Assembly: GCA_963575745.1 (NCBI GenBank) | Contig: CAUYUJ010000314.1 | Location: 434,001 to 498,000 of the forward strand | Direction: 5' to 3' | Source: Prorocentrum cordatum | Taxonomy: Eukaryota | Length of the DNA: 64,000 bases | In this document: one piece after another, positions 1-64,000 of the stretch | Position numbering within the stretch: the first letter of the stretch is position 1 | How the letters are laid out: each line of letters starts with the position of its first letter | Notes under the pieces: model-generated | The model's input: only the letters and a program-made list of their open reading frames with translations | Database searches by the model: none | Told to the model about the DNA's origin: nothing | Position numbers and translations under genes: made by a program

Positions 1-249
1 GCCCCTTCACGCAGCACCCAGCGAAGCCTCGGCCAGGAGCCTGGCTTCCCCACCAAGCCAGCCTCCTCCAGCCGACCCTCCAATCAGATCGACCAGGCAC
101 CAGCCCAGAGCCAGATTCCCCTCTCGCCTCCCCCCTTCGGCCGCATAGGGATAAGAAGACGCTCGAGATGGTGGACACATGTGCGACAGCGTTATGAATG
201 GTGAAGAAAGCAATATCAAATTGCCTGGGCCCTCATACGGGCTCTATGG

Positions 250-397
250 CTAGGAGGCGGAGAAGGGGGAGGAGGAGAAGGGAGAAGGAGGAGGAGCAGG
301 AGCAGGAGGAGGAGGAGAGGGAGGAGGAGGAGGCGGAGGCGGAGGAGGAGGAGGAGGAGGAGGAGGAGGAGGAGGAGGAGGAGGAGGAGGAGGAGAA
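250..397. repeat. (GAG)n microsatellite
   Basis: Near-pure GGA/GAG run; accounts for the poly-E/R/P/L/S ORFs. Confidence 0.95.
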
Positions 398-1989
398 GCG
401 GCCGAGACACACCCACAATCGTGAGAAGACTTTCGACGGGTTGCCGCGCGCTGGTTGGCGCACACCGCGCACGAAGGGGGACAGCCTTCGGCCAGGGATA
501 TCGTCGTTCTTCCGGCGTGCCCCGCCTACAGCCACCGCCGCTCGCGCCACGGCCACCCGCGCGACTTGGGCGACAGCGCCGAGTGCAGTAGGGACAGCGT
601 CCGAGTGCAGTAGGGACAGCGTCGCGCACTCCCAGGATATATCCACAGGAACATGAGCCTGCAGACGGGTCCCGCTGCCGCTTCGCCACCTGCCTGTCCG
701 GCCGGCACCTGTACGTGCAGATACGCCCGCCGACCACTTCGGCGACGACGTCCTTCATGGCGAACCCAAGGCCGACGTGGCACAAGAGGCCACTCATCCC
801 AACCAGCGCGAGGGCGTTGTCAGCTTGCGGGGAGATCCGCCCGCCTTCGTCCCGTCCCTCGATCTGCCGATCCTGCCGCCCTACCTTCCCGCCGCTGGGC
901 CCCGGACGCGCTGGGAGCCCTGGACAGGTGGGCCCTGGTCACGCTGGGAGCCCCGGACACGCAGGGAGCCACGTGCACGCTGGAAGCCCCAGACGCGCTG
1001 AGAGACTTCCACCACGGCACCCTATGAGGGCAGCGGCGAAGGCGGAGCCCCCGCATTCGCCACCGCCCTGCCGTTGAGGGCCATGCGTGCACACCACCGA
1101 TGCCGAAGCCAGCGACGGCGCCAGCGACTACACCCCCAACCCGGAGGAGGTGGCGGCGGCTGTCGGTCACGTCGGGTCGGAGGTGGAGGCCCTTGTTGTC
1201 GAGGAGCGCGGGGGGGACGAGGAGGTGGAGGCGGGTCATGGTGGCTGCCTGGACGGTTCTCCCTTACAGCCCTGGCAGATCTTCCACCGAGACTTGGAAG
1301 AGCGACTCGAAGATTCAAATGGCGAGGGCGGACGGCGCGCCACCATCCATCCTTAGACTCCATTCGGTGGTGGGGATGGGTGGTGGGGACGGGCACGCGC
1401 GGGGGAGGAGGGGAGCTCACGCCACAGGCTGCCGCTGCAGGGCCAGGGTGGCCGTGCGCCCAGGACTCTCGAGCCCACATTCGTCATGCAGAATTCCTCA
1501 CAAGCTTTGGGACCCCCCCCGCCCGCCAGGCATCGCAAGCGGCAGCGCTCAGCTTGGGGTATCCCTCCTGCGTCCCTTAACATTTTGGGTCCTGGCTCCC
1601 CCAGGCGTTCTGAATACCCCGCTGTGTCCCGTCGCCTGCTTCCTGCGCCGCACTGCACTCTCTGTGCAGACGGCCTCGCCCGCTTTTTACCGCCCGATGC
1701 CGCCAGCTTTGCTCGCCAGCTCACGGACCCTCACCCGCGGCAGCCTGCACTTTTGGCAATGCGGGGCTCGACGGTGCTACACCGGAGACGAACCAGCAAG
1801 AAGCGCAGAGATGGACCCCATGCGCAGTGGTCCTGTACCGTGCTTGCACTGGCGTTGGGCTCCGTGGAGGCCGCTGGGGCCGAACCGCCGAACCCCAAGA
1901 GGAGGCGACCGCGCAGCCGGCCGTCACTCCAACCTGCGCCCAGACTGACCTCTCCCCCCTCCGCATCACTGCGCCACATTCCTCGTTAG

Positions 1990-2150
1990 TCCGGAGGGAA
2001 AAGACACACAGGCACAATTAATCGTCGATTCCCCAGAGAATATGGGAAAATATGGGAAGTGGGGTGGAAGACAACACCCCAGAAAATATGGGAAAACATG
2101 GGGGATCCTGTTATATTTGTGTGTCTTTCTTTGTGTGTCCCAGGCCCCCC
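1990..2150 (+). repeat. ~160-bp dispersed repeat, copy 1 (copy 2 at ~39280-39440)
   Basis: acacacag..aatcgtcgat.ccc..gaa.atatgggaaaatatgggaagtgggg..gaagacaaca..ccagaaaatatgggaaaa..tggg is present at both loci in the same orientation. Confidence 0.85.
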
Positions 2151-2273
2151 TTCAGTTATCTCTCGCCCCTCGGGTCGCCGCCGCCGCGGCCGTCCCCCGA
2201 GGGCCCCCCCATCGCCCCCCTCGCTCGCCCGCGCCGCCGATCGATAGGAGTCGGCACCGGGGCCGGGGGGTGC

Positions 2274-2581
2274 GCGTGCCGCCGTCGACCCACGGATGGG
2301 CCGGGAGAGAGACTGCGTTGGGGCCCGCTCAAGACAGTCACCGGAAACGCTCCGGGGGACTGTTTTGGGGCGGGCGTTTGTTTCAGGCGACAGGTCCTCT
2401 GGTTCGCAGACGGCGCACCTGCCTGGCTGTCCAGCGTGCCGCCGTCCACCCACGGATGGGCCGGGAGAGAGACTGCTTTGGGGCCCGCTCAAAATAGTCA
2501 CCAATGTTTCGGGGCGGGCTTTTTTTTTTTTTTGTAAGGCGACAGGTCCTCTGGTTCGCAGACGACGCACCTGCCCAGCTG
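2274..2581 (+). repeat. Tandem duplication of a ~150-160-bp unit
   Basis: gcgtgccgccgtc.acccacggatgggccgggagagagactgc...aggcgacaggtcctctggttcgcagacg.cgcacctgcc occurs at ~2274 and ~2434. Confidence 0.9.
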
Positions 2582-3043
2582 CCTGTTCACTGGGCAACTA
2601 CCTTCGCTTACGCAGGAGGAGGCGGTTTTGTGCACGGGGTCGTCGGTGGAGTCGGTTTACGGGTCGGAGCTTGGGGGTGGGAATGGTGGCGACGAGATCT
2701 CAACCATATTGGTCGGCAGCAGCCGTGTCGGCGCGACCCGGCCAGCGAATAATGCAACATGATGCCCATTCGACATTCATAGCGAGCGTCGCAGCTCCGC
2801 AATTTCCAGTGTCAACGGCAATCCTGCCAGAGCCAGCGTGCCACCAGATAAGTCCCACCACACGAGCTTAGCCTTTGCTTGTTGCTGCCACCCCCCCCGC
2901 CCGCCCACATCAGTAACCCAGCGGTTCCCTGACGGATCATTTTCAACCACGGCCACGCTCTGAGAGCACGCCACCGCTGCCGGCCCAGCAACCTCCGGTT
3001 CGCCAGCGAGCTCGCCACCGCCGGCCACCGCATTCAGCCATTC

Positions 3044-3093
3044 CTTCTTGTTGTGTTTCTTTCTTTCTTCCTTTCTTTCTTTCTTTCTTTATT

Positions 3094-3126
<33 letters not shown>

Positions 3127-3129
3127 TTC

Positions 3130-3160
<31 letters not shown>

Positions 3161-3203
3161 TTTCTCTCTCTGTCTCTCTTTGTCTCTCCCTCTCTCTCTC
3201 TCT
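3044..3203. repeat. (CTTT)n/(CT)n microsatellite
   Basis: Direct reading. Confidence 0.95.
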
Positions 3204-3539
3204 TCGCGTTCCTCCCCTGCCTCCTCTTCCTGCCTCCACCCCCTCCGCCTGCGCCCGTGGCGCCGGCGAGCCATCCTGCGGGTGGCCAGGACAACGGGGG
3301 TGGGTGGCTGGGACACGGGGTGTGCGGTCGGACAGGGCGGCAGTGGACCGAGAGCTCACAGCCGCCGCAAGCCGTCCCCGCCTCCAGGGGCCGCACGGGC
3401 CCGCTTCCCCCCTCTGGAGAGCCTCTCTTTCTCCTTTTTGCTCAACAGCTGCCCTGTGGTTTGAGCCCCTTCCCGGGGGCGACCGCCCCTGGGACGGGGC
3501 ACGTGGCAGCATCCGAGGGATGCTCGTGCCATCGGGAAT

Positions 3540-3962
3540 CAGGAGGAGGAGGAGGAGGAGCAGGAGGAGGAGGAGGAGGAGGAGGAGGAGGAGGAAGAAG
3601 GAAACGGAGGAGGACGAGGAAAAGGAGGAGGAAGAAAACACGAGGAGGAGGAGGAGGAGGAGGAGGAGGAGGAGGAGGAGGAGGAGGAGGAGGAGGAGTA
3701 AGAAAGCACGAGGAGGAAGGAGGGTTCTTTCCTCTTTTGCGCCCTGGTCCCCGTCCCCGTCCGTGCCGGGCGCCCGCGGGGAGCCGTGCGCCGAGGCGCG
3801 CCGAAAACACCGGCCGGCCCGCTGCGCCGCAGGTGCTCTTCCACCTGACGCCCGACGCGGAGGCGCGAGGGTCGACCAGGGGGCGAGGAGGAGGGGGAGG
3901 AGGAGGAGGAGGAGGAGGAGGACGAGGAGGACGAGGAGGAGGAGGACGAGGAGGACGAGGTG
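3540..3962. repeat. (GAG)n microsatellite blocks
   Basis: Runs at ~3540-3700 and ~3885-3962. Confidence 0.9.
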
Positions 3963-4006
3963 AGGAAGGCGACGTAAGAGTGACCTCTCGCCAGAGTCAC
4001 CTTTGG

Positions 4007-4205
4007 TAGGTGAACAAAAAGTGACATAAACATAAAAACTCGGAGGCCCGCGCGGATTTCTCGGATCAGCGCTGGGGCCCCCCGGCGGCGCCTCTGGCGC
4101 CGCCCCAGGCGCGCTCCGCGCGCCAGGGAGGGGGGTCCAGCGCCGATCCGAGAAATCCGCGCGGACCTCCGAGTTTTTATGTTTATGCCACTTTTTGTTC
4201 CCCTA
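4007..4205. mobile_element. MITE family A (TAGGGGAACAAAA...TTTTGTTCCCCTA), full copy
   Basis: ~65-bp imperfect TIRs (taggtgaacaaaaagtgacataaacataaaaactcggagg.ccgcgcggatttctcggatc and its reverse complement at ~4145-4205), GC-rich core, non-coding, several other copies in the window. Confidence 0.9.
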
Positions 4206-4439
4206 TTGGTGCGGGCCCAGTGGTCCCCCGATCGCCGGACGCGACGGTGCAGCAGCAGCAGCGGCCTGCGCGCCCAGGCTTGGCCACCCCGCGCCCCCGG
4301 TAGCCCGCGCACCAAGGGTCACACGCTTGCCTGGGGTCACCCCTGCGTGTAGCCGAGAGGGGGAGGAGAGAAGCCCAAGACGGCACCTGCGCGAATCGTG
4401 ATGTCAGCGTCCAGGCCGCCGGGCGGCCGCCGCCCGGAA

Positions 4440-4614
4440 AGAGTCCGAGCGGATGGGATCGGAGCATCGCGCCGCATTGGCGATGCAGCGGCGATGCAGC
4501 TCGATGTGGAGCCCCATTTTCTCCACCCCGACGTCGCCGATGCCGACGCCGCCGATGCATCGCGGATGCATCGGCGATGCGGCGCGACCCTCCGACCCCA
4601 TCTGCCCGGACTCT
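4440..4614. mobile_element. Small foldback/MITE-like element (family B)
   Basis: agagtccgagcggatgggatcggagcatcgcgccgcat... is the imperfect reverse complement of ...atgcggcgcgaccctccgaccccatctgcccggactct (~50-bp arms). Confidence 0.7.
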
Positions 4615-4844
4615 ATCTAGGAGGCCTCTATTATTACCGGCACCCTCCCCGCCGCCTCTTCCCCCACCTGGGGGCGAGGAGGCCACCGCGGGGCCCGATG
4701 CGCGAAGTTCGGCCACATGTAAGAGTGACCTCTCGCCGGAGTGACCTTTGGTGCGGGCACAATGGGACCCCCAGATGGTTGACAGCGATACGATAGCAGC
4801 GCTCTGTGCGCTCGGGTTTGGCCACCCCGCGGCCCCCAGAAGTC

Positions 4845-5132
4845 GCGCGGAGCGCGCTGGGGGCGGCGCCGGAGGCGCCGCCGGGGGGCCCCAGCGCGCA
4901 TCCGAGAAATCCGCGCGGACCTCCCAGCTTTTTGTTTATGTCCCTTTTCCCGAGCATTTTCTTTGGGTGGAGGGCAAAGGGTGAAATCTGAAATGCCGTT
5001 TCGACGGATGTTCGAGGCTTGAATCTGAAAAAGGTGAATGACAAGACGGATTGATTTTCGAGGTGCAAAAGCCCATATGGATTTCACCCTGAGCCCTCCA
5101 CCCTAAGAAAATGCTCAGTTTTCGTTCCCCTA
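4845..5132. mobile_element. MITE family A, truncated copy whose right TIR is interrupted by MITE C
   Basis: Core plus atccgagaaatccgcgcggacctcc...tgtttatg at ~4900-4945; the terminal ttttcgttcccta resumes at ~5119-5132. Confidence 0.75.
4952..5116. mobile_element. MITE family C (GAGCATTTTC...GAAAATGCTC)
   Basis: ~37-bp TIRs gagcattttctttgggtggagggcaaagggtgaaatc / gatttcaccctgagccctccaccctaagaaaatgctc. Confidence 0.8.
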
Positions 5133-6273
5133 AATGTGATCGTGGGCGGCGTCTCGGTGCCCTCTCGGCGTGTCCTCTCCAATCGGAGCCCGACCGTGCA
5201 GCCACTGCTCGGGCAGGCGCCCAACCCCTGCCCGGGCCCGGGCTGCCCCCGGGCTCCGCGAGAGGCGCGCTCCGCGCGCGGGGCCCCGCCCCCCCTGTCC
5301 GTCCGCCACAAATTGATCTTCTATAAATTGCACTTCTGACATCTCAAGAGTTGACCTTACATGAGCAAGGCTAATTCGATCGAATTGCATTTGCAAGCTA
5401 AAACTTGCACTTCCGCCAACATAACGACTGATTTTAAACTTACTGGAGTGAGGGGCCGAACGGTCTTAGACTGTCCCTGCGTGCGCGGCTGAGACAGGGT
5501 TCTGCTGTATCGGGGGTGCCTCGTTTTATTGGCCGCATGTTTAAGAGTGGCTCGTTTCCACGGTTAAACATGCATGCAATAAAACGAGACACCCAAAAAA
5601 CATTCCCCGAGCATCCAACACGGTCTAAACCCAAGAGAACGTTTATTCTTGACAGAACAAGAGATCCATCCAAGAATAGGAGAACGGCTTCTCTTGTATT
5701 ACCAGAGTGGCCAAAATGGCAACGGCGGAAAAAGGTGTAGGAGGACGACGACAACAGCGACGACGACATATAATCAGGAGAGGAAGAGGAAGACCCAGGC
5801 CTTCCGATCCACTCGTCTGTTTCGGCTCGTTCTTTCCTCATCCCGACGGTGTGGATATTGCTGCTTCACGCGTAGAGCATGCGAGTCACATCTTGGCCAT
5901 GCCCCCATGCCTCGCATATCAGCGCGAGGGGGCCGAACGGTCTTACGCGGTCCATGAGCGCGCCTGCAATGGGCTTCTGCGGCCCCAAAGTTCTGATATC
6001 GTTACCGTTGTTATTGCTGTTCGTCTCCATCGCCCCGCGACCCACCCGCGGACCCGCCCGCCTGCACATTTCCCCCCCAAAGGGTCCCCAACAGAAAAAA
6101 ACGAACAAAACTCATCGACCCGTCACGCGACCCACCTGCGACCCGTCGCGCGCGGCAGAATGGGGGCTTTTGAATCATCTCAGAAGATGGCCACACGATT
6201 TGGGGGACGAGGAATAGCAAGGGCTTGCTGCGAGAGCGACTGCTCCTGTAATTAATCCCCAGACTTTATACCA

Positions 6274-7195
6274 CCCGTTTTCGCCCACTTGATCGCCGCC
6301 CACATCATCGCGCGGAGGGGTGGGGGGTTCTCAGGGGCATCTCGATCTTCGCTCGCGTCGTGGGGAAAAGCACGGAAGTCAGAGGTAAAGTTTTCGACCC
6401 CATAGTTTGACCTCTGACTTTTTCGGCGGAGGGGGGCCCCTGCAGGCAAGGCCCACCTACCCATGGGTAGTTCCTCTCGCTCCCGTTCCTCCTCCGTTCC
6501 TCCTCCCCCTCCTCCTCCTCCTCCCATTTTCGCAGTCGCCCTCCTCATCACCTCTTTCCCAATTCGTGTTCGTCCTGGTCAGCCTCCGCCCCAACTCCTC
6601 GCCCTCCTCACTCAATTCCCCGTTGGCCCAACTACTTATTTAAATAAGTAGTTGACTCAACTACTCATTTCTCAAGAAATGAGTAGTCCAGCGTTTGGGC
6701 GAGCAATGTGACACCACATATGAGGAGTAAAACGCGTCTCAAATCCAACCTCCTTGTTGCACCATGCCGAGCACTCCATGCCCCTGGACCCCTTTTTGCA
6801 ATGCAGGGAGCAGCAGAACACGGGTGGCGCTGCATATGAGGAATAAAACGCGTCTCAAATGCAGCCTCCTCGGCATGGTGCAACAATGAGGTTGCATTTG
6901 AGACGCGTTTTATTCCTCATATGCAGTGCCACCCGTGTTCTGCTGCTCCCTGCTTTGCAAAAGGGGTCCAGGGGCATGGAGTGCTCGGTATGGTGCAACA
7001 AGGAGGTTGCATTTGAGACGCGTTTTGTTCCTCATATGTTGTGTCACATTGGGCGAGCGTCGTCGCCGGAATCACTCATCCCGCGATGTCGCCCAAGACA
7101 GTTATGTTTTGAGTATGGTTTCCTTTTCTGGGGCGTCTCGCAAAAAATAAGGTGTCTCGTTTTCTTGGTCTCATATTTAAGGGCGTGAGCCGCTT
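6274..7195 (+). repeat. Left long terminal inverted repeat
   Basis: Reverse complement of ~15440-16383. Only scattered mismatches from ~6354 to 7186; near-identical mirror ORFs appear in the track (6665..6886- vs 15764..15985+, 6463..6651+ vs 15999..16184-). Confidence 0.95.
6705..7050. mobile_element. 346-bp foldback with 8-bp flanking direct repeat GGGCGAGC, inside the left TIR
   Basis: ~164-bp arms aatgtgaca...gcagcctc / gaggttgc...tgtcacatt with a 19-nt loop; GGGCGAGC at 6697-6704 and 7051-7058. Confidence 0.8.
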
Positions 7196-8624
7196 CGGTT
7201 TGGTGGTAGCACAGTTTTATGCTAGGGGTGCGCGCTTCGTTTTTGCTCTACCTGGGTACTTCTATGTTGTAGCTTGTAATATTCCAATATTCCCAGGCTG
7301 GCTTGTTAATGTCTTCACACGCCACTTGCCCGTTGGGACTGCGGTAGATTGGGGAGGGGTTTTGCCGAAAGGGTGTTTTGATTTCCGGAGGCAGTGGGAC
7401 TGACCCTGTCTCGCCCTTGAGGCCCTCCCGGAGATTGATCCGGGAGGCGGGAATCAACCCACTTTTTCTGCAGAATATGGAGGAGGAGGAGCAGCATGAT
7501 GATGAGGGGTATTGTGAGGAGTGACAAGGAAAGGTCGGGGAGGGGGGAGTTCGCACAACATTCTGGACAAATTCCCAGTAATGATTTGGTTTTATCAGTT
7601 TCGCAGATTCTTCTTTTTTTTTGAAGCAGGAAACGCTCGCAAATTTTCAAAAATGTGTTTTTGAGGCGTCTGCACATTGACGCCGCGAAACCACTTGTCA
7701 CGCCCATGGGTTTAAGGTATCCGCTTCGCTTTGCGAGGCTGTTAGTTTTACCAGGCCTTGACTGGTGGAAACGTAAGCGCGCTCACGACGCACGGGCGGC
7801 ACGCCGCGGGCACACCACCAGCGCACCAAGCACACAAACGCACAGACACACACGCACACGCGGAGACATGCACGCGATTTGTACGAAGGGTCTGTGTGTT
7901 TTCCGTGTGCTGGTGGGGCGTATTCGGCAGACGAGGTTGGAGGAAAAACTTGTGATCTTCTTAAGCAAGAAACGCAAGTTTTCCTCCTCCACAGCGCTGG
8001 AGTGGCGTTGCGTGCCCGCGGCGCGCCAATGTGCCTGGCGTATTGGTTTGCCTGGAATGCTTGGGTATGCTTGGGTGTGCGTGATATGCCTGGTGTGCCC
8101 GGTGGTGTGCCCTGGTGTGCTTGGTGTTCCCTGGTGTGCACTGGTGTGCCTGGTGTGAATGGTGTGCTTGGAGCGCCTGGTGCGCCTGGTGGGCGAAAGG
8201 GGTGAGGATGAACGCAATAATGTAATCTTACATTTTTGATTTTCTCTGCGGTTCGAGGGAGGAGGAGTAAGGATGAGGGAAGCAACAGGAGAGGGAGAAA
8301 TTGGCAGGAGGCAACGAGGAGCGATGCGTGGAACTAGCGACAAGAGTTAAGGGGGGAGTACAAACACAACAATGTATCTTTACAGTATTGCTTTTCTTTG
8401 CGGCTTACTGTGACTTTCCGGATTGAGTTAACTCAGTAATTTAATTGCACGGTGATCTTGTGTTTCAGTATTTGAACAACCCAGTAAGTCAACGATGCAG
8501 TAATGCAGTGAGGCAGTGATTCGTCCATCAAGGAATCCACTAGACCTCCGACCAATTCAACCTCCGACGAATTAAGTAATTCATTTACTGGATTGGTCAA
8601 CCCATCCAAGACAAGTGGCAAGGC

Positions 8625-8663
8625 AACCTTCAACTTGAACCTTCAACTTGAACCTTCAACTTG
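8625..8663 (+). repeat. 3 x 13-bp perfect tandem repeat AACCTTCAACTTG
   Basis: Direct reading; closes an AT-richer segment at ~8340-8625. Confidence 0.9.
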
Positions 8664-9515
8664 ACCCCCCGTGCGGGCTCACATGTTGTATTAAGTTGCT
8701 ATTGGGCCCCTGAGAGTGCACCACACAGACACTAGGGACATCCGCTGTCTGCGTTCCTTCCTTCTTCCCATGCTTTCGTTTTCGCCGAAACCTTGACGAG
8801 TAGCAGTAAGGGTGAGTGAGGATGACGAGGAGGAGGAGGAGGAGGAGGGAGAGAGCAAGAGTAGGGAAGAAGATGGTGAGGGACAGCTCCGAGATGGCCT
8901 CCAATCACAGGCAAGAGCGAGAACGTAAGTTTACATTCTTGCTTTCCTCATTCCTTCCACCCACCTGTCCCCTCCCCCACGCCTCCGTCTTCCCTTCCCT
9001 CCTCCGTGCTTCTCATGCCTGCTCATGCTCCTTCCACCTACTCCAAACTTCAACTACTCCCCTCCTCCCCCCTCCAACCGTAAAGAGAAGCAAGACTGCA
9101 CATGTACATTACTTCTTTTTTGCTACTTCGTTCGACCCCCCCATCTTGGGCTCAAAGTGGCCATCTTCTTGGTACCACCACTTGGGCAATATTGCGCCAT
9201 CTTGGCGGCCATCTAGAACAGGAGCGGTCTTGAAGTCATTTTGGCATATAGTGGTGTGGTGCAGAGGCTACTCCCATGGGAAGCATGTAGTATGCCCTGG
9301 AAGCCCGCTTCCCTATACTGTTTCAGTGGGTCGTGGCCTTGCGAGCGCGGAAGTATTTGTTTCTAGGAAGGATCGCGGCCTCGGGAGCGCGGGTCCATAG
9401 TATTTCTTGTGTGCCACATGGCTCCACGAGGGGGGGGGGGGCGTTCGGGCGAAACTCTTGTACGGGATTCGGCACATATGATGATGATGATGCTGTTGCT
9501 GATGATGCTGCGTAT

Positions 9516-9538
9516 ACCGCATGCCATTTTGGGCTCAA
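9516..9538 (+). other. Degenerate DinoSL-like relict upstream of gene A
   Basis: accgcatgccattttgggctcaa vs DCCGTAGCCATTTTGGCTCAAG; ~50 nt upstream of ATG 9588. Confidence 0.5.
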
Positions 9539-9587
9539 AAGGCTGGCTCCATGTTGATTTGATTCCGAACCTTCATAATCACCGGCC

Positions 9588-11038
9588 ATGGGAAGAAGCA
9601 CCCAACAATCTACGTTTACACCCGAACTAGTTCGCGACATTCTGTCAACACATATTCGAGGTTCGGCTGTAAAAAGATGCCAAGAGAATGGCAAGTTGAT
9701 TGACTACAAATTCAAGGCGGTTGGAAGGGGTAGCGACGACGAGGACAAAGAGAAAGAGCTCACAAACGAGACAGACAAAGACTGCCTGCAGAGGCATTGT
9801 GACTTATTGCGGGCAATGTTCAAGTACACAAAGATCTTCAACAAAGACACGCTCGAGGCAGGCGTCAAACTATACAGCAATGAAAAGGTCGGCGGCATTG
9901 TCAAGGACCCCAAGGCAGAGGCATACGCTATCAAACGTATGCAGATTGACATCCAGAGGATCAGAGGGAATTGCAGGACAGGCTCACGTTTGCAGTCCTG
10001 GCTTTCGTCCAAGCCTACGGGGAAGCGCCGACAACGCTCAGTCCATCGCCCTCGCCGCCGCCCGCTGGCCGAACCACCCCAGGCTCAACAGCTAAAGGCT
10101 CGCTCAGCGGATCGAGCATGAAACAGGCCACGAAGTCGTTGATTCGGGAGTGTGATAGCGATTCAGAGGAGGACGACACGGTGGACTGCGACGAGGGCGA
10201 TTGCGCGGTCCTAGGTGCGGTTCGCAAGCATGGCGACGACCACGCGAAAAGCTCCGGACACGGAGCTAAGCAACCACCCCTGCATGCTGACGGCGCCGAC
10301 GATATGGGTGCATCTTTCCAGCCTGTGTTCTACTGGGATCATGCCCAAAGTACCGGTATGGCTACGTTGCAGGACGGGAGCGCACAGAAAGCTGACGCTG
10401 TGTATTGCGACGCACTCTCGGGCATGGTCGCGTGCGAGTTCCTGTTCGACGAGCGGGAGGGCAGCACGAAGTGGGTCACAGAGATCCCGTGGTTGGATTA
10501 TTTGCCACGCTCAGGTTTGCACCTGCGTTGCGTTGGTCTGCGATTGGCGATGGCTGGCCCTAGTGTCCCAGGGCCCCAGGACACATTGGATACCCCCAAA
10601 CACGAGGACTATTGCATTGCCCAAAGAAACGGCCACTCCACACGAAACGGCCCTCGAGGCCACGCGGGCGGGGCCCCGCCAGACCAGGGCAAAATCGCAG
10701 CCTCTTGATTTCGGTGACTAGTGGGAGGGGCGAGTGGGGATGCCAGCCATCGCCATGCGCAGCGCATCAACGCAGTGGCAAACGGGGAAGGTGGCGCAGC
10801 CTCGAGGACTGCAACACTCCGGAGGCCCGCGGCAGCGAGGGCAACAACTCTTCGGAGGCCAGCAGCATCGTCCGTTCTTCGGAGGCCAGCTGCCACCTCG
10901 CGCCAGTGGACGGTCAAGACGATCACGAGGGGCGGCGCGGATCGCAAGAGGGGCCAGACATACAATATATGGACGTCGCCTGGCGGAGTCTCATACAGGT
11001 CGCTGAAGAATGCAGTGGCGAATGGGTTTAGGCCGTAG
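9588..11038 (+). pseudogene. Transposon gene A: unknown N-terminal domain, LRRPAA repeats and C-terminal MBD-like motif; apparent frameshift near 10000; GT-AG intron 10515-10721
   Basis: ORFs 9588-10121 and 9971-10708 read as protein-like in consecutive frames. The phase-1 intron tcag|gtttgc...gactag|tggga joins ...DYLPRS in frame to VGGASG...; the C-terminus is WTVKTITRGGADRKRGQTYNIWTSPGGVSYRSLKNAVANGF. Confidence 0.65.
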
Positions 11039-11504
11039 GGTTCAGTAGGCGCCAGAGTACGCGTCCTTGCTGTGTAGATCTCAGCTCGCGTTTGCACGTC
11101 TCAATCACGCTACGACTCATTGATATGTGGACACTTGCGCTGCTATGGAGTTCCTGGCGGCTTCTGTGAGAAACGTGCATCGGTCTCCTCCTCTCCCCCT
11201 CCCCCCACCGTCCCTCCTCCCTCCTCCCAGGGCGCAGTCGGCGCCTGAAACTATCTGAAACTTTGTAGTTTCAGACAGCGCTTTCCGCGATGAGAAACAT
11301 TGGTTTTCATTGACAGTTCCATACAAAATGCACATTTGTAACATGCAGCGTTGAAGTTTCAGATCTGAAACTCTTCTGAAACTCTGGCCCTCGGGATCCC
11401 GCACGGCGTCTCGGCGACCCCGCTGCGGCCTTCCGCGCAGCCCTTTCGCCCCGAGCTGGCGCGTTCAGGTTTCCTACACTCCATACCTGCGCTGGCCACC
11501 GAGC

Positions 11505-12754
11505 ATGGCAAAGCAGGTGCCTCGCAAGACCCCCCAGAGCGCAAAGATGAGGAGGCCGGCTGCAGCTTCGGCGACGGCAGTGGTGCCGCACGAGAAGACC
11601 GACGCAGAGAAGAAGGGTTTGGACCGCCTGGCCGATCTAAAGCCAGGCCAACCCCTGGGGCAGGCAGGGGCGCAAGCAGTCACGGACCACTTGAAGCGCT
11701 TGGCCAAGGACGGTTGGGAGTTTCCCCTCCAGGAGTGGAAGAACACCAAGAGCTACGAGGCGAAACGTTCCTTGGCCGTCAAGCTGGCGCTGGACAGGGC
11801 CGGGTCATTTTTCAAGCAGATCGAAGAGCAGTCCCTGACGAGTCGGAGCCAGAAGGCGATCAAGAGCGGATGGCTCCACATCTGGGAAGTCGCTGACTTG
11901 GAGAAGTTCCCGTGCAACCCAGAGAACGAGGCGACGATGCAGAAGCTGTACGACTTCGTGGAGGGCTGCCCCACCAGGGCTTCTGAAAAGCCTGCTTTGG
12001 CCAAGAAGGGCGAGCTGCAGTACGACTACTCGAAGAGGATGGTGGACAACCACGTATCCGAGCGCAGGAAGGCTATCACCGTCAAGGGCACGAAGGACAA
12101 GGTCGACGCTGGAGAGGTCAACGACTCGATCGCTCTCATGGACGACGACTTCGTCGAGCAGCCCGTCCACAAGAAGGCGAAGAAGGCGAAGGTCCCCAAG
12201 GCGATCGAGGACGAGAAGCCCGAAGACAAGAAGTTGCGCGAGGCTGGGGATTGCGTTGAACTGCGCCGCTGTGGCCCTGCTTTCTCGGAGTGCTCAGGGG
12301 GCTCAGCTTGGTTCCGGCCGCGCGCGCTGGAACGAAGCTTCTGCCTGGGCTCATCCTGGGAATGCGGTGTCGCAGATGCGTGGCCGACGCCATCTCGCAG
12401 GCAACGGCGGAGAAGGCGAAATGGATTTCGTCTTACACGTCGCTGAAGACCAAGGTCGGAAAACAGACCGACTTGGCGGAGAAGCTGCAGGCGAAGTACG
12501 ATTTGGTGAAGGACAAAAAGAAAGGCACTCTCGTCACGGCGAAGCTCGTGACCCAGATGTGGTCGCAGTTGTCTACGCTGCAGGCCAAGAAGGGCAAGAT
12601 GGCGCGCTTCATCGAGGATACCAGCGCCGTGGACCCCCTCAAGTGGGCCAAGAACAAAGCGAAATACGACAAAGAGTTCAAGGATTGCGAGTCTGCCCTG
12701 GACACCTTCACCGAGGGGGCCGTGTCCCTCGTGCAGAAGGGGTTGACCAATTGA
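11505..12754 (+). CDS. Transposon gene B: ~363-aa K/E/A-rich helical or coiled-coil protein of unknown function; exons 11505-12242 and 12401-12754 (GC-AG intron)
   Basis: Strong GC3 codon bias. Splicing gag|gctggg...ctcgcag|gcaacg joins KKLRE to ATAEKAKWISSY in frame (phase 0) and removes the non-protein-like segment. Confidence 0.8.
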
Positions 12755-13091
12755 GCGGGCTCGGCGCGCGCTGACTGCCGTGGGAGGCGGCGAGAGACAG
12801 AGACAGAGACAGGAAGGCAGACAAGGGAGAGAGAGAGAGAGAGAGAGAGGGTGTCGCATCCTGTTCAGGGTCGGGCTCGGGGCGCGTGCCATGGGCATGC
12901 TCGCAACCATCCTATTGGCTTTTTTGTTTGGAGGGGGGCGCCGGCGGCGCGTCTGATTGCGTGACTGGGTAAATGTGAGCGCGTGCCTGCCAGATTCGAG
13001 AGGGGGCCCCTCCGCTCCTGTTTCTGCTTGTATTCCTTATAACAATCGTCGCAGCGCGTGCCTCTGGCAACTGTCGCCCATTCAGCTTTCG

Positions 13092-13113
13092 CCCATAGCC
13101 GTTTTGGCTCGAG
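13092..13113 (+). other. Degenerate DinoSL-like sequence upstream of the transposase
   Basis: cccatagccgttttggctcgag matches DCCGTAGCCATTTTGGCTCAAG at 18/22, ungapped; the next in-frame ATGs are at 13131 and 13245. Confidence 0.65.
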
Positions 13114-13244
13114 CCTGCATTGCGGATCGCATGTATCCCGGGACTGGGCACAAACAGCGAGCCGCGCGCACAGCCGATGGGCCATATGGCAAGCACTCGT
13201 GCGACACCAGATGCAGGCCAACGGGGGGCTCAAAGCAACATGTC

Positions 13245-14999
13245 ATGGACGCCCGCGCCGTCGCAATTGCTCGACCATCCAGCGCGGCAGCTACGCCCGC
13301 CAGCAGCTCGGCCCCCAGCGATGCGGACATCAGCGATTACAGATCCCATTTGAGTCGGCTCTTCCTACGCAACAAAATGTCTGCCCTGGATGCCCAGCTC
13401 CTGGCTTCGAAGTCGAGTCAAGCTGGGGCCAGAGGAGTCGATGATTTTGCAAGGGTTGGTTCCCGTGGAGCCGAGCCAAAGAATATGTGTCGGGACATGC
13501 TGAGGGCGTGCTTGAAAGGAACAGACATGCCCGACTTGTATTGGGCGAAAGTACCGTGCTGCAACCCCAAGACGGGCATCAAAAGAGAGGATGTGTGGAT
13601 GCCATTTCTCCTTCCTCACGAGCTGCTACATCTGCTCGTGCAGAAGGCTGGGGAATCGTGGGGCGACCTCTGCTCCGTGCCTTCAGGGCTCGAAGCGCTG
13701 CGAGCCGAGGTCACGCGCGGGGCGCCGCATCTGTCGGGCGGGCACTTGATTTGCATCGGCTTCCACGGCGATGGAGTGCCCCATCAACGACGTAAAACAG
13801 TCGAGGTATATAGTTGGAATGTGTTGGCTTTCCCATCGTCGGAGCGTTTTCTTTTCGCAATGGTTGAAAAAGAATTCATGTGTGGATGCGGGTGCAAGGG
13901 GCGATGCACAATAGATGGCATTCTCGATATATTTTTGTGGAGTCTCCGGTGCTTGTACATGGGCCAATTTCCTACCTCGCGGCACGACTCGTTGGAGTGG
14001 CTACCGTCAGACAAGAGCCGGGCGAAACTGAAGCATGGCAGAGATTTTGGATTCCATTCAATATTGTTGCAGATCCGAGGAGATTGGCAATTCTACAAGA
14101 CGATATTTGGATTCAGCGGCTGGGCATCCAAATCAATTTGTGGGCTCTGCGGGGCCACGCAGCCAGATGGCGATAAGCCGTACAACGATTTCAGCATCCA
14201 AGCAGCGTGGAGAAAATGCAGACACAACGTGCGCGATATGCTTAGCATCCTCAGCAATTCAGGGGTCCCTTTGAGCCCCCTCTTCGGGGCGCCGTGCTTC
14301 CACGCGATCATGCTCACAATTGATGTCCTACATTGCTTGGATCTGGGCGTCTCTCAAGATATACTTGGGAATTTGTTTTGGGAGGCTATCGCATCGAAAG
14401 GTTTCTTCTCAGAGACGACGCAGGAAAAACGAGTGGACCAGTTGCTCCTTCTCGTCAAGGAGCATTACAAAGAGTGCCGCACTCCTGTTCGCGTGAATGG
14501 TTTGACTCTGGAGATGATTAAAAGGCAATCAAAATCACCCAAATTTCGCGCGAAGGGGGCGGAGACTCGATACATGGTTCCATTCGGATTGTGCTTGGCA
14601 GAGAAGATGCACGAGTTCCACGGCACCGTCCATTCGCTCACTGTGCTGGAAATGTTGAGGTGCTTGTTTCTTTTCTACACGACAATGGGCAATGATGTAT
14701 ACGATGCTGATCGTGCAGCAAGCTCGTGTCGAAAGTGTCTGCTGCTCTATAAATCGCTCTCTTCCGAAGCCAAGAACAAAGTTTTTTGGAAGTGCAAACC
14801 AAAAATGCACATGTGGCAGGAGATGGCAGAATACATGGGGACAGTAATCAGCAACCCTCGGCTCTTCTGGGCATACAAAGACGAAGATTTCGTCGGTTTC
14901 ATCAGCGAGCTAGCCCATTCGAGAGGCGGTGGTGGCATGAGTAGCACTGTCCCTAGAGTTGCAATTACGAGGTACAGGGCCCTGGGAGGGGCCACATGA
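13245..14999 (+). CDS. DDE transposase, CMC (CACTA/EnSpm/Mirage)-like, 584 aa from ATG 13245 (alternative in-frame ATG 13131)
   Basis: Uninterrupted ORF with FHGDGVP (D, 13770), QIRGDW (D, 14082), CxxC (ICGLCG), IDVLHCLDLG, KPKMH and NPRLFWAYKDEDFVG (E, 14883), in the order expected for CMC transposases. Confidence 0.8.
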   Translation: MDARAVAIARPSSAAATPASSSAPSDADISDYRSHLSRLFLRNKMSALDAQLLASKSSQAGARGVDDFARVGSRGAEPKNMCRDMLRACLKGTDMPDLYWAKVPCCNPKTGIKREDVWMPFLLPHELLHLLVQKAGESWGDLCSVPSGLEALRAEVTRGAPHLSGGHLICIGFHGDGVPHQRRKTVEVYSWNVLAFPSSERFLFAMVEKEFMCGCGCKGRCTIDGILDIFLWSLRCLYMGQFPTSRHDSLEWLPSDKSRAKLKHGRDFGFHSILLQIRGDWQFYKTIFGFSGWASKSICGLCGATQPDGDKPYNDFSIQAAWRKCRHNVRDMLSILSNSGVPLSPLFGAPCFHAIMLTIDVLHCLDLGVSQDILGNLFWEAIASKGFFSETTQEKRVDQLLLLVKEHYKECRTPVRVNGLTLEMIKRQSKSPKFRAKGAETRYMVPFGLCLAEKMHEFHGTVHSLTVLEMLRCLFLFYTTMGNDVYDADRAASSCRKCLLLYKSLSSEAKNKVFWKCKPKMHMWQEMAEYMGTVISNPRLFWAYKDEDFVGFISELAHSRGGGGMSSTVPRVAITRYRALGGAT

Positions 15000-15439
15000 T
15001 GAAAAAAACATCATCGCATCATCATCGCCATCGTCATCATCACTATCCACCGCCTTATCTGTACATCCCAAGACACGGCAATGGACATGAGGGGGCGTGG
15101 GCGGCGACACACAGAGCGAACTGGCCGCGACGGGCTGCGAGCTACGATCCCCCAGCCTTCAATCCCAGCGCCACTAGGCCACGAGGGGTACGGACGGCGA
15201 TACCCTGCTGCAGGCCACGAGAGGGGCAGGCTTCGGGCACCAGCCACGAGCCCGCCAGACGAACGTCAAGCGCAGGTCTCCGCTTGACAGGGCAATGTGT
15301 AAGCCCATATAAAGCCTTTCGGTTGCGGATACGAGTGAAGGGCGGGTTGGTCTCGATTCCGCGGCGTCTCGAAAACCGCCGCTTTCGAAGCGGCTGCAAT
15401 CAAAGCAGACCGCGTTTTCGAAACCCCCGTCTCGAAATT

Positions 15440-16383
15440 AAGCGGCTCGATTTCAGAATTCGAGACGCCCTTAAATATGAGACCAAGAAAACGAGACACC
15501 TTTTTTTTGCGAGACGCCCCAGAAAAGGAAACCATACTCAAAACATAACTGTCTTGGGCGACATCGCGGGATGAATGATTCCGGCGACGACGCTCGCCCA
15601 ATGTGACACAACATATGAGGAACAAAACGCGTCTCAAATGCAACCTCCTTGTTGCACCATACCGAGCACTCCATGCCCCTGGACCCCTTTTGCAAAGCAG
15701 GGAGCAGCAGAACACGGGTGGCACTGCATATGAGGAATAAAACGCGTCTCAAATGCAACCTCATTGTTGCACCATGCCGAGGAGGCTGCATTTGAGACGC
15801 GTTTTATTCCTCATATGCAGGGCCACCCGTGTTCTGCTGCTCCCTGCATTGCAAAAAGGGGTCCAGGGGCATGGAGTGCTCGGCATGGTGCAACAAGGAG
15901 GTTGCATTTGAGACGCGTTTTACTCCTCATATGTGGTGTCACATTGCTCGCCCAAACGCTGGACTACTCATTTCTTGAGAAATGAGTAGTTGAGTCAACT
16001 ACTTATTTAAATAAGTAGTTGGGCCAACGGGGAATTGAGTGAGGAGGGCGAGGAGTTGGGGCGGAGGCTGACCAGGACGAACACGAATTGGGAAAGAGGT
16101 GATGAGGAGGGCGACTGCGAAAATGGGAGGAGGAGGAGGGGGAGGAGGAACGGAGGAGGAACGGGAGCGAGAGGAACTACCCATGGGTAGGTGGGCCTTG
16201 CCTGCAGGGCCCCCCCTCCGCCGAAAAAGTCAGAGGTCAAACTATGGGGTCGAAAACTTTACCTCTGACTTCCGTGCTTTTCCCCACGACGCGAAGATCA
16301 AAGCGCCCCTGAGAACCCCCCACCCTCCGCGCGATGATGGTGATTACAGCGATGTGGGCGGCGATCAAGTGGGCAAAAACGGG
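15440..16383 (-). repeat. Right long terminal inverted repeat
   Basis: Reverse complement of 6274-7195. Confidence 0.95.
15600..15945. mobile_element. Same 346-bp foldback inside the right TIR, flanked by GCTCGCCC
   Basis: Mirror of 6705-7050; direct repeats at 15592-15599 and 15946-15953. Confidence 0.8.
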
Positions 16384-17569
16384 CAGTCGCTCTCAATTCC
16401 TCGTTCCCCTAACACGTAATTGTTTTTTCATGCTTTGCGCAATCGAATAAACTTACGTTGTGGTCATCTTCTGAGATGGCTCAAAAGTCCCCCAAATCTA
16501 CCGCGTTCGAAAGGTCGCGGGGCGGGGCGATAAATCTGGTTCGGTGGCTTCTATCGGGGCCCCATGTGGGGTACGTCGCCGGCGGGCGGGTCGCTGGGCG
16601 GGCCGCGAGCGGGGCGCGACGGATCGTAGGACGACGACGAGCAAAAATAACAACACTGACCCCAAATGGAACAAACCCTTATGACGTGGCCAACGAAGCC
16701 GCAATTCAGCCGCTCGCGGCGGTCGCGGGGCGTGTCGATAAGATAGCGCCTTGGATTTCTATCGAGGTCTCCTGCGAGGCGGGGCGCGGGCGGGCGGGGC
16801 GCTGGGCGGGTCGCGCGTGCATTGCGGCGGGGCGCGGGGCGAGGATCGCGAATACCAGTAACAACAACGACAAAATTAAACACCGCATCACTGAAGCCAG
16901 ACGCGCACCCAGGGACAGTGTAAAGACGTTCGGCCTCGTCAACCAGATCTCTTATCTCTAGGTTTGAGGGTGGTGATGCACGCATAGGAAATGATCTCCA
17001 AAAAATAACAGCGGCGCTCCTAAATTTAACCGATCTCACTTAAATAACAAGATATAGGCAACAATAACAAGAGATTTCTCCTAAAAGCTGCTCTTAAATG
17101 CTTCGCACCACTTAGATCTAGACTATTCGGCTGCTTCCAGCCGCAGCGGATGGTCGGGGTTGCCAGTAATACCGTTCGGCCAATCACTCTGCTGGTTCGA
17201 ATTTGGTTTGCGCGCAAGTGCATTGTTACGATGTCAAAGTGGCATGACTGGCAATACTGTCAAAAAACAATGCTTCAAGTGCAAGAAATGCACTGTCTCA
17301 GCGAGGGCTTTTCCGACGACATGGTTTCGTGCTTTTGCCGGCTAGATTTTCTGAACGCCGGGCTGAAAACTAGACTGCGGTCTAGAAAACTGAACTGCTA
17401 GGAGGTGGTTTTGCACTTGCCGGGCATCTGTGTCACCAAACAGCCCGCTTTCGCTACCAATCCGGCTACTTCCAACACTTCCGGCGAAGAAACAAAACTT
17501 CCACCCGATAAACAACACTTGCAGACGCAATCGGATTAGCGCTCCGGGCCCGCCGTTGTTTTTTCCGAC

Positions 17570-17765
17570 CCGATCCTCCTTCTCGACCCTCCTGCTCGAC
17601 CCTCCTCCTCGATCCTCCTCCTCGATCCTCCTCCTCGATCCTCCTCCTCGATCCTCCTCCTCGTCCTCGTCCTCCTCCTCCTCCTCCTCCTCGATCCTCC
17701 TCCTCCTCCTCGATCCTCCTTCTCTCTCTCCTCCTCCTTCTACTCTTCCTTTCCTCCTTCTCCTC
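17570..17765. repeat. (CTC)n / CGATCCTCCT low-complexity repeat
   Basis: Direct reading. Confidence 0.9.
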
Positions 17766-18009
17766 ATAAATTCGCCGGCCAAATGGGCCAGAGGCCAGGC
17801 CGGGTGGGCAGACCTCCTACCCTGACACGTCGATTAGCGCATTGGCCGTCTTCGGTTCGCGGGAGGGCGTCGCGGCCGTCATTGCTGCGGGTCCAGGTCC
17901 GTCGGTTTCGGTCCCAGGCCGTTTTCACTAAGGGGAGGTTTACTAAAGGGAGGTTTGTTCATTGCCGATTCGAAACGAGAAGAGAAAGCACGGCCGCACC
18001 GAGGTATAA

Positions 18010-18140
18010 AATCGAGGTCGGTTCGGGGAGGGTGTCCTGGTGTTCTTCGCATGTGTTGCATGTCCTCGTGTATTCCTGGGGGGAAGGGTACCCTGAAGCA
18101 TGTCTCTTCTGTCCCAGCGGAGGGTCTCACGTTCTTAAAG
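18010..18140 (+). repeat. Diverged dispersed repeat (related copy at ~41930-42055)
   Basis: tcgagg.cggttc...gggt.tcct...ttcttcg...ctggggga.ggg.accct...gcggagggtctca.gttctt is shared by both loci. Confidence 0.65.
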
Positions 18141-18854
18141 GACGTTCTTCTATGCCTGCTCCGGCTGTGTGGTGGAGATTCCTCAGAAAAGTAGGGCGCA
18201 TATACTTCCGCAAGAGCATGGCGGAGACAGCAACGGCAAAATAGGGCGGCAATTGGCATCAAACAAGCGCGAAACGTAGGACGGATAGTTCCGCCCAACT
18301 TGCGAAATCCCCCAAAGTACGGCGTATCGGGAGTCGGGGAGGGGGAAAGGGAATTGAAGGTGGAAGTCTCTGAACGTCTTTGTGTTTCCTCGGGCAACGT
18401 CGCAAGAGCAGGCGCGCTCCTAAAGGTTTAGGTCTCCGTGTGCGCCAGTTTTTTTTCGGCTCTCGTGACTGGGTTAGGTTAGGTTTCAGGTCCACAGTGT
18501 GGTGGAACCCAGGTCCGCCCTGGGTTTCACCGCGGATGTGGGTTCTCCCCCACACCGTCTTCTGTCCTCTTCCTTGCTCTTGTGCCCTCTGTTGGTTTCT
18601 ATGCCCTGTTGGTATATGGATTGACGATGGTTTCGTTTCAGTGTCGCATGAAAATGATGAACGAAGGTGGTGGATGCGGATGATGGGGAAGGCGGTTGAG
18701 GAGGGCGGTGAAGGAAGGCGGCAGAGGGGGCAGGGGGAGGATGAGGAGGAATTAACGAATCATAGTAATGAAATAGTAATCATGATGGTAATACGTCGAA
18801 CATGGATACTAACAATGCGAGTAGTAGCAGCAATAATAACAATCAAAAATCGTA

Positions 18855-19391
18855 ATCATGATGATGATCCCTGATGCTGATGCTGATGATGACGACGCTG
18901 ACGATGATGATGATGCTGCTGCTGATACTGATGAAGATGATGATGACGATGATGATGACGATAGGGGTGCTCCTGATGATGGGGAATGATCAGTCCATGA
19001 CGACAATACTACTAATGATGAGTATAATGATACTGGTGGTGTTGATGATGATGGTGATGTTGATGATGATGGTGTTGCTGATGGTGGTGATGACGACGAT
19101 GTTGATAATAACGATGAATAAGAAGCAGAAGGTGACGACGATGCTGATAATGCTGCTGGTGGTGGTGATGATGATACATATGATGATGCTGGTGGTGTTA
19201 GTGATGATGGCGTTGTTGGTGATGATGGTGATGATGACGACGATGGTGATGCTGATGGCTACCATTATTTTGGTATGAATCATGAGGCTGATGCTGATGC
19301 TGATGATGTTGTTGATGATGACGATGATGATGCTGCTGCTGATGATGATGATGATGTTGGTGGTGGTGATTGTAATGATAATGATGCTGAG

Positions 19392-19424
<33 letters not shown>

Positions 19425-19435
19425 GATCATGATCA

Positions 19436-19466
<31 letters not shown>

Positions 19467-20110
19467 TGACGGATGACGGTGATGATGATGGCGTTGACCA
19501 TGATGCTGATGATGTTGATGATGAGGAGGATGATGAGGATGCAGATGAGGATGATGGTGATGTTTGATGGCGACGACGACGAGCATGATGAGGATGAGGA
19601 GGAGGCAGGCTTCGGAGGAAGATTGGGTAGGAGGAAGGCATTGGGTCAAGACGGTGGGGGAATGCCAGGGATGAGGATGATGAGAAGGATGGTACAATGA
19701 GTAAGATCAGGAAGTGAGGATGAGAAGCAGGATGAGTAGGAGGAGTTGGAGGAGGAGGAGGAGGAGGAGGAATAGGAGGAGGAGGAGGAGGAGGAGGAGG
19801 AGGAGGAGGTGGTGGACGGCGGTGACAGTGGAGGTGAAATATGGGAGGACAGTGGTGATGATGATGAGCAGAAGGATGAGGAGGAAGAAGGCCCTGGACG
19901 AGGAAGGCGTTGGCAGAAGTTGGAGGAGGGGGGGAAGAGGATGCGTAACGGATCATGGGGAGGAGGAAGGCGGTGTAGGAAGGCTGAGGAATAGGGTTGC
20001 GGTGAAGGAATGCGGAGAAGGATGATGATGATGAGGTGGAGGAGGAGGAGAGGAGGAATACGTAGGAGCAGGCGGAGGAGCAGCAGGAGGAAGAGTAGGG
20101 GGAGAACGGC
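18855..20110. repeat. Degenerate (GAT)n then (GAG)n microsatellite field
   Basis: Direct reading; source of the poly-M/D/H/I ORFs. Confidence 0.95.
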
Positions 20111-21229
20111 GGTGGCAGTTGAGGTGAAGCAGGCGAGGGACCTCCAGGGATAGTGATGAACATGTGATGTAAGACGGCATTGGAGCTTCACGCGATGCAA
20201 CTTGGTCCCTCAATGCCGGCCTGCGCTCGGAATGAGAGAGAGGTGGATCAGTATAAACAGCGATAACTCGTTGCTGCTGTTTTCTTCGTCGTCGTCGTAC
20301 TATGCACCTCCTTCCCCTTCCCTCCCATTTCTCCTCGCTCTCGTTACCCTGCTTAACCCTTCCCCGACATCCGATATTTGTCTGCAGAGGGCCATCCTTT
20401 AAGGCCTCCTGTGGGCCTCACGACACCGATTCGGGGCTTCCTGCGGTCTTTGAGTTCTCCTGGGCGTTTTTTCGGCGGGCTCTGGCAATCTCTAGCCGGC
20501 AATGAGGAGACCTGGCCAAGCTTGACCCCTGAATTTGCCTGCTGGGCGGCGAAGGCGCACTTCGACCTCCGAGGGTTTCACACAGTTTTACACAGAGTCC
20601 TGCCCCTCGCGGGCCACCCTGATAGAACTTTGAGTCTTGAGGCTTTGGCGGGCTTCGCGGTCTTAGTCGGGCCACCTTGCTGCGAACCACGATCTCCCTC
20701 AATGACCGGGTCACGATCCGAAGCGCTTCGGGCCATGTCGGGGCTTTGTGTGGCCGTCTCGGGGCTATCTTGGATTGTCAGCATGCCCTTCCGGGTCGTT
20801 TTGGGACGATTTTCGGGGTCGTCTTGGGTGGTCGTGGATGCGCGCGCGACAGAAGAGCCGAGAATTCCAAAGTCGTACACCCACAGAAGACAATCGTTTT
20901 TGAATTTGGAGGGCCTATTTGTGTGTGTGTGTGTGTGTTTGGGCCGTCTTCGGACGTCTGGTGGGTGTCTGAGGCCGTCTGGGGCCCTTGCGCGGCCGCT
21001 TGGCCACCCTCCTGACCACTTTGGGCCCGCTGGCTGGGCCCGGCAAGGACGTCCAGGATGCCCAGAAGTCCTGGGGGACCCTTTCTGTAATGGCGTCCAG
21101 TAGATCCCTGTGGCCACGGATCCGGAGGGTCCGGCCTGGGGTCGGGTTGTGGGGGGAGCTCTTTCCGCAAACGAAGCAAAACACCAAGCAACTGGTAAAA
21201 TCCCAAACATGTACATACCAATCCCAGCC

Positions 21230-22050
21230 GTTCTGAGAGGTCTCTGAACGATCCCTAGAGCGACCCTGAAAGGGTCTCTAAAGGATCCTCCGAGGATCGA
21301 TCATTGGAGGATCTATATTTACGAGGTCCTCACAGGATCTGTGAAGGATCCTTAGAGGATCTCAGAGGGACCCTTCGAGGATCTCTTAAGGACCCTTGAC
21401 GCATCGCTAGGAGTCGGCGGCGAGACCAGGGGGAAGTCAGAGGGGGCGGGCCTCCTCATACGGCTCGGAAGGTCTCGGGCCTTCTAAAGAAAGATCCGTG
21501 CCCTCTCCGAAGACACTGAAACGACTTTTCAAAAGGCCGGAGGGCTTCTGGAACGCCCAGGCGCCTTTGTGAAGGCCTGCGTCCTGTCACTTCCCCACCA
21601 GGCGCGCCGCTGAGAGAGATCCTTAGAGGATCTATGCAGGATCCTCAGATGATCTCTAGAGGCTCCTCACATGATCTCTTGCTGATCCTTTCAGGACTTT
21701 ACATAATCTTCATCGGATCTCCAAAGGATCCTGGCACGATCTCTGAAGGATCCTTCGAGAGATCCCTGGATATTCTCTGGAAGATCCCCCGGGATCCTTA
21801 GATCTGTCGAGATCCTCAGAGAGATCCCTGGAGATCTTCAGAGACCTCCTTTGAGATTATGAGAGGATCCCTGAAGGATCCTTAGAGAGATCCTTCGAGA
21901 TCCTTGGAGAGATCCTGAGATCCCTGTAGGATCTCTCCAGGCTTCGAGGATGTCTGAAGGATCCTTACAGGGATCCTTCGCGGAGATCTGACGTCTTCCA
22001 GGATATCGGAGAGATCATTCCCCAGACCACTCGAGATCTTTGAGGATACC
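21230..22050. repeat. Degenerate GATC-rich satellite (GGATCC/AGATCT units)
   Basis: Dense gaggatcc/gagatcc/ggatct motifs at roughly 10-12-nt spacing. Confidence 0.75.
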
Positions 22051-22083
22051 GACGCCGATCCGATTCTGATGTTAAGCTGGTGA

Positions 22084-23175
22084 AACGTATGTATGATGCG
22101 TGGATGCATGTCGAATGAAACGATCGCATGTTTGTTGAGGTCACAACATTGTTTTCAAACTTTTCTAAAACCGCTCGCTTGCAAAGTCAAGATGACATCA
22201 ACACGGTTTTTCATGGGATGAATCGGCCATTTCCATCTGGCAGTTGTGCGTTTCCATCTGAATGATGCAGAATTATCAATTGAAAATTGCCCAGCTCCCT
22301 ATGACAACTTATCCAGATGAGAAGGGAAACTTATACATCTATTGTATGACGCTCGTATATACTTTATGGGAGCGCTGTGCTGATGTCAGGCGACCGCCAT
22401 GCTACACACACAAACGGAATTGTACATCTCCAACAGAAATTACACGGATCTCACACTAAACCAACGCAGCTCTCACTTCATATTCCCACATTGTAATGAT
22501 GTGTTCGTTCCACTTTCATGTACATTGGTTGCATCTACCGCGAGACACCCAACTACTCGCGACCGGCAACTACAGTTTTCATATGGTAGCAACAAGCCGA
22601 GACGGTTCTGACATGGCAAAATGGCAATTTCCAATTGGAAGCCATACAGTTCACATATGAGTTTGCTTGAGCCTGTCGCCGCAATGCTTACAGTTATGAT
22701 GCCACACCGCGAATTCCTTACAGCTTTGAATGGGAATACAAGTAAGCCTCTTGTTGAAGCTATGCAACAGGCGTCTCCAGATTTTTTCAAGCGTAATATA
22801 CACCCTTCCACCTGAGGATTACATATCACATGCGGAAGTATACCATGAACCGATGAAGGTGCACACTTTTCCATATGAATGCTGCACAGCTCTGCAATGG
22901 CACCTACCCAGCTCTCGCATGATGCTTACACAAAGTCCAAGATGAAAACGATGGGCTGCCGTAGTGGGATTAGTCAGGTCTCAAATCAAGGGTGTACAGC
23001 TCCCCATCGATTACTTTATAATGCCCATGCGGCAGCTACCACACGCGGATACGAAGTATTTGCAGATCAAGTGTGGCAACTTTACCTAGATCATGCGATA
23101 TCCATACAATTCTGGTGTGCGAAGACGCTAGTTCCCAACAGCAGAGTAGCACAACGCTTGAATGGAACTACATAA
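22084..23175 (+). pseudogene. Possible decayed coding sequence of unknown origin in a lower-GC island
   Basis: ORFs 22399, 22621 and 22879 share one frame, which is broken only by TGA codons over ~1.1 kb. No recognisable motif. Confidence 0.3.
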
Positions 23176-23694
23176 CGTGGTACCACTTCCACTCTGGCAT
23201 GTATGCTGTTTCTCGAACACGTTTACATACAAGGGTTTCGTCAGGCTGTGGGATCGCGATCAGTCGTTTCACCATCCGACCCCTGGTGTGATGCTTAAGA
23301 CGGCGAGGTGCAATTCGGACTAGTCGGCTTTTCGGCCGGTTGCGATGTGCTCCATTCGGTTTGGGTTGGGGTCAGTGGGTTGCGATTGGTCCGTCATGCA
23401 TGTCCCAACCTTGGGTTGGACAAGTATGTCGCCGCGCACTTTCGTTCGCGACGCAAGGGATGTGTATTGGAGCGGCGGTCATGGCCCACGCGGGGTGACA
23501 CAGCCCCCTTGGGGCCGCGGGGCACGGGGTCACAATGGCCCCGTTGGGGTCCCGAGAGCTCCCCCAGAGGACTCCCGAGAGGGGTCACGCACCATGTCAC
23601 AAACATGCCCGCCAACACGGATGCGGGACAGCCGCAAGCTGGCAAGGTTCCACATTCGACGCGGCCATACATAAATATGAGTTCAGGGGAAGGA

Positions 23695-25500
23695 TTAGGA
23701 GGAGGAGGAGGAGGAGGAGGAGGAGGAGGAGGAGGAGGAGGAGAGGGAGCAGGAGGAGCAGGAGGAGGAGGAGGAGGATGCTGATGATGATGATGATGAC
23801 GATGATGATGCTGTTGCTGATGATGATGCTGATGATGATGATGATGATGATGATGCTGATGCTGATGCTGCTGCTGATGATGATGCTGATGATGATGATG
23901 TTGATGATGATGATGCTGATGATGATGCTGATGATGATGCTGATGATGATAATGATGATGCTGCTGCTGATGATGATGATGATGATGAGGAGGAGGAGGA
24001 GGAGGAGGATGAGGATGAGGAGGAGGAGGAGGAGCAGAGCAGGAGCAGGAGAGGAGGAGCAGGAGGAGCAGGAGGAGCAGGAGGTGGAGGAGGAGGAGGA
24101 GGAGGAGGAGGAGGAGGAGGAGGAGGAGGAGCAGGAGGAGCAGCAGGAGGAGGAGCAGGAGCAGGAGCAGCAGGAGGAGGACAGGAGGAGCAGTAGGAGG
24201 AAAGAGGATAAGGAGGCAGGACGAGGAGGAGAGAGGCAGCGGAGCAAGGAAAGGCGATGGAGTAGGAAAAGCAGGAAGGCGGAGGAGAAGGGGGGGGGTA
24301 CGGCGGTGGAGGCAGGCAGGGAAGGACGGCGGTAAAACAGGAAGGCGCGGCGAAGGAGGGCGGCGGAGGAAGGCGGATGCGGATTTTGAGACGGAGGAGG
24401 AGGATGAGGAAGGCGGTGGAGGAGAAAGGTGAGGGAGGCAGTGGAGGAGGGTGGTAGAGGACGAAGACCGCGGAGGAAAGTGGAGGAAGGCGGTGGAGCA
24501 CGAGGAAGGCGGAGGAGGAAGGCGGTGGAGGAGGAGAAGGTGGAGGTGGAGGAGGAGGAGGAGGAGGAGGAGGAGGAGGAGGAGGAGGAGGACAACGAGG
24601 GCGGGAGAGAGGCGGGGGGGGGGTGCAGGGGTTGGAGAGGGGAGGGGCGTTCGGAGGGAGTGGACGGGAGGCACGGGCGGGCAACGGCCTGGGGGGTGGG
24701 GGGCCTGCAGCGGGGGGGGGTCGGGCAAGCGGGGGCGCGCGGAGTCGGTGGGGCGGGGGGGTGCTGCCGTGCAGGATGCCGCCGCGCCGCGGCGAGCGGT
24801 CCCCCTCCTGCTCCTCCCGCTCCTCTGCCCTGGCATCCTCCTTCCTCCCTCCCTTCTCCCTCCCTTCTCCCTCCCTCCCTCCTCTCCCTCCTCCACATCC
24901 TTCTCTTTCTTGCCCTCGCCACCTCCTTCGAGTGCTCCCATCCCCCTCATCAACCTCATCCCTTTCTCCTCCTCCTCCTCCTCGTCCTTCTCCTGCTGCT
25001 CCTCCTCCTCCTCCTCCTCTTCTTCCTCCGCTGAATTATATTCCTCCTCCTCCTACTCCTCCTCCTCCTTCTCCTCCTTCTCCTCCTCCCCCTCCTCCTC
25101 CACACCCTCGCTCTCTTTCTCGTCCTCTTCCTACCACCTCGCTTCTGCCCCTCCGCTTTCATCCGCAGGCGTGGGTGCCGCTTAGCACAATGTCCGGCGC
25201 ATGCCACGCGCAGCTCGTCAGGGAGAAGCTCATCGAAGAGCTCCCCCGAGGGGAGCGCAGCTTGACCAAGAGGTGGTTCGAGGATCCTCCCGCCTTTGTT
25301 TGCATCTTCGGCCTCCCCGCGTCTTCCATGAGCTGAGGGAAGGCGGGGGAGGGGGATGATGAGAAGGAGGAGGAGGAGGCGGAGGAGGAAGAGGAGGAGG
25401 AGGAGGAGGAGGAGGAGGAGGATGGGGGGGAGCAGGGGGGAGTGAGGGATGGAGGGAGGGAGAAAGAGAGAGAGGATGGAGGGGGGATGCGGAGCAGTTG
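23695..25500. repeat. GAG/GAT/CTC microsatellite field
   Basis: Direct reading. Confidence 0.95.
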
Positions 25501-26695
25501 AAAGAGGACGACAGCGACGGCGAAGAGGGAAAGGGCTCGGTGGACGAGGCGGGGGGACTTGGAGAAGAGGGTGGGGGCACGAGAGAGCGTGTGAGAAAAC
25601 GAGCGAGAGGCAGTTCGGACAGCGGGTACCCGGGCGCGGGGCTACAAGCGCCACCTGGCGCCCGCCTCTTGCGGCGGGAGGGGCCGCATGTTCGAAGACG
25701 AGGGTGGCCAGAAAACCTTCCCCCTGGCGCGGTCTATTGGGGACTGCGACCGACTGGAAATCCAAGTAGGGCATGGCGATGCCGGCGTGGCCTTCCACAT
25801 CTGCACGCCCACCGTTGAAAGAGGCCCCGGGAACAGCGCGCTCTGGCGTGCGCGCCTCGGGGACCCTACAACGAGGCGTCGCGGAGGGGCACTCCCCGCA
25901 GCAACCTGCGGCGCGATCCGTGGAACGTGTTGCTGGGCGTTCTCGGGGGACGCAGCAAGAGGAAGTCAGCGGTTGTTGCGCGGGCGGTGGGCGTCGGGCC
26001 TCGCCCGGATGGCCTCGGGGACGGGGGCTCCAGGGGGACGAGGCGGTGGAGACACCAGGTGGACGGCGTCCCCGGCGGAGTGAGCTCGCTGGAGTCTTGC
26101 GAGGAGAGGCCCGGACTGCTCATGAGCGCGCGACGCAGCGTGTGTGCGAGGCGCGTGGCGCGCTCTTGGAGCGCGGCGATGCTGGCACGGAGATCCGATC
26201 CGCGGGCGGTCTGGCCACGGCCCGCCGCGAGGCAGCGGGCGAGGGCACGGCGCCCGTCGGGGGGCGACCGGCCGTCCCTGTCGGGGTCCCCGCTGCCCTG
26301 ACGCGACGTCCACACTTCGGCCACGCGCCTACGGAGGTAGGGGGGCGGGGGGAAGGCTTCTTAGAAGCGCCCTTTCCCAGAAACCGCCCTGGCCTTGCCT
26401 GTAGATGTCGGGCCGGCGCCTTTTCAGAAGCAGTTTCCTTCCAAGACGCCCTCCCCCCTGCCCGTATCCTCTTGCGCGCGCCGCCAGTCTCCTGGGGGGG
26501 AGGGGCGCGCGCTGGGCGGCGGGGGCTCCCGCAGAAGGGGGCGCTCGGCGCTCGGCGCGTCAGGCCTGGGTGGGCCCTGGGGGGGCCTCGGGGGACCGGG
26601 CCCGGCTGGCCTGGTGGGCCAGGGGGGGGGGCGCATTGCATTGGAGAGGAGCGGGTGTGGGCCCGCGCGGTGAAGTTCGCTCCTGCGTATAATTG

Positions 26696-26897
26696 TAGGG
26701 GAACAAAAAGTGGCATAAACATCATAAAAATTCGAAGGTCCGCGCGGATTTCTCGGATCGCCGCTGGGGTCCCCCAGCGGCGCCTCCGGCGCCGCCCCTG
26801 GCGCGCTCCGCGCTCCAGGGAGGGGGGTCCAGCGCCGATCCGAGAAATCCGCGCGAACCTCAGAGTTTTTATGTTTATGTATTTTTTTCTTCCCCTA
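26696..26897. mobile_element. MITE family A, full copy
   Basis: taggggaacaaaaagtggcataaac...gtttttatgtttatg...ttccccta. Confidence 0.9.
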
Positions 26898-26899
26898 GT

Positions 26900-27450
26900 A
26901 TACCCATCCCGACGGTCGGGACCGGGCAGGGTGCGGTGTCGGCGATCGTGGGTGGCCACCGCCACGCTGCGCAGCACGGCTACGAGCTCGTGGCGCCACT
27001 GGGCCGCGTCAGCAGCATCCTGCGGCAGCCGGTGAAGGCGTGCGCCCGTTGAAGCCAGCTCGTGGGCGTGTCGGTTACACGCCTCGGCAATAGGCGTGAT
27101 GAGGCCGTCGTTGATCCCTTGGTCGCCGAGGTTGCTCTCGACTTTTTCGACCAGGAAGAGGTCTGGCTTAGCCTGCACCACGCTATGGATGTCCCGCCAG
27201 AGGTCAACCTGGGACCCCGTCGCAGGAGGAGGGTGCCCCGCGAGGAAGGCTTCGAACCTGACAGGACAAGAACGGAAAGCGCCGTTTTTGTCCACCAAGC
27301 GTGTCAGAGAAAGTATGGTGTAGAACGTCAACGAAGCCTAGAAACGCAGCACAACAAATTAAGACACATGCTGCCGGTTCACTGCGATGGCCTGCCGCGC
27401 TGGTCTGCCGTGCTGGTCTGCGAGGGGGGGAAAGGGACGACGTACGGGAC
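26900..27450 (-). pseudogene. Decayed RNase H domain of a non-LTR retrotransposon
   Basis: VDLWRDIHSVV...LVEKVESNL...GLITPIAEACNRHAHELASTGARLH follows the RNase HI pattern DLW...KVxxH...GNxxADxLAxxGA, with the conserved His and Asp substituted. Confidence 0.7.
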
Positions 27451-27455
27451 ATGCG

Positions 27456-27456
27456 A

Positions 27457-27548
<92 letters not shown>
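27456..27548. repeat. (GTC)n microsatellite
   Basis: Pure run. Confidence 0.95.
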
Positions 27549-27549
<1 letters not shown>

Positions 27550-28379
27550 CGGGAAAGGGGTGGAAGACCCCTGCCACAGCACTGGGCGAGGCCGCAGGCA
27601 TCCGCCGATCCTGGAAGAACATCCGCCGACCCACGAAACATACAGGTGCTGTGAAGCCGTGTGTCTTTGTGGTGATCCTTTTGGAGCCGTGCTGGTGTGA
27701 AGACTTTGGTAGGACATACTGAAGTCAAGCAAAAAAGCCTTGCGAGAATCAATTGGGCGTCCCTTGGGGCTCTTTTGGGCCGGCTTGGGCCTCTCTCGGG
27801 GCGGGGTGCAGCTCGGACCCCATCAGCAGAAAAAAGTGGATTCAGAAGAACGGTGCACGCCAGAGGCGCTTCCCGTCATCTGCTGCCCTGGGCACATGAT
27901 GGACTTCGCGTGCCGTCTAGGGCTCTTGGGGCTCTTTTGGGGTCTCTGGTGCCCTCTGAGGAGCCTGTTGAAGGCCTGTTGGGAGCCCGTTGGGAACCTT
28001 TCGGAAGCCTCTTGGGGGCTTCTGTGACCCTCTTGGACTGTCTTGGGGCTCTCTGTAGCAGTCCCGGGGCCTCTTCGGGCGCTCTTGGAAGCCTTTGGGC
28101 GCTCCTTGGGGGTCTCTTGGGGCCTCTGGGCGCCTTTTGGGGGCCTCTTGTGGGCCTCTTGTGGGTCTCTTGGGGTGCTGTGGGTGTCCTTTGGGTAGCC
28201 TTCGGGAGCTCTCTTGGGCCGTTTTGGAGCCCTCCAGGAGCGATTCCCAGATGATGTGGTTTCGGAGCCCCCTCCGGGGCCGATTTTTTGAGGATGTCTC
28301 GAGCGACACGGCCATTTTTCCGGAGCCTGATCGGACAAGAACGGGAAGCGTCTTTTTGTGTGTTGGGCTTATGCGATAT

Positions 28380-29503
28380 CTGCCATGCTCCTGGATGTCC
28401 TGCCGTGCTAATGCGTGTTCTGCCGTGTTCCTGATTGTTCTGCTGAATTCCTGTGTATTCTGTGTGTTCTGCCGAGTTCCTGCGTGTTCTGCCGTGTTCC
28501 TGTGTGTTCTGCCGTGCTCCTGTGTGTTCTGCGGTGCTACTGCGTGTTCTGCCGTGCTCCTGTTATTCAGTGCATTCTGCCGTGCTCCTCGTGCTCCTGT
28601 GTGTTCTGCCGTGCTCCTGTGCACCTGCGGGGTTCTGCCGTGTTCCTGTGTGTTCTGAGGTGCTCCTGTGTGTTCTGCGTGTTCTGCCGTGCTCCTCGTG
28701 CTCCTGCGTGTTTTACAATGTTCCTGTGTGTTCTGCCGTGCTCCTGCGTGTTCTTCCACATGGTCTGCCATGCGCCTGCGTGTTCTGCCGTGCTCCTGTG
28801 TGTTTTGCCTTGCTCCTGCGCGTTCTGCCGCGCTCCTGTGGATTTTGCGTGTTCTGCCGTGCTCCTGAGTGTTCTGCCGTATTCCTATGTGTCCCGCCGT
28901 TCTCACATGTATTCTGCATGACCTGCGGGGTTCTGCTATGCTCCAGCGTGGTATGCCGTGCTCCCGTGCTTCTGCATGTTCTGCCGTGCTCCTGTGTATT
29001 TGTGTTTTCTGCCGTGCTCATCATGCTCTTCTGTGCTCTGCCGTACTCCTGTGTGTTCTGCCGTGCTCCTGCGTGTTCTGCCGTGCTCCTGCGTGTTCTG
29101 CCGTGCTCCTGCGTGTTCTGCCGTGCTCCCGTGTGTTCCGTGTGTTCTGCCGTGCTCTTGCGTGTTTTGCCTTGCTCCTGTGTGTTCTGCCGTGCTCCCG
29201 AATGTTCTTTGGGTTCTGCCGTGCTCCTGCGTGTTCTGCCGTGCTCCTGCATGTTCTGCCGTGCTCCTGCGTATTGTGTGTTTTCTGCCGTGCTCATCAT
29301 GCTCTTCTGTGCTCTTCCGTGTTCGTGCGTGTTCTGCCGTGCTCTTGTGTGTTCTGCCGGGCTCGCGAATGTTCTTTGGGTCCTGCCGTGCTACTGCGTG
29401 AACTGCCGTGCTCCTCATGCTCTTCTGTGCTCTGCCGTGCTCCAGTGGGCTTTGCCGCGCTCCTGTTTTTTTTTATGCCGTGCTCCCGAATGTTATTCGG
29501 GTT
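28380..29503 (+). repeat. 20-bp satellite GTGTTCTGCCGTGCTCCTGY, left part
   Basis: Dozens of tandem degenerate units. Confidence 0.95.
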
Positions 29504-29790
29504 AAAGTTAAAGTTAAAGAAGGGGCCTTCAAGGCGGAGTGGTGGGGCCAAACGGCCAAAAGACACGCTCACCCGAGAGGGGCCGCCTAGGGCCGCCTCT
29601 CGCGGGGGCTCCGCAGGGCCACCCACCCGAGAGGGGCCACCTTGGGCCGCCTCTCGCCTTCCAGCGGGGCCGCCTTGGGCCACCGCCCACCGTGAACTCG
29701 ACTGCGACTGAACACAGGAGTCTTCACACACAGGCAAAACAGCTCTACACACGGATACAACCGAATGCAACTGCACGCCAACTCACTCAC

Positions 29791-31005
29791 TCACTCTCCT
29801 CTCGCGATTCCTGCCCTCCGAGGGCGGCTCGGGACTCGGCCCCGCCACGCTCCTCGAGCTGCGGAAGCGGAGGCGTACTCGCTGGTCTCCTTCACTACCT
29901 CCTCGGTGGTACTGGGGGATAGCTCCAGCCAAGCCTTGGCCACAGAAGCACGAGCCCTCCACCAAGCAGAAGATGAAGGCCGTGGTTGCACCGCCCGCTC
30001 AGGAGGCCCTGCAGCAGGAACGACAGGAGCACGAGCACACAGGCCTGAGAAACACTGCTCACCACCTGTGAAGCTAGCCTCGTCGACCTGGTCCTCAACC
30101 ACCATCGTATCCTGTGCCCTCGACAACGGCGGAGAAATGCTGGACGAACTTCGACCCCTGCAAGAATCAAACTCTGCTCCACTGAGCGGCTCCTGCAGCT
30201 GCGGAATACCCACGCAGCACAAACCAGAGAAAAGCGTGGCACCACAGGTGCACAGCATGCCCTTCGCATGCCCAAACTCGCACGCAGTATCCAGAGACAG
30301 CCACTTCGCAGAATAGAGCTGTTCACGGAACTGTTCAAAAACGCTAGCCACAATAGCAGAAGGTGGGAGCGCAGCAACTGAAATTGGATGAACTGCTGCA
30401 CTGCGGAGCCTCGAGAACAACTCACCACAAGTGAGACGCGAAACCCCGGCCTGGCCCTCCAGCACAGCTGTGCCACGAACCTCCTGCCTTGGCGAAAATG
30501 TGGAACAAGGATCCTCCCTGCCCGCAACCTGGACGGCGGGCTTGTCCTCATCCACCACAACTGGCCCGTCTGGTGCTGCCCGTGCACTGTCGAGAACTAC
30601 CTCCTGACACTGCTCACGATGGCTAGGATGACGAACTTCCAATCGAGATCCACGCTGCCATTTACGGAGCTGCTGTGTCGATGCCCGAGCTACTTCTTCA
30701 CCAGCAGGGACCTCTGCATGCAGCGCGACATTGCGCCTCAGCTGGTCGGTGTGCCCAGGGATGCGGCCCGCAAGCCGCGCCGCGAGTGCGGGGATGAGCG
30801 CGACCACCCTGTCACCAACCTCAGTGCCGCCGAAAAGCAAAGCAACTGCCTCCTTGAGGCAGGTGTACTCGCGAATGAGAACTGCATTCTCCTGCTGGAG
30901 CTTCAGGACTGCACGGTCGGCCGCGCCCTTTGCAGCCTGCCGGGCAGCATTCCGCTCCGCTGCTGACTTCCTGGGGCGCCAACTCGGCGTGCCCTCCCGC
31001 GCCAT
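29791..31005 (-). CDS. 404-aa intronless protein of unknown function (basic and coiled-coil-like N-terminus; possibly LINE ORF1-like)
   Basis: ATG lies 30 nt downstream of the SL relict; the ORF is uninterrupted; no RT, endonuclease or RNase H motifs. Confidence 0.65.
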   Translation of the reverse strand: MAREGTPSWRPRKSAAERNAARQAAKGAADRAVLKLQQENAVLIREYTCLKEAVALLFGGTEVGDRVVALIPALAARLAGRIPGHTDQLRRNVALHAEVPAGEEVARASTQQLRKWQRGSRLEVRHPSHREQCQEVVLDSARAAPDGPVVVDEDKPAVQVAGREDPCSTFSPRQEVRGTAVLEGQAGVSRLTCGELFSRLRSAAVHPISVAALPPSAIVASVFEQFREQLYSAKWLSLDTACEFGHAKGMLCTCGATLFSGLCCVGIPQLQEPLSGAEFDSCRGRSSSSISPPLSRAQDTMVVEDQVDEASFTGGEQCFSGLCARAPVVPAAGPPERAVQPRPSSSAWWRARASVAKAWLELSPSTTEEVVKETSEYASASAARGAWRGRVPSRPRRAGIARGE

Positions 31006-31035
31006 CGCAAGCCCAAGCGAACCTGAACCAGCTGG

Positions 31036-31072
31036 CTTGAGCCAAAATGGCTTGAGCCAAAATGGCTACGGA
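31036..31072 (-). other. Dinoflagellate spliced leader (exact 22-mer) plus tandem 15-nt relict
   Basis: The minus strand reads TCCGTAGCCATTTTGGCTCAAG CCATTTTGGCTCAAG. Confidence 0.97.
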
Positions 31073-31074
31073 AT

Positions 31075-31400
31075 AATGTTATTCGGGTTCTGCCGTGCTC
31101 CTGCGTGTTCTGCCGTGCTCCTGTGTGTTAGAGTTAGAGACGGGGCCTTCGTGCTCCTGCGTGTTCTGCCGTGCTCCTGTGTGTTCTGCCGTGCTCCCGT
31201 GAATTCCGTGTGGTTTGCGGTGCTCCTGCGTGTTATGCCGTGCTCCTGCGTGTTCTGCCCTGCTCTTGTGCATTCTGTGTGTCCTACCGTGCTCCTTGTG
31301 ATCCTGTGTAGCCTGCCATGCTCCTGTGTGTTCTGCCGTGGTCTCGCGCGTTCTGCTGTGCTTCTGCGTGTTGGGCTGCCGTGAGCCTGCCCATGTTCTG
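31075..31400 (+). repeat. 20-bp satellite, right part
   Basis: The same unit resumes after the TSD. Confidence 0.9.
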
Positions 31401-31819
31401 GAGATGTCCCAGGCGAGAAGCTGAGTTTTAACACGCATGATCTTCAATCAGCTTTTTCAGCATCTCATTTTGTCGAGGATGTCTCAGGCGATATCCCCAT
31501 TGCCATACGTTTGTTAATTTCGCGGTTTTCAGTTTCTGGTGGATGTCTCAGGCGAAATGTTTGTTTTTGTTGCAAACAACGTATGTTTCTGAGGATGTCT
31601 CGAGCGAAATGCTAAAGCTGAGGAATCTCGAGGGCGCTCTTGGTGTCATATGGGGCCTCGTTTGGGTCTCGTTTGGGGCTGTCTCGATCCTCTAAAACAT
31701 GATGGTACGATGTCACACACATCACTGTTTTGAGGATGTCCCCAGCGAGCTCGTCATGTTTCCCACATCCAAAGTGGGGTTATTCTTTTCTCTGGACACC
31801 CCGCGCAGGAACCAGAACA

Positions 31820-32230
31820 CACTACATCATCACCCACTCACTCGCGCACTCGCTCACCCACCCACTCATCATCACCACTCATTTAGTCAGTCATCACGTC
31901 GCCATCACTCACATACACTTTTCACCATCAACATCAGTAGCATCATCACCACATCATCATCAGCATCAGTAACATCATCACCATCACTCACTCACTCACT
32001 CACTCACTCACGCATTCACTCCCTCTCATCCCTTCACCCATCATCATCACAATCACCGTCGTCATCATTCACACACTCACTCACACTCACATTCACTCAC
32101 ACAGGCCATCTTGATCACCTTGACCACCACTCGATCACACACTCACTCACCCACTCACTCATCATCTGCACCATCCTCATCACTAGCAGCACCCATTCAG
32201 TCATTCACTCACTCACTCGCCCACTCATTC
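31820..32230. repeat. (CACT)n/(CAT)n low-complexity repeat
   Basis: Direct reading. Confidence 0.85.
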
Positions 32231-32234
32231 GCTA

Positions 32235-32332
32235 GCTTGAATATGGGGGAAATATCAAGCGGGAGGCTCGTCTGTGAGTGAACTGCGAGGACGTCTCAGG
32301 CGGGAGCCCTCTCCCTATGGGGCCCGCACTCC

Positions 32333-32381
<49 letters not shown>

Positions 32382-33060
32382 TATATATATATATATATAT
32401 ATATGTATATGTGTAGACAAATATATATATATATATATATATACCCATAACCCGAGCGGGTCACCCTCGAACCTGATACTGTCGTCACTTCTGGGCTCCC
32501 GAAGCTGAAGCTTGAATATGGGGGAAGTATCAGGCGGGCGGCTCGTCTGTGAGTGAACTGCGAGGAAGTCTCAGGCGGGACTCCCCTCCCTATGGGGCCC
32601 TTATTTTTTTATATCAAAAACGAACATGTAACGGTCGTCACTTTTAAGCTCCTGAGGCTTGAATAGAGGGGAAGTATCAGGCGGGAGGCTCGTCTGTGAG
32701 TGAACTGTGAGGAAATCTTAGGCGGGAGCCCCCTCGCTGTGGGTTCGTATTTCATGTTTTCAGTCCGAGCGGGTCATCCTCAAACTTGTAACTGTTGTCA
32801 CCTTTGGGCTCCTGAGGCCTGAGTGTGGGGGAAGTATCAGGCGGGACGCTCGTCTGTGACTGAATTGAGAGGGAGTCTCAGGTGGGAGCCCCTTCCCTAT
32901 GGTTCCAGCAATTCATGTTTTTGATCAGAGCGGGTCATCCTAAACCTGGTAACTGTCGTCACTTTGGGGTTCCCGAGGCTTGAATTTGGAGGAAGTATCA
33001 GGCGGGGGGCCTCGTTTGTGAGTGAACTGAGGAAGTCTCAGGCGGAAGCCCCCTCCCGAT
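32235..33060 (+). repeat. Five tandem ~150-160-bp units; the first carries a (TA)n expansion at ~32336-32442
   Basis: gcttgaatatgggggaagtatcaggcgggaggctcgtctgtgagtgaactg.gagga.gtctcaggcggga at 32235, 32510, 32657, 32817 and 32978. Confidence 0.9.
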
Positions 33061-33758
33061 GCGTTCTTCAGAGGGCGATTCGCCACACCACGGCAGCGCA
33101 GGAAGAGCTAAAGAAGAAGTTGGGACTCGGGCGGCGCAGGAGCAACGGGCCACGATCGTGTCCTTCGAGTTCCACCGCGAAAACGAGCAGCGGCACGAGG
33201 AGTGCTCGGCAGGCCAGCTCATTCGCCCCCGTTTCCTACCGGGCTGCAGGTGCACGGCTTCAAGGAGTCTCCGATCTACCAGGTGGTCCCCGAGGTGCTG
33301 CGACAGGGCGCCGAAGACGCCGACGACGACGGCCAGGCCGAGGCACGGGCTCGGAGCTTGCTGATGTTCAGGCCCAGCGAGCAGGAATTCACGCGGCAGA
33401 GCTCGGGGCCGCACACCGCGCGCCGCTCGGGGATCACTCGGACTCACGCGTCCTATCTCACCTCCGCGCTGTCGCATGGCCAAAAGGCGTCGCCATCGAT
33501 TGCGCGAGGGACGAGGACGCTGGCCGCACGGGCACGTCGGACGACCAGTGGTGGCTGCACCTCTACGTCATGCTCTCCCGCGCCACGTGCGCGCGGAACA
33601 TGCGGATCCTGCGGCCGCCCACGCGGGAGTTTTTGGAGCGCGGGCCGCCGGCGTCCTTGTGGAAGGCGTTCGAGAAGTTCGGCGAGAAAGCGGAGAGCTC
33701 CAGGGATGAGGCCGAGCAGCTCGCCGCAGAGATTGGCTTCGTGCTGCCGCCCGCCTGA
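33060..33758 (+). pseudogene. Frameshifted C-terminal fragment of a PIF1-type SF1 helicase (Helitron RepHel-like)
   Basis: RRSGITRTHASYLTSALSHGQ resembles motif V (RxQxPLxxAxAxTxHKSQG). In another frame VAIDC...WLHLYVMLSRAT resembles motif VI (YVALSR). Confidence 0.75.
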
Positions 33759-36066
33759 GCGCGGCCGTGACGAGCTCGGTGATTGCGGGGTTGTCCCAAC
33801 GGCTTGCTCCCGCGCCCCAGCGGCTCGCGCGGTTGCCCCAACGGGCCGGCCCGCGGGGTTGTCCCAACGGCCGCGCGGCGCGGCCGTTCGAGAATGCGCC
33901 CGCGCTGGCCGAAGCGGCGACAGCGTCGAAGAAAATCGACGCGCGCTCTTGCAATAGCAACGAAGCAAACAGCAGGAGGGCGAGGCAAGAGCAACGCAGG
34001 GAGCGGGTGAGGGCCCTGCGCCAGGGCGAGAATGATATTGCGCAGAGAAGACAATAAGGGCGCTTCACTTATCGCGAGGACGACAGTGAAGGTTATTTCC
34101 AGATTCGCCGAACGGATTTTCATGTGGGGTCTTTTCGTCGGAGTAAGTAGTTTGCTGCCATGGGCCGCTTGGAAGCCTTTCCAGAAGCGATTACAAAACG
34201 ATGTTAGAATGCAGTTTTCAAAACGATGCGGTTGTATGTTTTCGTGTGTTGATAATGTCCCTAACGGAAGTGTTATTTTCGGCAGTCTCCCAGGCGCTCT
34301 CAGGAAGCACTTCGAGAACGATGTCAAAACGAGGTTGGGAACATTTCATTGTTTGAGGATGTCCCTAACGAAAGTCAGATTTCCTGCCATGCTCCTTTTT
34401 TCTGGTCCGCCGTGCCGCCGCTCGTTTTTTAGGATGTCTCGAGCGAGAACGCAGTTTTCAACATACGATGTAGTAGAACACCTCCGTCGACACTTCATTT
34501 CGGTTAGGATGTCCCAGGCGAAACGCACACGGTTCCTGGCGACGATTTCGCGACGATCAACTGTTCGAGGGCGTTTCGAGCGAAACGCTGACTTGTGTCA
34601 AACGCGATGTCGCGAAGGTTTTTGTGAAGATGTCTCAAGCGTAATCGTGTTTTTGAGGAGTCCGCTCGCCCTCGATGCCGTGCGATCCGCCACCCTATAA
34701 TAGTAATGCGTGTATTAAATGAAGCTGATTCAGCCAAAACGTCCAGCTCGCTTCGAGTACCTCGAAAACGCTTCACGTCATCCGCCAGCGAGGTTCGGGG
34801 TGCGATGCGGACCCCATAAGTAGAGAAAAACAGATTCATCAAGACGGCCCACGCCAGAGGCGCTTCCCGTCACACCTCGACGATTGTTTGGTTACCAACG
34901 AAGATGTGAACAGGGCGCTCCACCGTGGCGGTCTGGCGGTGGAGGGCCAGGGTTTCGGCTCTCTGCGCCAACTGGGCCAGGCCTTGTTCCCGTGTCGAGT
35001 AGTTGAAGCGCTGGTTGGGCCGCAAAACGCGCCGTAGTTCGCCAGGGCCAGGAAAAGGGGCGCGCTTGGTGCGAGCAGGCCCCGTCGGTGGCCGCGTAAA
35101 CCTATCGCCGCTCCATTGTTGTTGAACATTATTAATTCTAAAGAATAATTATTGTTGGGCCCCCTGGTGCACGCCCCCCCTGCGCCGCCTAGGCCGCAGC
35201 TGCATTTTCATCATTTTCGTGAGGAACCCTCAGGTAAAACGATGTGATCCAGATCCGGTTGTTTTGTTGTAATCCGTTTTCCCTTGCAAAAAACACTATA
35301 AAATTACATTTCTTGTTCTAATATAATCAAATTTCAAGAATCCCTTGCAAAAAATAAGGTAAAGTGGACATTCGCGCGCGCAAGACGAAATCCTTCCAAA
35401 AGCTTAGTGTTCGGAGCGATTTTAACATAAAAACATCAAAAAACCAATGGTTTTTCAACAAAAAAATGTCAAAATCTCATCCCGCGCGCTCTTGCGGATT
35501 CGTAGGAAACCCAACACTTTTTAAACATTTCTGTCAAACGGGCTTTTGCGAGCAACTTTTTCGAACTTCTGCGACAACGGTTGCGCACCTGCCAGGGCCA
35601 TCATCCCTGTCAAATAATACCATGCGGGACACATTCGTTTTTTCTTCGCGCGCGCACGCCGAAATCTCCAAAAACCATTGGGTTCTTAAGAATTTTAGCA
35701 CCGCGCATCATAAAATCACACGAATCGCACCGTAGGTCCTCGAAAAACACCTGCACGACTTTTCAAAATTTCCACCCGCGCGCGCTGTCCGAATCCTAAA
35801 AAAACCAATGGTTTTCCAACATTTATGTTACATGAGCTCGCGCGAGCTACTTTCGCACGCTCTTGCAACGGGGTTCGCGCGCCTGCCAGGGGCCAGAATC
35901 CCTTGCGGTTGCGCCATATGTTGCGCCCTCGGCCGCCGAGAATATAACGTCCCACATCCCTCAGGAATTTGCCCTAAAGATGTGATCAACTATCTTGTGA
36001 GTACGTATCATGTGTATCATGTGTATCATGTACCATATGCATCATATGCAACAGATGTTCTGTGGA

Positions 36067-36147
36067 AGGCTTAACAACTTCTGTGGGTTAACAAGGCTTA
36101 ACAACTTCTGTGGGTGTACGAACGTAGGCTTAACAACTTCTGTGGGT
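36067..36147 (+). repeat. 3 x 22-bp direct repeat AGGCTTAACAACTTCTGTGGGT with 5- and 10-nt spacers
   Basis: Copies at 36067, 36094 and 36126. Confidence 0.9.
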
Positions 36148-36362
36148 GTGTACTCCACGCCAGTGTAGTAGCCACGGTCGTCCGCAGGCCACGAAGTGAA
36201 GTGTCCGAACGTCATAGGGCGGGAAGCTGGGTGTGGGTGGTGGCGAAGAGTCGTGTGGATATTTGGTAGAGCTTGCACTGCCCCCCCACAAAGTGGGGGT
36301 ATTGGCTGGCGTCGCATGAAAACCCTGGCACTGGTGAGAACACTGAGCGTTCGGGTGAAGTG

Positions 36363-36398
<36 letters not shown>

Positions 36399-36672
36399 GA
36401 ACCTTAATGACCCAACAATTTTTTATTGTTGGACCCCTTAAATCCGCTTTGGCGTTCTCGCCTAGGCGCCGGCTGCATTTCCTCTGAAATTGAGGCTCAC
36501 GCTCAGGCGTTTCGGGGGTGCGCCAAAAGCGGCCCCCCAACAACAACAACGCTCCGGCTCGATACTTCCTCCTTTTTTATTCAGGCCCGGTGCTTTTGCT
36601 CGCCGCCGAGAGCCCGCTTCCCCACCAGACCGGCGCTCCGGCTCGATACTTCCTCCCTTTTTACTCATCATC

Positions 36673-36716
<44 letters not shown>

Positions 36717-37439
36717 TTCTCTTCGGCTTCCGCAAGCGCCCCCCCCTACAACAACGGCGCTCCCGCTCGAGACTTTCTCATTGTTTACTCTAGACTGGGG
36801 CCCTTGTTGCGGCATCCCCTCTGGGGGGCTTCCAGAGTCCCTGTGGAAACCCTACTTCTTCCCTTTTTACGGCTCCCCTCTTCGGCTTCCGCAAACGCCC
36901 CCCCTACAACAATCCCGTTCGATACTTCCTTGCCTTTTGCGCAAGACTGGGGCCCTCGTTTCGGCATCGCCTCCGGGGGGCTTCCAGATGCCTTGTGAAA
37001 CCCAGCGTTCCTGCTCCTCGTCCCCGTCCTCCCCCTTGGTCCTCCCCCCCCTCCCCCTCCCCCCCCCTCCTTCCCAATATTCGCTCCTCCCCCTCCGTCG
37101 TCCTCCTCATCCTCCTCTTCCTTTTTCTGCTTCTCCTCCGCGAAGCAGAGCGCGGGCGAAGGTATTTCGAACGCGATTGTCTTTCCAAGCGGAGTAGTTT
37201 GAGGTTCCTCGGAAGAGGTGTTCGCGAGACTTCTTTGGGCGGGAGTTCTGGGTATGGGTATATCGGACCCCCTGCGCCAGGGAAAAAATCCCCCAAATGG
37301 GGATTGTTATCATGATGGAGGCATGTGGCATGTGGAAGCATGGCGCATGAGGGTAAAGTGATTGTTGTTGTTGTTGGTGGTGATGGTGGTGGTGGTGTTG
37401 TTGCTGTTGTTGTTGTTGCTGCTGCTGCTGTTGTTGTTG

Positions 37440-37870
37440 CGTCGCAATATTCTTCATAGACGTCGGGGTCTTCGGCCTCGGGCGGCGGCCGTGGGAGAGG
37501 CTGCGGCATGACGCAATGGGCTAAGTCAGCTTGGAGATCACGGAGTCGAGGGTATTCTCCGAGGAGGCCGCAGCGGAGCGCATGTGGGGGCAAGTCGCGC
37601 CATTGGTCTGGGGGGGCTACGTCGGCTAGATCCCTGCACTTGTGGGCCCACCAGGGACATCGCCAGATGGTGTGCTCCTGTGTCTCGTCCTCCCGCCGCG
37701 CCAACGGCACAAGGGAGGAAGTGTCCGCAGAAGTTCCGGCACGGGCTGGCCGCTGCTGGGCGTGGCCACCCCCGCAGAGGCAGTTGTGCTACAGTTCCAG
37801 CTGCGAGGAGGTGCATCGGGCCTTGCCTTTTGGCCCGCTGCAGCCACGCGGTGGCCTAGTAGTCGATGCC
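37440..37870 (-). pseudogene. Decayed non-LTR retrotransposon fragment (zinc-binding region downstream of RT)
   Basis: EDETQEHTIWRCPWW...LPPHALRCGLL matches the CxxC...ETxxHxxWxCP pattern of LINE ORF2; the CxxC is degenerate. Confidence 0.65.
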
Positions 37871-37995
37871 CAGTCGCGCCGCCGCCGGCGCTCCGAGGTC
37901 GCGGCTGGCGGCGGGGGCGCGGGGGAGAAAGGGTCAGCGCCGTGGGTGAGGAGGCCTAGTGGGAGAGGAAGACAGGAGAGGGGGGTGCCCCAGTC

Positions 37996-38194
37996 TAGGG
38001 GAACAAAAGGTGACATAAACATAAAAACTCGGAGGTCCGCGCGGATTTTTCGGATCGGCGGTGGGGCCCCCCGGCGGCGCCTCCGGCGCCGCCCCTGGCG
38101 CGCTCCGCGCGCCAGGGATGGGGGGTCCAGCGCCGATCCGAGAAATCCGCGCGGACCTCCGAGTTGCTATGTTTATGCCACCTTTTGTTCCCCA
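37996..38194. mobile_element. MITE family A, full copy (partial copies also at ~41370-41450 and ~48765-48900)
   Basis: taggggaacaaaaggtgacataaacataaaaactcggagg...atgtttatgccaccttttgttcccc. Confidence 0.9.
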
Positions 38195-39279
38195 GCGGTC
38201 GTCGAGCATCGCGCCGAAGGACGGCCATGTCCAGTCGATTCCAGTCCAGCTGGGCAACAACGCGCCGCGCTCCGCCTGTGCTGCCGCCGCCCTGGAAGCC
38301 GTGCGCGCGGTCGCGCGCTTCCTCGGCCTTGGCGCTGCGACGGGCGTCCCGTCGCGCCCGGCGGCGCGCGCCGAGGAGGGCTCGGCGCCGGGTGGCACGC
38401 TCGATTCGGGGGCGCGGCCCGGAGCGACTGGGGCGAAGAGGGCCCGCGGGGACGTCCGGGCGCGCCCCTCGGGGCGGATGGCAGGAGGGCGCTCCAGTGA
38501 TGGCTCTGGACCTCGAGGCGGGGCGCCCAGACGTCGGCGCCCCCTCGCGCGCGCGCTGGACGCCAAGGGGCCCCGCTGACGAGGCCCTACGAGGCCCCCG
38601 CGCACGCGCCCTCGGAGAGGTGACCTATGCGCGGTCGCCTCGCGACCGCTCGGCGGGCGCGGGCGTCGGCCGTAGCAGATAGGTCGAGGTTTGCTGTGCT
38701 CAGGGCTGGTGCTGCGTCGAGGTAGCTGCCGGCCAGCTTCACCTGGCGGCGGGTCTTCCAGGGCTGGCCGTAGTTATGAAAAACGAGACGGGCAGAGGGT
38801 GTTTTCTCCGGCTGCTGTTTCTCGATCGTCATCTCTGGCGCCTGGCAGAAGCAACGACGGCAATCCAGGGCGAAACATCGGCATCAAATGAGCTTGACAA
38901 GTGCAGTGGGAACCCAAGCCAGAAGCACCCCGCTTGCCTCCAGGGTGCCCTGGGTTTCTTGCGCTTCGATGGTTTTGCTATGGAAAGCGTGACGTTCCCG
39001 CACCAGAAACCAATGGACGTCCTGGGGTCTCAGGGTTGGGTTTCTTCTGGGAGGTTTCCTGTGGTCGAGCTCCTACTCTAGGGCGGACATTTCCGCCCTA
39101 CTTGCGACATCGCCCAAGCTGCGGCGCATCTGAAGTCAGGGCGTCCCCCGCCTCGGGCCATGGCCGGGGGTCGGCGCGCCTGGCTCCACGGGCCCAGCGC
39201 CCGGCCTCTCCGCCGGGCGGGTCCCTCCAGGGAGGATCGAGGGGTCCTGCAACACTCCGCGACGCCTAGAGCAAGTCTC

Positions 39280-39440
39280 AGGAGGGGAAACAACACACAG
39301 ACACAATGAATCGTCGATCCCCAGGAAGATATGGGAAAATATGGGAAGTGGGGGGGAAGACAACAATCCAGAAAATATGGGAAAATGTGGGGAATATGTT
39401 TATTTGTGTGCATTTACTTGTGCGTCCTGGGGCCCCTTCA
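39280..39440 (+). repeat. ~160-bp dispersed repeat, copy 2
   Basis: Homologous to 1990-2150. Confidence 0.85.
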
Positions 39441-40431
39441 AAGTTTTGCGGACCCCCCTCTTGCCCCGAATTTCAGCACTCGGTTGGGCGCGCGGCACGG
39501 TCTGCGGACGGCCGCCGACACCTAGGAAGTCACTTGGTGTCGGCAGCAGCATTGGAATTGGGGGGCATGGGGGCGCCGACGCGGCGCAGGAAAACCTTAA
39601 CTTCCGTGTGGCGGAAGGATCCCCTCCCCCTTCCCAGGAGCGATGCGACACCTTCAGGTTGTCCTTCGACGGGGGCGGCGAGCGCGGCGAGGCTGCCGGT
39701 GGCCCGACGGCCCGCTGCCAAGGGGGCTGGGTTTGGGGAGAAGAAGGCAAGTTTCTTCAGGGATGACGGGCCCGTTTCCCGGTGGAGGGGCTTGTCCCTG
39801 ACTCCAGAACCGCCATGCCATGGGCGCTTTTCCGACTCACAATCGTGCCGGGAATGCACCCTACACGATGCGAAAAGGTAAGGCGGAAGTGTCCGCCTCG
39901 GAGAAGTAGGGCGGATAGTTCCGCAAAAGTATAGCGGACACAGCGACGGCAAAGTAGCTCGGAGACCGACATGACAGGAGCTTGAACATAATGGCGGACA
40001 TGTCCACCTGCGAAATCGCTCAACGCACGGCGAGCACGGAGTCAGGGGAAGGCCCTGTAAGATGGCGGCAGTGAGCATCGGGTTTCTTGGTGTGGCACCT
40101 CCTGCTCTCTGGCTGCGGAGACGTGGGCAGAAGGGGGGCAGAAAGGGGGCAGAGGCTGGCAACGCGCAGAGGGGGCTAGGGGGAGGTGGGAGAGCTTCTA
40201 GCAGCACCCCTGCTTCTCAGAAGGCGCGGGCCTTGTCTGTAGATGTAAGGCCCGCGCCGTCTGAGAAGCAGCCTCCTTCGAAGAAGCCTTCCCCCATCCC
40301 CCTACACCGCTCTGCGCGCAGGGGGCAGGAAGGACTGGGAGAGGGGATGGGGCAGAGGGCTGGCGGGCTCGGCGGAAGCGGGGAGGGTCCATCAGCTGCC
40401 ACCACCGGGCCTGCACTCAGCACGGAGCACC

Positions 40432-40576
40432 GAGGACGAGGAGGAGGAGGAGGAGGAGGAGGAGGAAAAGGAAGAGGTGGAACTCAGAGGCCGAGAAAGC
40501 GAGAGAGAGAGAGAGAAAGAGAGACAAGGAGGAGGAGGAGGAGGAGGAGGAGGAGGAGGAGGAGGAGGAGGAGAGG

Positions 40577-40614
<38 letters not shown>

Positions 40615-41262
40615 AGGAGGAGGAGGAGGAGGAGGAGGAAGAGCGGAGGAGGAGGATGAGGAGGAAGGAGGAGGAGGAGGAGGAGGAGGAGGAGGGGGAG
40701 GAGGAGGAGGATGGAGGAGGAGGAGGAGGAGGAGGAGGAGGAGGAGGAGGAGGAGGAGGAGGAGGAGGAGGAGGAGGAGGAGGAGAGGAGGAGGAGGAGG
40801 AGGAGGAGGGGGAGGGGGAGGGGGAGGGGGAGGGGGAGGGGGAGGGGGAGGGGGAGGGGGAGGGGGAGGGGGGGGGGGGAGGGGGAGGGGAGGGGAGCGG
40901 GAGGGGGAGGGGGAGCGGGGGAGCGGGAGGGGGAGGGGGAGGGGGAGGGGGAGGGGAAGGGGGAGGGGGAGGGGGAGGGGGAGGGAGAGGGGGAGGGGGA
41001 GGAGGAGGAGGAGGAGGAGGAGGAGGAGGAGGAGGAGGAGGAGGAGGAGGAGGAGGAGGAGGAGGAGGAGAGGAGGAGGAGGAGGAGGAGGAGGAGGAGG
41101 AGGAGGAGGAGGAGGAGGAGGAGGAGGAGGAGGAGGAGGAGGAGGAGGAGGAGGAGGAGGAGGAGAGGAGGAGGAGGAGGAGGAGGAGGAGGAGGAGGAG
41201 GAGGAGGAGGAGGAGGAGGAGGAGGAGGAGGAGGAGGAGGAGGAGGAGGAGGAGGAGGAGGA
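40432..41262. repeat. (GAG)n/(GGGGAG)n polypurine tract
   Basis: Direct reading. Confidence 0.95.
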
Positions 41263-42260
41263 AGTGGCCCAAAAGAGCCAGAAGAGGCCCTCGTGAAGGC
41301 CCTAACGGTCCCAAGAGGGCTCCAAGATGACCTCAGGGGGCCCCTCAGCAGTGCTCATTCAGTGGCTTCGGGGGGCAAACACTTGGGAGGTTCGCGCGGA
41401 TTCCTGGGATCGGCGCTGGGCCCCCCTGGCGGCGCCTTCGGCGCCGGTATAGGAGGAGATGCTGGACGATCGCGACTGCGGGGACCGGGGGAGGGATGGA
41501 GGGCGAGAGAGAGGGGAAGAGGGGAATTCCTGTTGTGTAATCGTGGAAGGGGGGGGACGGAGGGAGGACGAGGAGGGACGGAGACGAGGGACGGAGAGGA
41601 GGAGTAAGAGAGGAGGGAGGGAGGGAGGGAGGGAGGGAGGGAGGGAGGGAGGGAGGGAGGGAGGAGGAGGGGTTGGAGGGAGGGAGGGGAGGACCCCGTG
41701 GCCCCCTCCCGCGAACACAGGCCGCCGAGTGGCGCCTGCAGCTCACGGCGGACGCCCGGCGCCGGGCATCTGCGCACTGCGCCGACGCGGAGCGCAGGGC
41801 GCTGGCGCAGGAGCCCAGTTCTTGTTTTGCATGTCCCACTCCGGGAATTCGCTCTTGCCTCCTCCCGGCCCGCTCGAGCGCGCGTGCGGACTCCCTCTGC
41901 CGCGCTGCGACGCAAAAATGTTTTAAGATCGAGGCCGGTTCTGAAGGGGTATCCTCAAATTCTTCGTAAGTGCGGGATGCTATTGTGCATACTGGGGGAG
42001 GGCACCCTCGAATGTTCCTCGGTTTGGGCCTGCGGAGGGTCTCATGTTCTTGGGGGATGTTTTTCTGTCCTAGGTCCTACCGTATTGTAGGTGGAGTCCG
42101 TGGCCAACCCACTTGCAGGAAAGGCGTGTCAGCGTGTTCCTGCAAGCTGTTCTGCGCGAGCTCGGCGTCGCAAGAACCAGATTCCCAGCATCTCCGTTGA
42201 CCAACATCGCCGTCAGCGCGGCCTCGGGAATGGCTGCACGTCGGCACGCACGTGAAGGCT

Positions 42261-42428
42261 TACAGTGCCGTTTTTTATACATGCTCCGCGAGCGGATCAT
42301 GTATTGAAGATGCAGGGTTTAGTATTAAAAGCAGCGATGAGTTCATGCATCAATTTATGCATGACTTGATCATGCATTCAACACAAATATTTTATAAGAA
42401 AAACGTATGTATTAAAGACTGCCCTGTA
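42261..42428. mobile_element. MITE family D, Tc1/mariner/pogo-like (TA-CAG...CTG-TA), copy 1
   Basis: ~20-bp TIRs tacagtgccgttttttatac / gtattaaagactgccctgta, AT-rich interior, three copies in the window. Confidence 0.8.
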
Positions 42429-42679
42429 GCCCGACCTCCGCTGGAGCCCCTGCGGCCGCTGACGCAAACGAGTTTTCTTGTTCTGCATGTTTAGCATAAG
42501 GGATGAGCCGGGTAACCCGAGGGGGTTTTGTTGGTGGCCACCCCGCGGCCGCCCGTGGCCGCCCACCTCCGTACAGAGTTTCCACCTCGACGGCGCAACA
42601 ACTCGCTGTTCGGGCCCGCGCTGGCTAAGATTGCTTGTTTTGTAGGGGGAGTCCAGGTATCTTTAATTTTCGCTTATGT

Positions 42680-43220
42680 GCACCGCTACACCGTTACACC
42701 GTCAGCGCAACGGTATAACGCAACACCGTTACGCCGTGAGCTGCAACGGTGTAGCGCTACAGAGTTACACCGATGCACCATTAGCGCAGCGAGGTCGGAT
42801 TACACCGTTACACCGTGAGCCGCAGCGGTGTAGGTTTACACCGCTACACCGTTAGTTGCACCAGTGCAGGGCTGCACCGCTACACCATTACACCGTTAGC
42901 CGCAACGGCTACGACAGGTCCCACAGCAGTCCAGGCCCCCCCCCAAGAGGTCAGCAAGGCCACTCCAGTCACCGACTGAAGGGACCTACACGGCACTTTC
43001 CCCAAACAAATATTGTGTAGGTCCCTTCAGTCGCTGGCTGGACCACGTGGCGCGCCAACAGATTGAGACATGGGGGTCTGGACGGCTGGAAGCTGTCATG
43101 CTCCGTTGTAGTCAATGGTGAAGCTGTGCATCGTTACGTTGTTGCGGCCAATGGTGTCACGGTGTAGCGGTACAGTCTTGCACCGTGGCGGCTAATGGTG
43201 CGCCGTGCAGGGTTGCAGCA
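42680..43220. repeat. Foldback-like structure: TACACCG repeats on the left, CGGTGTA-like repeats on the right, central 19-bp perfect hairpin
   Basis: cgactgaagggacctacac (42973-42991) / gtgtaggtcccttcagtcg (43015-43033); related repeats at ~47890-48160. Confidence 0.7.
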
Positions 43221-43229
43221 TGACGCCCC

Positions 43230-46200
43230 CACAGCTATCTAGACCTTCATGAGGTCCCCAAGGAGCATCCAAAAGACCGCCCTGGTGAGGCCCGGGGATC
43301 AAAACACATCATCAAAATGATGAGAGGGTCCAGATGACGAAGAAAGCTCTTAACGCCAGAGCTCCCAAGAGCGAACTGTGGCGTAAGAAGCTCGAGACGG
43401 CCGGGCCCGCCGGTCCAGAAGCCACGTGACCCTTGCAATCCCATGGAGGCCAGTGGAGCCCAGTCCGGAGGAGGCCGTCGCGACTTGGGGATCAACCAGC
43501 CGCGCGGGGCCCAGACTGGACAACCCAGCTCGGGAACGATTCCTTTTGAGCCCCAGGAGCCCAGTGAGCCCAACGAGGGTGGTGAGCAGAACGAGGCCCG
43601 CGTCCTGCCGTCGGGCCACACGGGCCATGCGGGGCGGAGGCCGGACAACACCGGCCAGAAGTGGCTTCCTGCGGCCTCTTTGGGCGCAGTCACCCTCACG
43701 AGGTCCACACGAAGAAGGAGGCCAATGACACGTTTGAGAAGCCCAGGAGGAGGAGGAGGAGGAGGAGGAGGAGGAGGAGGAGGAGGAGGAGGAGGAGCAG
43801 GAGGAGGAGGAGGAGGAGGAGGAGGGGAGGTGGAGGTGGAGGAGGAGGAGAGGAGGAGGAGGAGGAGGAGGAGGAGGAGGAGGAGGAGGAGCAGGAGGAG
43901 GTTGGAGGAGGAGGAGGAGGAGGAGGAGGAGGAGGAGGAGAGGAGGATGGAGGAAGAGGAGGAGGAGGAGGAGGAGGAGGAGGAGGAGGAGGAGGAGGAG
44001 GAGGAGGAGGAGGAGGAGGAGGAGAAGGGGCGCCAGGCCCGATGCAGGCCTGGGCGGCTTGAGCGAGCCACGTGCTCACTGCACTCGCAGGGGGCCTACG
44101 GGAGTCGGGGCCGGAGGGCCTCGTCCCGAGCTCGGATGTCGCGAGGCCTGCAGGGCACAGGCCGGAGGACGTCGCTCCCAAGTGACTCCTTGTGAGCCTC
44201 ACGAGCCGGTTCAGCCTGACGAGGGCTATATTGTACAGTGCCGTTTTCAATACGTGCTCCGCGTGCGGATTATGTATTAAAAGATGCAGGGATTCAGTAT
44301 TGAAAACAACGATGAGTTCATGCATAAATGTATTCACACATTAATCATATATTTTTAAAATCGCATGTATTACAAAACTGCCCTGTAAGCAGAATGAGAC
44401 CTATAAGGCCTTTGAAAAGCTCCAGGAACCATATGAACCCTACAATCGCAAGAAGCCCAGTGGAGCCAGGGCCGGAGGATCTCGCTCCGAATCCTACGAG
44501 GTTTGCGGGGCAATCTTGGCCAGAGGAACTTGGCCCGAAATGGCCTAGAAGCCCTATGGGCCCAGTCAGCCTGAGGAGGCCAATGAGCAGAATGAGGCCC
44601 AGAAGGCTTCGCGAAGGGCCAGGAGCCACATGGTCTCTATAATCGCAGGGGGCCCAATGCAGCCAGGACCTGAGGACCTCGTCCCGAATGGGGGCCCCAC
44701 CGATGCTTGCCGGGCCCAGGCCGAAGGACCTCCTGTGAGCCTCATGAGCCCAGTCTGCCTGACGAGGCCCGTGAGCCGAATGAGGCCCAGAGGGCCTGGC
44801 AGAAGGCCGAGGGGCCATGTGATTCCTAGAACTTATAGCTGCAACCGGCCCAGCGGGGCAAGGGCCAGCTGACCCCGACCCGAATTCGATTCTCGGAGCC
44901 CTGTGGGCCAAGGCCGGAGGACTTCGCTCCGACGCGGCCTCCTCGAGGGCCTAAGAGCCCATGCGCAGAGCCGCGGCCGCGCTGCACTGTTCGAGGCCTC
45001 CCTCGAGGGTCGACGGCCCAAGATCCAAGATGCAGGGCGACTTCCTTGGGATGCTCCTCAGGCTTTCCCTGATCGCTGGGAGCTTCTAATTTGGCGGCGC
45101 CTGCGGTCGTGGTTCGGGATCCGTCTCCCTCGTCGGATGCGCGAGCGATGAGAGCTGGCTCGAGAAATCATGCTTCGGGCCCCTCCTGGCGTCTGCCGGC
45201 CCTACCTCAGGACCAGCTCGGGAAGTTCGGCTGCACCCAGCCTGGTCGGGTCTCCCACTGCCTCTCCTGCCTTCGCCTTGTTCATCTCGTCTGTCGTCCT
45301 CGTGCCATCTTCCCTCGCTGTCCACTTCTCCATCTTGGCCTCGGCCTTCCGATCCAGTACCCTGCGTGTGACCTCACGCGTGAGAGTGCCATCCTCGCGA
45401 CACCTTTCTGCTTCTGCATCTGCAACGTAGCGAAGGACGCAACGAAGCGTCAGAGTGGCATGCCACCCTCAGTGCCACAACAACCTGAGGTCGTACGCGC
45501 CTGCGCAGGCGAAGTGATGCCCGAGGAGTACTCTCTTCTGCCTCCGGCCTCCGCCGCTAGGCGCCGACAGGCCTTAGAGATGGCTGTCAGATCGGCGTGC
45601 CCCATGGACGAACGTGCCCGCCTCAAGGTACTGGCGCTCCTCCTCCTCCTCCTCCTCCTCCTCCTCCTCCTCGCGAGACGTTTGAGCAGAATGACGCCCA
45701 GAAGGCTGTGGAACAGCCCCATGAACCACGTGGCCCCTAGACTCACAAGGAGTCCAGTGGTGCCGGTGCTGGTGCCGGAGGATCTCGTCCTGAATTCACG
45801 TTCTACGAGTATTGTGGGGCCAAGGCCACAGGACCTCGCCCCCAGCCGGCTTCCCCAAAGCCCCATGCGCTCAATGAATCTGACGGGGCTTATGAGCAGA
45901 ATGAGGCCCAGAAAGTCTGCGGTAAAGCCGCTGAGCAGTGTGATCTCTATAATCGCAAGGATCCTAGTAGACCCAGCCATGGCCAGATGATCCTCGTCCC
46001 GAATTTAGGTCATACAGCCCTGCGGGGTTAAGGCTGGAGGACGTCGCCTCCAAGTGGTTAGCTGTGAGACCTATGAGCCCAGTCAGCCTAACGAGGCCCG
46101 TGAGCCGAATGAGGCCCAGAAGGCCTTCGCTGAGCCCCTTGAGCCACATGTTCCCTGCAATCGCAAGGAACCCAATGGCGCCAGAGCGTGGGGACCTCGT

Positions 46201-46400
46201 CTCGAACTGGGGCTCCACGAGCCTTGCGTGGCCAAGGCCAGAGGACATCGGCCCGAAGCCTGAGCGTGTACGCCCTACGAGCCCGGTCAACGTAGCGAGG
46301 CCTATGGGCCGAGTGAGGCCCAGAGGGTCTTTGCTGAGCCCCAAGAGCCACGTGACTCCTATCATCAAAAGGCGCCCAATGGAGCCAGGGGCGGAGGACA
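43230..46400 (+). repeat. Degenerate ATGAGCCC/ATGAGGCCC repeat field with embedded GAG runs
   Basis: Recurrent gagc.gaatgaggcccagaagg and aatcgcaagg motifs; the reverse orientation occurs at ~63000-64000. Confidence 0.7.
44234..44387. mobile_element. MITE family D, copy 2
   Basis: tacagtgccgttttcaatac...gtattacaaaactgccctgta. Confidence 0.8.
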
Positions 46401-46447
46401 CCGTCCCGAGTCGTCGTCGTTGTCGTCGTCGTCGTCGCCGTCGTATG

Positions 46448-46494
<47 letters not shown>

Positions 46495-46659
46495 CGACCC
46501 CCCCCTGACGTTGCCACGACGGGCCCGGTCGGCGCGAGCGCCGCGAGGGGCAGGAGGAGGGTGAGGATGGAGAAGAGGGACGGCGACTCGAGCGCCATTA
46601 GATCATAGCTCACAGGGGGAGGAGGAGAGGAAGGAGGACGAGGGCGAAGATGAAACGGT

Positions 46660-46995
46660 GGAGTGGTGATGATGCTGCTGATGATGTTGCTGTTGGTGAT
46701 GATGAGGATGGCGATCATGATGATGTCGATGCTGATGATGCTGATGATGATGATGATGATGCTGGTGATGATGCTGAGGATGATGATGATGACGCTGATG
46801 ACCAACATGCTGATGATGATGCTGTTGACAATGATGATGACGATGATGATGATGCTGATGATGATGATGATGACGATGACGATGGTGATGATTATGATGA
46901 TGGTGATGATGATGGGTATGATGATGATACTGTTGATGATGCTGTTGACAATGGTGATGACGGGGTTGTTGTTGTTGATGGTGATGATGCTGCTC

Positions 46996-47043
<48 letters not shown>

Positions 47044-47094
47044 CTGATGCTGATGCTGATGCTGATGCTGATGCTGATGCTGATGATGATGATT

Positions 47095-47169
<75 letters not shown>

Positions 47170-47380
47170 GTAGTGGTGGTGGTGGTGATTATGATGACGA
47201 TGGTGATGAGGATGGATGAGGAGGGATGAGGAGGGATGAGGATGGATGAGGAGGAGAAGATGGAGGAGGAAGAAGGGGAGGAGGAGAAAGGGGAGGAGGA
47301 GGAGGAGGAGGAGGAGGAGGAGGAGGAGGAGGAGGAGGAGGAGGAGGAGAAAGGGGAGGAGGAGGAGGAGGAGGAGAGAG
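46660..47380. repeat. (GAT)n then (GAG)n microsatellite
   Basis: Direct reading. Confidence 0.95.
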
Positions 47381-47439
47381 GAGGCATCCTGCGGTCTCTT
47401 GGGGGGGCCTCTTTGGGGAGGTTCAGGGGACCTCTTGTG

Positions 47440-47885
47440 GAAGCCGTCTTGCGAGGTGGTCCAGTCCGTTTCCCCTGAGACATCCTCGTAACTCTGAGCT
47501 CCGAGGTGCCGTGCGCGAGGTGGCCCGGCCCGTTTCGCCTGAGACATCCTCGCAACCTTGGGTTCCGAGATGCCGCGCGCGACGTTGTCTTCTCGCTTCA
47601 CCTGAGACATTCTCATAAATCTGGTCGCCGAGATGGCCGCGCCTCACGAGAGGTGGTCTGGCCAGTTTCTCCTGAGACATCCTCACAAATGTGAGCTCCG
47701 AGGTGCCGCGAGCGAGGTGGTCTGACCCGCTTCGCTTGAGATATCCTCGCAGCACTCACCTCCGAGGTGCCGCGCGCGAGGTGGTGTGGCCCGTTTCGCT
47801 TGAGACATCCTCGCACCTCTGAGCTCCGAGGCGCCGTGCTCGGGGTGGTCCAGCCCGTCGCTCGCGCCTGAGACATCCTTGCAGG
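47440..47885 (-). repeat. ~60-bp tandem repeat containing TGAGACATCCTCGC
   Basis: ccgaggtgccgcgcgcgaggtggt...ccgtttcgc.tgagacatcctcgca repeated about 7 times. Confidence 0.85.
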
Positions 47886-50069
47886 TCTACGCCGCTGCAA
47901 TTCTACACCGTTGCGGCTGTCAATGTGACGGGGTAGCGGTGTAGCCCCACACAGTTGCGGCTGCTGGTGTAATGGTGTAACGCTGCAGCCCTACGCCGTT
48001 GTGGCTACTGGTGTGACGGCGTAGCGCTATAGCCCTGCACCGTCATGGTTAACATCGGCTAACGTAAAGGCATAGCTGTGTAGCCCTGCACCTTGGCGGC
48101 CAACGTTGTACCGGTGTAGCCATACACCATTGTCAGCCAACGGTCCAAAGGTGTAGCGGCGTGAGCAAGAATTAGCGCCCCAGATTTCCCCCACGCTGAT
48201 TTCTAATGATTCTCCCATCGTAACGGGCGTCCCCACCACGACGGGAGGTTTTTGGTAGTTTTTGGCCTCCAGAGGCACTGGGCCTCGGCAACGTCAGAAA
48301 ACGACCCAGAAGGAAAATACGGTCCCAGGGAAGGGGTCCCTGTGAACGAAAAAGACAACGTCGGACGTCTGGGAAGCCCAGTTGTTTTGTATCCTCCCAG
48401 CGTAACGGACGTCACCCGGGGGGGGGGGTTGAAGAAGGAACATCGGCACAGACCGAAGTTCTTGGAGGTCCGCGCGCGGATGTCCTGGATCGGCTCTGGA
48501 CCCCCTCCCTGGCGTTGATTTGTGATTCTCCCAGCGTGCCGTCGAGGGAACAAACACGACGGCCATCACCAAGATGTCGCGGGATCTTGTCGACGCCGGC
48601 CTTGGTCATGGTCCAAGCCGGCCGCTGCCGATTCGTAGGGGTGGACCACGAGTTGACGGTGACCAGGATGGACCATGACCCAGATCGACACCGACGTTTC
48701 CGCGTTCCGCCTTGGTCATGGCCATCGTTGTCGGTCACAGGCGTCACCCAGGGAGGTGCCGAAGAAACATCGGCATGAACATACATTTTCAGAGCTCCGC
48801 GCACGGATCGGCGCAGGGCCCCTTTGGCGGCGCCTCCGGCGCCGCCTCCGGCGCGCTCCGCGCGCCAGGGAGGAGGGTCCAGCGCCAATCCACCGCGCCT
48901 CGGCGCGTCACGCTGATCACGTCCCCGCTTCCAGGCGGCAGCGTCCCGCAGCTCTTCCGACCTCCTCGCCCTGCGAAGCGCAGGCGGCGCGCTGTCAGCT
49001 CGCAGGACGCAGGCGTGCCGCCGGGGCCGCCGCCGAGACGCGAAGCGCCAAGCAAGAGTTCCTGACCGCACGTAGCCAGGGGGGGGGGGCGGGTGACGGC
49101 TGCTGCACCGAATGAGATCAAAAATGCAGCTCCAGGAGGCCGAGAGTGAGCATGGGGAGCTGATGCTGCAGGCGCAGGCCTGCTCCCCCCCCGCGCCCGC
49201 TGCTGCATGAGAGGAGCTGGGGTGAGGAGCAGGGAGGCAGGAGAGGGAATAATGGTGACGATGATGGTGATGATGATGAAGCTGAAGTCGAAGATGCAGA
49301 TGAACATGAAGCTGTTGCCAATGATGGTGATGGCGATGGCGATGGCGATGGCGATGGTGATGGTGTTGATGATGATGCTGATAATGATGATGATGATACT
49401 GATGATTGTGATGCTGATGATGATGGTGATGATGATCATCATCATCATGATTACAATGAAGATGACCATGATGGTGATGGAGTCATTCTCACCCGCTTCC
49501 CCTTCCGCGTTCTGCCACCACCGCCGCCTGCTTGCAGAGTGAAGACTTGGCAATACATGTGATCAAGAGCGAGAGCGCTTGCGTGAAAAGGCTTGCGCGC
49601 ATGCCCGCACGCTTTCCTTGCTACATTTCGCTTGCCCGACATTACTGGCCATGCCGATCAAACAGGCTAAGCTTCCGCCATTCGACCTAAGAGACGGCAG
49701 CGGTAAGTAGAATGGTGAATCTGAGCTCATGGACACGATAGAGATAAGTATGATGGAGAAGATTAGCCAAGATAGCCTGGTGAACGACAGGTTATCAGCC
49801 GAAGCCTATCCCCGAGACCACTGCTGCTCTTCTTGAAGCCATGGCGCGCCTGATGCAGGGGTTGGGTGGCGCACGCCCCTGGGCCCATGGCTCGGCTTGG
49901 CTGCAGGTGGACGCGGAGGGCGCTGGAACCCATGCAGTGGAGCTGCAGCGCGTCCAGAACGCGATTGACGGCGCCATGCGTGCGCGCCGCGCGGGTGGAC
50001 TGCAGCATGTCTGAGAGCACCGCGAGCGTGCGCATTTTGTGACGCCCGCCGTGGGTGTGGCTGCTCATG

Positions 50070-53000
50070 CGCGTCTTGGAAGCCATCTTGGACCATCTGG
50101 GCCGTCTTGGAGGCCATCGAAGCCGTCTCGGAGACGTTTTCTGTGGAGCGCCGCGGCCGTCGGGTGGCCGGTGGCATCGGCCGAAGCCTCAGGGGAAATC
50201 TTCAGAATAACCGAAACGCAGATGAAATTTTGCACGTCGGGCACCCTTGTGGCAATACCACAGGGGGCGGCGGAGCGAAGTCGCCTACGGCGAATCACTG
50301 CCGCCCCCTGCCTTTTGAAATCGCCTATGTGGCCGAGCGTTGTGGCAAGAGCTCTGCTAAGCTATCGGACGATGTGTTCCCCCAACCGTTGTGGAAACCC
50401 TTCGGGGAATTCTTGGGGGAGGATAGTCGAGGAAGATCAGGAGGGGGAGGAGGAGGATGAGAAGGAGTTGGAGGAGGAGGAGAGGACAGGAGGAGGAGGA
50501 GGAGGAGGAGCAGGAGGGGCAGGAGGAGGAGGAGGCATCTTGGGAGCTTCTGGGGGCACTCTTGGAATTTCCTGGGAGTTTCCTGAGAGCCTCTTGGAGG
50601 CATCTTGGGGGCCTCCTTGGGCCTCTTGGGAGCCCTCGGGGGCTTGTCGGGGGCCTCTTTGGTCGTCTCAGGGCATTCCTGGCCCGTCTGACGCCGTCGG
50701 AAGCCGTCTTGGGGGCCTCTCTGAACCGACTTGAAACCCTCTTGGGGTGCTCCAGGGCCGTCTTGGAGGCAGTCTTGGACGTCTTGGAGGCCCCTTGGGC
50801 CGTCTGGGGGCCCTCTTGGGGGCCCCTTGGGCCGTTCTGGGGCCATCCTGGAGGCCTCTTGGTCGATCTTTCGGGGCTCTTGGGCCTTCTCGGGCCGTTG
50901 GAAGGCCGAAAGGAAGCAAATACCAAAGTCATTCGAACACATACAGAAAACCAAGGAGTTTGGCCTCTTCGGGCCTTCCTAGAGGCCCTCTTGGAGGCAT
51001 CTTGGGCCGTCTTGGAGACGGCCTCTGGGGCCGTCTTGGGCTATCTTAGAGCCATCTCGGTCCGTCTTGGTGGGCTCCTGGCCCGTCTGACGCCGTCGGA
51101 AGCTGTCTTGGGGGCCTCTCTGGGCTGACTGGGGGCCCGTTGGGGGCGCCTCAGGGCCGTCTAGGAGGCAGTCTTGGGTGTATTGGAGGCTTATTGGGCC
51201 GTCTTAGAGCCCTCTTAGGGCCGTCTTGGGAGCCTCTGGGGCCGTCATGGGGCCGTCTTGGAGGCCGTAAGGGCCATCTTGAGACGTTCTCGGGGCCTCT
51301 TGGGCCCTCGGAGAGCCGATAAGAAGCAAATGCCACCAAAACTTCAAGATGAAAAACCTCAGGGAAATTAATGATTTTGGCCTCTTCGGGCCCTCCTGGA
51401 GAACCTGAGGGAGGCGGCCTCTTGGACCGTCTTGGCCTGTCTTGGAGGCTTGTTTGGGCGGACTTGGAGGTATCTTGGGCCCTCTTGCGCCATTTTCGAC
51501 GCCACATTGGACCTTCTTGGGCGAACTTGGAAGCTATCTTGTCCTCTTGGAGACCATCTTGAGCCGTCTTGAGAGGATTATATCTGAACATTGAGGCCGT
51601 TTCCTGTCGTCTGCGCACCCTCCGGGTGGCTGCCGGGACGGGCCGAAGCGGCAGGGGACGTTCTGTTGGAAAGCAACCAACATCAAACCGTGCAGGGTCC
51701 AGCACGCCGGGCACCCTTGTGGCAGGACCACAGGGGGCGGCGGAGCGAAGAAGCCCCCTGCCTTCTGAAGTCGCCCCTACGGCCGAGCGTTGTGGCAAGA
51801 GCTCTGCCAAGCTATCGGGCCATGCGTTCCCCTATCCGTTGTGCAGACCCTTTGGAGGGCACTTGGAGGAGGATGGCGGGGAAGATCAGGAGGAGGAGGA
51901 GGAGGAGGAGGAGGAGGAGGAGGAGGAGGAGGAGAAGGAGGAGGAGGAGAAGGAGGAGGAGGAGGAGGAGGAGGAGGAGGGGGCATCTTGGGAGCCTCTG
52001 GGGGCACTCTTTGGGCCTCCTGGGAGCTGCTTGGGAGCCTCTTGGAGGCATCTCAGGGGCCTCTTTGGCTGTCTCAAGGCATTCCTGGCCCGTCTGACGC
52101 AGTCGGAAGCCGTCTCGGGTCTTGGGGGCCTCTCTGGGCCGACTTGAAACCCTCCTGCGGTGCTCCAGGGCCGTCTTGGAGGCCATCCTGCGCTTCTTGG
52201 AGGCATCTTGGGCCGTCTTGGGGCCCTCCTAAGGCTGTCTTGGGGGTCTCTTGGGCCGTTCTGGGGCCATCCTGGAGGCTTCTTGGCGATTTTGGGGCGA
52301 TCCTGTCGGGGCTCTTGGGCAGTCGGAAGGCCGAAAAGAAGCAAATGCCAAAGTCCTTCAACACACCTTGCAGGCCTCTTGGGAGGCCTCTTGGGCCGTC
52401 TTGGAAGCCTCTTGGGCCGTCTTGCAGGCCTCTTGGAGGTCCTCTTGCAGGCCTCTTGGGCCGTCTTGGACGCCTCTTGTGGGAGCCTCTTGGGAGCGTA
52501 TTGGGCCATCTTGAGGCTATCTTAGACCGTCTTTGGTGCATCTTGGACCGTCTTCTTGGAGGCATCGTGGGGCCATCTTGGCCGTCTTGGAGAGCATCTT
52601 GGCCGCCTTGGAGGCATCTTGAAGGCCATCTTGGGCCATGGTGGCCGTCTTGGGGATTTTTTGATCGGCGACTTCCGCGCCTTGCGCCATCGTAGCCGTC
52701 TTGGAGGCCATCTTGGCCATCTTGAAAGCCATCTCGGGCCATCTTGGCCGTCTTGAAAGCTACCTTGAGCCGTCTTGGGAGGATTTTTGCTGAGAATTGC
52801 GCGCCTTCCGCGTGGCCGGCGGGATGGACCGAAGCCCCAGGGGAGAGTTCTTTTGAAAAGACCTAACAACAAACCAGTAGGATCTAGCACGCCGGGCACC
52901 CTTGTGGCAAGACCACAGGGGGCGGCGGATCGAAGACGTCTACGTAGAATCACCGCCGCCCCCTGCCTTCTGGAATCGCCTATATGGCTGAGCGTTGTGG

Positions 53001-56000
53001 CAAGAGCTCTGCCATGCTGTCGGACCATGTGTTCCCCCAGCCATTGTGGAAACCCTTCGGGGAACACTTGGGGGAGGATGGCGGGGAAGATCAGGAGGAG
53101 GAGGAGGAAAAATCAGGGGGAATCTTGGGAGCCTCTGGGGGCACTCTTGGTGCCTCCTGGGAGCTTCCTGGGAGCCTCTTGGAGGCCTCTTGGGGGCCTC
53201 CCAGGGCTTCTTGGGGGCCTTGGCGGGCTTCTCGGAGGCCTCCTGGGGTGTCTTAGGGCTCCCTGGGCCGACTCGGGTCCCTCTTGGCGTGCTCCAGGGC
53301 TGTCTTGGAGGCCATCTTGGGCGTCTTGGAGGCCTCTTGGGCCGTCTTGGCGCCCTCTTGGGGCCCCCTTGGGGCTGTCTTGGGGCCTTCTTGGAGACCT
53401 CCTGGGCGATCTTGGGGCGATCTTGAGAGTCTCTTGGGCCGTCTGGAAAACCGAAGAAGCGCAAAGCCAAATGTATTGAAAAACCCTGAGGACAATTGAT
53501 GATTTGGGCCTCTTCGGGCCTTCCTGGAGGACTTCTTGGAAGCCTCGTGGGCCGTCTTGGAGGCCTCGTGAGAGCCTCTTGAGCCATTGAGAATATTTAA
53601 GGCGGTCTTGGGTGCATCTTGGGCCGTCTTGGAGGCATCTCGGGGCCATCTTGGCCATCTTGGAGGCATCTTGGAGGCCATCTTGGGCCATCTTGGCGGT
53701 CTTGAAAGCCATCTGGAGCCGTCTTGGGATAATTTGTCAGAGAATTCCGATCCTTGTGCGGCCTTCCGCGGGGCCGGCGGGATGGGCCGAAGCCCCAGGG
53801 GAGAGTTCTTTTGAAAAAGAACCAACACCAAATCGTAAGATGTCTAGCGCGCCAGGCACTCCTGTGATAAATCAACAGAGGGCGGCGGATCGAAGACGCC
53901 TACGGCGAATCACCGCCGCCCCCCTGCCTTTTGATACCGCCCATGTGGCTGCGCGTTGTGGCAAGAGCTCCGCCAAGCTATCGGACCATGCGTTCCTCCA
54001 ACCGTTGTGGAAACCCTTCGGGGAACGTTTGGGGGGGATGGCGGAGAAGATCAGGAGGAGGAGGAGGAGGAGGAGGAGGAGGAGGAGGAGGGCAGGAGGA
54101 GGAGGAGGAGGAGGGCAGGAGGAGGAGGAGGAGGAGGAGGAGGAGGAAGAGGAAATGGCATCTTGGGAGCCTCTGGGGGCACTATTGGTGCCTCCTGGGA
54201 GCTTCCTGAGAGCCTCTTGAGGGGCATCTTGGGGACCTCCTTGGGCCTCTTGGGGGCCTTAGGGGGCTTCTCGGGGGCCTCTTTGGCCGTCTCAGGGCAT
54301 TCCTGGCCCGTCTGACGGCGTCGGAAGCCGTCTTGGGCCGACTTCAGACCCTCTGGGGGTGCTCCAGGGCCGTCTTGGGGGCCCCTTGGGCCGTTCTGGG
54401 GCCATCTTGGAGGCCTCTTGGGCGATCTTGTGGCGATCTTTGGCGCTCTTGGGCCGTCTCGGGCCGTCTGAAGGCCGAAGAGAAGCAAATGCCAAAATCC
54501 TTGTAAACAGCGATGTTGGCCCCTTTGGGCCTTCCTGGAGGTCCTCTTGGATGCCTCTTAGGCCATCTTGGAGGCCTCTTGGGCGCCTCCTGGGCCCTCT
54601 TTGACCGTGGACTTGGACTCGGAGGTCCTCTTGGGCCCTCTTGGAGGCTTCTTGGGCCGACTTGGAGGCATCGTGGGGCCCTCTTGGGCCGTCTGGGAGG
54701 CCATCGTGGCCATCTTGGAGGCATCTTGGAGACCATCGGGCCATCTTGGCGTTCTTGAAAGCCATCTGGAGCCGTCTTGGGAGAATGTTTCCTGGAATTC
54801 CGGTCCTTGTGCGGCCTTCCGCCCGGCCGTCGGTCGGGACGGGCCGCAGCCCCAGGGGGAGTTCTTTTGGAAAAGAGCCAACACCAAATCGTAAGAAGTC
54901 TCGCACGCCAGGCACCCCTGTGATGAATCAACAGGGGGCGGCGGATGCCGGAGAGAGCGAGGCACGAGCGAGAGACGTCTCGCATGGGGCGAAGCCCTTC
55001 TAGGGAGGGGGTCTGGGCGAGTTGCCCTTTTCCATCTTTTTTTTTCGAGTGGAGCGGCTCCCGGGCGGCTCCCAGGGCCCGTTTCCTCTTATTTTTTCGA
55101 GTGGCGCGGCTCAAGGGCCCCAAGACGGCCCCCAAAGGGCTTTGAAACGGCTCCAGGGGGCCCCACGACGGCCCCAAGAGAGCTTCAGATGGCCTCCAGA
55201 CGGTCCAAGAGAGTCTCGAGACGGCTCCAGAGGCCCTCAAGAAGGCCCCCGAGAGGACTTCAGGAGGCCAAACACATTGATTTCCCGAGAGTTTTTAGAT
55301 GTTTTTCCGGTTTTTCTTTTTTCCAGTCCCAGAAGGACCCCAGACGACCCAAGAGGCTCCCAAGATCGTCCCAAGACGGTCCCAGAGGCGCCCCAAAGGG
55401 TCCCAAAACGGTCCAAGAGGGCCCCAGACGGGCCCAAGACGGCCCAAGAGGCCCCAAAGATCGTCCCAAGACGGACCCGGAGGCCCAAGAGGGCCCCTAG
55501 ACGGCCCAAGAGGGACCCAAGACGGCCCAAGAGGGCTCCCAGACGGCCCTAAGAGAGCCCCAAGAGGCCCCCAAGAGGCTCGCAAGCGGGCCCCAGGAGG
55601 AGGAGGAGGAGGAGGAGAAGGAGGAGGAGGAGGAGGAGGAGGAGGAGGAGGAGGAGGAGGAGGAGGAGGAGGTGGAGGTGGAGGAGGAGGAGGGAGGACG
55701 ACGACGAGGACGAGGACGAGAGAGTAACAGAAGGAGTCAGGAGACGCAGGAGGAGGAGGAAGAGGAGGAGGAGGAGGAGGAGGAGGAGCAGGGCAGGAGG
55801 AGGAGGAGGAGGTGGAGGAGGAGGAGGAGGAGGAGGAGGAGAAAGAGGGACGAGGAGGAGGAGGAGGAGGAGGAGGAGGAGGAGGGAGAGGAGGAGAAGG
55901 AGGAGGAGATGAAGAACATGAAGACAGTTAAAAAGAGGAGGAGGAGGAGGAGGAGGAGGAGGAGGAGGAGGAGGAGGAGGAGGAGGAGGAGCAAGGCTCC

Positions 56001-58977
56001 CAACTGAGAGCGGTGACGTAGCACGCGCTTGCCAGCAAGGCTCCCAAGAGTGAGCGGTGACTCAAAAAGCTCTTACCACCAAGGCTCCCAAGAGCGAGCG
56101 GCAATGTAAGCATCTCCGGGCACGATGACCCTGAACAGAGAGCGGTGACGCAACACATTCTTCCCATCGAGGCTCCCAACAGAGAGCGGTGACGTAACAC
56201 GGGCAGACCAGCAAGGCTCCCAAGATCGAGCGGTGACGCAACAAGCTCTTACCACCACGGTTCCCAAGAGCGGAGGGTGCCATGAGCCATCTCGGGCAGG
56301 TTGCAGAAGCGCTCTTTCCGTTCCCGTGCCGGCCCAGGTAACGGAAAGAGCGAGATACGAGTGATGACGTTCTGGTGTGGGCGAAGCCTTAAAGGGAGGG
56401 GTTCCAGGGGAGGGGGGTAGGGGGAGCGGATTGGTCTGATTGCCATGTTTGGCAGTTTTCCCTTGGGTTTTTGCATGTTTGTCGGGTTCCCCCCTAATGC
56501 TGTCCAAGAGCGCTCCAAGAGAGGCCAAGACCGCCCAAGACGGCCCAAGAGGCCCCAGAGAGGCCCCCAAGAGGCGCCCAAGGGGCGTCCCAAGAGGGCC
56601 CCAAGAGGCCAAAATCATTGATTTTCCCATGGGAAACGTACATGTTTAGCATATACGGCTTTTCGGCTTTCACGGTGTTGACGACGGCCCAAGAGGCCCC
56701 CAAGACCGCCCCAAGACGGCCCAAGAGGCTCCCAAGAGGCCCCCAAAACGGTCCGAGAGGGCCCCCTGACGGCCCAACAGGCGCCCAAGACGGCCCAAGA
56801 GGGCCCCAAGACGGCCCCAAGAGGGGGACCACGAACCGAAAAGTCTAGCCTTTCGCCCCAAGACGCTCCCAGGAGGCCCCAAGAGCCCCCGAAGAAGCCC
56901 CAAGAGGCCCCAAAGAGGCGTCCCAAGAGGCCCCCAGGAGGCCAATATTATTGATTTCCTATGGGGAAAGGTACATTTATAGCATACACGGCTTTTCGGC
57001 TTTCACGGTGTTGACGACGGTCCAAGAGGCCCCAAAGACCGCCCCAAGACGGCCCAAGGGGCTCCCAAGAGGCCTCCAAAACGGCCCAAGAAGGCCCCAA
57101 GACGGCCCAAGAGGCGCCCAAGACGGCCCAAGAGGGCCCCTAAGACGGCCCCAAGAGGGGGACCACGAACCGACAAGTTTAGACTTTCGCCCCAAGAAGT
57201 TCCCAGGAGGCCGCCTCCCAAGAAGCGGCCCCCAAGAGGTTCCCAAGAGGCCTCCAAAAGGGCCCGACAAGGGCCGCAATAGGACTCCCAAGAAGGCCCA
57301 GAGACGCCAAATACAGCGATCGGTAACGCAAAAAGCTCTTCACACCAAGGCTCCCAAGAGCGAACGGTGACGTAAACAACCTGATAAGACCAAGGCTCCA
57401 GGCAGAGAGCGGTGACGTAACAAGTTCCTGACACCAAGGCCCAGCCAAGGCTCAGGAACGGGCGGCAACGCAACAATCTCTGAACACCAAGGCTCCCAAG
57501 AGCGAGGGGTGACGTAACAAGCTCTTAACGCAAAGGCTCCCAGTACGAACGGTGGTGTGAGTAGTTTCGGTTCCTGTTTCTGAAGCGCTCTTTCCGTTTC
57601 TGGGTCGGGCCAGGTCTAGTGGCTTCGGCCCGTCCCGCCACCGTGCCTGGGTTGTAGTCCAAAGGCCTCTCGGAAGCATGTTTAGGGTCTCTCGGGATCC
57701 CTCTCGGGGGGCTCTCGGGTACAGTTTTCGTTAGCCCCGAAGGGGCTGGCGGATTGTCTTCGGTATTTCAGGTCTGCGCGCCCATCATTGGGCCTCTTCG
57801 GAGCAGCGCGTCCAGCAGATCCAGCTTTGATTCAGGAGCTGAAAGTCTTGCAGCTCTTGCCGTCAGATCAGGTTGGGTTCTCATCACCCCGGCTTCTTCG
57901 GCTCCCAGTGCCACACTGCATGGGCTCCCCCCTCCCGCAGCCAGCACTTTGATTGGATCTTGGGCCAGCGAGCCCGAGACCAGGACCACTCTGTTTGGTG
58001 TGGGTGCTCCCCGGGCTTGTTTTCCCACGCGAGCTTGCTGCGAGCTCCGGCGCCCAGGAGCGCCTGCGCGCCCTCTCGCGGGCGCTTTGGCGAGTGCCAG
58101 GTGGGGCGCCCGAGAGCACGCGCGAGCGGCCCGGGAGCGCCTGGCGCGCGCGCCTCTGCGAGCGCTGCTGCGGGTGCTGGGAGGGACGCGCCCGGGAGCG
58201 CCTGCGAGCGCCCGGGGAATCGCCGGGAGGCGCGCGCGGGAGCGCCCGGGAATCGCGCTCGGGAACGCTTGCGGCCGCTGGGCGGGGGCGCCCAGGAGCG
58301 CGCGTGAGGCGCCTGATTCCAAAGCGCAGCCCGCCAGAATAATCCAGACCAGCTCAAAGAAGAGTCGCCGTCGGCTTTTTCGTGAGGTTGAGCTGATTGA
58401 TCTGAGTTTTTCTGTCCCGCCGCCATCTTTTTGGGAACGCCGGTTGCTGCTTTTCATTGTTTTCCCCGTCGCCCGTTTGTTTTGGGATACTAAGGGGTGT
58501 TTTCTGTTGCTTCAGGGGCGATGGGTTCTCCCCTGCAGCGGAGAACCACGCTGCAGAATTGGCCATGGGCGCTCTCGCCTACGAGCCCCATCCGATTGCA
58601 ATTATATTGTAGAGGCTTCTGGCCTGTGCCGCCGATCCGGGGCGCTCCAGGACGCTCCGTGCAAATTCGTCATGTCTAATGGCGTGTGAGCTTTTCTTCG
58701 AGGAGGCAGGGAGGGTCGAGGAGTCAGGGAGGGGGATGAGGAGGGACGGGGCGGAGTACAAGGAGGAGGAGGAGGAGGACAATGGGGAGGAGGAGGAGGA
58801 GGAGGAGGAGGACAATGAGGAGGAGGAGGAGGAGGAGGAGGAGGAGGAGGAGGAGGAGGGGGAGGAGGAGGGTGTTGGCAGTCGCCTCAGGGAGTAGATG
58901 TTGGATGGAATGTTTGCCTCATGTCCGTCTGTCGAGCTCGTTGGCGGGCTAGTTCCCGGACGGGTTGGCTCGTGGAG

Positions 58978-59008
<31 letters not shown>

Positions 59009-61720
59009 GGAGGAGGAGGAGGAGGAGGAGGAGGAGGAGGAGGAGGGGGAGAGGAGGAGGAGGAGGAGAGGAGGAGGAGGAGGAGGAGGAGAGGAGGAGG
59101 AGGAGGAGGAGGAGGAGGAGGAGGAGGAGGAGGAGGAGGAGAAGGAGGAGGAGGAGGAGGAGCAGGAGCAGGGGGCATCTTGGGAGCCTATGGGGGCACT
59201 CTTGGAGCCTCCTGGGAGCTTCCTGGGAGCCTCTTGAAGGCATCGTGGGGGCCTCCTTGAGCCTCTTGGGGGCCTTTCGGGGCTTCTTGGAGGCTTCTTT
59301 GCCCGTCTTAGGGCGTTCCTGGCCCTTCTGACGCCGTCGAACGCCGTCTTGAGGGCCTCTCTGGGCCGACTTGGGTCCCTCTTGGGGTGCTCCAGGGCTG
59401 TCTTGGAGGCCATCTCGGGCGTCTTGGAGGCCTCTTGGGCCGTCTTGGGGCCCTCTTAGGGCCGTCTTGGGGGCTTCTTGGGCCGTTCTGGGGCCATCTT
59501 GGAGGCTGTTAGGGCGATCTTTGGGGCCTCTTGGGCCGTCAGAAGGCCGAACAGAAACAAATGCTAGAATCCTTCAAGAACCCGGGAAATCAATGATTTG
59601 GGCCTCTTCGGGCGTTCCTGGAGGCCCTCTTGGGGCCCTCTTGGGGGCCTCTTGGGCCGTCTTGGACCAGCTTGATTGCCATCTTGGGCCGTCTTGGGTG
59701 CATCTTGGGCCGTCTTGAGTGCATCTTGGGGTCATCTTGGGCGATCTTGGGGCCGTCTTGGCAGTCTTGGAGGCGTCTTGGGGGCCAGCTTGGGCCATCT
59801 TGGACCATCTTGGCCGTCTTAGGGGCGATCTGGGCAACGGGAGATGAAACTTGGGAACCTTTCCGGGTGGCCGGCGCAACGGGCCGAAGCCTCAGGGAGA
59901 GCGCTTTGAGAAAAGCCAGAACCAAGCCGGGGATAGGATTTAGCACGCCAAGCTCCCATGTGGCAAGCCAATGGTGGGCGGCGGATCGAAGACGCCTACG
60001 GCGAATCACCGCCGCCCCCTGCCTTTTGGAAGCGCCTGCGTGGCCGAAAGCTGGGTTTGAGCTTGGCCAAGCTATCGGGCCACGCGTTCCCCGAGTGGGT
60101 TTCGAAAGGCTTCGGGGAACACGGAGTCGGGCGAGCTATCGGACCAGGTGGTTTCCGAGCTTTCGGGCCTCCTGGAGGACGTCTTGGAGGGGGTCCTGGG
60201 CCGTCTTGGAGGCCTCTGGCGGGCCTTTTGGACAGTCTAAGGCCGTCTTCAGGCCAGATGGGGCCGTCGTGGGTGCACCTTGGTGCCATCTTCGCCTTCT
60301 TGGCGGCCTTCTTGGCCGTCTTGGAGGCATCTTCGAGGCCATCTTGGCCGGCTTGGAGGCCATCTTGGGCGTCTTGGGGGCCTCTTGGCCTGTCATGTGG
60401 CCATCTTGGAGGCCTCTTGGGCGCTCTTGGGGCAATGTTGGGGGCCTCTTGGCCCGTCACAGGGCCATCTTGGATGCCTCTTGGGCACTCTGGGGGCGAT
60501 CTTTAGGGCCTCTTGGGCCGTCGCGGGCCGTCGGAAGGCTGGAAAATGGCAAAAAATTGAATCCTTCAAAAACCTAGGGAACACCAATGATTTTGGCCTC
60601 TTCGGGCTCTCGTGGAGGACCTCTTGGAGGCCTCTTGGAGCGTCTTGGAGGCGTCTTGGAGGCCTCTGGGGCCGTCTTGGGCCGTCTTAGAGGTGTCTTG
60701 TGCGAACTTAGAGACATCTTGGACTCTCTTGGGCCGTCTTGGAGGCCATCTTGGACTATCTTGGGCTAATTTGGAGGCCATCTTGGCCATCTTGGACGCC
60801 ATCTTGGAGCCATCTTGAGCAGGAAAAACCTTTGCAACCAGATTTTGGGCAGTCTTTGGGGCCCTCCCGGGACCCCGGCGGGACGTGCCGAGGCCCCAGG
60901 GAGTTCTCTAAAAGAGCCCAAATCGGCAGGAAGCAGCACGCTGGGCACCCCTGTGGCACGCCAACACTTTTGATCTGCGGGGCGAGAGCGAACCTCTTCC
61001 GCTAAAAGCTAGGCGGGCTACGCACAGCTTTAATTAGGGAGACAGGGCACAGGAAGGCGGGGCCTCAGGCGGCCGGAGAGGGCGGGGCCCGGGGAACAGG
61101 CGGTGCCGAAGTGGAAGTGCCTGTGGCACGCCAACAGGGGGCGGCGGATTTGGTGGCCTTCGGCCCCTCCCGTCACCGTGCCTGTGTTGTGGGTCCGAGG
61201 CTTTTTGGCGGTTCGCTGGGGTGTCGTTGGGAGTTTCTCGGGGGGCTCTTGGAGGCAGTTGTGAAGCCTCCCGGGGGGTCTTTGGGGGGCCTCTTGCAGG
61301 CCTCCTGGGAGCCTCTTGTAGGCCTCTCGGGGGCCTTTTGGGAGCCCCCTGGGGTCTCTTGGGGGCCCCGTTGGGCCTCTTGGGGGCCTCTTGGGGCGGA
61401 AGGCTCGAATCGTCGGTTCATGTTCCCCTCTTGGGCACTTTTTGGGCCATTTCCTGGCCCTCTTGGGCCGACTTGGAGCCTTTTTGGGGGCCTCTTGGGT
61501 TGCCTTGGGGCGGTCTTGGGGGCCTCTTGGACCGTCTTGGAGCGTCGGAAGTTCGGAATGGCGAGATCTCCCAAAGCATCAAACAACCCAATGGAAATCA
61601 CTGGCTTGTACCTCCGGGGGCCTTCTTGGAGGTCCTCTTCGAGCGCTCCTGGGAGCTCTTGGGTGCCTCTTTGTCCGTCTTGTGGCCCATCTCGGGCGTG
61701 TGGGAGCTCTCTTGGGCCAT
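50070..61720. repeat. GGGCCGTCTTGGAGGCC-type satellite with ~1-1.5-kb higher-order units; inverted block at ~55110-57300
   Basis: The short unit is pervasive. A conserved unique core recurs at ~50240, 51710, 52895, 53850, 54905 (partial), 59945 and 61120 (partial). Confidence 0.9.
55992..56280 (+). repeat. ~43-bp tandem array CAAGGCTCCCAAGAGNGAGCGGTGACGYAAC(N~12); second array at ~57310-57560
   Basis: About 7 and 6 degenerate units respectively. Confidence 0.85.
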
Positions 61721-62449
61721 CTTGACGGCCGCGGCGGCGCTGCCGCCCTCCCCTCTTGCCCCCTTCCCCGGCCAAATCGCCTCCGTACCCGTCCTGTGGC
61801 GCGGGAGCGGCCCAGGAAGTGGAAGACCCCTCGCTCCCTCCCATCCTGGCAGAGCCCCCCCAGCCCCCCCCCCAGCAGAGCTGAAGCTCAGGCTGTAGTT
61901 TTTTCAAACTCACACCCCTGAACGGCAGACATGGTGCCCCCCTTGGTGCTCGATGTTCTGTGCCTCTTTTTCATATCAGTATCGCACACACTCTCTGTCT
62001 CTCTCTCTCTCTCTCTCCCTCCCCTTCCTCTCCCTCTCCCTCTCTCTCTCTCTCTCTCTTTCTCTTTCTGGCATCCCTGGTTCCCATAGATCTTCTTGGC
62101 GCAGGTGCTGGTCACGTCGTACGGATGGATTATTGCCGTGGCTCTCTCTCTCTCTCTCTCACGGGGAGGACCCCGACGCACCCAGGAAAGTCCGATGCGC
62201 CCACCCAGCGCGACCACGACTAGCTACCAGCCGGGTGCCAGGAGAAATCCCGACGCCCACCCACTGCACGGGGCGCCAACGAGGCGCCCACGACCAGCCA
62301 CCACCAACTGGGCACCCGGCGACACCACGGCACGCCCACCCCAACGTACGGGGCGCCCACGAGGCGCCCGCGACCGGCCATCAACCAGCCACCAACTGGC
62401 CACCAGGCGAAACCGTGTTACATCTCCGTCAACCCGAAGCAGGAGCCCC

Positions 62450-62616
62450 TACAGTGCCGTTTTTAATACATGCTCCGCGTGCGGATCATGTATTAAAAAT
62501 GCAGGGATTTAGTATTAACAGCAACGATGAGTTCATGCATACATTTATTCATACATTAACCATGTATGAAACATCCTATATGTTCAAGAATCCTATGTAT
62601 TAAAAGCTACCCTGTC
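62450..62616. mobile_element. MITE family D, copy 3
   Basis: tacagtgccgtttttaatac...gtattaaaagctaccctgtc. Confidence 0.75.
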
Positions 62617-62999
62617 AGTGCAAGCACCGTGTGGAGAGAAGCCCAGCACTGGAGGAGCATTTTGGGCCGCTTGGGGCGTCTTGGGGGCCTCTTGGAGCAG
62701 CTTGCGCGCCTCTCGGGGAGAGCCCTCGAGGCCTCGCGGGGGAGCTCCTGGGGGGCACGCGCGGAGGCAGTGGGGCGATCTCTGGGCGAAGGGCTCCGAA
62801 CGCCCCCTCTCGATGCGTCCTGCCCCTGCGGGGCGCGCTCTGGGGTTCCCCTCGGGGCCTCCTGGCCGTCCTGGGTGCCTCCTGGACCGTCTTTGGGCCC
62901 CCTGGGGCCGGCAACACCAGATCTCACCGTCTCGCTTCGCTTCACCTCAGAAATCTGGATCGCATGGCGCTAGAGCGGCCCGCCGCGACAGGTACACGC

Positions 63000-64000
63000 C
63001 AGCACCGCGATGCGCTTCCTCTCCAGGGTCCATGGGTCACGCGAGGCTGACAGGACCCATGGGCTCTGCAGGGTCAGCGGGCTCAGAGGCCTCTCCGCCG
63101 CCATTTGGTCTCAGAGGCTCGGAGCCTCAAATGGGAAGAGGGGTAATTCAGCCAGCGCGGCTCATGGGGATCATGAGGCTCCGACGGCCCGCAGGTGTGA
63201 TTGAGTGCATAGGGTTCCTCGGGCCGATGAGCTCATGAGGGTTCTGGGGCTCGCAGGGGCCTTGGCCAAACAGAAGTCACGGGCTCTCGGGCCCCATAGC
63301 GGGCGGGCTCATCGAGCTTCTGAGGTTCATGGGGTTCATAGAGGTCACTGTGTCCAACGTGTCCATAAGGCTCATAGGTTTCATAGCGGGTGTTGGGGGT
63401 CATGGGGCTCATATGGCCCATGGGGCTCATACGGCTCATAGGGCTGCGGAGGCTCCTTGGGGTCATGCGGCTCGTGGGGCCCGTGGGGCTGACAGAGCTC
63501 AAATGGCTCGCAGGGCTTATGAGGCTCACAGGCGACATGGGGCTCAGAGGACCCATAAAGCTCATAGGGTTCATAGGGCCTATCGGGGTCATGCAGCTCG
63601 CACGGCTCATAGGGGTCATAGGGCTTATGGGGTTCGGAGGGCGCATCGGGCTCATCGGGGCCACAGGGCTCATGGGGCTCATAGTGGCCACGAGGGCTCA
63701 TGGGGGCCATCGGTCTCGCGGCACTGAGGGCGTCGATGTGCTCGCAGGGCTCGGCGGGCCCGTCAAGCTCATGTAGGCTGATGGTGCCGCGTCCACCAGA
63801 CGCTCGGGAGCAAGGTCGCTAGTGAGCTCCTAGGGGAGTTGTCTGGGGGGCCCCTTGGAGGGCACACTTGACTCAGTGGTCTCGTAGGGTTCGTAGGGGA
63901 GATAGGGCTCGGAGGGGTCGAAGGCTCATGAGTTCATTCGGATCATGGCGCTCGTAGTGGTTGGAAGGCGCATGAGATCGTGAGGAGTATAGGGTCACAG
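63000..64000 (-). repeat. GGGCTCAT (~9-bp) degenerate satellite
   Basis: gggctcatagg/gggttcat units; reverse-complement relative of 43230-46400. Confidence 0.8.

What the first reader, a model, noticed from the sequence alone, without database searches (positions are those of the whole stretch)
10722..11038. Transposon accessory gene ends in an MBD-like (methyl-CpG-binding) motif behind LRRPAA repeats
Seen: the last exon encodes three LRRPAA repeats and then WTVKTITRGGADRKRGQTYNIWTSPGGVSYRSLKNA. Known: the MBD consensus is roughly GWxRExxxRxxGxxxGxxDVYYxSPxGKKFRSxxE, in which two arginines read methyl-CpG. Both arginine-equivalents (ITR, YRS) and SPxG are present, but the DVYY Asp/Tyr are replaced. 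Known: dinoflagellate DNA is heavily CpG-methylated and contains 5-hydroxymethyluracil. Inference: the element may encode a reader of modified DNA, used for target choice, anti-silencing, or binding its CpG-rich TIR motif AAAACGCGTCTC.
Basis: partly seen in the sequence, partly recalled or inferred. Interest (0 to 1): 0.75.

Follow-up and report, generated by a model that had tools for sequence, protein, structure and literature searches.

The report
Mini methyl-DNA-reader domain in a transposon gene
A gene inside a large DNA transposon of a dinoflagellate-like genome ends in a short, divergent version of the domain that other eukaryotes use to read methylated CpG DNA, so this mobile element may carry its own DNA-mark reader, although binding and expression are not yet shown.

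Summary
Window 10722-11038 (+) encodes three LRRPAA repeats, then QWTVKTITRGGADRKRGQTYNIWTSPGGVSYRSLKNAVANGFRP and a stop.

This is not chance. Ten unnamed proteins carry the same C-terminal module: [LM][KR][KR]PAA repeats followed by GW..T..RG....G..Y..W.P.G..YRS..AV..GF.

Pfam's MBD model does not reach its threshold. Four other lines point to MBD:
- A profile of the family hits almost only MBD proteins in the PDB (21 of 24 hits, best E 0.013).
- An AlphaFold model (pLDDT 82.7) has MBD domains at every listed Foldseek rank from 1 to 35.
- The same model has MBD domains as the top four rows of an independent aligner.
- A protein language model's nearest clusters are MBD.

Both arginine fingers are kept. 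The Asp and Tyr that tune methyl-CpG reading are replaced, by an invariant Tyr and a variable residue.

The transposon setting is real: about 0.83-kb, 98-99% complementary inverted repeats and a 680-aa DDE transposase whose model matches RAG1/Transib.

Caveats:
- There is no RNA evidence for the intron.
- This copy seems to lack 7 nt upstream, which shifts the frame.
- Distant relatives of the transposase lack the gene.

A precedent exists in arthropod CopiaMBD retrotransposons. Verdict: a new variant of a known kind, of moderate interest.

The parts
6353..7186 (.). Left inverted-repeat arm, near-perfect part. Weaker similarity with indels runs outward to about 6007.
   Evidence: I1 658 nt 98%, I2 169 nt 99%, I11 44 nt 98%; for the diverged outer part
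15465..16294 (.). Right inverted-repeat arm, near-perfect part. Weaker similarity runs outward to about 16654.
6729..7026 (.). Four copies of AAAACGCGTCTC (core palindrome ACGCGT), as two nested palindromes, in the left arm: 6729, 6845 (+) and 6900, 7015 (-).
15624..15921 (.). Four copies of AAAACGCGTCTC in the right arm: 15624, 15739 (+) and 15794, 15910 (-).
9588..10004 (+). Gene 1, first open stretch, from the first ATG of ORF 9579..10121. In this copy the frame is lost at 10004. Contigs of runs X4 and X2 carry 7 more nt behind 10004, which join it to the next frame.
   Evidence: table 4
10007..10514 (+). Gene 1, second open stretch (frame of ORF 9950..10708) up to the proposed donor. It includes an acidic, Cys-containing segment. 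No family was found.
10515..10721 (+). Proposed intron, GT..AG, 207 nt, with in-frame stops at 10706-10708 and 10715-10717. Inferred, not shown. One X3 contig lacks 1 nt at 10684.
10722..11038 (+). Last exon of gene 1 (the finding), including the stop TAG at 11036-11038.
10817..10894 (+). Three LRRPAA repeats (10817-10834, 10850-10867, 10877-10894), which are members of the conserved [LM][KR][KR]PAA repeat.
10904..11029 (+). Mini-MBD core, QW...GF. Arg finger 1 lies at 10928-10930, the invariant Tyr at 10961-10963 and Arg finger 2 at 10997-10999.
11505..12446 (+). Gene 2, of unknown function, with MRRPAA at 11547. A further open frame, 12260..12754, may be its continuation. Relatives lie upstream of the transposase in 7 of 80 loci.
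12957..14999 (+). 680-aa ORF encoding a DDE transposase with a RAG1/Transib-like predicted fold. Residues 1-116 are disordered.

Best explanation
Exon 10722-11038 encodes the C-terminal module of a transposon-borne protein. The module has three basic LRRPAA repeats followed by a short, divergent MBD-fold domain of three strands and one helix, about 42 residues, which ends at the protein's C-terminus.

The module is a conserved unit, found at the C-terminus of at least ten other proteins with unrelated N-terminal parts.

Most likely it is a DNA-binding head that reads CpG steps with two arginine fingers, as MBDs do. The basic repeats would serve as a nuclear import signal and/or extra DNA contacts.

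CG sites are reported to be methylated by default in Symbiodinium. In such a genome, this head would let an element-encoded protein sit on methylated CpG-dense DNA. The target could be the element's own subterminal ACGCGT repeats (8 copies), as with En/Spm TnpA on its subterminal motifs, or CpG-dense target DNA, as with CopiaMBD.

Shown: the sequence, the family, the MBD-like fold prediction and the transposon context.
Inferred: the splicing, DNA binding, any preference for modified bases and any role in transposition.

My odds: MBD-fold homolog 0.85; binds DNA 0.6; prefers 5mC or another modified base 0.3; functional in this particular copy 0.3.
For: - Family: 10 of the 12 hits at E<=0.001 share the repeats plus module. 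W, R, G, Y, G, A, G and F are invariant.
- Sequence link to MBD: a profile of the family against 177,635 PDB sequences gives 19 MBD proteins among 21 hits at E<=10 (best 0.042). Trimmed to the module it gives 21 of 24 (best 0.013, 18.8 bits), in one register.
- Pfam: 2 of 12 members touch the MBD model (P0070 E 0.0076, P0074 E 0.045). Two touch DUF7028, which shares an Atlas cluster with MBD.
- ESM Atlas: the three best clusters carry PF01429; score 0.85, 177 of 256 features shared.
- Structure: AlphaFold2 with a 12-row alignment gives pLDDT 82.7 and strands 11-16 and 27-32, a bridge at 38-39 and helix 42-47.
- Foldseek: every listed row from rank 1 to 35 is an MBD domain (E 0.04-0.8, prob 0.72-1.00, rmsd 1.2-1.3 A over 38-40 columns for 6cnp_B and 7feo_B).
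- VIA-align over 48,161 chains: the top four are AtMBD6 (Z 4.6, rmsd 1.9, 42 aligned), MBD4 and MBD2 twice.
- Transposon: inverted repeats, 8 motif copies and a transposase model with 49 PDB matches at E<=0.001, all of them RAG1, RAG-like or Transib (best 7.4e-09; the P element transposase follows at E 4.3e-03).
- A fourth [LM]RRPAA sits at the N-terminus of the element's second gene.
- Precedent and context: CopiaMBD (PMC6673714, abstract) and default CG hypermethylation in Symbiodinium (PMC5890265, passages).
Against: - No single test reaches conventional significance. Pfam MBD gives no hit for the window's tail at E<=10 and stays below the gathering score for relatives (16.3 against 21 bits).
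- Foldseek has 0 matches at E<=0.001, and the best VIA Z is 4.6, which is low on that scale.
- The Asp and the Tyr that tune methyl-CpG reading in canonical MBDs are replaced. The second arginine is Lys in one member and Pro in another of the 11.
- No RNA holder was listed, and the contigs that cross 10515 or 10721 are unspliced genomic DNA.
- Contigs of X4 and X2 carry 7 extra nt behind 10004 that join two frames. The window's copy is therefore probably frameshifted upstream of the tail.
- Gene 1 is absent from all 80 related loci: 0 hits for the tail HMM, and 0 for ORF A, ORF B or the tail by tblastn.
- No clean target-site duplication was recognised.
Confidence: 0.6

Rival explanations
1. 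Captured passenger. Gene 1 is a host gene, or a fragment of one, that was picked up between the inverted repeats (transduplication). It carries a host MBD-like chromatin module but plays no part in transposition. In this copy it is already a pseudogene.
For: - Gene 1 was not found in any of 80 loci with relatives of the transposase, whereas gene 2 was found in 7.
- The module occurs on at least ten proteins with unrelated N-terminal parts.
- The window's copy lacks 7 nt relative to X4 and X2.
- The three differences seen in ORF B between runs all fall on second codon positions (my reading, table 3). They come from single low-depth contigs and may be errors.
Against: - The same [LM]RRPAA motif also opens the element's conserved gene 2, which fits a shared use by element proteins.
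- The tail exon is unchanged in the contigs of X2, X3 and X4 that cover parts of it.
- The related loci are only 28-55% identical and mostly short, so absence there says little about close relatives.
Confidence: 0.25
2. The fold is MBD-like but the domain is not a DNA-mark reader. It would bind DNA or RNA without regard to methylation, or bind a protein partner, as the mammalian MBD5/6, SETDB or BAZ2 TAM domains do (recalled; partly stated in the introduction of PMC6673714).
For: - The Asp and Tyr positions are replaced.
- The domain is shorter than the canonical one of about 70 aa and ends right after the helix in 8 of 11 members.
- The TAM and SETDB2 MBD structures also appear in the fold lists.
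Against: - Both arginine fingers and the SP.G loop are conserved. The first Arg is invariant and the second is present in 9 of 11 members.
- The best structural matches are DNA-bound MBD2, MBD4 and AtMBD5/6, not TAM or SETDB.
Confidence: 0.2
3. The resemblance to MBD is convergent or by chance. The module would belong to another small strand-strand-strand-helix DNA-binding class, such as AP2/ERF-like or integrase N-terminal-like domains (these fold classes are recalled), or be a new fold that AlphaFold drew towards MBD.
For: - All statistics are borderline: best E 0.013 by sequence, 0.04 by Foldseek, Z 4.6 by VIA.
- dsRBD and other small alpha/beta domains reach Z about 3.
Against: - Four kinds of evidence converge on the same family in the same register.
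- No AP2 or integrase-N entry appears in the lists shown, and Pfam gives no AP2 hit.
- The rmsd to MBDs is 1.2-2.2 A, against more than 4 A for dsRBDs.
Confidence: 0.1
4. The open frame is not expressed. The exon would be unspliced, or spliced to a different upstream exon, or be a dead relic.
For: - No RNA holder was listed, and no joint was seen at 10515/10721.
- There is no Met in the frame.
- There is a frameshift upstream.
Against: - Protein-level conservation with ten relatives at 35-42% identity across the exon, with no stop or frameshift, shows that it codes or did so recently.
- GT/AG in the right phase is present.
- The one indel seen between copies in this stretch (10684) lies in the proposed intron, not in the exon.
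Confidence: 0.15

Closest known systems
Methyl-CpG-binding domain (Pfam PF01429; MBD2, MeCP2, MBD4, AtMBD5/6)
   Same: - The predicted strand-strand-strand-helix wedge.
- GW at the start, the first Arg finger, the SP.G loop and [FY]RS at the start of the helix.
- MBD domains are the best sequence-profile and structure matches.
   Different: - It stays below Pfam's threshold.
- It has about 42 residues and no C-terminal hairpin.
- The Asp of DVYY is an invariant Tyr, and the first Tyr of DVYY is I/M/T/E.
- It always follows [LM][KR][KR]PAA repeats and sits at the very C-terminus.
- Binding has not been tested.
CopiaMBD retrotransposons of arthropods (de Mendoza, Pflueger, Lister 2019, PMC6673714; abstract and passages read)
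   Same: A mobile element that carries an MBD. There the MBD was shown to bind methylated CpG-dense DNA and was proposed to guide integration.
   Different: - That case is an LTR retrotransposon with the MBD in its own polyprotein, in animals, with a host-derived canonical MBD.
- Here it is a TIR DNA transposon with a separate gene, in a dinoflagellate-like genome, with a divergent mini-MBD.
- No binding or insertion-site data exist here.
En/Spm (CACTA) TnpA and its subterminal repeats (recalled from the maize literature, not read here)
   Same: A two-protein DNA transposon in which an accessory DNA-binding protein recognises a 12-bp CpG-containing motif. The motif is repeated in both orientations in long subterminal regions, and binding interacts with methylation.
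   Different: TnpA is not an MBD. No sequence relation was tested or seen. Binding of the window's protein to AAAACGCGTCTC is only a hypothesis.
RAG1 / Transib (and, by language-model features, Plavaka) transposases
   Same: The 680-aa ORF's model matches RAG1, BbRAGL and HzTransib over about 600 columns (E 7.4e-09 to 1.9e-04). The nearest named Atlas clusters are Plavaka (0.90) and RAG1 (0.87).
   Different: - There is no Pfam or PDB sequence hit.
- Identity to RAG1 is 9-14%.
- The arms are about 0.83 kb (1.2 kb with the diverged outer part) instead of short TIRs.
- No 5-bp duplication or CAC terminus was recognised.
- The superfamily is not assigned.
Retrotransposons carrying DNA methyltransferases in dinoflagellates (de Mendoza et al. 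2018, PMC5890265; search listing and passages read)
   Same: Mobile elements of dinoflagellates that carry parts of the cytosine-methylation toolkit.
   Different: Those elements carry writers (DNMT) in retrotransposons. Here it would be a reader in a DNA transposon.

Membership tests
MBD (Pfam PF01429) | Match to the Pfam model at its gathering score (21 bits) | tested here: not met
   The window's tail gives no hit at E<=10 as 105, 52 or 46 aa. The best relative, P0070, scores 16.3 bits (E 0.0076) and P0074 scores 13.8 bits.
MBD (Pfam PF01429) | MBD fold: a small antiparallel sheet followed by one helix | tested here: met
   The AlphaFold2 model has pLDDT 82.7. Foldseek's listed ranks 1-35 are all MBD domains, though 0 reach E<=0.001. 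The top four VIA-align rows are MBDs, Z 3.7-4.6, rmsd 1.9-2.1 A over 42-45 residues. This is a prediction, not a solved structure.
MBD (Pfam PF01429) | First arginine finger (MeCP2 R111 equivalent; numbering recalled) | tested here: met
   Invariant Arg in 11 of 11 members; it aligns to the Arg of IRKSG in MBD2. Window codon 10928-10930.
MBD (Pfam PF01429) | Second arginine finger in [FY]RS (MeCP2 R133 equivalent; numbering recalled) | tested here: met
   Present in the window (YRS, 10994-11002). Arg in 9 of 11 members, Lys in one and Pro in one. It aligns to FRSK of MBD2.
MBD (Pfam PF01429) | The Asp that holds the first arginine and the Tyr that contacts the methyl group (D121 and Y123 of MeCP2; recalled) | tested here: not met
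   HMMER aligns the family's invariant Tyr to the Asp, and I/M/T/E to the Tyr, of DVYY.
MBD (Pfam PF01429) | Preferential binding to symmetrically methylated CpG | not testable with these tools
   This needs EMSA, DAP-seq or similar.
Transposon-captured MBD (CopiaMBD-like situation) | The MBD is encoded inside a mobile element and kept in its copies | tested here: inconclusive
   The gene lies between the inverted repeats, beside a transposase. Near-identical pieces occur in four other runs. It is absent from 80 loci with distant relatives of the transposase. No genome is held, so copies could not be counted.
DDE transposase of the RAG1/Transib kind (680-aa ORF) | RNase H-like catalytic core with the RAG1/Transib architecture | tested here: met
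   The model has pLDDT 80.9 and pTM 0.78. There are 49 PDB matches at E<=0.001, all RAG1, BbRAGL or HzTransib. Invariant columns D272, D376, D456/D462 and E643 are candidate catalytic residues. Which of them form the triad was not settled.
DDE transposase of the RAG1/Transib kind (680-aa ORF) | Short TIRs starting CAC and a 5-bp target duplication (recalled for Transib) | tested here: inconclusive
   The arms are about 0.83 kb near-perfect, fading outward to about 6007 and 16654. No clean duplication or CAC end was recognised by eye.

The most novel reading that the evidence does not exclude
A previously unrecognised family of mini-MBDs, preceded by KRPAA-type repeats, exists in dinoflagellate-like protists. 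One member has been recruited by a RAG1/Transib-like DNA transposon as the DNA-recognition head of its accessory protein. This lets the element find its own subterminal ACGCGT repeats, or its targets, on DNA that is methylated (or 5hmU-substituted) by default. On this reading, the invariant Tyr that replaces the canonical Asp marks an altered base-reading pocket tuned to dinoflagellate DNA chemistry.
Probability: 0.15. Interest if true: 0.8.

Novelty: new variant of a known kind. Interest (0 to 1): 0.55.

Why it matters
Mobile elements that carry readers of the host's DNA marks are rare. The one worked example is an arthropod retrotransposon.

A reader-like domain in a cut-and-paste transposon, in a genome whose CpGs are methylated by default and whose chromatin is unusual, would give a handle on how transposases find DNA in such genomes.

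It would also add a small MBD family that Pfam misses to the list of candidate DNA-modification readers in protists.

The module is about 45 residues long, so binding tests with 5mC and 5hmU probes are cheap.

The transposase is a second point of interest. Its family has 63 protein relatives and 345 encoding stretches in metagenomes, no Pfam model, and a RAG1/Transib-like predicted fold.

Tried and rejected
- Own genome: none is held, so copy number, insertion sites and other copies could not be studied.
- Earlier findings of this scan: nothing by place or by sequence.
- The search for homologous proteins: with the tail and 'longer' lengths it found nothing. With alignment A1 it returned only 4 proteins already known.
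- The listing of cluster members: no names for the ten relatives, so their organisms are unknown.
- RNA: no RNA holder was listed.
  - In the four runs laid, no joint was seen at 10515/10721.
  - The contigs that cross these places (X3 10277-10527; X2 10590-10921; X3 10658-10977; X4 10638-10859) are colinear with the genome.
  - X11, whose RNA label is only a guess, holds one 275-nt contig over 10936-11210. I draw no conclusion on expression from it.
- Viral contigs: no relative of the transposase or of the tail. The alignment query A2 was not conserved enough for that tool.
- Pfam on 33 larger ORFs that flank the transposase in related loci, plus the window's gene 2: nothing above threshold and no reader domain.
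- N-terminal parts of gene 1: no Pfam family, no PDB sequence match below E 0.1, and no likeness to gene 2.
- [LMIV][KR][KR]P[AST][AS] in the 80 related loci: 2 weak matches in 379,913 residues, so there is no enrichment there.
- CpG observed/expected: 0.94-0.98 in the element's genes against 0.81 for the window. This does not decide anything.
- A profile-profile comparison with an MBD alignment could not be made.
Full report
**1. The observation**

The frame 10718..11038 (+) reads ...TLRRPAAARATTLRRPAASSVLRRPAATSRQWTVKTITRGGADRKRGQTYNIWTSPGGVSYRSLKNAVANGFRP and ends with TAG at 11036-11038. The three LRRPAA repeats start at 10817, 10850 and 10877.

The frame has no Met and begins right after two in-frame stops (10706-10708 and 10715-10717). 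A GT at 10515-10516 and an AG at 10720-10721 bound a 207-nt interval. Removing it joins the frame of ORF 9950..10708 to the tail in phase (read). The text of the finding is therefore correct. The splice is an inference.

**2. It is not a chance pattern**

A phmmer search of the 105-aa tail against 1.84 billion representative proteins gave 12 hits at E<=0.001, the best at 7.5e-09. I dropped two of them, P0069 and P0075. Their sequences show no such module; P0075 is clearly an internal repeat protein. The other ten are P0064-P0068 and P0070-P0074.

All ten have one to four [LM][KR][KR]PAA-type repeats followed by GW.v.T..RG....G..Y..W..P.G..[YF]RS...AV..GF. In 8 of the 11 members, window included, the protein ends within three residues of GF. 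W, R, G, Y, G, A, G and F are invariant.

The N-terminal parts of these proteins match nothing else in the window, so the repeats plus domain form a module that occurs on different proteins. The sources give no names.

In the window's six frames, the motif [LMIV][KR][KR]PA[AS] occurs four times: three in the tail and once (MRRPAA, 11547) near the N-terminus of the element's second gene. Simulated sequences gave a mean of 0.41 and a maximum of 2 in 100.

**3. Is it an MBD?**

Against:
- Pfam gives no hit for the window's tail at E<=10, whether as 105, 52 or 46 residues.
- phmmer of the tail alone against the PDB finds only crotonyl-CoA reductases at E about 1.

For:
- (a) A profile of the family against the PDB's 177,635 sequences returns 21 hits at E<=10. 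Nineteen of them are MBD2, MBD3, MeCP2 or Arabidopsis MBD6 (best E 0.042).
- (b) Trimmed to the module, the profile returns 24 hits, of which 21 are MBD-family proteins (best E 0.013, 18.8 bits). The other three are a chitin-binding protein and two entries of one lectin.
- (c) All the alignments printed (MBD2 and AtMBD6) share one register: GW on GW, the invariant Arg on the Arg of IRKSG, and P.G..YRS on PSGKKFRS.
- (d) Two of 12 members touch Pfam's MBD model below its threshold (P0070 E 0.0076 at 16.3 bits against 21; P0074 E 0.045). Two touch DUF7028.
- (e) The ESM Atlas puts three MBD clusters first (0.85, 177 of 256 features shared). By the tool's own calibration this favours a true relative but is only a lead.
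- (f) AlphaFold2 on a 12-row alignment gives pLDDT 82.7, with strands at 11-16 and 27-32, a bridge at 38-39 and a helix at 42-47.
- (g) In Foldseek against the PDB, every listed row from rank 1 to 35 is an MBD domain: MBD1-4, MeCP2 and AtMBD5/6. Probabilities run from 0.72 to 1.00, TM (query-normalised) from 0.52 to 0.69, and rmsd is 1.2-1.3 A over 38-40 columns for 6cnp_B and 7feo_B. No row reaches E<=0.001, as can be expected for 52 residues.
- (h) VIA-align, which does not lean on Foldseek, puts AtMBD6 (Z 4.6, rmsd 1.9 A, 42 aligned), MBD4 and MBD2 (two entries) on top of 48,161 chains. dsRNA-binding domains follow at Z about 3 with rmsd above 4 A.

No single number is decisive. Their agreement on one family and one register is why I put MBD-fold homology at about 0.85.

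**4. What differs from canonical MBDs**

- The domain is short and lacks the C-terminal hairpin.
- In the HMMER alignments, the family's invariant Tyr stands on the Asp of DVYY, and a variable I/M/T/E stands on its first Tyr.
- From recalled structural work on MeCP2 and MBD2, that Asp positions the first arginine and that Tyr contacts the methyl group through water. Their loss in MBD3-like proteins weakens methyl preference.
- The two arginines are kept: 11 of 11 for the first and 9 of 11 for the second.

DNA binding at CpG is therefore a reasonable inference. Methyl preference is open.

**5. The setting**

The gene lies between inverted repeats that are 98-99% complementary over about 830 nt (6353-7186 and 15465-16294). 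Weaker similarity with indels continues outward to about 6007 and 16654. I recognised no clean target duplication.

Each arm holds four copies of AAAACGCGTCTC, arranged as two nested palindromes: 8 matches against 0.18 expected.

Downstream on the same strand lie two more genes.
- Gene 2 (11505-12446, possibly continuing in frame 12260..12754) has no known family.
- A 680-aa ORF (12957-14999) has 63 relatives in the protein collection. Among them are entries named by their sources as Alexandrium andersonii and Symbiodinium sp. None has a Pfam domain.

The AlphaFold model of the 680-aa ORF (pLDDT 80.9, pTM 0.78; residues 1-116 disordered) has 49 PDB matches at E<=0.001. All are RAG1, amphioxus RAG-like or Helicoverpa Transib transposases, the best at 7.4e-09. 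The P element transposase follows at E 4.3e-03. The Atlas's nearest named clusters are Plavaka (0.90) and RAG1 (0.87).

**6. Is the gene a stable part of the element?**

Near-identical DNA of the element is present in contigs of four other runs. Pieces over the tail exon show no difference inside the exon: X2 10590-10921, X3 10658-10977 and X4 10638-10859. The X11 piece, 10936-11210, differs at the last codon (11033 C>A, Pro to Thr).

Two results cut the other way.
- First, X4 and X2 contigs carry 7 more nt behind 10004. By my reading of the frames, this insertion joins ORF 9579..10121 to ORF 9950..10708 without a stop. The window's copy therefore most likely has a 7-nt deletion that stops translation at 10121, long before the tail.
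- Second, among 345 metagenome stretches that encode relatives of the transposase, the best 80 were kept (265 kb). None holds the tail: the HMM of the module gave 0 hits at E<=10 in 5,303 ORF translations. tblastn found no ORF A, ORF B or tail. Gene 2 was found upstream of the transposase in 7 of the 80.

Most of these loci are short. Thirteen have at least 2.6 kb upstream of the transposase match, which is the distance needed in the window. Three of the seven with gene 2 have more than 1.2 kb upstream of that match. The relatives are only 28-55% identical.

So gene 1 is at best a lineage-specific addition to this element, and it may be a captured host gene.

**7. Mechanism proposed**

Gene 1 would encode about 416 residues in an intact copy:
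- a part of unknown fold;
- an acidic, Cys-containing stretch;
- three basic LRRPAA repeats;
- the mini-MBD.

I take the repeats to be a nuclear import signal and/or extra DNA contacts. KRPAA recalls the first basic cluster of the nucleoplasmin signal; that is recalled, not tested. I take the mini-MBD to be a head that grips CpG steps.

De Mendoza et al. 2018 report CG hypermethylation as the default state in Symbiodinium (PMC5890265, passages read). If that holds for this organism, every CpG-dense site would present methylated DNA to the protein, including the eight ACGCGT cores in the element's arms.

The two uses I rank highest are:
- recognition of the element's own subterminal repeats on methylated DNA, in the manner of En/Spm TnpA (recalled);
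- tethering to CpG-dense target DNA, as shown for CopiaMBD (PMC6673714, abstract).

Both are inferences. 5hmU reading is possible, but nothing here speaks for it.

**8. Novelty**

- Capture of an MBD by a mobile element is in print for arthropod Copia retrotransposons (PMC6673714). It is cited as such in bioRxiv 10.1101/2021.11.30.470311 (passages read).
- A search for papers holding 'methyl-CpG-binding domain', 'dinoflagellate' and 'transposon' gave 2 papers, both unrelated by title and abstract.
- A search for 'dinoflagellate', 'methyl-CpG', 'MBD' and 'DNA methylation' gave 11 papers. Of the 10 listed, none concerns a dinoflagellate MBD, judging by title and abstract.
- A search for 'Transib' and 'dinoflagellate' gave 4 papers, none describing such an element by title and abstract.

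The library lacks most subscription journals, so this is not proof of absence. I rate the finding as a new variant of a known kind.

**9. Verdict**

The function is unproven, the expression is unproven, and this copy is probably broken. Interest 0.55.

Noticed in passing
window 12957-14999 (+); loci L001-L080: The 680-aa ORF belongs to a large family with no Pfam model: 63 protein relatives, and 345 encoding stretches in metagenome contigs. Its AlphaFold model matches RAG1, BbRAGL and Transib (best E 7.4e-09). Sources name Alexandrium and Symbiodinium for some members. This may be an undescribed branch of RAG1/Transib-like or CACTA/Plavaka-like transposases in dinoflagellates.
   Followed up: partly
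window 11505-12446 (+); L011, L022, L027, L035, L038, L065, L076: Gene 2 has no known family. It is found upstream of the transposase in 7 of 80 related loci (24-33% identity in its longer matches), so it looks like the conserved partner gene of this transposon family. Its N-terminus in the window carries MRRPAA (11547).
   Followed up: partly
window 10004/10005: Contigs of runs X4 and X2 hold 7 extra nt here. These join the frames of ORF 9579..10121 and ORF 9950..10708. The window's copy therefore looks frameshifted.
   Followed up: partly
window 6704-7051 and 15599-15946: Each inverted-repeat arm contains two nested palindromes (93-nt and 79-nt arms, 95-96% complementary), each carrying the AAAACGCGTCTC motif. 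This DNA could form large cruciforms or hairpins.
   Followed up: no
window 6622-6661 and 15989-16028: A 40-nt AT-rich palindrome (centred on ...CTACTTATTTAAATAAGTAG...) sits in each arm, outside the motif cluster.
   Followed up: no
window 9478-9511, 7752-8027, 11193-11228: Simple tracts (ATG repeats, GAG/CTC-type repeats, a C-rich run) draw word depths up to about 150,000 from unrelated contigs in all four runs. Depth over the element is unusable around them.
   Followed up: no
window 10100-10220 (+): Gene 1 holds an acidic stretch with spaced cysteines (CDSDSEEDDTVDCDEGDC) that could be a small metal-binding or acidic interaction segment. No family matched.
   Followed up: no
window 17540-17760: A 13-nt tandem array (TCCTCCTCCTCGA-like units) lies just outside the right arm of the element.
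   Followed up: no

What the first reader, a model, noticed from the sequence alone, without database searches (positions are those of the whole stretch)
29489..31089. Full-length SL-capped retroposon with a hexamer tail instead of poly(A)
Seen on the minus strand, in order: TSD, 2 extra nt (AT), exact DinoSL, 15-nt relict SL, 30-nt UTR, 404-aa ORF, ~270-nt 3' region with internal repeats, (CTTTAA)3 whose last bases overlap the TSD, and the 15-bp TSD. A satellite variant at ~29190-29220 (gtgctcccgaatgttctttgggttctgcc) shows the pre-insertion site. Known: tandem SL relicts record repeated rounds of trans-splicing and retroposition, and short-repeat tails with target microhomology typify target-primed reverse transcription by stringent LINEs, whereas ordinary mRNA retrocopies end in poly(A). 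Inference: a protein-coding non-autonomous element that gains a complete 5' end by trans-splicing each cycle and borrows a LINE 3' tail; at least two cycles are recorded.
Basis: partly seen in the sequence, partly recalled or inferred. Interest (0 to 1): 0.78.

Follow-up and report, generated by a model that had tools for sequence, protein, structure and literature searches.

The report
Spliced-leader retrocopy with LINE-type hexamer tail
A dinoflagellate satellite array holds a very fresh reverse-transcribed copy of a trans-spliced, protein-coding RNA that ends in a retrotransposon-style hexamer repeat instead of poly(A), a rare intact clue to how these algae copy RNAs back into their genomes.

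Summary
On the minus strand there is an exact 15-bp target-site duplication, 2 extra nt, a perfect 22-nt DinoSL, the canonical 15-nt relict, a 30-nt UTR, an intact 404-aa ORF, a 271-nt 3' region, (CTTTAA)3 and no poly(A). Removing the insert restores the host 20-bp satellite.

The ORF has no Pfam family or known fold. It belongs to a large dispersed Prorocentrum family: 121 clusters at 50% identity share a roughly 125-aa N-terminal helical domain.

Two of 41 Prorocentrum cordatum APE/RT/RNase H LINE gene models carry this family ORF at their N-terminus. One of them also has a stretch just past the LINE C-terminus that matches the element's 3' region (0 of 500 shuffles reach the score).

In one DNA run the last ~120 nt of the element are 25-50x deeper than the ORF. 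Other tail-to-satellite junctions and one 5'-truncated copy are also seen there. The nearest ORF copy, in DNA and in RNA, stops matching at codon 376, where the 3' module begins.

Best reading: LINE-type target-primed insertion of an ORF-bearing RNA that uses a LINE 3' end. It may be a propagating non-autonomous family, or a one-off template-switch chimera; this stays open because no genome DNA could be searched.

The parts
31075..31089 (-). 5' copy of the target-site duplication, AACCCGAATAACATT
   Evidence: Exact 15/15 with 29489-29503. Flanks joined with one copy restore the satellite.
31073..31074 (-). 2 extra nucleotides (AT) between the TSD and the SL
   Evidence: Read directly. Untemplated 5'-junction nucleotides are an inference.
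31051..31072 (-). Complete 22-nt dinoflagellate spliced leader encoded in DNA
   Evidence: 21-nt core with 0 mismatches; 0.00 expected in shuffles. The consensus is printed in passages of PMC5585692.
31036..31050 (-). 15-nt relict SL (SL nt 8-22)
   Evidence: Exact. Identical to the canonical relict quoted in PMC12014239.
31006..31035 (-). 30-nt 5' UTR
   Evidence: Covered by the DNA contig X1 record 8 (30630-31052), which also holds the relict.
29791..31005 (-). Intact 404-aa ORF (P0001), stop included
   Evidence: 89% identical over residues 1-296 to P0003; 121 relatives at E<=1e-3.
30631..30963 (-). Conserved N-terminal helical domain (residues 15-125; nearly invariant R66, P72, R90-R91-N92, H96)
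   Evidence: Alignments A1 and A3. AF2 pLDDT above 95. No Pfam hit or fold match beyond a long helix.
29926..29967 (-). Second family motif, AWWRARA..AWL (residues 347-360)
   Evidence: Shared with P0005, P0009, P0010 and P0152.
29877..29878 (-). Breakpoint (codon 376): every other copy of the ORF seen stops matching here
   Evidence: X1 DNA record 4 and RNA records 10, 18 and 25 all end their match at 29877/8, with 39-224 unmatched letters beyond. In X1 only that one contig covers 29906-30133 (tables 2 and 8).
29520..29877 (-). 3' module: last 28 codons, stop and 271-nt 3' UTR; part of a more abundant repeat
   Evidence: X1 word depth rises 9, 16, 25, 127, 250 towards the tail, against 2-8 over the ORF. 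RNA fold z = -3.4.
29640..29711 (-). Stretch similar to the sequence just past the C-terminus of the LINE gene model P0152
   Evidence: tblastn 58% over 24 aa, E = 3.5e-5 against the element and 0.022 against the window. Score 74 against shuffles 36 +/- 5, 0 of 500 reach it.
29502..29519 (-). (CTTTAA)3 tail, no poly(A)
   Evidence: Only occurrence in the window.
29489..29503 (-). 3' copy of the TSD; its first AA is shared with the tail (2-nt microhomology)
28379..29488 (.). Host 20-bp satellite (unit GAGCACGGCAGAACACGCAG on the minus strand; higher-order periods 49/69/98), downstream flank
   Evidence: TRF.
31090..31372 (.). The same satellite, upstream flank
   Evidence: TRF.

Best explanation
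This is a very young insertion made by target-primed reverse transcription by an APE-type LINE.

The template was an RNA polymerase II transcript. It had been trans-spliced with the dinoflagellate spliced leader and came from a source copy that already carried an SL in its DNA; that is why a relict sits behind the full SL. It encodes a 404-aa protein of a large, dispersed Prorocentrum-specific family. Its 3' end is not poly(A). It is the 3' terminal module and (CTTTAA)n tail of a repeated LINE-like family.

Proposed steps:
1. The endonuclease nicked the satellite.
2. The freed 3' end paired with the last AA of the tail.
3. Reverse transcription ran to the capped 5' end, adding 2 extra nt.
4. 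Second-strand cleavage 15 bp away produced the duplication.

I read the unit as a non-autonomous, protein-coding retroposon. It regenerates its 5' end by trans-splicing and is recognised by a LINE reverse transcriptase through a LINE-derived 3' end. Most likely it is an ORF2-less deletion derivative of composite 'family ORF + LINE' elements such as the loci behind P0152 and P0003.

Shown: the anatomy, the insertion, the family membership of the ORF, the repeat nature of the 3' end, and the link to LINE gene models.

Inferred: the identity of the reverse transcriptase, recognition of the 3' module, and that ORF plus module propagates as a unit.
For: - Anatomy and empty site.
- The relict equals the canonical DinoRL.
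- The ORF family has 121 hits, 30 of them at E<=1e-10. One 90% cluster has 7 members on 7 P. cordatum contigs. The N-domain appears inside gene models next to unrelated RING, PHD, globin or glycosyltransferase domains, as dispersed repeats do.
- Family members of 319-404 aa sit on contigs of 1.1-1.6 kb, the size of this element.
- LINE link, part 1: P0003 residues 507-1472 are 71% identical to P0123. 41 P. cordatum proteins relate to it, 12 of them with PF03372 (APE) precomputed, and UniRef gives names such as reverse transcriptase, RNase H and RanBP2.
- LINE link, part 2: 2 of 41 such models start with the family ORF. P0003 has residues 1-296 at 89% identity. P0152 residues 21-293 match P0010 residues 69-370 and are followed by a LINE ORF from its own start.
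- LINE link, part 3: P0152 then carries, just past the LINE C-terminus, a stretch matching the element's 3' module. The order there is ORF - LINE - module, against ORF - module here.
- In DNA run X1, depth over the last 57-114 nt is 250 and 127, against 2-8 over the ORF.
- In X1 at least 3 contigs join the tail end (29500-29504) to satellite at other phases. One contig joins satellite to 29538, that is a copy truncated to about 35 nt (tables 2, 5, 5c, 8).
- The 3' region folds unusually well, z = -3.4.
Against: - No second copy of the ORF-module junction was seen.
- The one X1 contig over the ORF's 3' part, and the RNA contigs of three metatranscriptomes, all leave the window's sequence at codon 376 and run on for 39-224 nt unlike it.
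- The module is far more abundant than the ORF, so the two exist apart.
- Full-length LINE ORFs of this group begin with their own RanBP2 finger and coiled coil and need no ORF1. 39 of 41 models lack the family ORF.
- The P0152 match is only 24 residues.
- P0003 and P0152 are gene predictions. Their fusions may join neighbouring but separate elements.
- No LINE DNA with a CTTTAA tail was retrieved.
- Contig depths are sums over all organisms in a run and are not copy numbers.
Confidence: 0.45

Rival explanations
1. One-off chimeric retrogene made by template switching. The LINE reverse transcriptase started on its own RNA's 3' end (module plus CTTTAA tail) and copied about 370 nt. It then jumped onto an unrelated SL-capped mRNA of the family inside its coding region (codon 376) and ran to the cap. 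ORF and module were never one RNA.
For: - Both sides break at the same place. The ORF copy seen in X1-X4 leaves the window at 29877/8, and no X1 contig from the module side reaches beyond 29905.
- After the breakpoint the frame runs only 28 more codons.
- The module is 25-50x deeper than the ORF.
- P0003 and P0152 could be the same kind of product, with the switch after a longer stretch of LINE.
- Bipartite L1 chimeras of this sort are known in mammals (recalled, not read here).
Against: - It needs three independent jumps onto the same gene family in three subfamilies that are only 25-89% alike: the window, P0003 and P0152.
- There is no A-run at the junction, so the jump would be internal rather than onto an RNA end.
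- Contigs show presence, not absence, so the missing bridging contig is weak evidence.
Confidence: 0.3
2. Plain retrogene. The 271-nt 3' region is the parent mRNA's own 3' UTR, which happens to end in CTTTAA repeats. Reverse transcription was primed on a non-adenylated or truncated mRNA by AA microhomology.
For: - SL-relict retrogenes are very common in dinoflagellates: about 22-23% of genes in two Symbiodinium genomes (passages of PMC6050394).
- The ORF is intact.
- A close paralogue is transcribed.
- No other copy of the whole element is in the window.
Against: - RNA contigs of the close paralogue do not continue into anything like the 3' region. X2-X4 have zero depth over 29621-29848 while the ORF is covered.
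- The terminal module is multi-copy in X1, with its own junctions to satellite ending at the tail.
- There is no poly(A) at all.
- The module matches sequence behind a LINE ORF.
Confidence: 0.12
3. The ORF is the genuine ORF1 of a bicistronic LINE, and the element is simply an internally deleted LINE (half-LINE). This is a special case of the best explanation in which the ORF is LINE-born.
For: - The order ORF - spacer - LINE ORF from its own Met - module in P0152.
- A long N-terminal helix, as in many ORF1 proteins.
- The 5'-most part being the rarest fits 5' truncation.
Against: - 39 of 41 LINE models lack it.
- These LINE ORFs already carry an N-terminal zinc finger and coiled coil of about 400 aa before the endonuclease.
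- No Pfam ORF1 family matches, and the fold searches returned nothing beyond the long N-terminal helix, which leaves ORF1 membership untested rather than excluded.
- Family members occur on 1.1-1.6 kb contigs, the size of monocistronic mRNAs.
Confidence: 0.15

Closest known systems
Dinoflagellate SL-relict retrogenes ('mRNA recycling'; Slamovits & Keeling 2008 recalled; Song et al. 2017, PMC5585692, passages read)
   Same: A DNA-encoded DinoSL followed by the 15-nt relict directly ahead of an intronless ORF, recording at least two rounds.
   Different: Here both ends are intact and legible: a 15-bp TSD, 2 extra 5' nt, and a hexamer-repeat tail with no poly(A). The papers I read in passages name LINEs only as the presumed machinery and say 'direct evidence is still lacking'. 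None of those passages describes 3' ends or TSDs.
Stringent-type LINE/SINE partnerships (for example eel UnaL2/UnaSINE1; CR1, L2 and RTE tails of short tandem repeats); recalled, not read here
   Same: A non-autonomous element ending in the partner LINE's 3' module and a short-repeat tail, primed with target microhomology. A structured 3' region lies just upstream of the tail.
   Different: The 5' part is not a tRNA/5S/7SL-derived Pol III unit. It is a trans-spliced Pol II mRNA with a 404-aa ORF. The partner LINE's 3' end has not been seen as DNA.
HAL1 (half-L1, ORF1-only) non-autonomous LINE derivatives of mammals; recalled
   Same: A protein-coding, RT-less element that keeps the LINE 3' end and depends on a LINE in trans.
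   Different: The ORF here matches no known ORF1 family, and it is not shown to be LINE-born. The tail is a hexamer repeat, not poly(A).
L1 bipartite chimeric retrogenes made by template switching (U6-L1, mRNA-L1); recalled
   Same: The 3' part comes from the LINE RNA and the 5' part from another cellular RNA copied to its 5' end. One TSD pair surrounds the whole.
   Different: Those end in poly(A). Here the acceptor is an SL-capped mRNA, and the same gene family recurs next to LINE sequence in two further loci.

Membership tests
Dinoflagellate SL-tagged retrocopy | Genomic DinoSL (full or partial) directly upstream of the ORF | tested here: met
   22/22 nt at 31072-31051.
Dinoflagellate SL-tagged retrocopy | Relict SL (CCATTTTGGCTCAAG) behind the SL, showing repeated rounds | tested here: met
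   15/15 nt at 31050-31036. The motif is as in PMC12014239.
Dinoflagellate SL-tagged retrocopy | Intronless relative to an intron-bearing parent | not testable with these tools
   The ORF is continuous, but no parent locus DNA is available.
Processed (L1-type) retrocopy | Poly(A) tail at the 3' junction | tested here: not met
   The tail is (CTTTAA)3 abutting the TSD, with no A-run.
TPRT insertion by an APE-type LINE | Target-site duplication of about 7-20 bp, with restoration of the empty site | tested here: met
   15-bp exact TSD. The joined flanks align with the intact satellite.
Non-autonomous retroposon with a LINE-derived 3' end (stringent type) | 3' end shared with an autonomous LINE | tested here: inconclusive
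   A 24-aa match to sequence behind the LINE ORF in P0152; 0 of 500 shuffles reach it. No LINE DNA was retrieved.
Non-autonomous retroposon with a LINE-derived 3' end (stringent type) | Short tandem-repeat tail and multiple copies ending at the same terminus, with 5' truncation | tested here: met
   The hexamer x3 tail. In X1 there is a depth gradient, at least 3 other tail-satellite junctions at 29500-29504, and one copy truncated at 29538. This rests on contig data from one run.
Non-autonomous retroposon with a LINE-derived 3' end (stringent type) | The whole unit (ORF plus module) present in several independent copies | tested here: inconclusive
   None in the window. Every other ORF copy seen in 4 of 4 runs laid leaves the window's sequence at codon 376, and no contig was seen to bridge the junction. 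Contigs cannot prove absence.
LINE ORF1 protein (e.g. Pfam Transposase_22 and other ORF1 types) | Sequence or fold match to a known ORF1 family | tested here: inconclusive
   Pfam gave 0 families at E<=1. Foldseek PDB gave nothing at E<=0.001. VIA-align gave only generic long-helix matches, Z<=5.6. A family that is not listed is not excluded.
Autonomous LINE | Encodes an endonuclease and a reverse transcriptase | tested here: not met
   41 LINE proteins against the element match only through the family ORF (P0003, P0152) and the 24-aa 3' stretch. There is no EN or RT.

The most novel reading that the evidence does not exclude
Retroposition in (at least prorocentroid) dinoflagellates does not use poly(A). 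It is driven by a stringent LINE that initiates on its own 3' module with a (CTTTAA)n tail. SL-capped mRNAs enter the genome either by template switching from that module or by having captured it. One protein-coding family has turned this into a lifestyle, as a LINE-parasitic retroposon whose 5' end is rebuilt by trans-splicing at every cycle. If so, the huge retrogene load of dinoflagellates carries a readable LINE 3' tag that identifies the long-sought machinery.
Probability: 0.2. Interest if true: 0.85.

Novelty: new variant of a known kind. Interest (0 to 1): 0.6.

Why it matters
Dinoflagellate genomes are full of SL-tagged retrogenes. [quoted passage not shown]

This copy is young enough that both junctions are legible. 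It shows an L1-sized TSD, a full cap-proximal 5' end and a non-poly(A) short-repeat tail with target microhomology. That points to target-primed reverse transcription by a LINE that recognises its own 3' end.

It also gives a concrete sequence tag, the module plus the CTTTAA tail. With it the responsible LINE and all its passengers can be searched for in any Prorocentrum assembly. It further raises the possibility of a new kind of non-autonomous element: Pol II, trans-spliced and protein-coding.

Tried and rejected
- Whole genome: none is held, so copy counts, parent gene and LINE 3' ends could not be searched directly.
- Metagenome contigs. An alignment query first failed for lack of a conserved stretch. 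With a narrower alignment, 40 pattern matches were found but none was confirmed. The exact 20-nt module/tail pattern gave 0 hits.
- Viral contigs. The 18-nt tail pattern gave 13 loci. All are about 35% GC, with only 18-23 nt of identity, so they are chance matches. The family alignment gave nothing.
- Protein word search, near length: 1 hit only. Residues 280-404 against shorter proteins: none. The C-terminal quarter therefore has no relative on record.
- ESM Atlas: no usable hit. PDB by sequence for P0003: 0 hits.
- Pfam on P0003: only RVT_1 and RNase_H, at E = 0.12 each. The LINE nature rests instead on relatives with PF03372 and on source names.
- Fold searches of the whole ORF model and of the N-domain model (pLDDT 90) found only generic long-helix or coiled-coil rows, Z<=5.6, and nothing in BFVD.
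- P0003's 80-aa extension past the LINE stop does not match the module (score 50, within shuffle range).
- Earlier findings of this scan: nothing by place, sequence or words.
- Literature for a CTTTAA/TTAAAG LINE tail: the search returned only unrelated papers. Searches for DinoSL with non-LTR or LINE gave no description of TSDs or 3' tails of dinoflagellate retrocopies in the passages read. I did not read these papers whole or see their supplements. The repeat tables of the P. cordatum genome paper (PMC10666404) could bear on the LINE family.
- Parts of the stretch without RNA cover in X2-X4, and the small word shares of all 20 holder runs (at most 0.16), are not used as evidence of habitat or of silence.
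- Second SL-like site at 13093: no TSD of 9 nt or more was found between its upstream 65 nt and 14990-17500.
Full report
**1. What is there**

Read on the minus strand, the region holds, in order:
- the host satellite;
- AACCCGAATAACATT (31089-31075);
- AT (31074-31073);
- a perfect 22-nt dinoflagellate spliced leader (31072-31051);
- the 15-nt relict CCATTTTGGCTCAAG (31050-31036);
- a 30-nt UTR;
- an ATG at 31005 opening an uninterrupted 404-codon frame that stops at 29791;
- a 271-nt 3' region with a 26-bp internal repeat;
- (CTTTAA)3 (29519-29502);
- the same 15-mer again (29503-29489), its first AA shared with the tail.

None of this is chance. In shuffles the SL core is expected 0.00 times and the tail 0.01 times. 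The exact 15-mer occurs only at these two places. Joining the flanks with one copy of the 15-mer gives a sequence collinear with the intact satellite 300 bp away, differing by two substitutions around the duplicated site. There is no poly(A).

**2. It is a recent retro-insertion**

A DNA-encoded SL followed by exactly SL positions 8-22 is the accepted signature of an mRNA that was trans-spliced, reverse transcribed, re-integrated, transcribed and trans-spliced again (passages of PMC7245778 and PMC12014239). The template's source gene was therefore itself a retrocopy. The perfect SL, relict, TSD and ORF indicate a very young event. The 15-bp duplication, the 2 extra 5' nucleotides and the 2-nt overlap between tail and target fit target-primed reverse transcription by an endonuclease-bearing LINE. 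That step is inferred.

**3. The ORF**

- Pfam finds nothing at E<=1.
- A search of 1.84 billion cluster representatives finds 121 relatives, 30 of them at E<=1e-10.
- Nearly all relatives match only residues ~1-130. The named ones are all Prorocentrum cordatum predictions. The others come from JGI, ENA or Logan contigs of 0.7-1.6 kb.
- Alignments show three shared pieces: an N-terminal domain with nearly invariant R66, P72, RRN 90-92 and H96; a CTCGA motif in some members; and AWWRARA..AWL near the C-terminus.
- AlphaFold models the N-domain at pLDDT 90-98 as a 45-residue helix packed by three shorter ones. The rest is mostly disordered.
- Fold searches give only generic long-helix rows, Z<=5.6.
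- The family is multi-copy and dispersed. One 90% cluster has 7 members on 7 contigs. The domain turns up inside gene models next to RING, PHD, globin or glycosyltransferase pieces, as dispersed repeats do.

A close paralogue (about 93-98% identical) is present in one DNA run and in contigs of three marine metatranscriptomes, two of them poly(A)-selected, covering 29878-31029. Of the 34 differences listed (of 138 in all), 14 are synonymous and 20 are not, which gives a crude dN/dS near 0.5.

**4. The link to LINEs**

The best relative, P0003 (1562 aa), is 89% identical over residues 1-296 and then unrelated. From residue ~507 it is 71% identical to P0123. It belongs to a group of 41 P. cordatum proteins. 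Twelve of these have a precomputed APE endonuclease domain, and sources name some as reverse transcriptase, RNase H or RanBP2-finger proteins. Pfam on P0003 itself gives only weak RVT_1 and RNase_H hits at E = 0.12.

Full-length members begin with a RanBP2 finger, then a coiled coil, then APE at ~430-550. Only 2 of the 41 carry the family ORF:
- P0003.
- P0152, in which residues 21-293 match P0010 residues 69-370. These are followed, after ~80 residues, by a LINE ORF from its own first residues.

P0152 also has, just past the LINE C-terminus, 24 residues that match a translation of window 29711-29640 (58% identity). The score is 74 against 36 +/- 5 for 500 dinucleotide shuffles, none of which reaches it. 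One P. cordatum locus therefore shows the order family ORF - LINE - module, where the window shows family ORF - module. These are gene predictions. I could not see their DNA.

**5. The 3' end is a repeat of its own**

In DNA run X1 the summed contig depth is 2-8 over the ORF. Towards the tail it rises to 9, 16, 25, 127 and 250 (table 2).

At least three X1 contigs join positions 29500-29504 (the end of the tail) to satellite sequence at phases other than the window's. One contig joins satellite directly to 29538, which is a copy of about 35 nt plus tail (tables 5, 5c, 8). That is what a family with a fixed 3' terminus and 5' truncation looks like. Two RNA contigs carry a 41-nt piece of the module (table 8). 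The 3' region folds better than all 200 shuffles, z = -3.4.

Caveats: this is one run, the depths sum all contigs, and the joints rest on single low-depth contigs.

**6. The open point**

Every other copy of the ORF that was seen stops matching at 29877/8 (codon 376) and continues for 39-224 letters unlike the window. This holds for X1 record 4 and for RNA records 10, 18 and 25. In X1 that record is the only contig over 29906-30133, so nothing bridges the ORF and the module there.

Either the window's unit is a chimera of two separate RNAs made at this insertion (template switch), or it belongs to a lineage of ORF+module elements not sampled in these runs. For the second reading: the same gene family lies upstream of LINE sequence in two further, only distantly alike loci, and the family has a repeat-like dispersal. 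For the first: the coincident breakpoints and the very different abundances.

I put 0.45 on the non-autonomous retroposon, including the case that it is an ORF2-less derivative of a composite element. I put 0.30 on a one-off chimera and 0.12 on a plain retrogene with its own odd 3' UTR. That a LINE-type reverse transcriptase initiating on a non-poly(A), short-repeat 3' end made this copy I hold at about 0.8.

**7. Comparison with what is known**

The SL-relict part is textbook for dinoflagellates. The new part is the legible 3' end and TSD. In passages, papers up to 2025 only presume LINE involvement, and I found no description of such tails. I did not read whole papers or supplements.

It works like a stringent LINE/SINE pair, like a half-LINE, or like an L1 template-switch chimera. 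Membership in any of these is not established (see Membership tests).

**8. Limits**

No genome is held for the window. Metagenome and viral scans were empty or gave chance matches. Contig look-up by protein is closed. The organism is inferred only from the best protein hits (P. cordatum, 89% identity).

Noticed in passing
window 13093-13113 (+), open frame 12957-14999: A second, degenerate SL (CCATAGCCGTTTTGGCTCGAG, 3 transitions from the 21-nt core) sits just ahead of a 680-codon stop-free frame with Cys-rich motifs. It has no Pfam hit at E<=0.01. It is probably an older SL-tagged retrocopy. No TSD of 9 nt or more was found, and only an A7 run follows the stop.
   Followed up: partly
window 26951-27295 (-): A weak but repeated tblastn match of 11 LINE proteins (RNase H region, for example P0003 residues 1109-1187, E 2e-4 to 0.13). 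This is a decayed LINE fragment 2.2 kb downstream of the element on the same strand.
   Followed up: partly
window 28379-29488 and 31090-31372: A 20-bp satellite (GAGCACGGCAGAACACGCAG on the minus strand) with 49/69/98-bp higher-order periods. In DNA run X1 its summed contig depth reaches 3e4-1e5, and several module-tail junctions lie in it. It may be a preferred target or simply a very large share of the genome.
   Followed up: partly
window 29466-29474 (-): An A9 run 14 nt downstream of the 3' TSD replaces the satellite's GAACACA at that position (seen in the alignment). It lies outside the TSD, so it is not the element's tail. It is unexplained.
   Followed up: no
proteins P0053, P0092, P0096, P0098, P0004: The family's N-domain occurs in P. 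cordatum gene models beside PHD, RING, glycosyltransferase, C1 and globin pieces, and twice in tandem in P0004. These are likely predictions that merge a dispersed repeat with neighbouring genes.
   Followed up: partly
window 27457-27548; 32336-32443; 32628-33066: A perfect (CGT)30 microsatellite, an (AT)54 run, and a 160-bp tandem repeat of 2.7 copies, all from TRF.
   Followed up: no
window 27920-28300 (-): A run of CCAAGAGGCCCC-like 11/22/31/42-bp repeats between the satellite and the LINE fragment. It translates to a PKRP/PQEA-rich open frame. It resembles in flavour, but does not match, the internal repeats of the element's 3' module.
   Followed up: no
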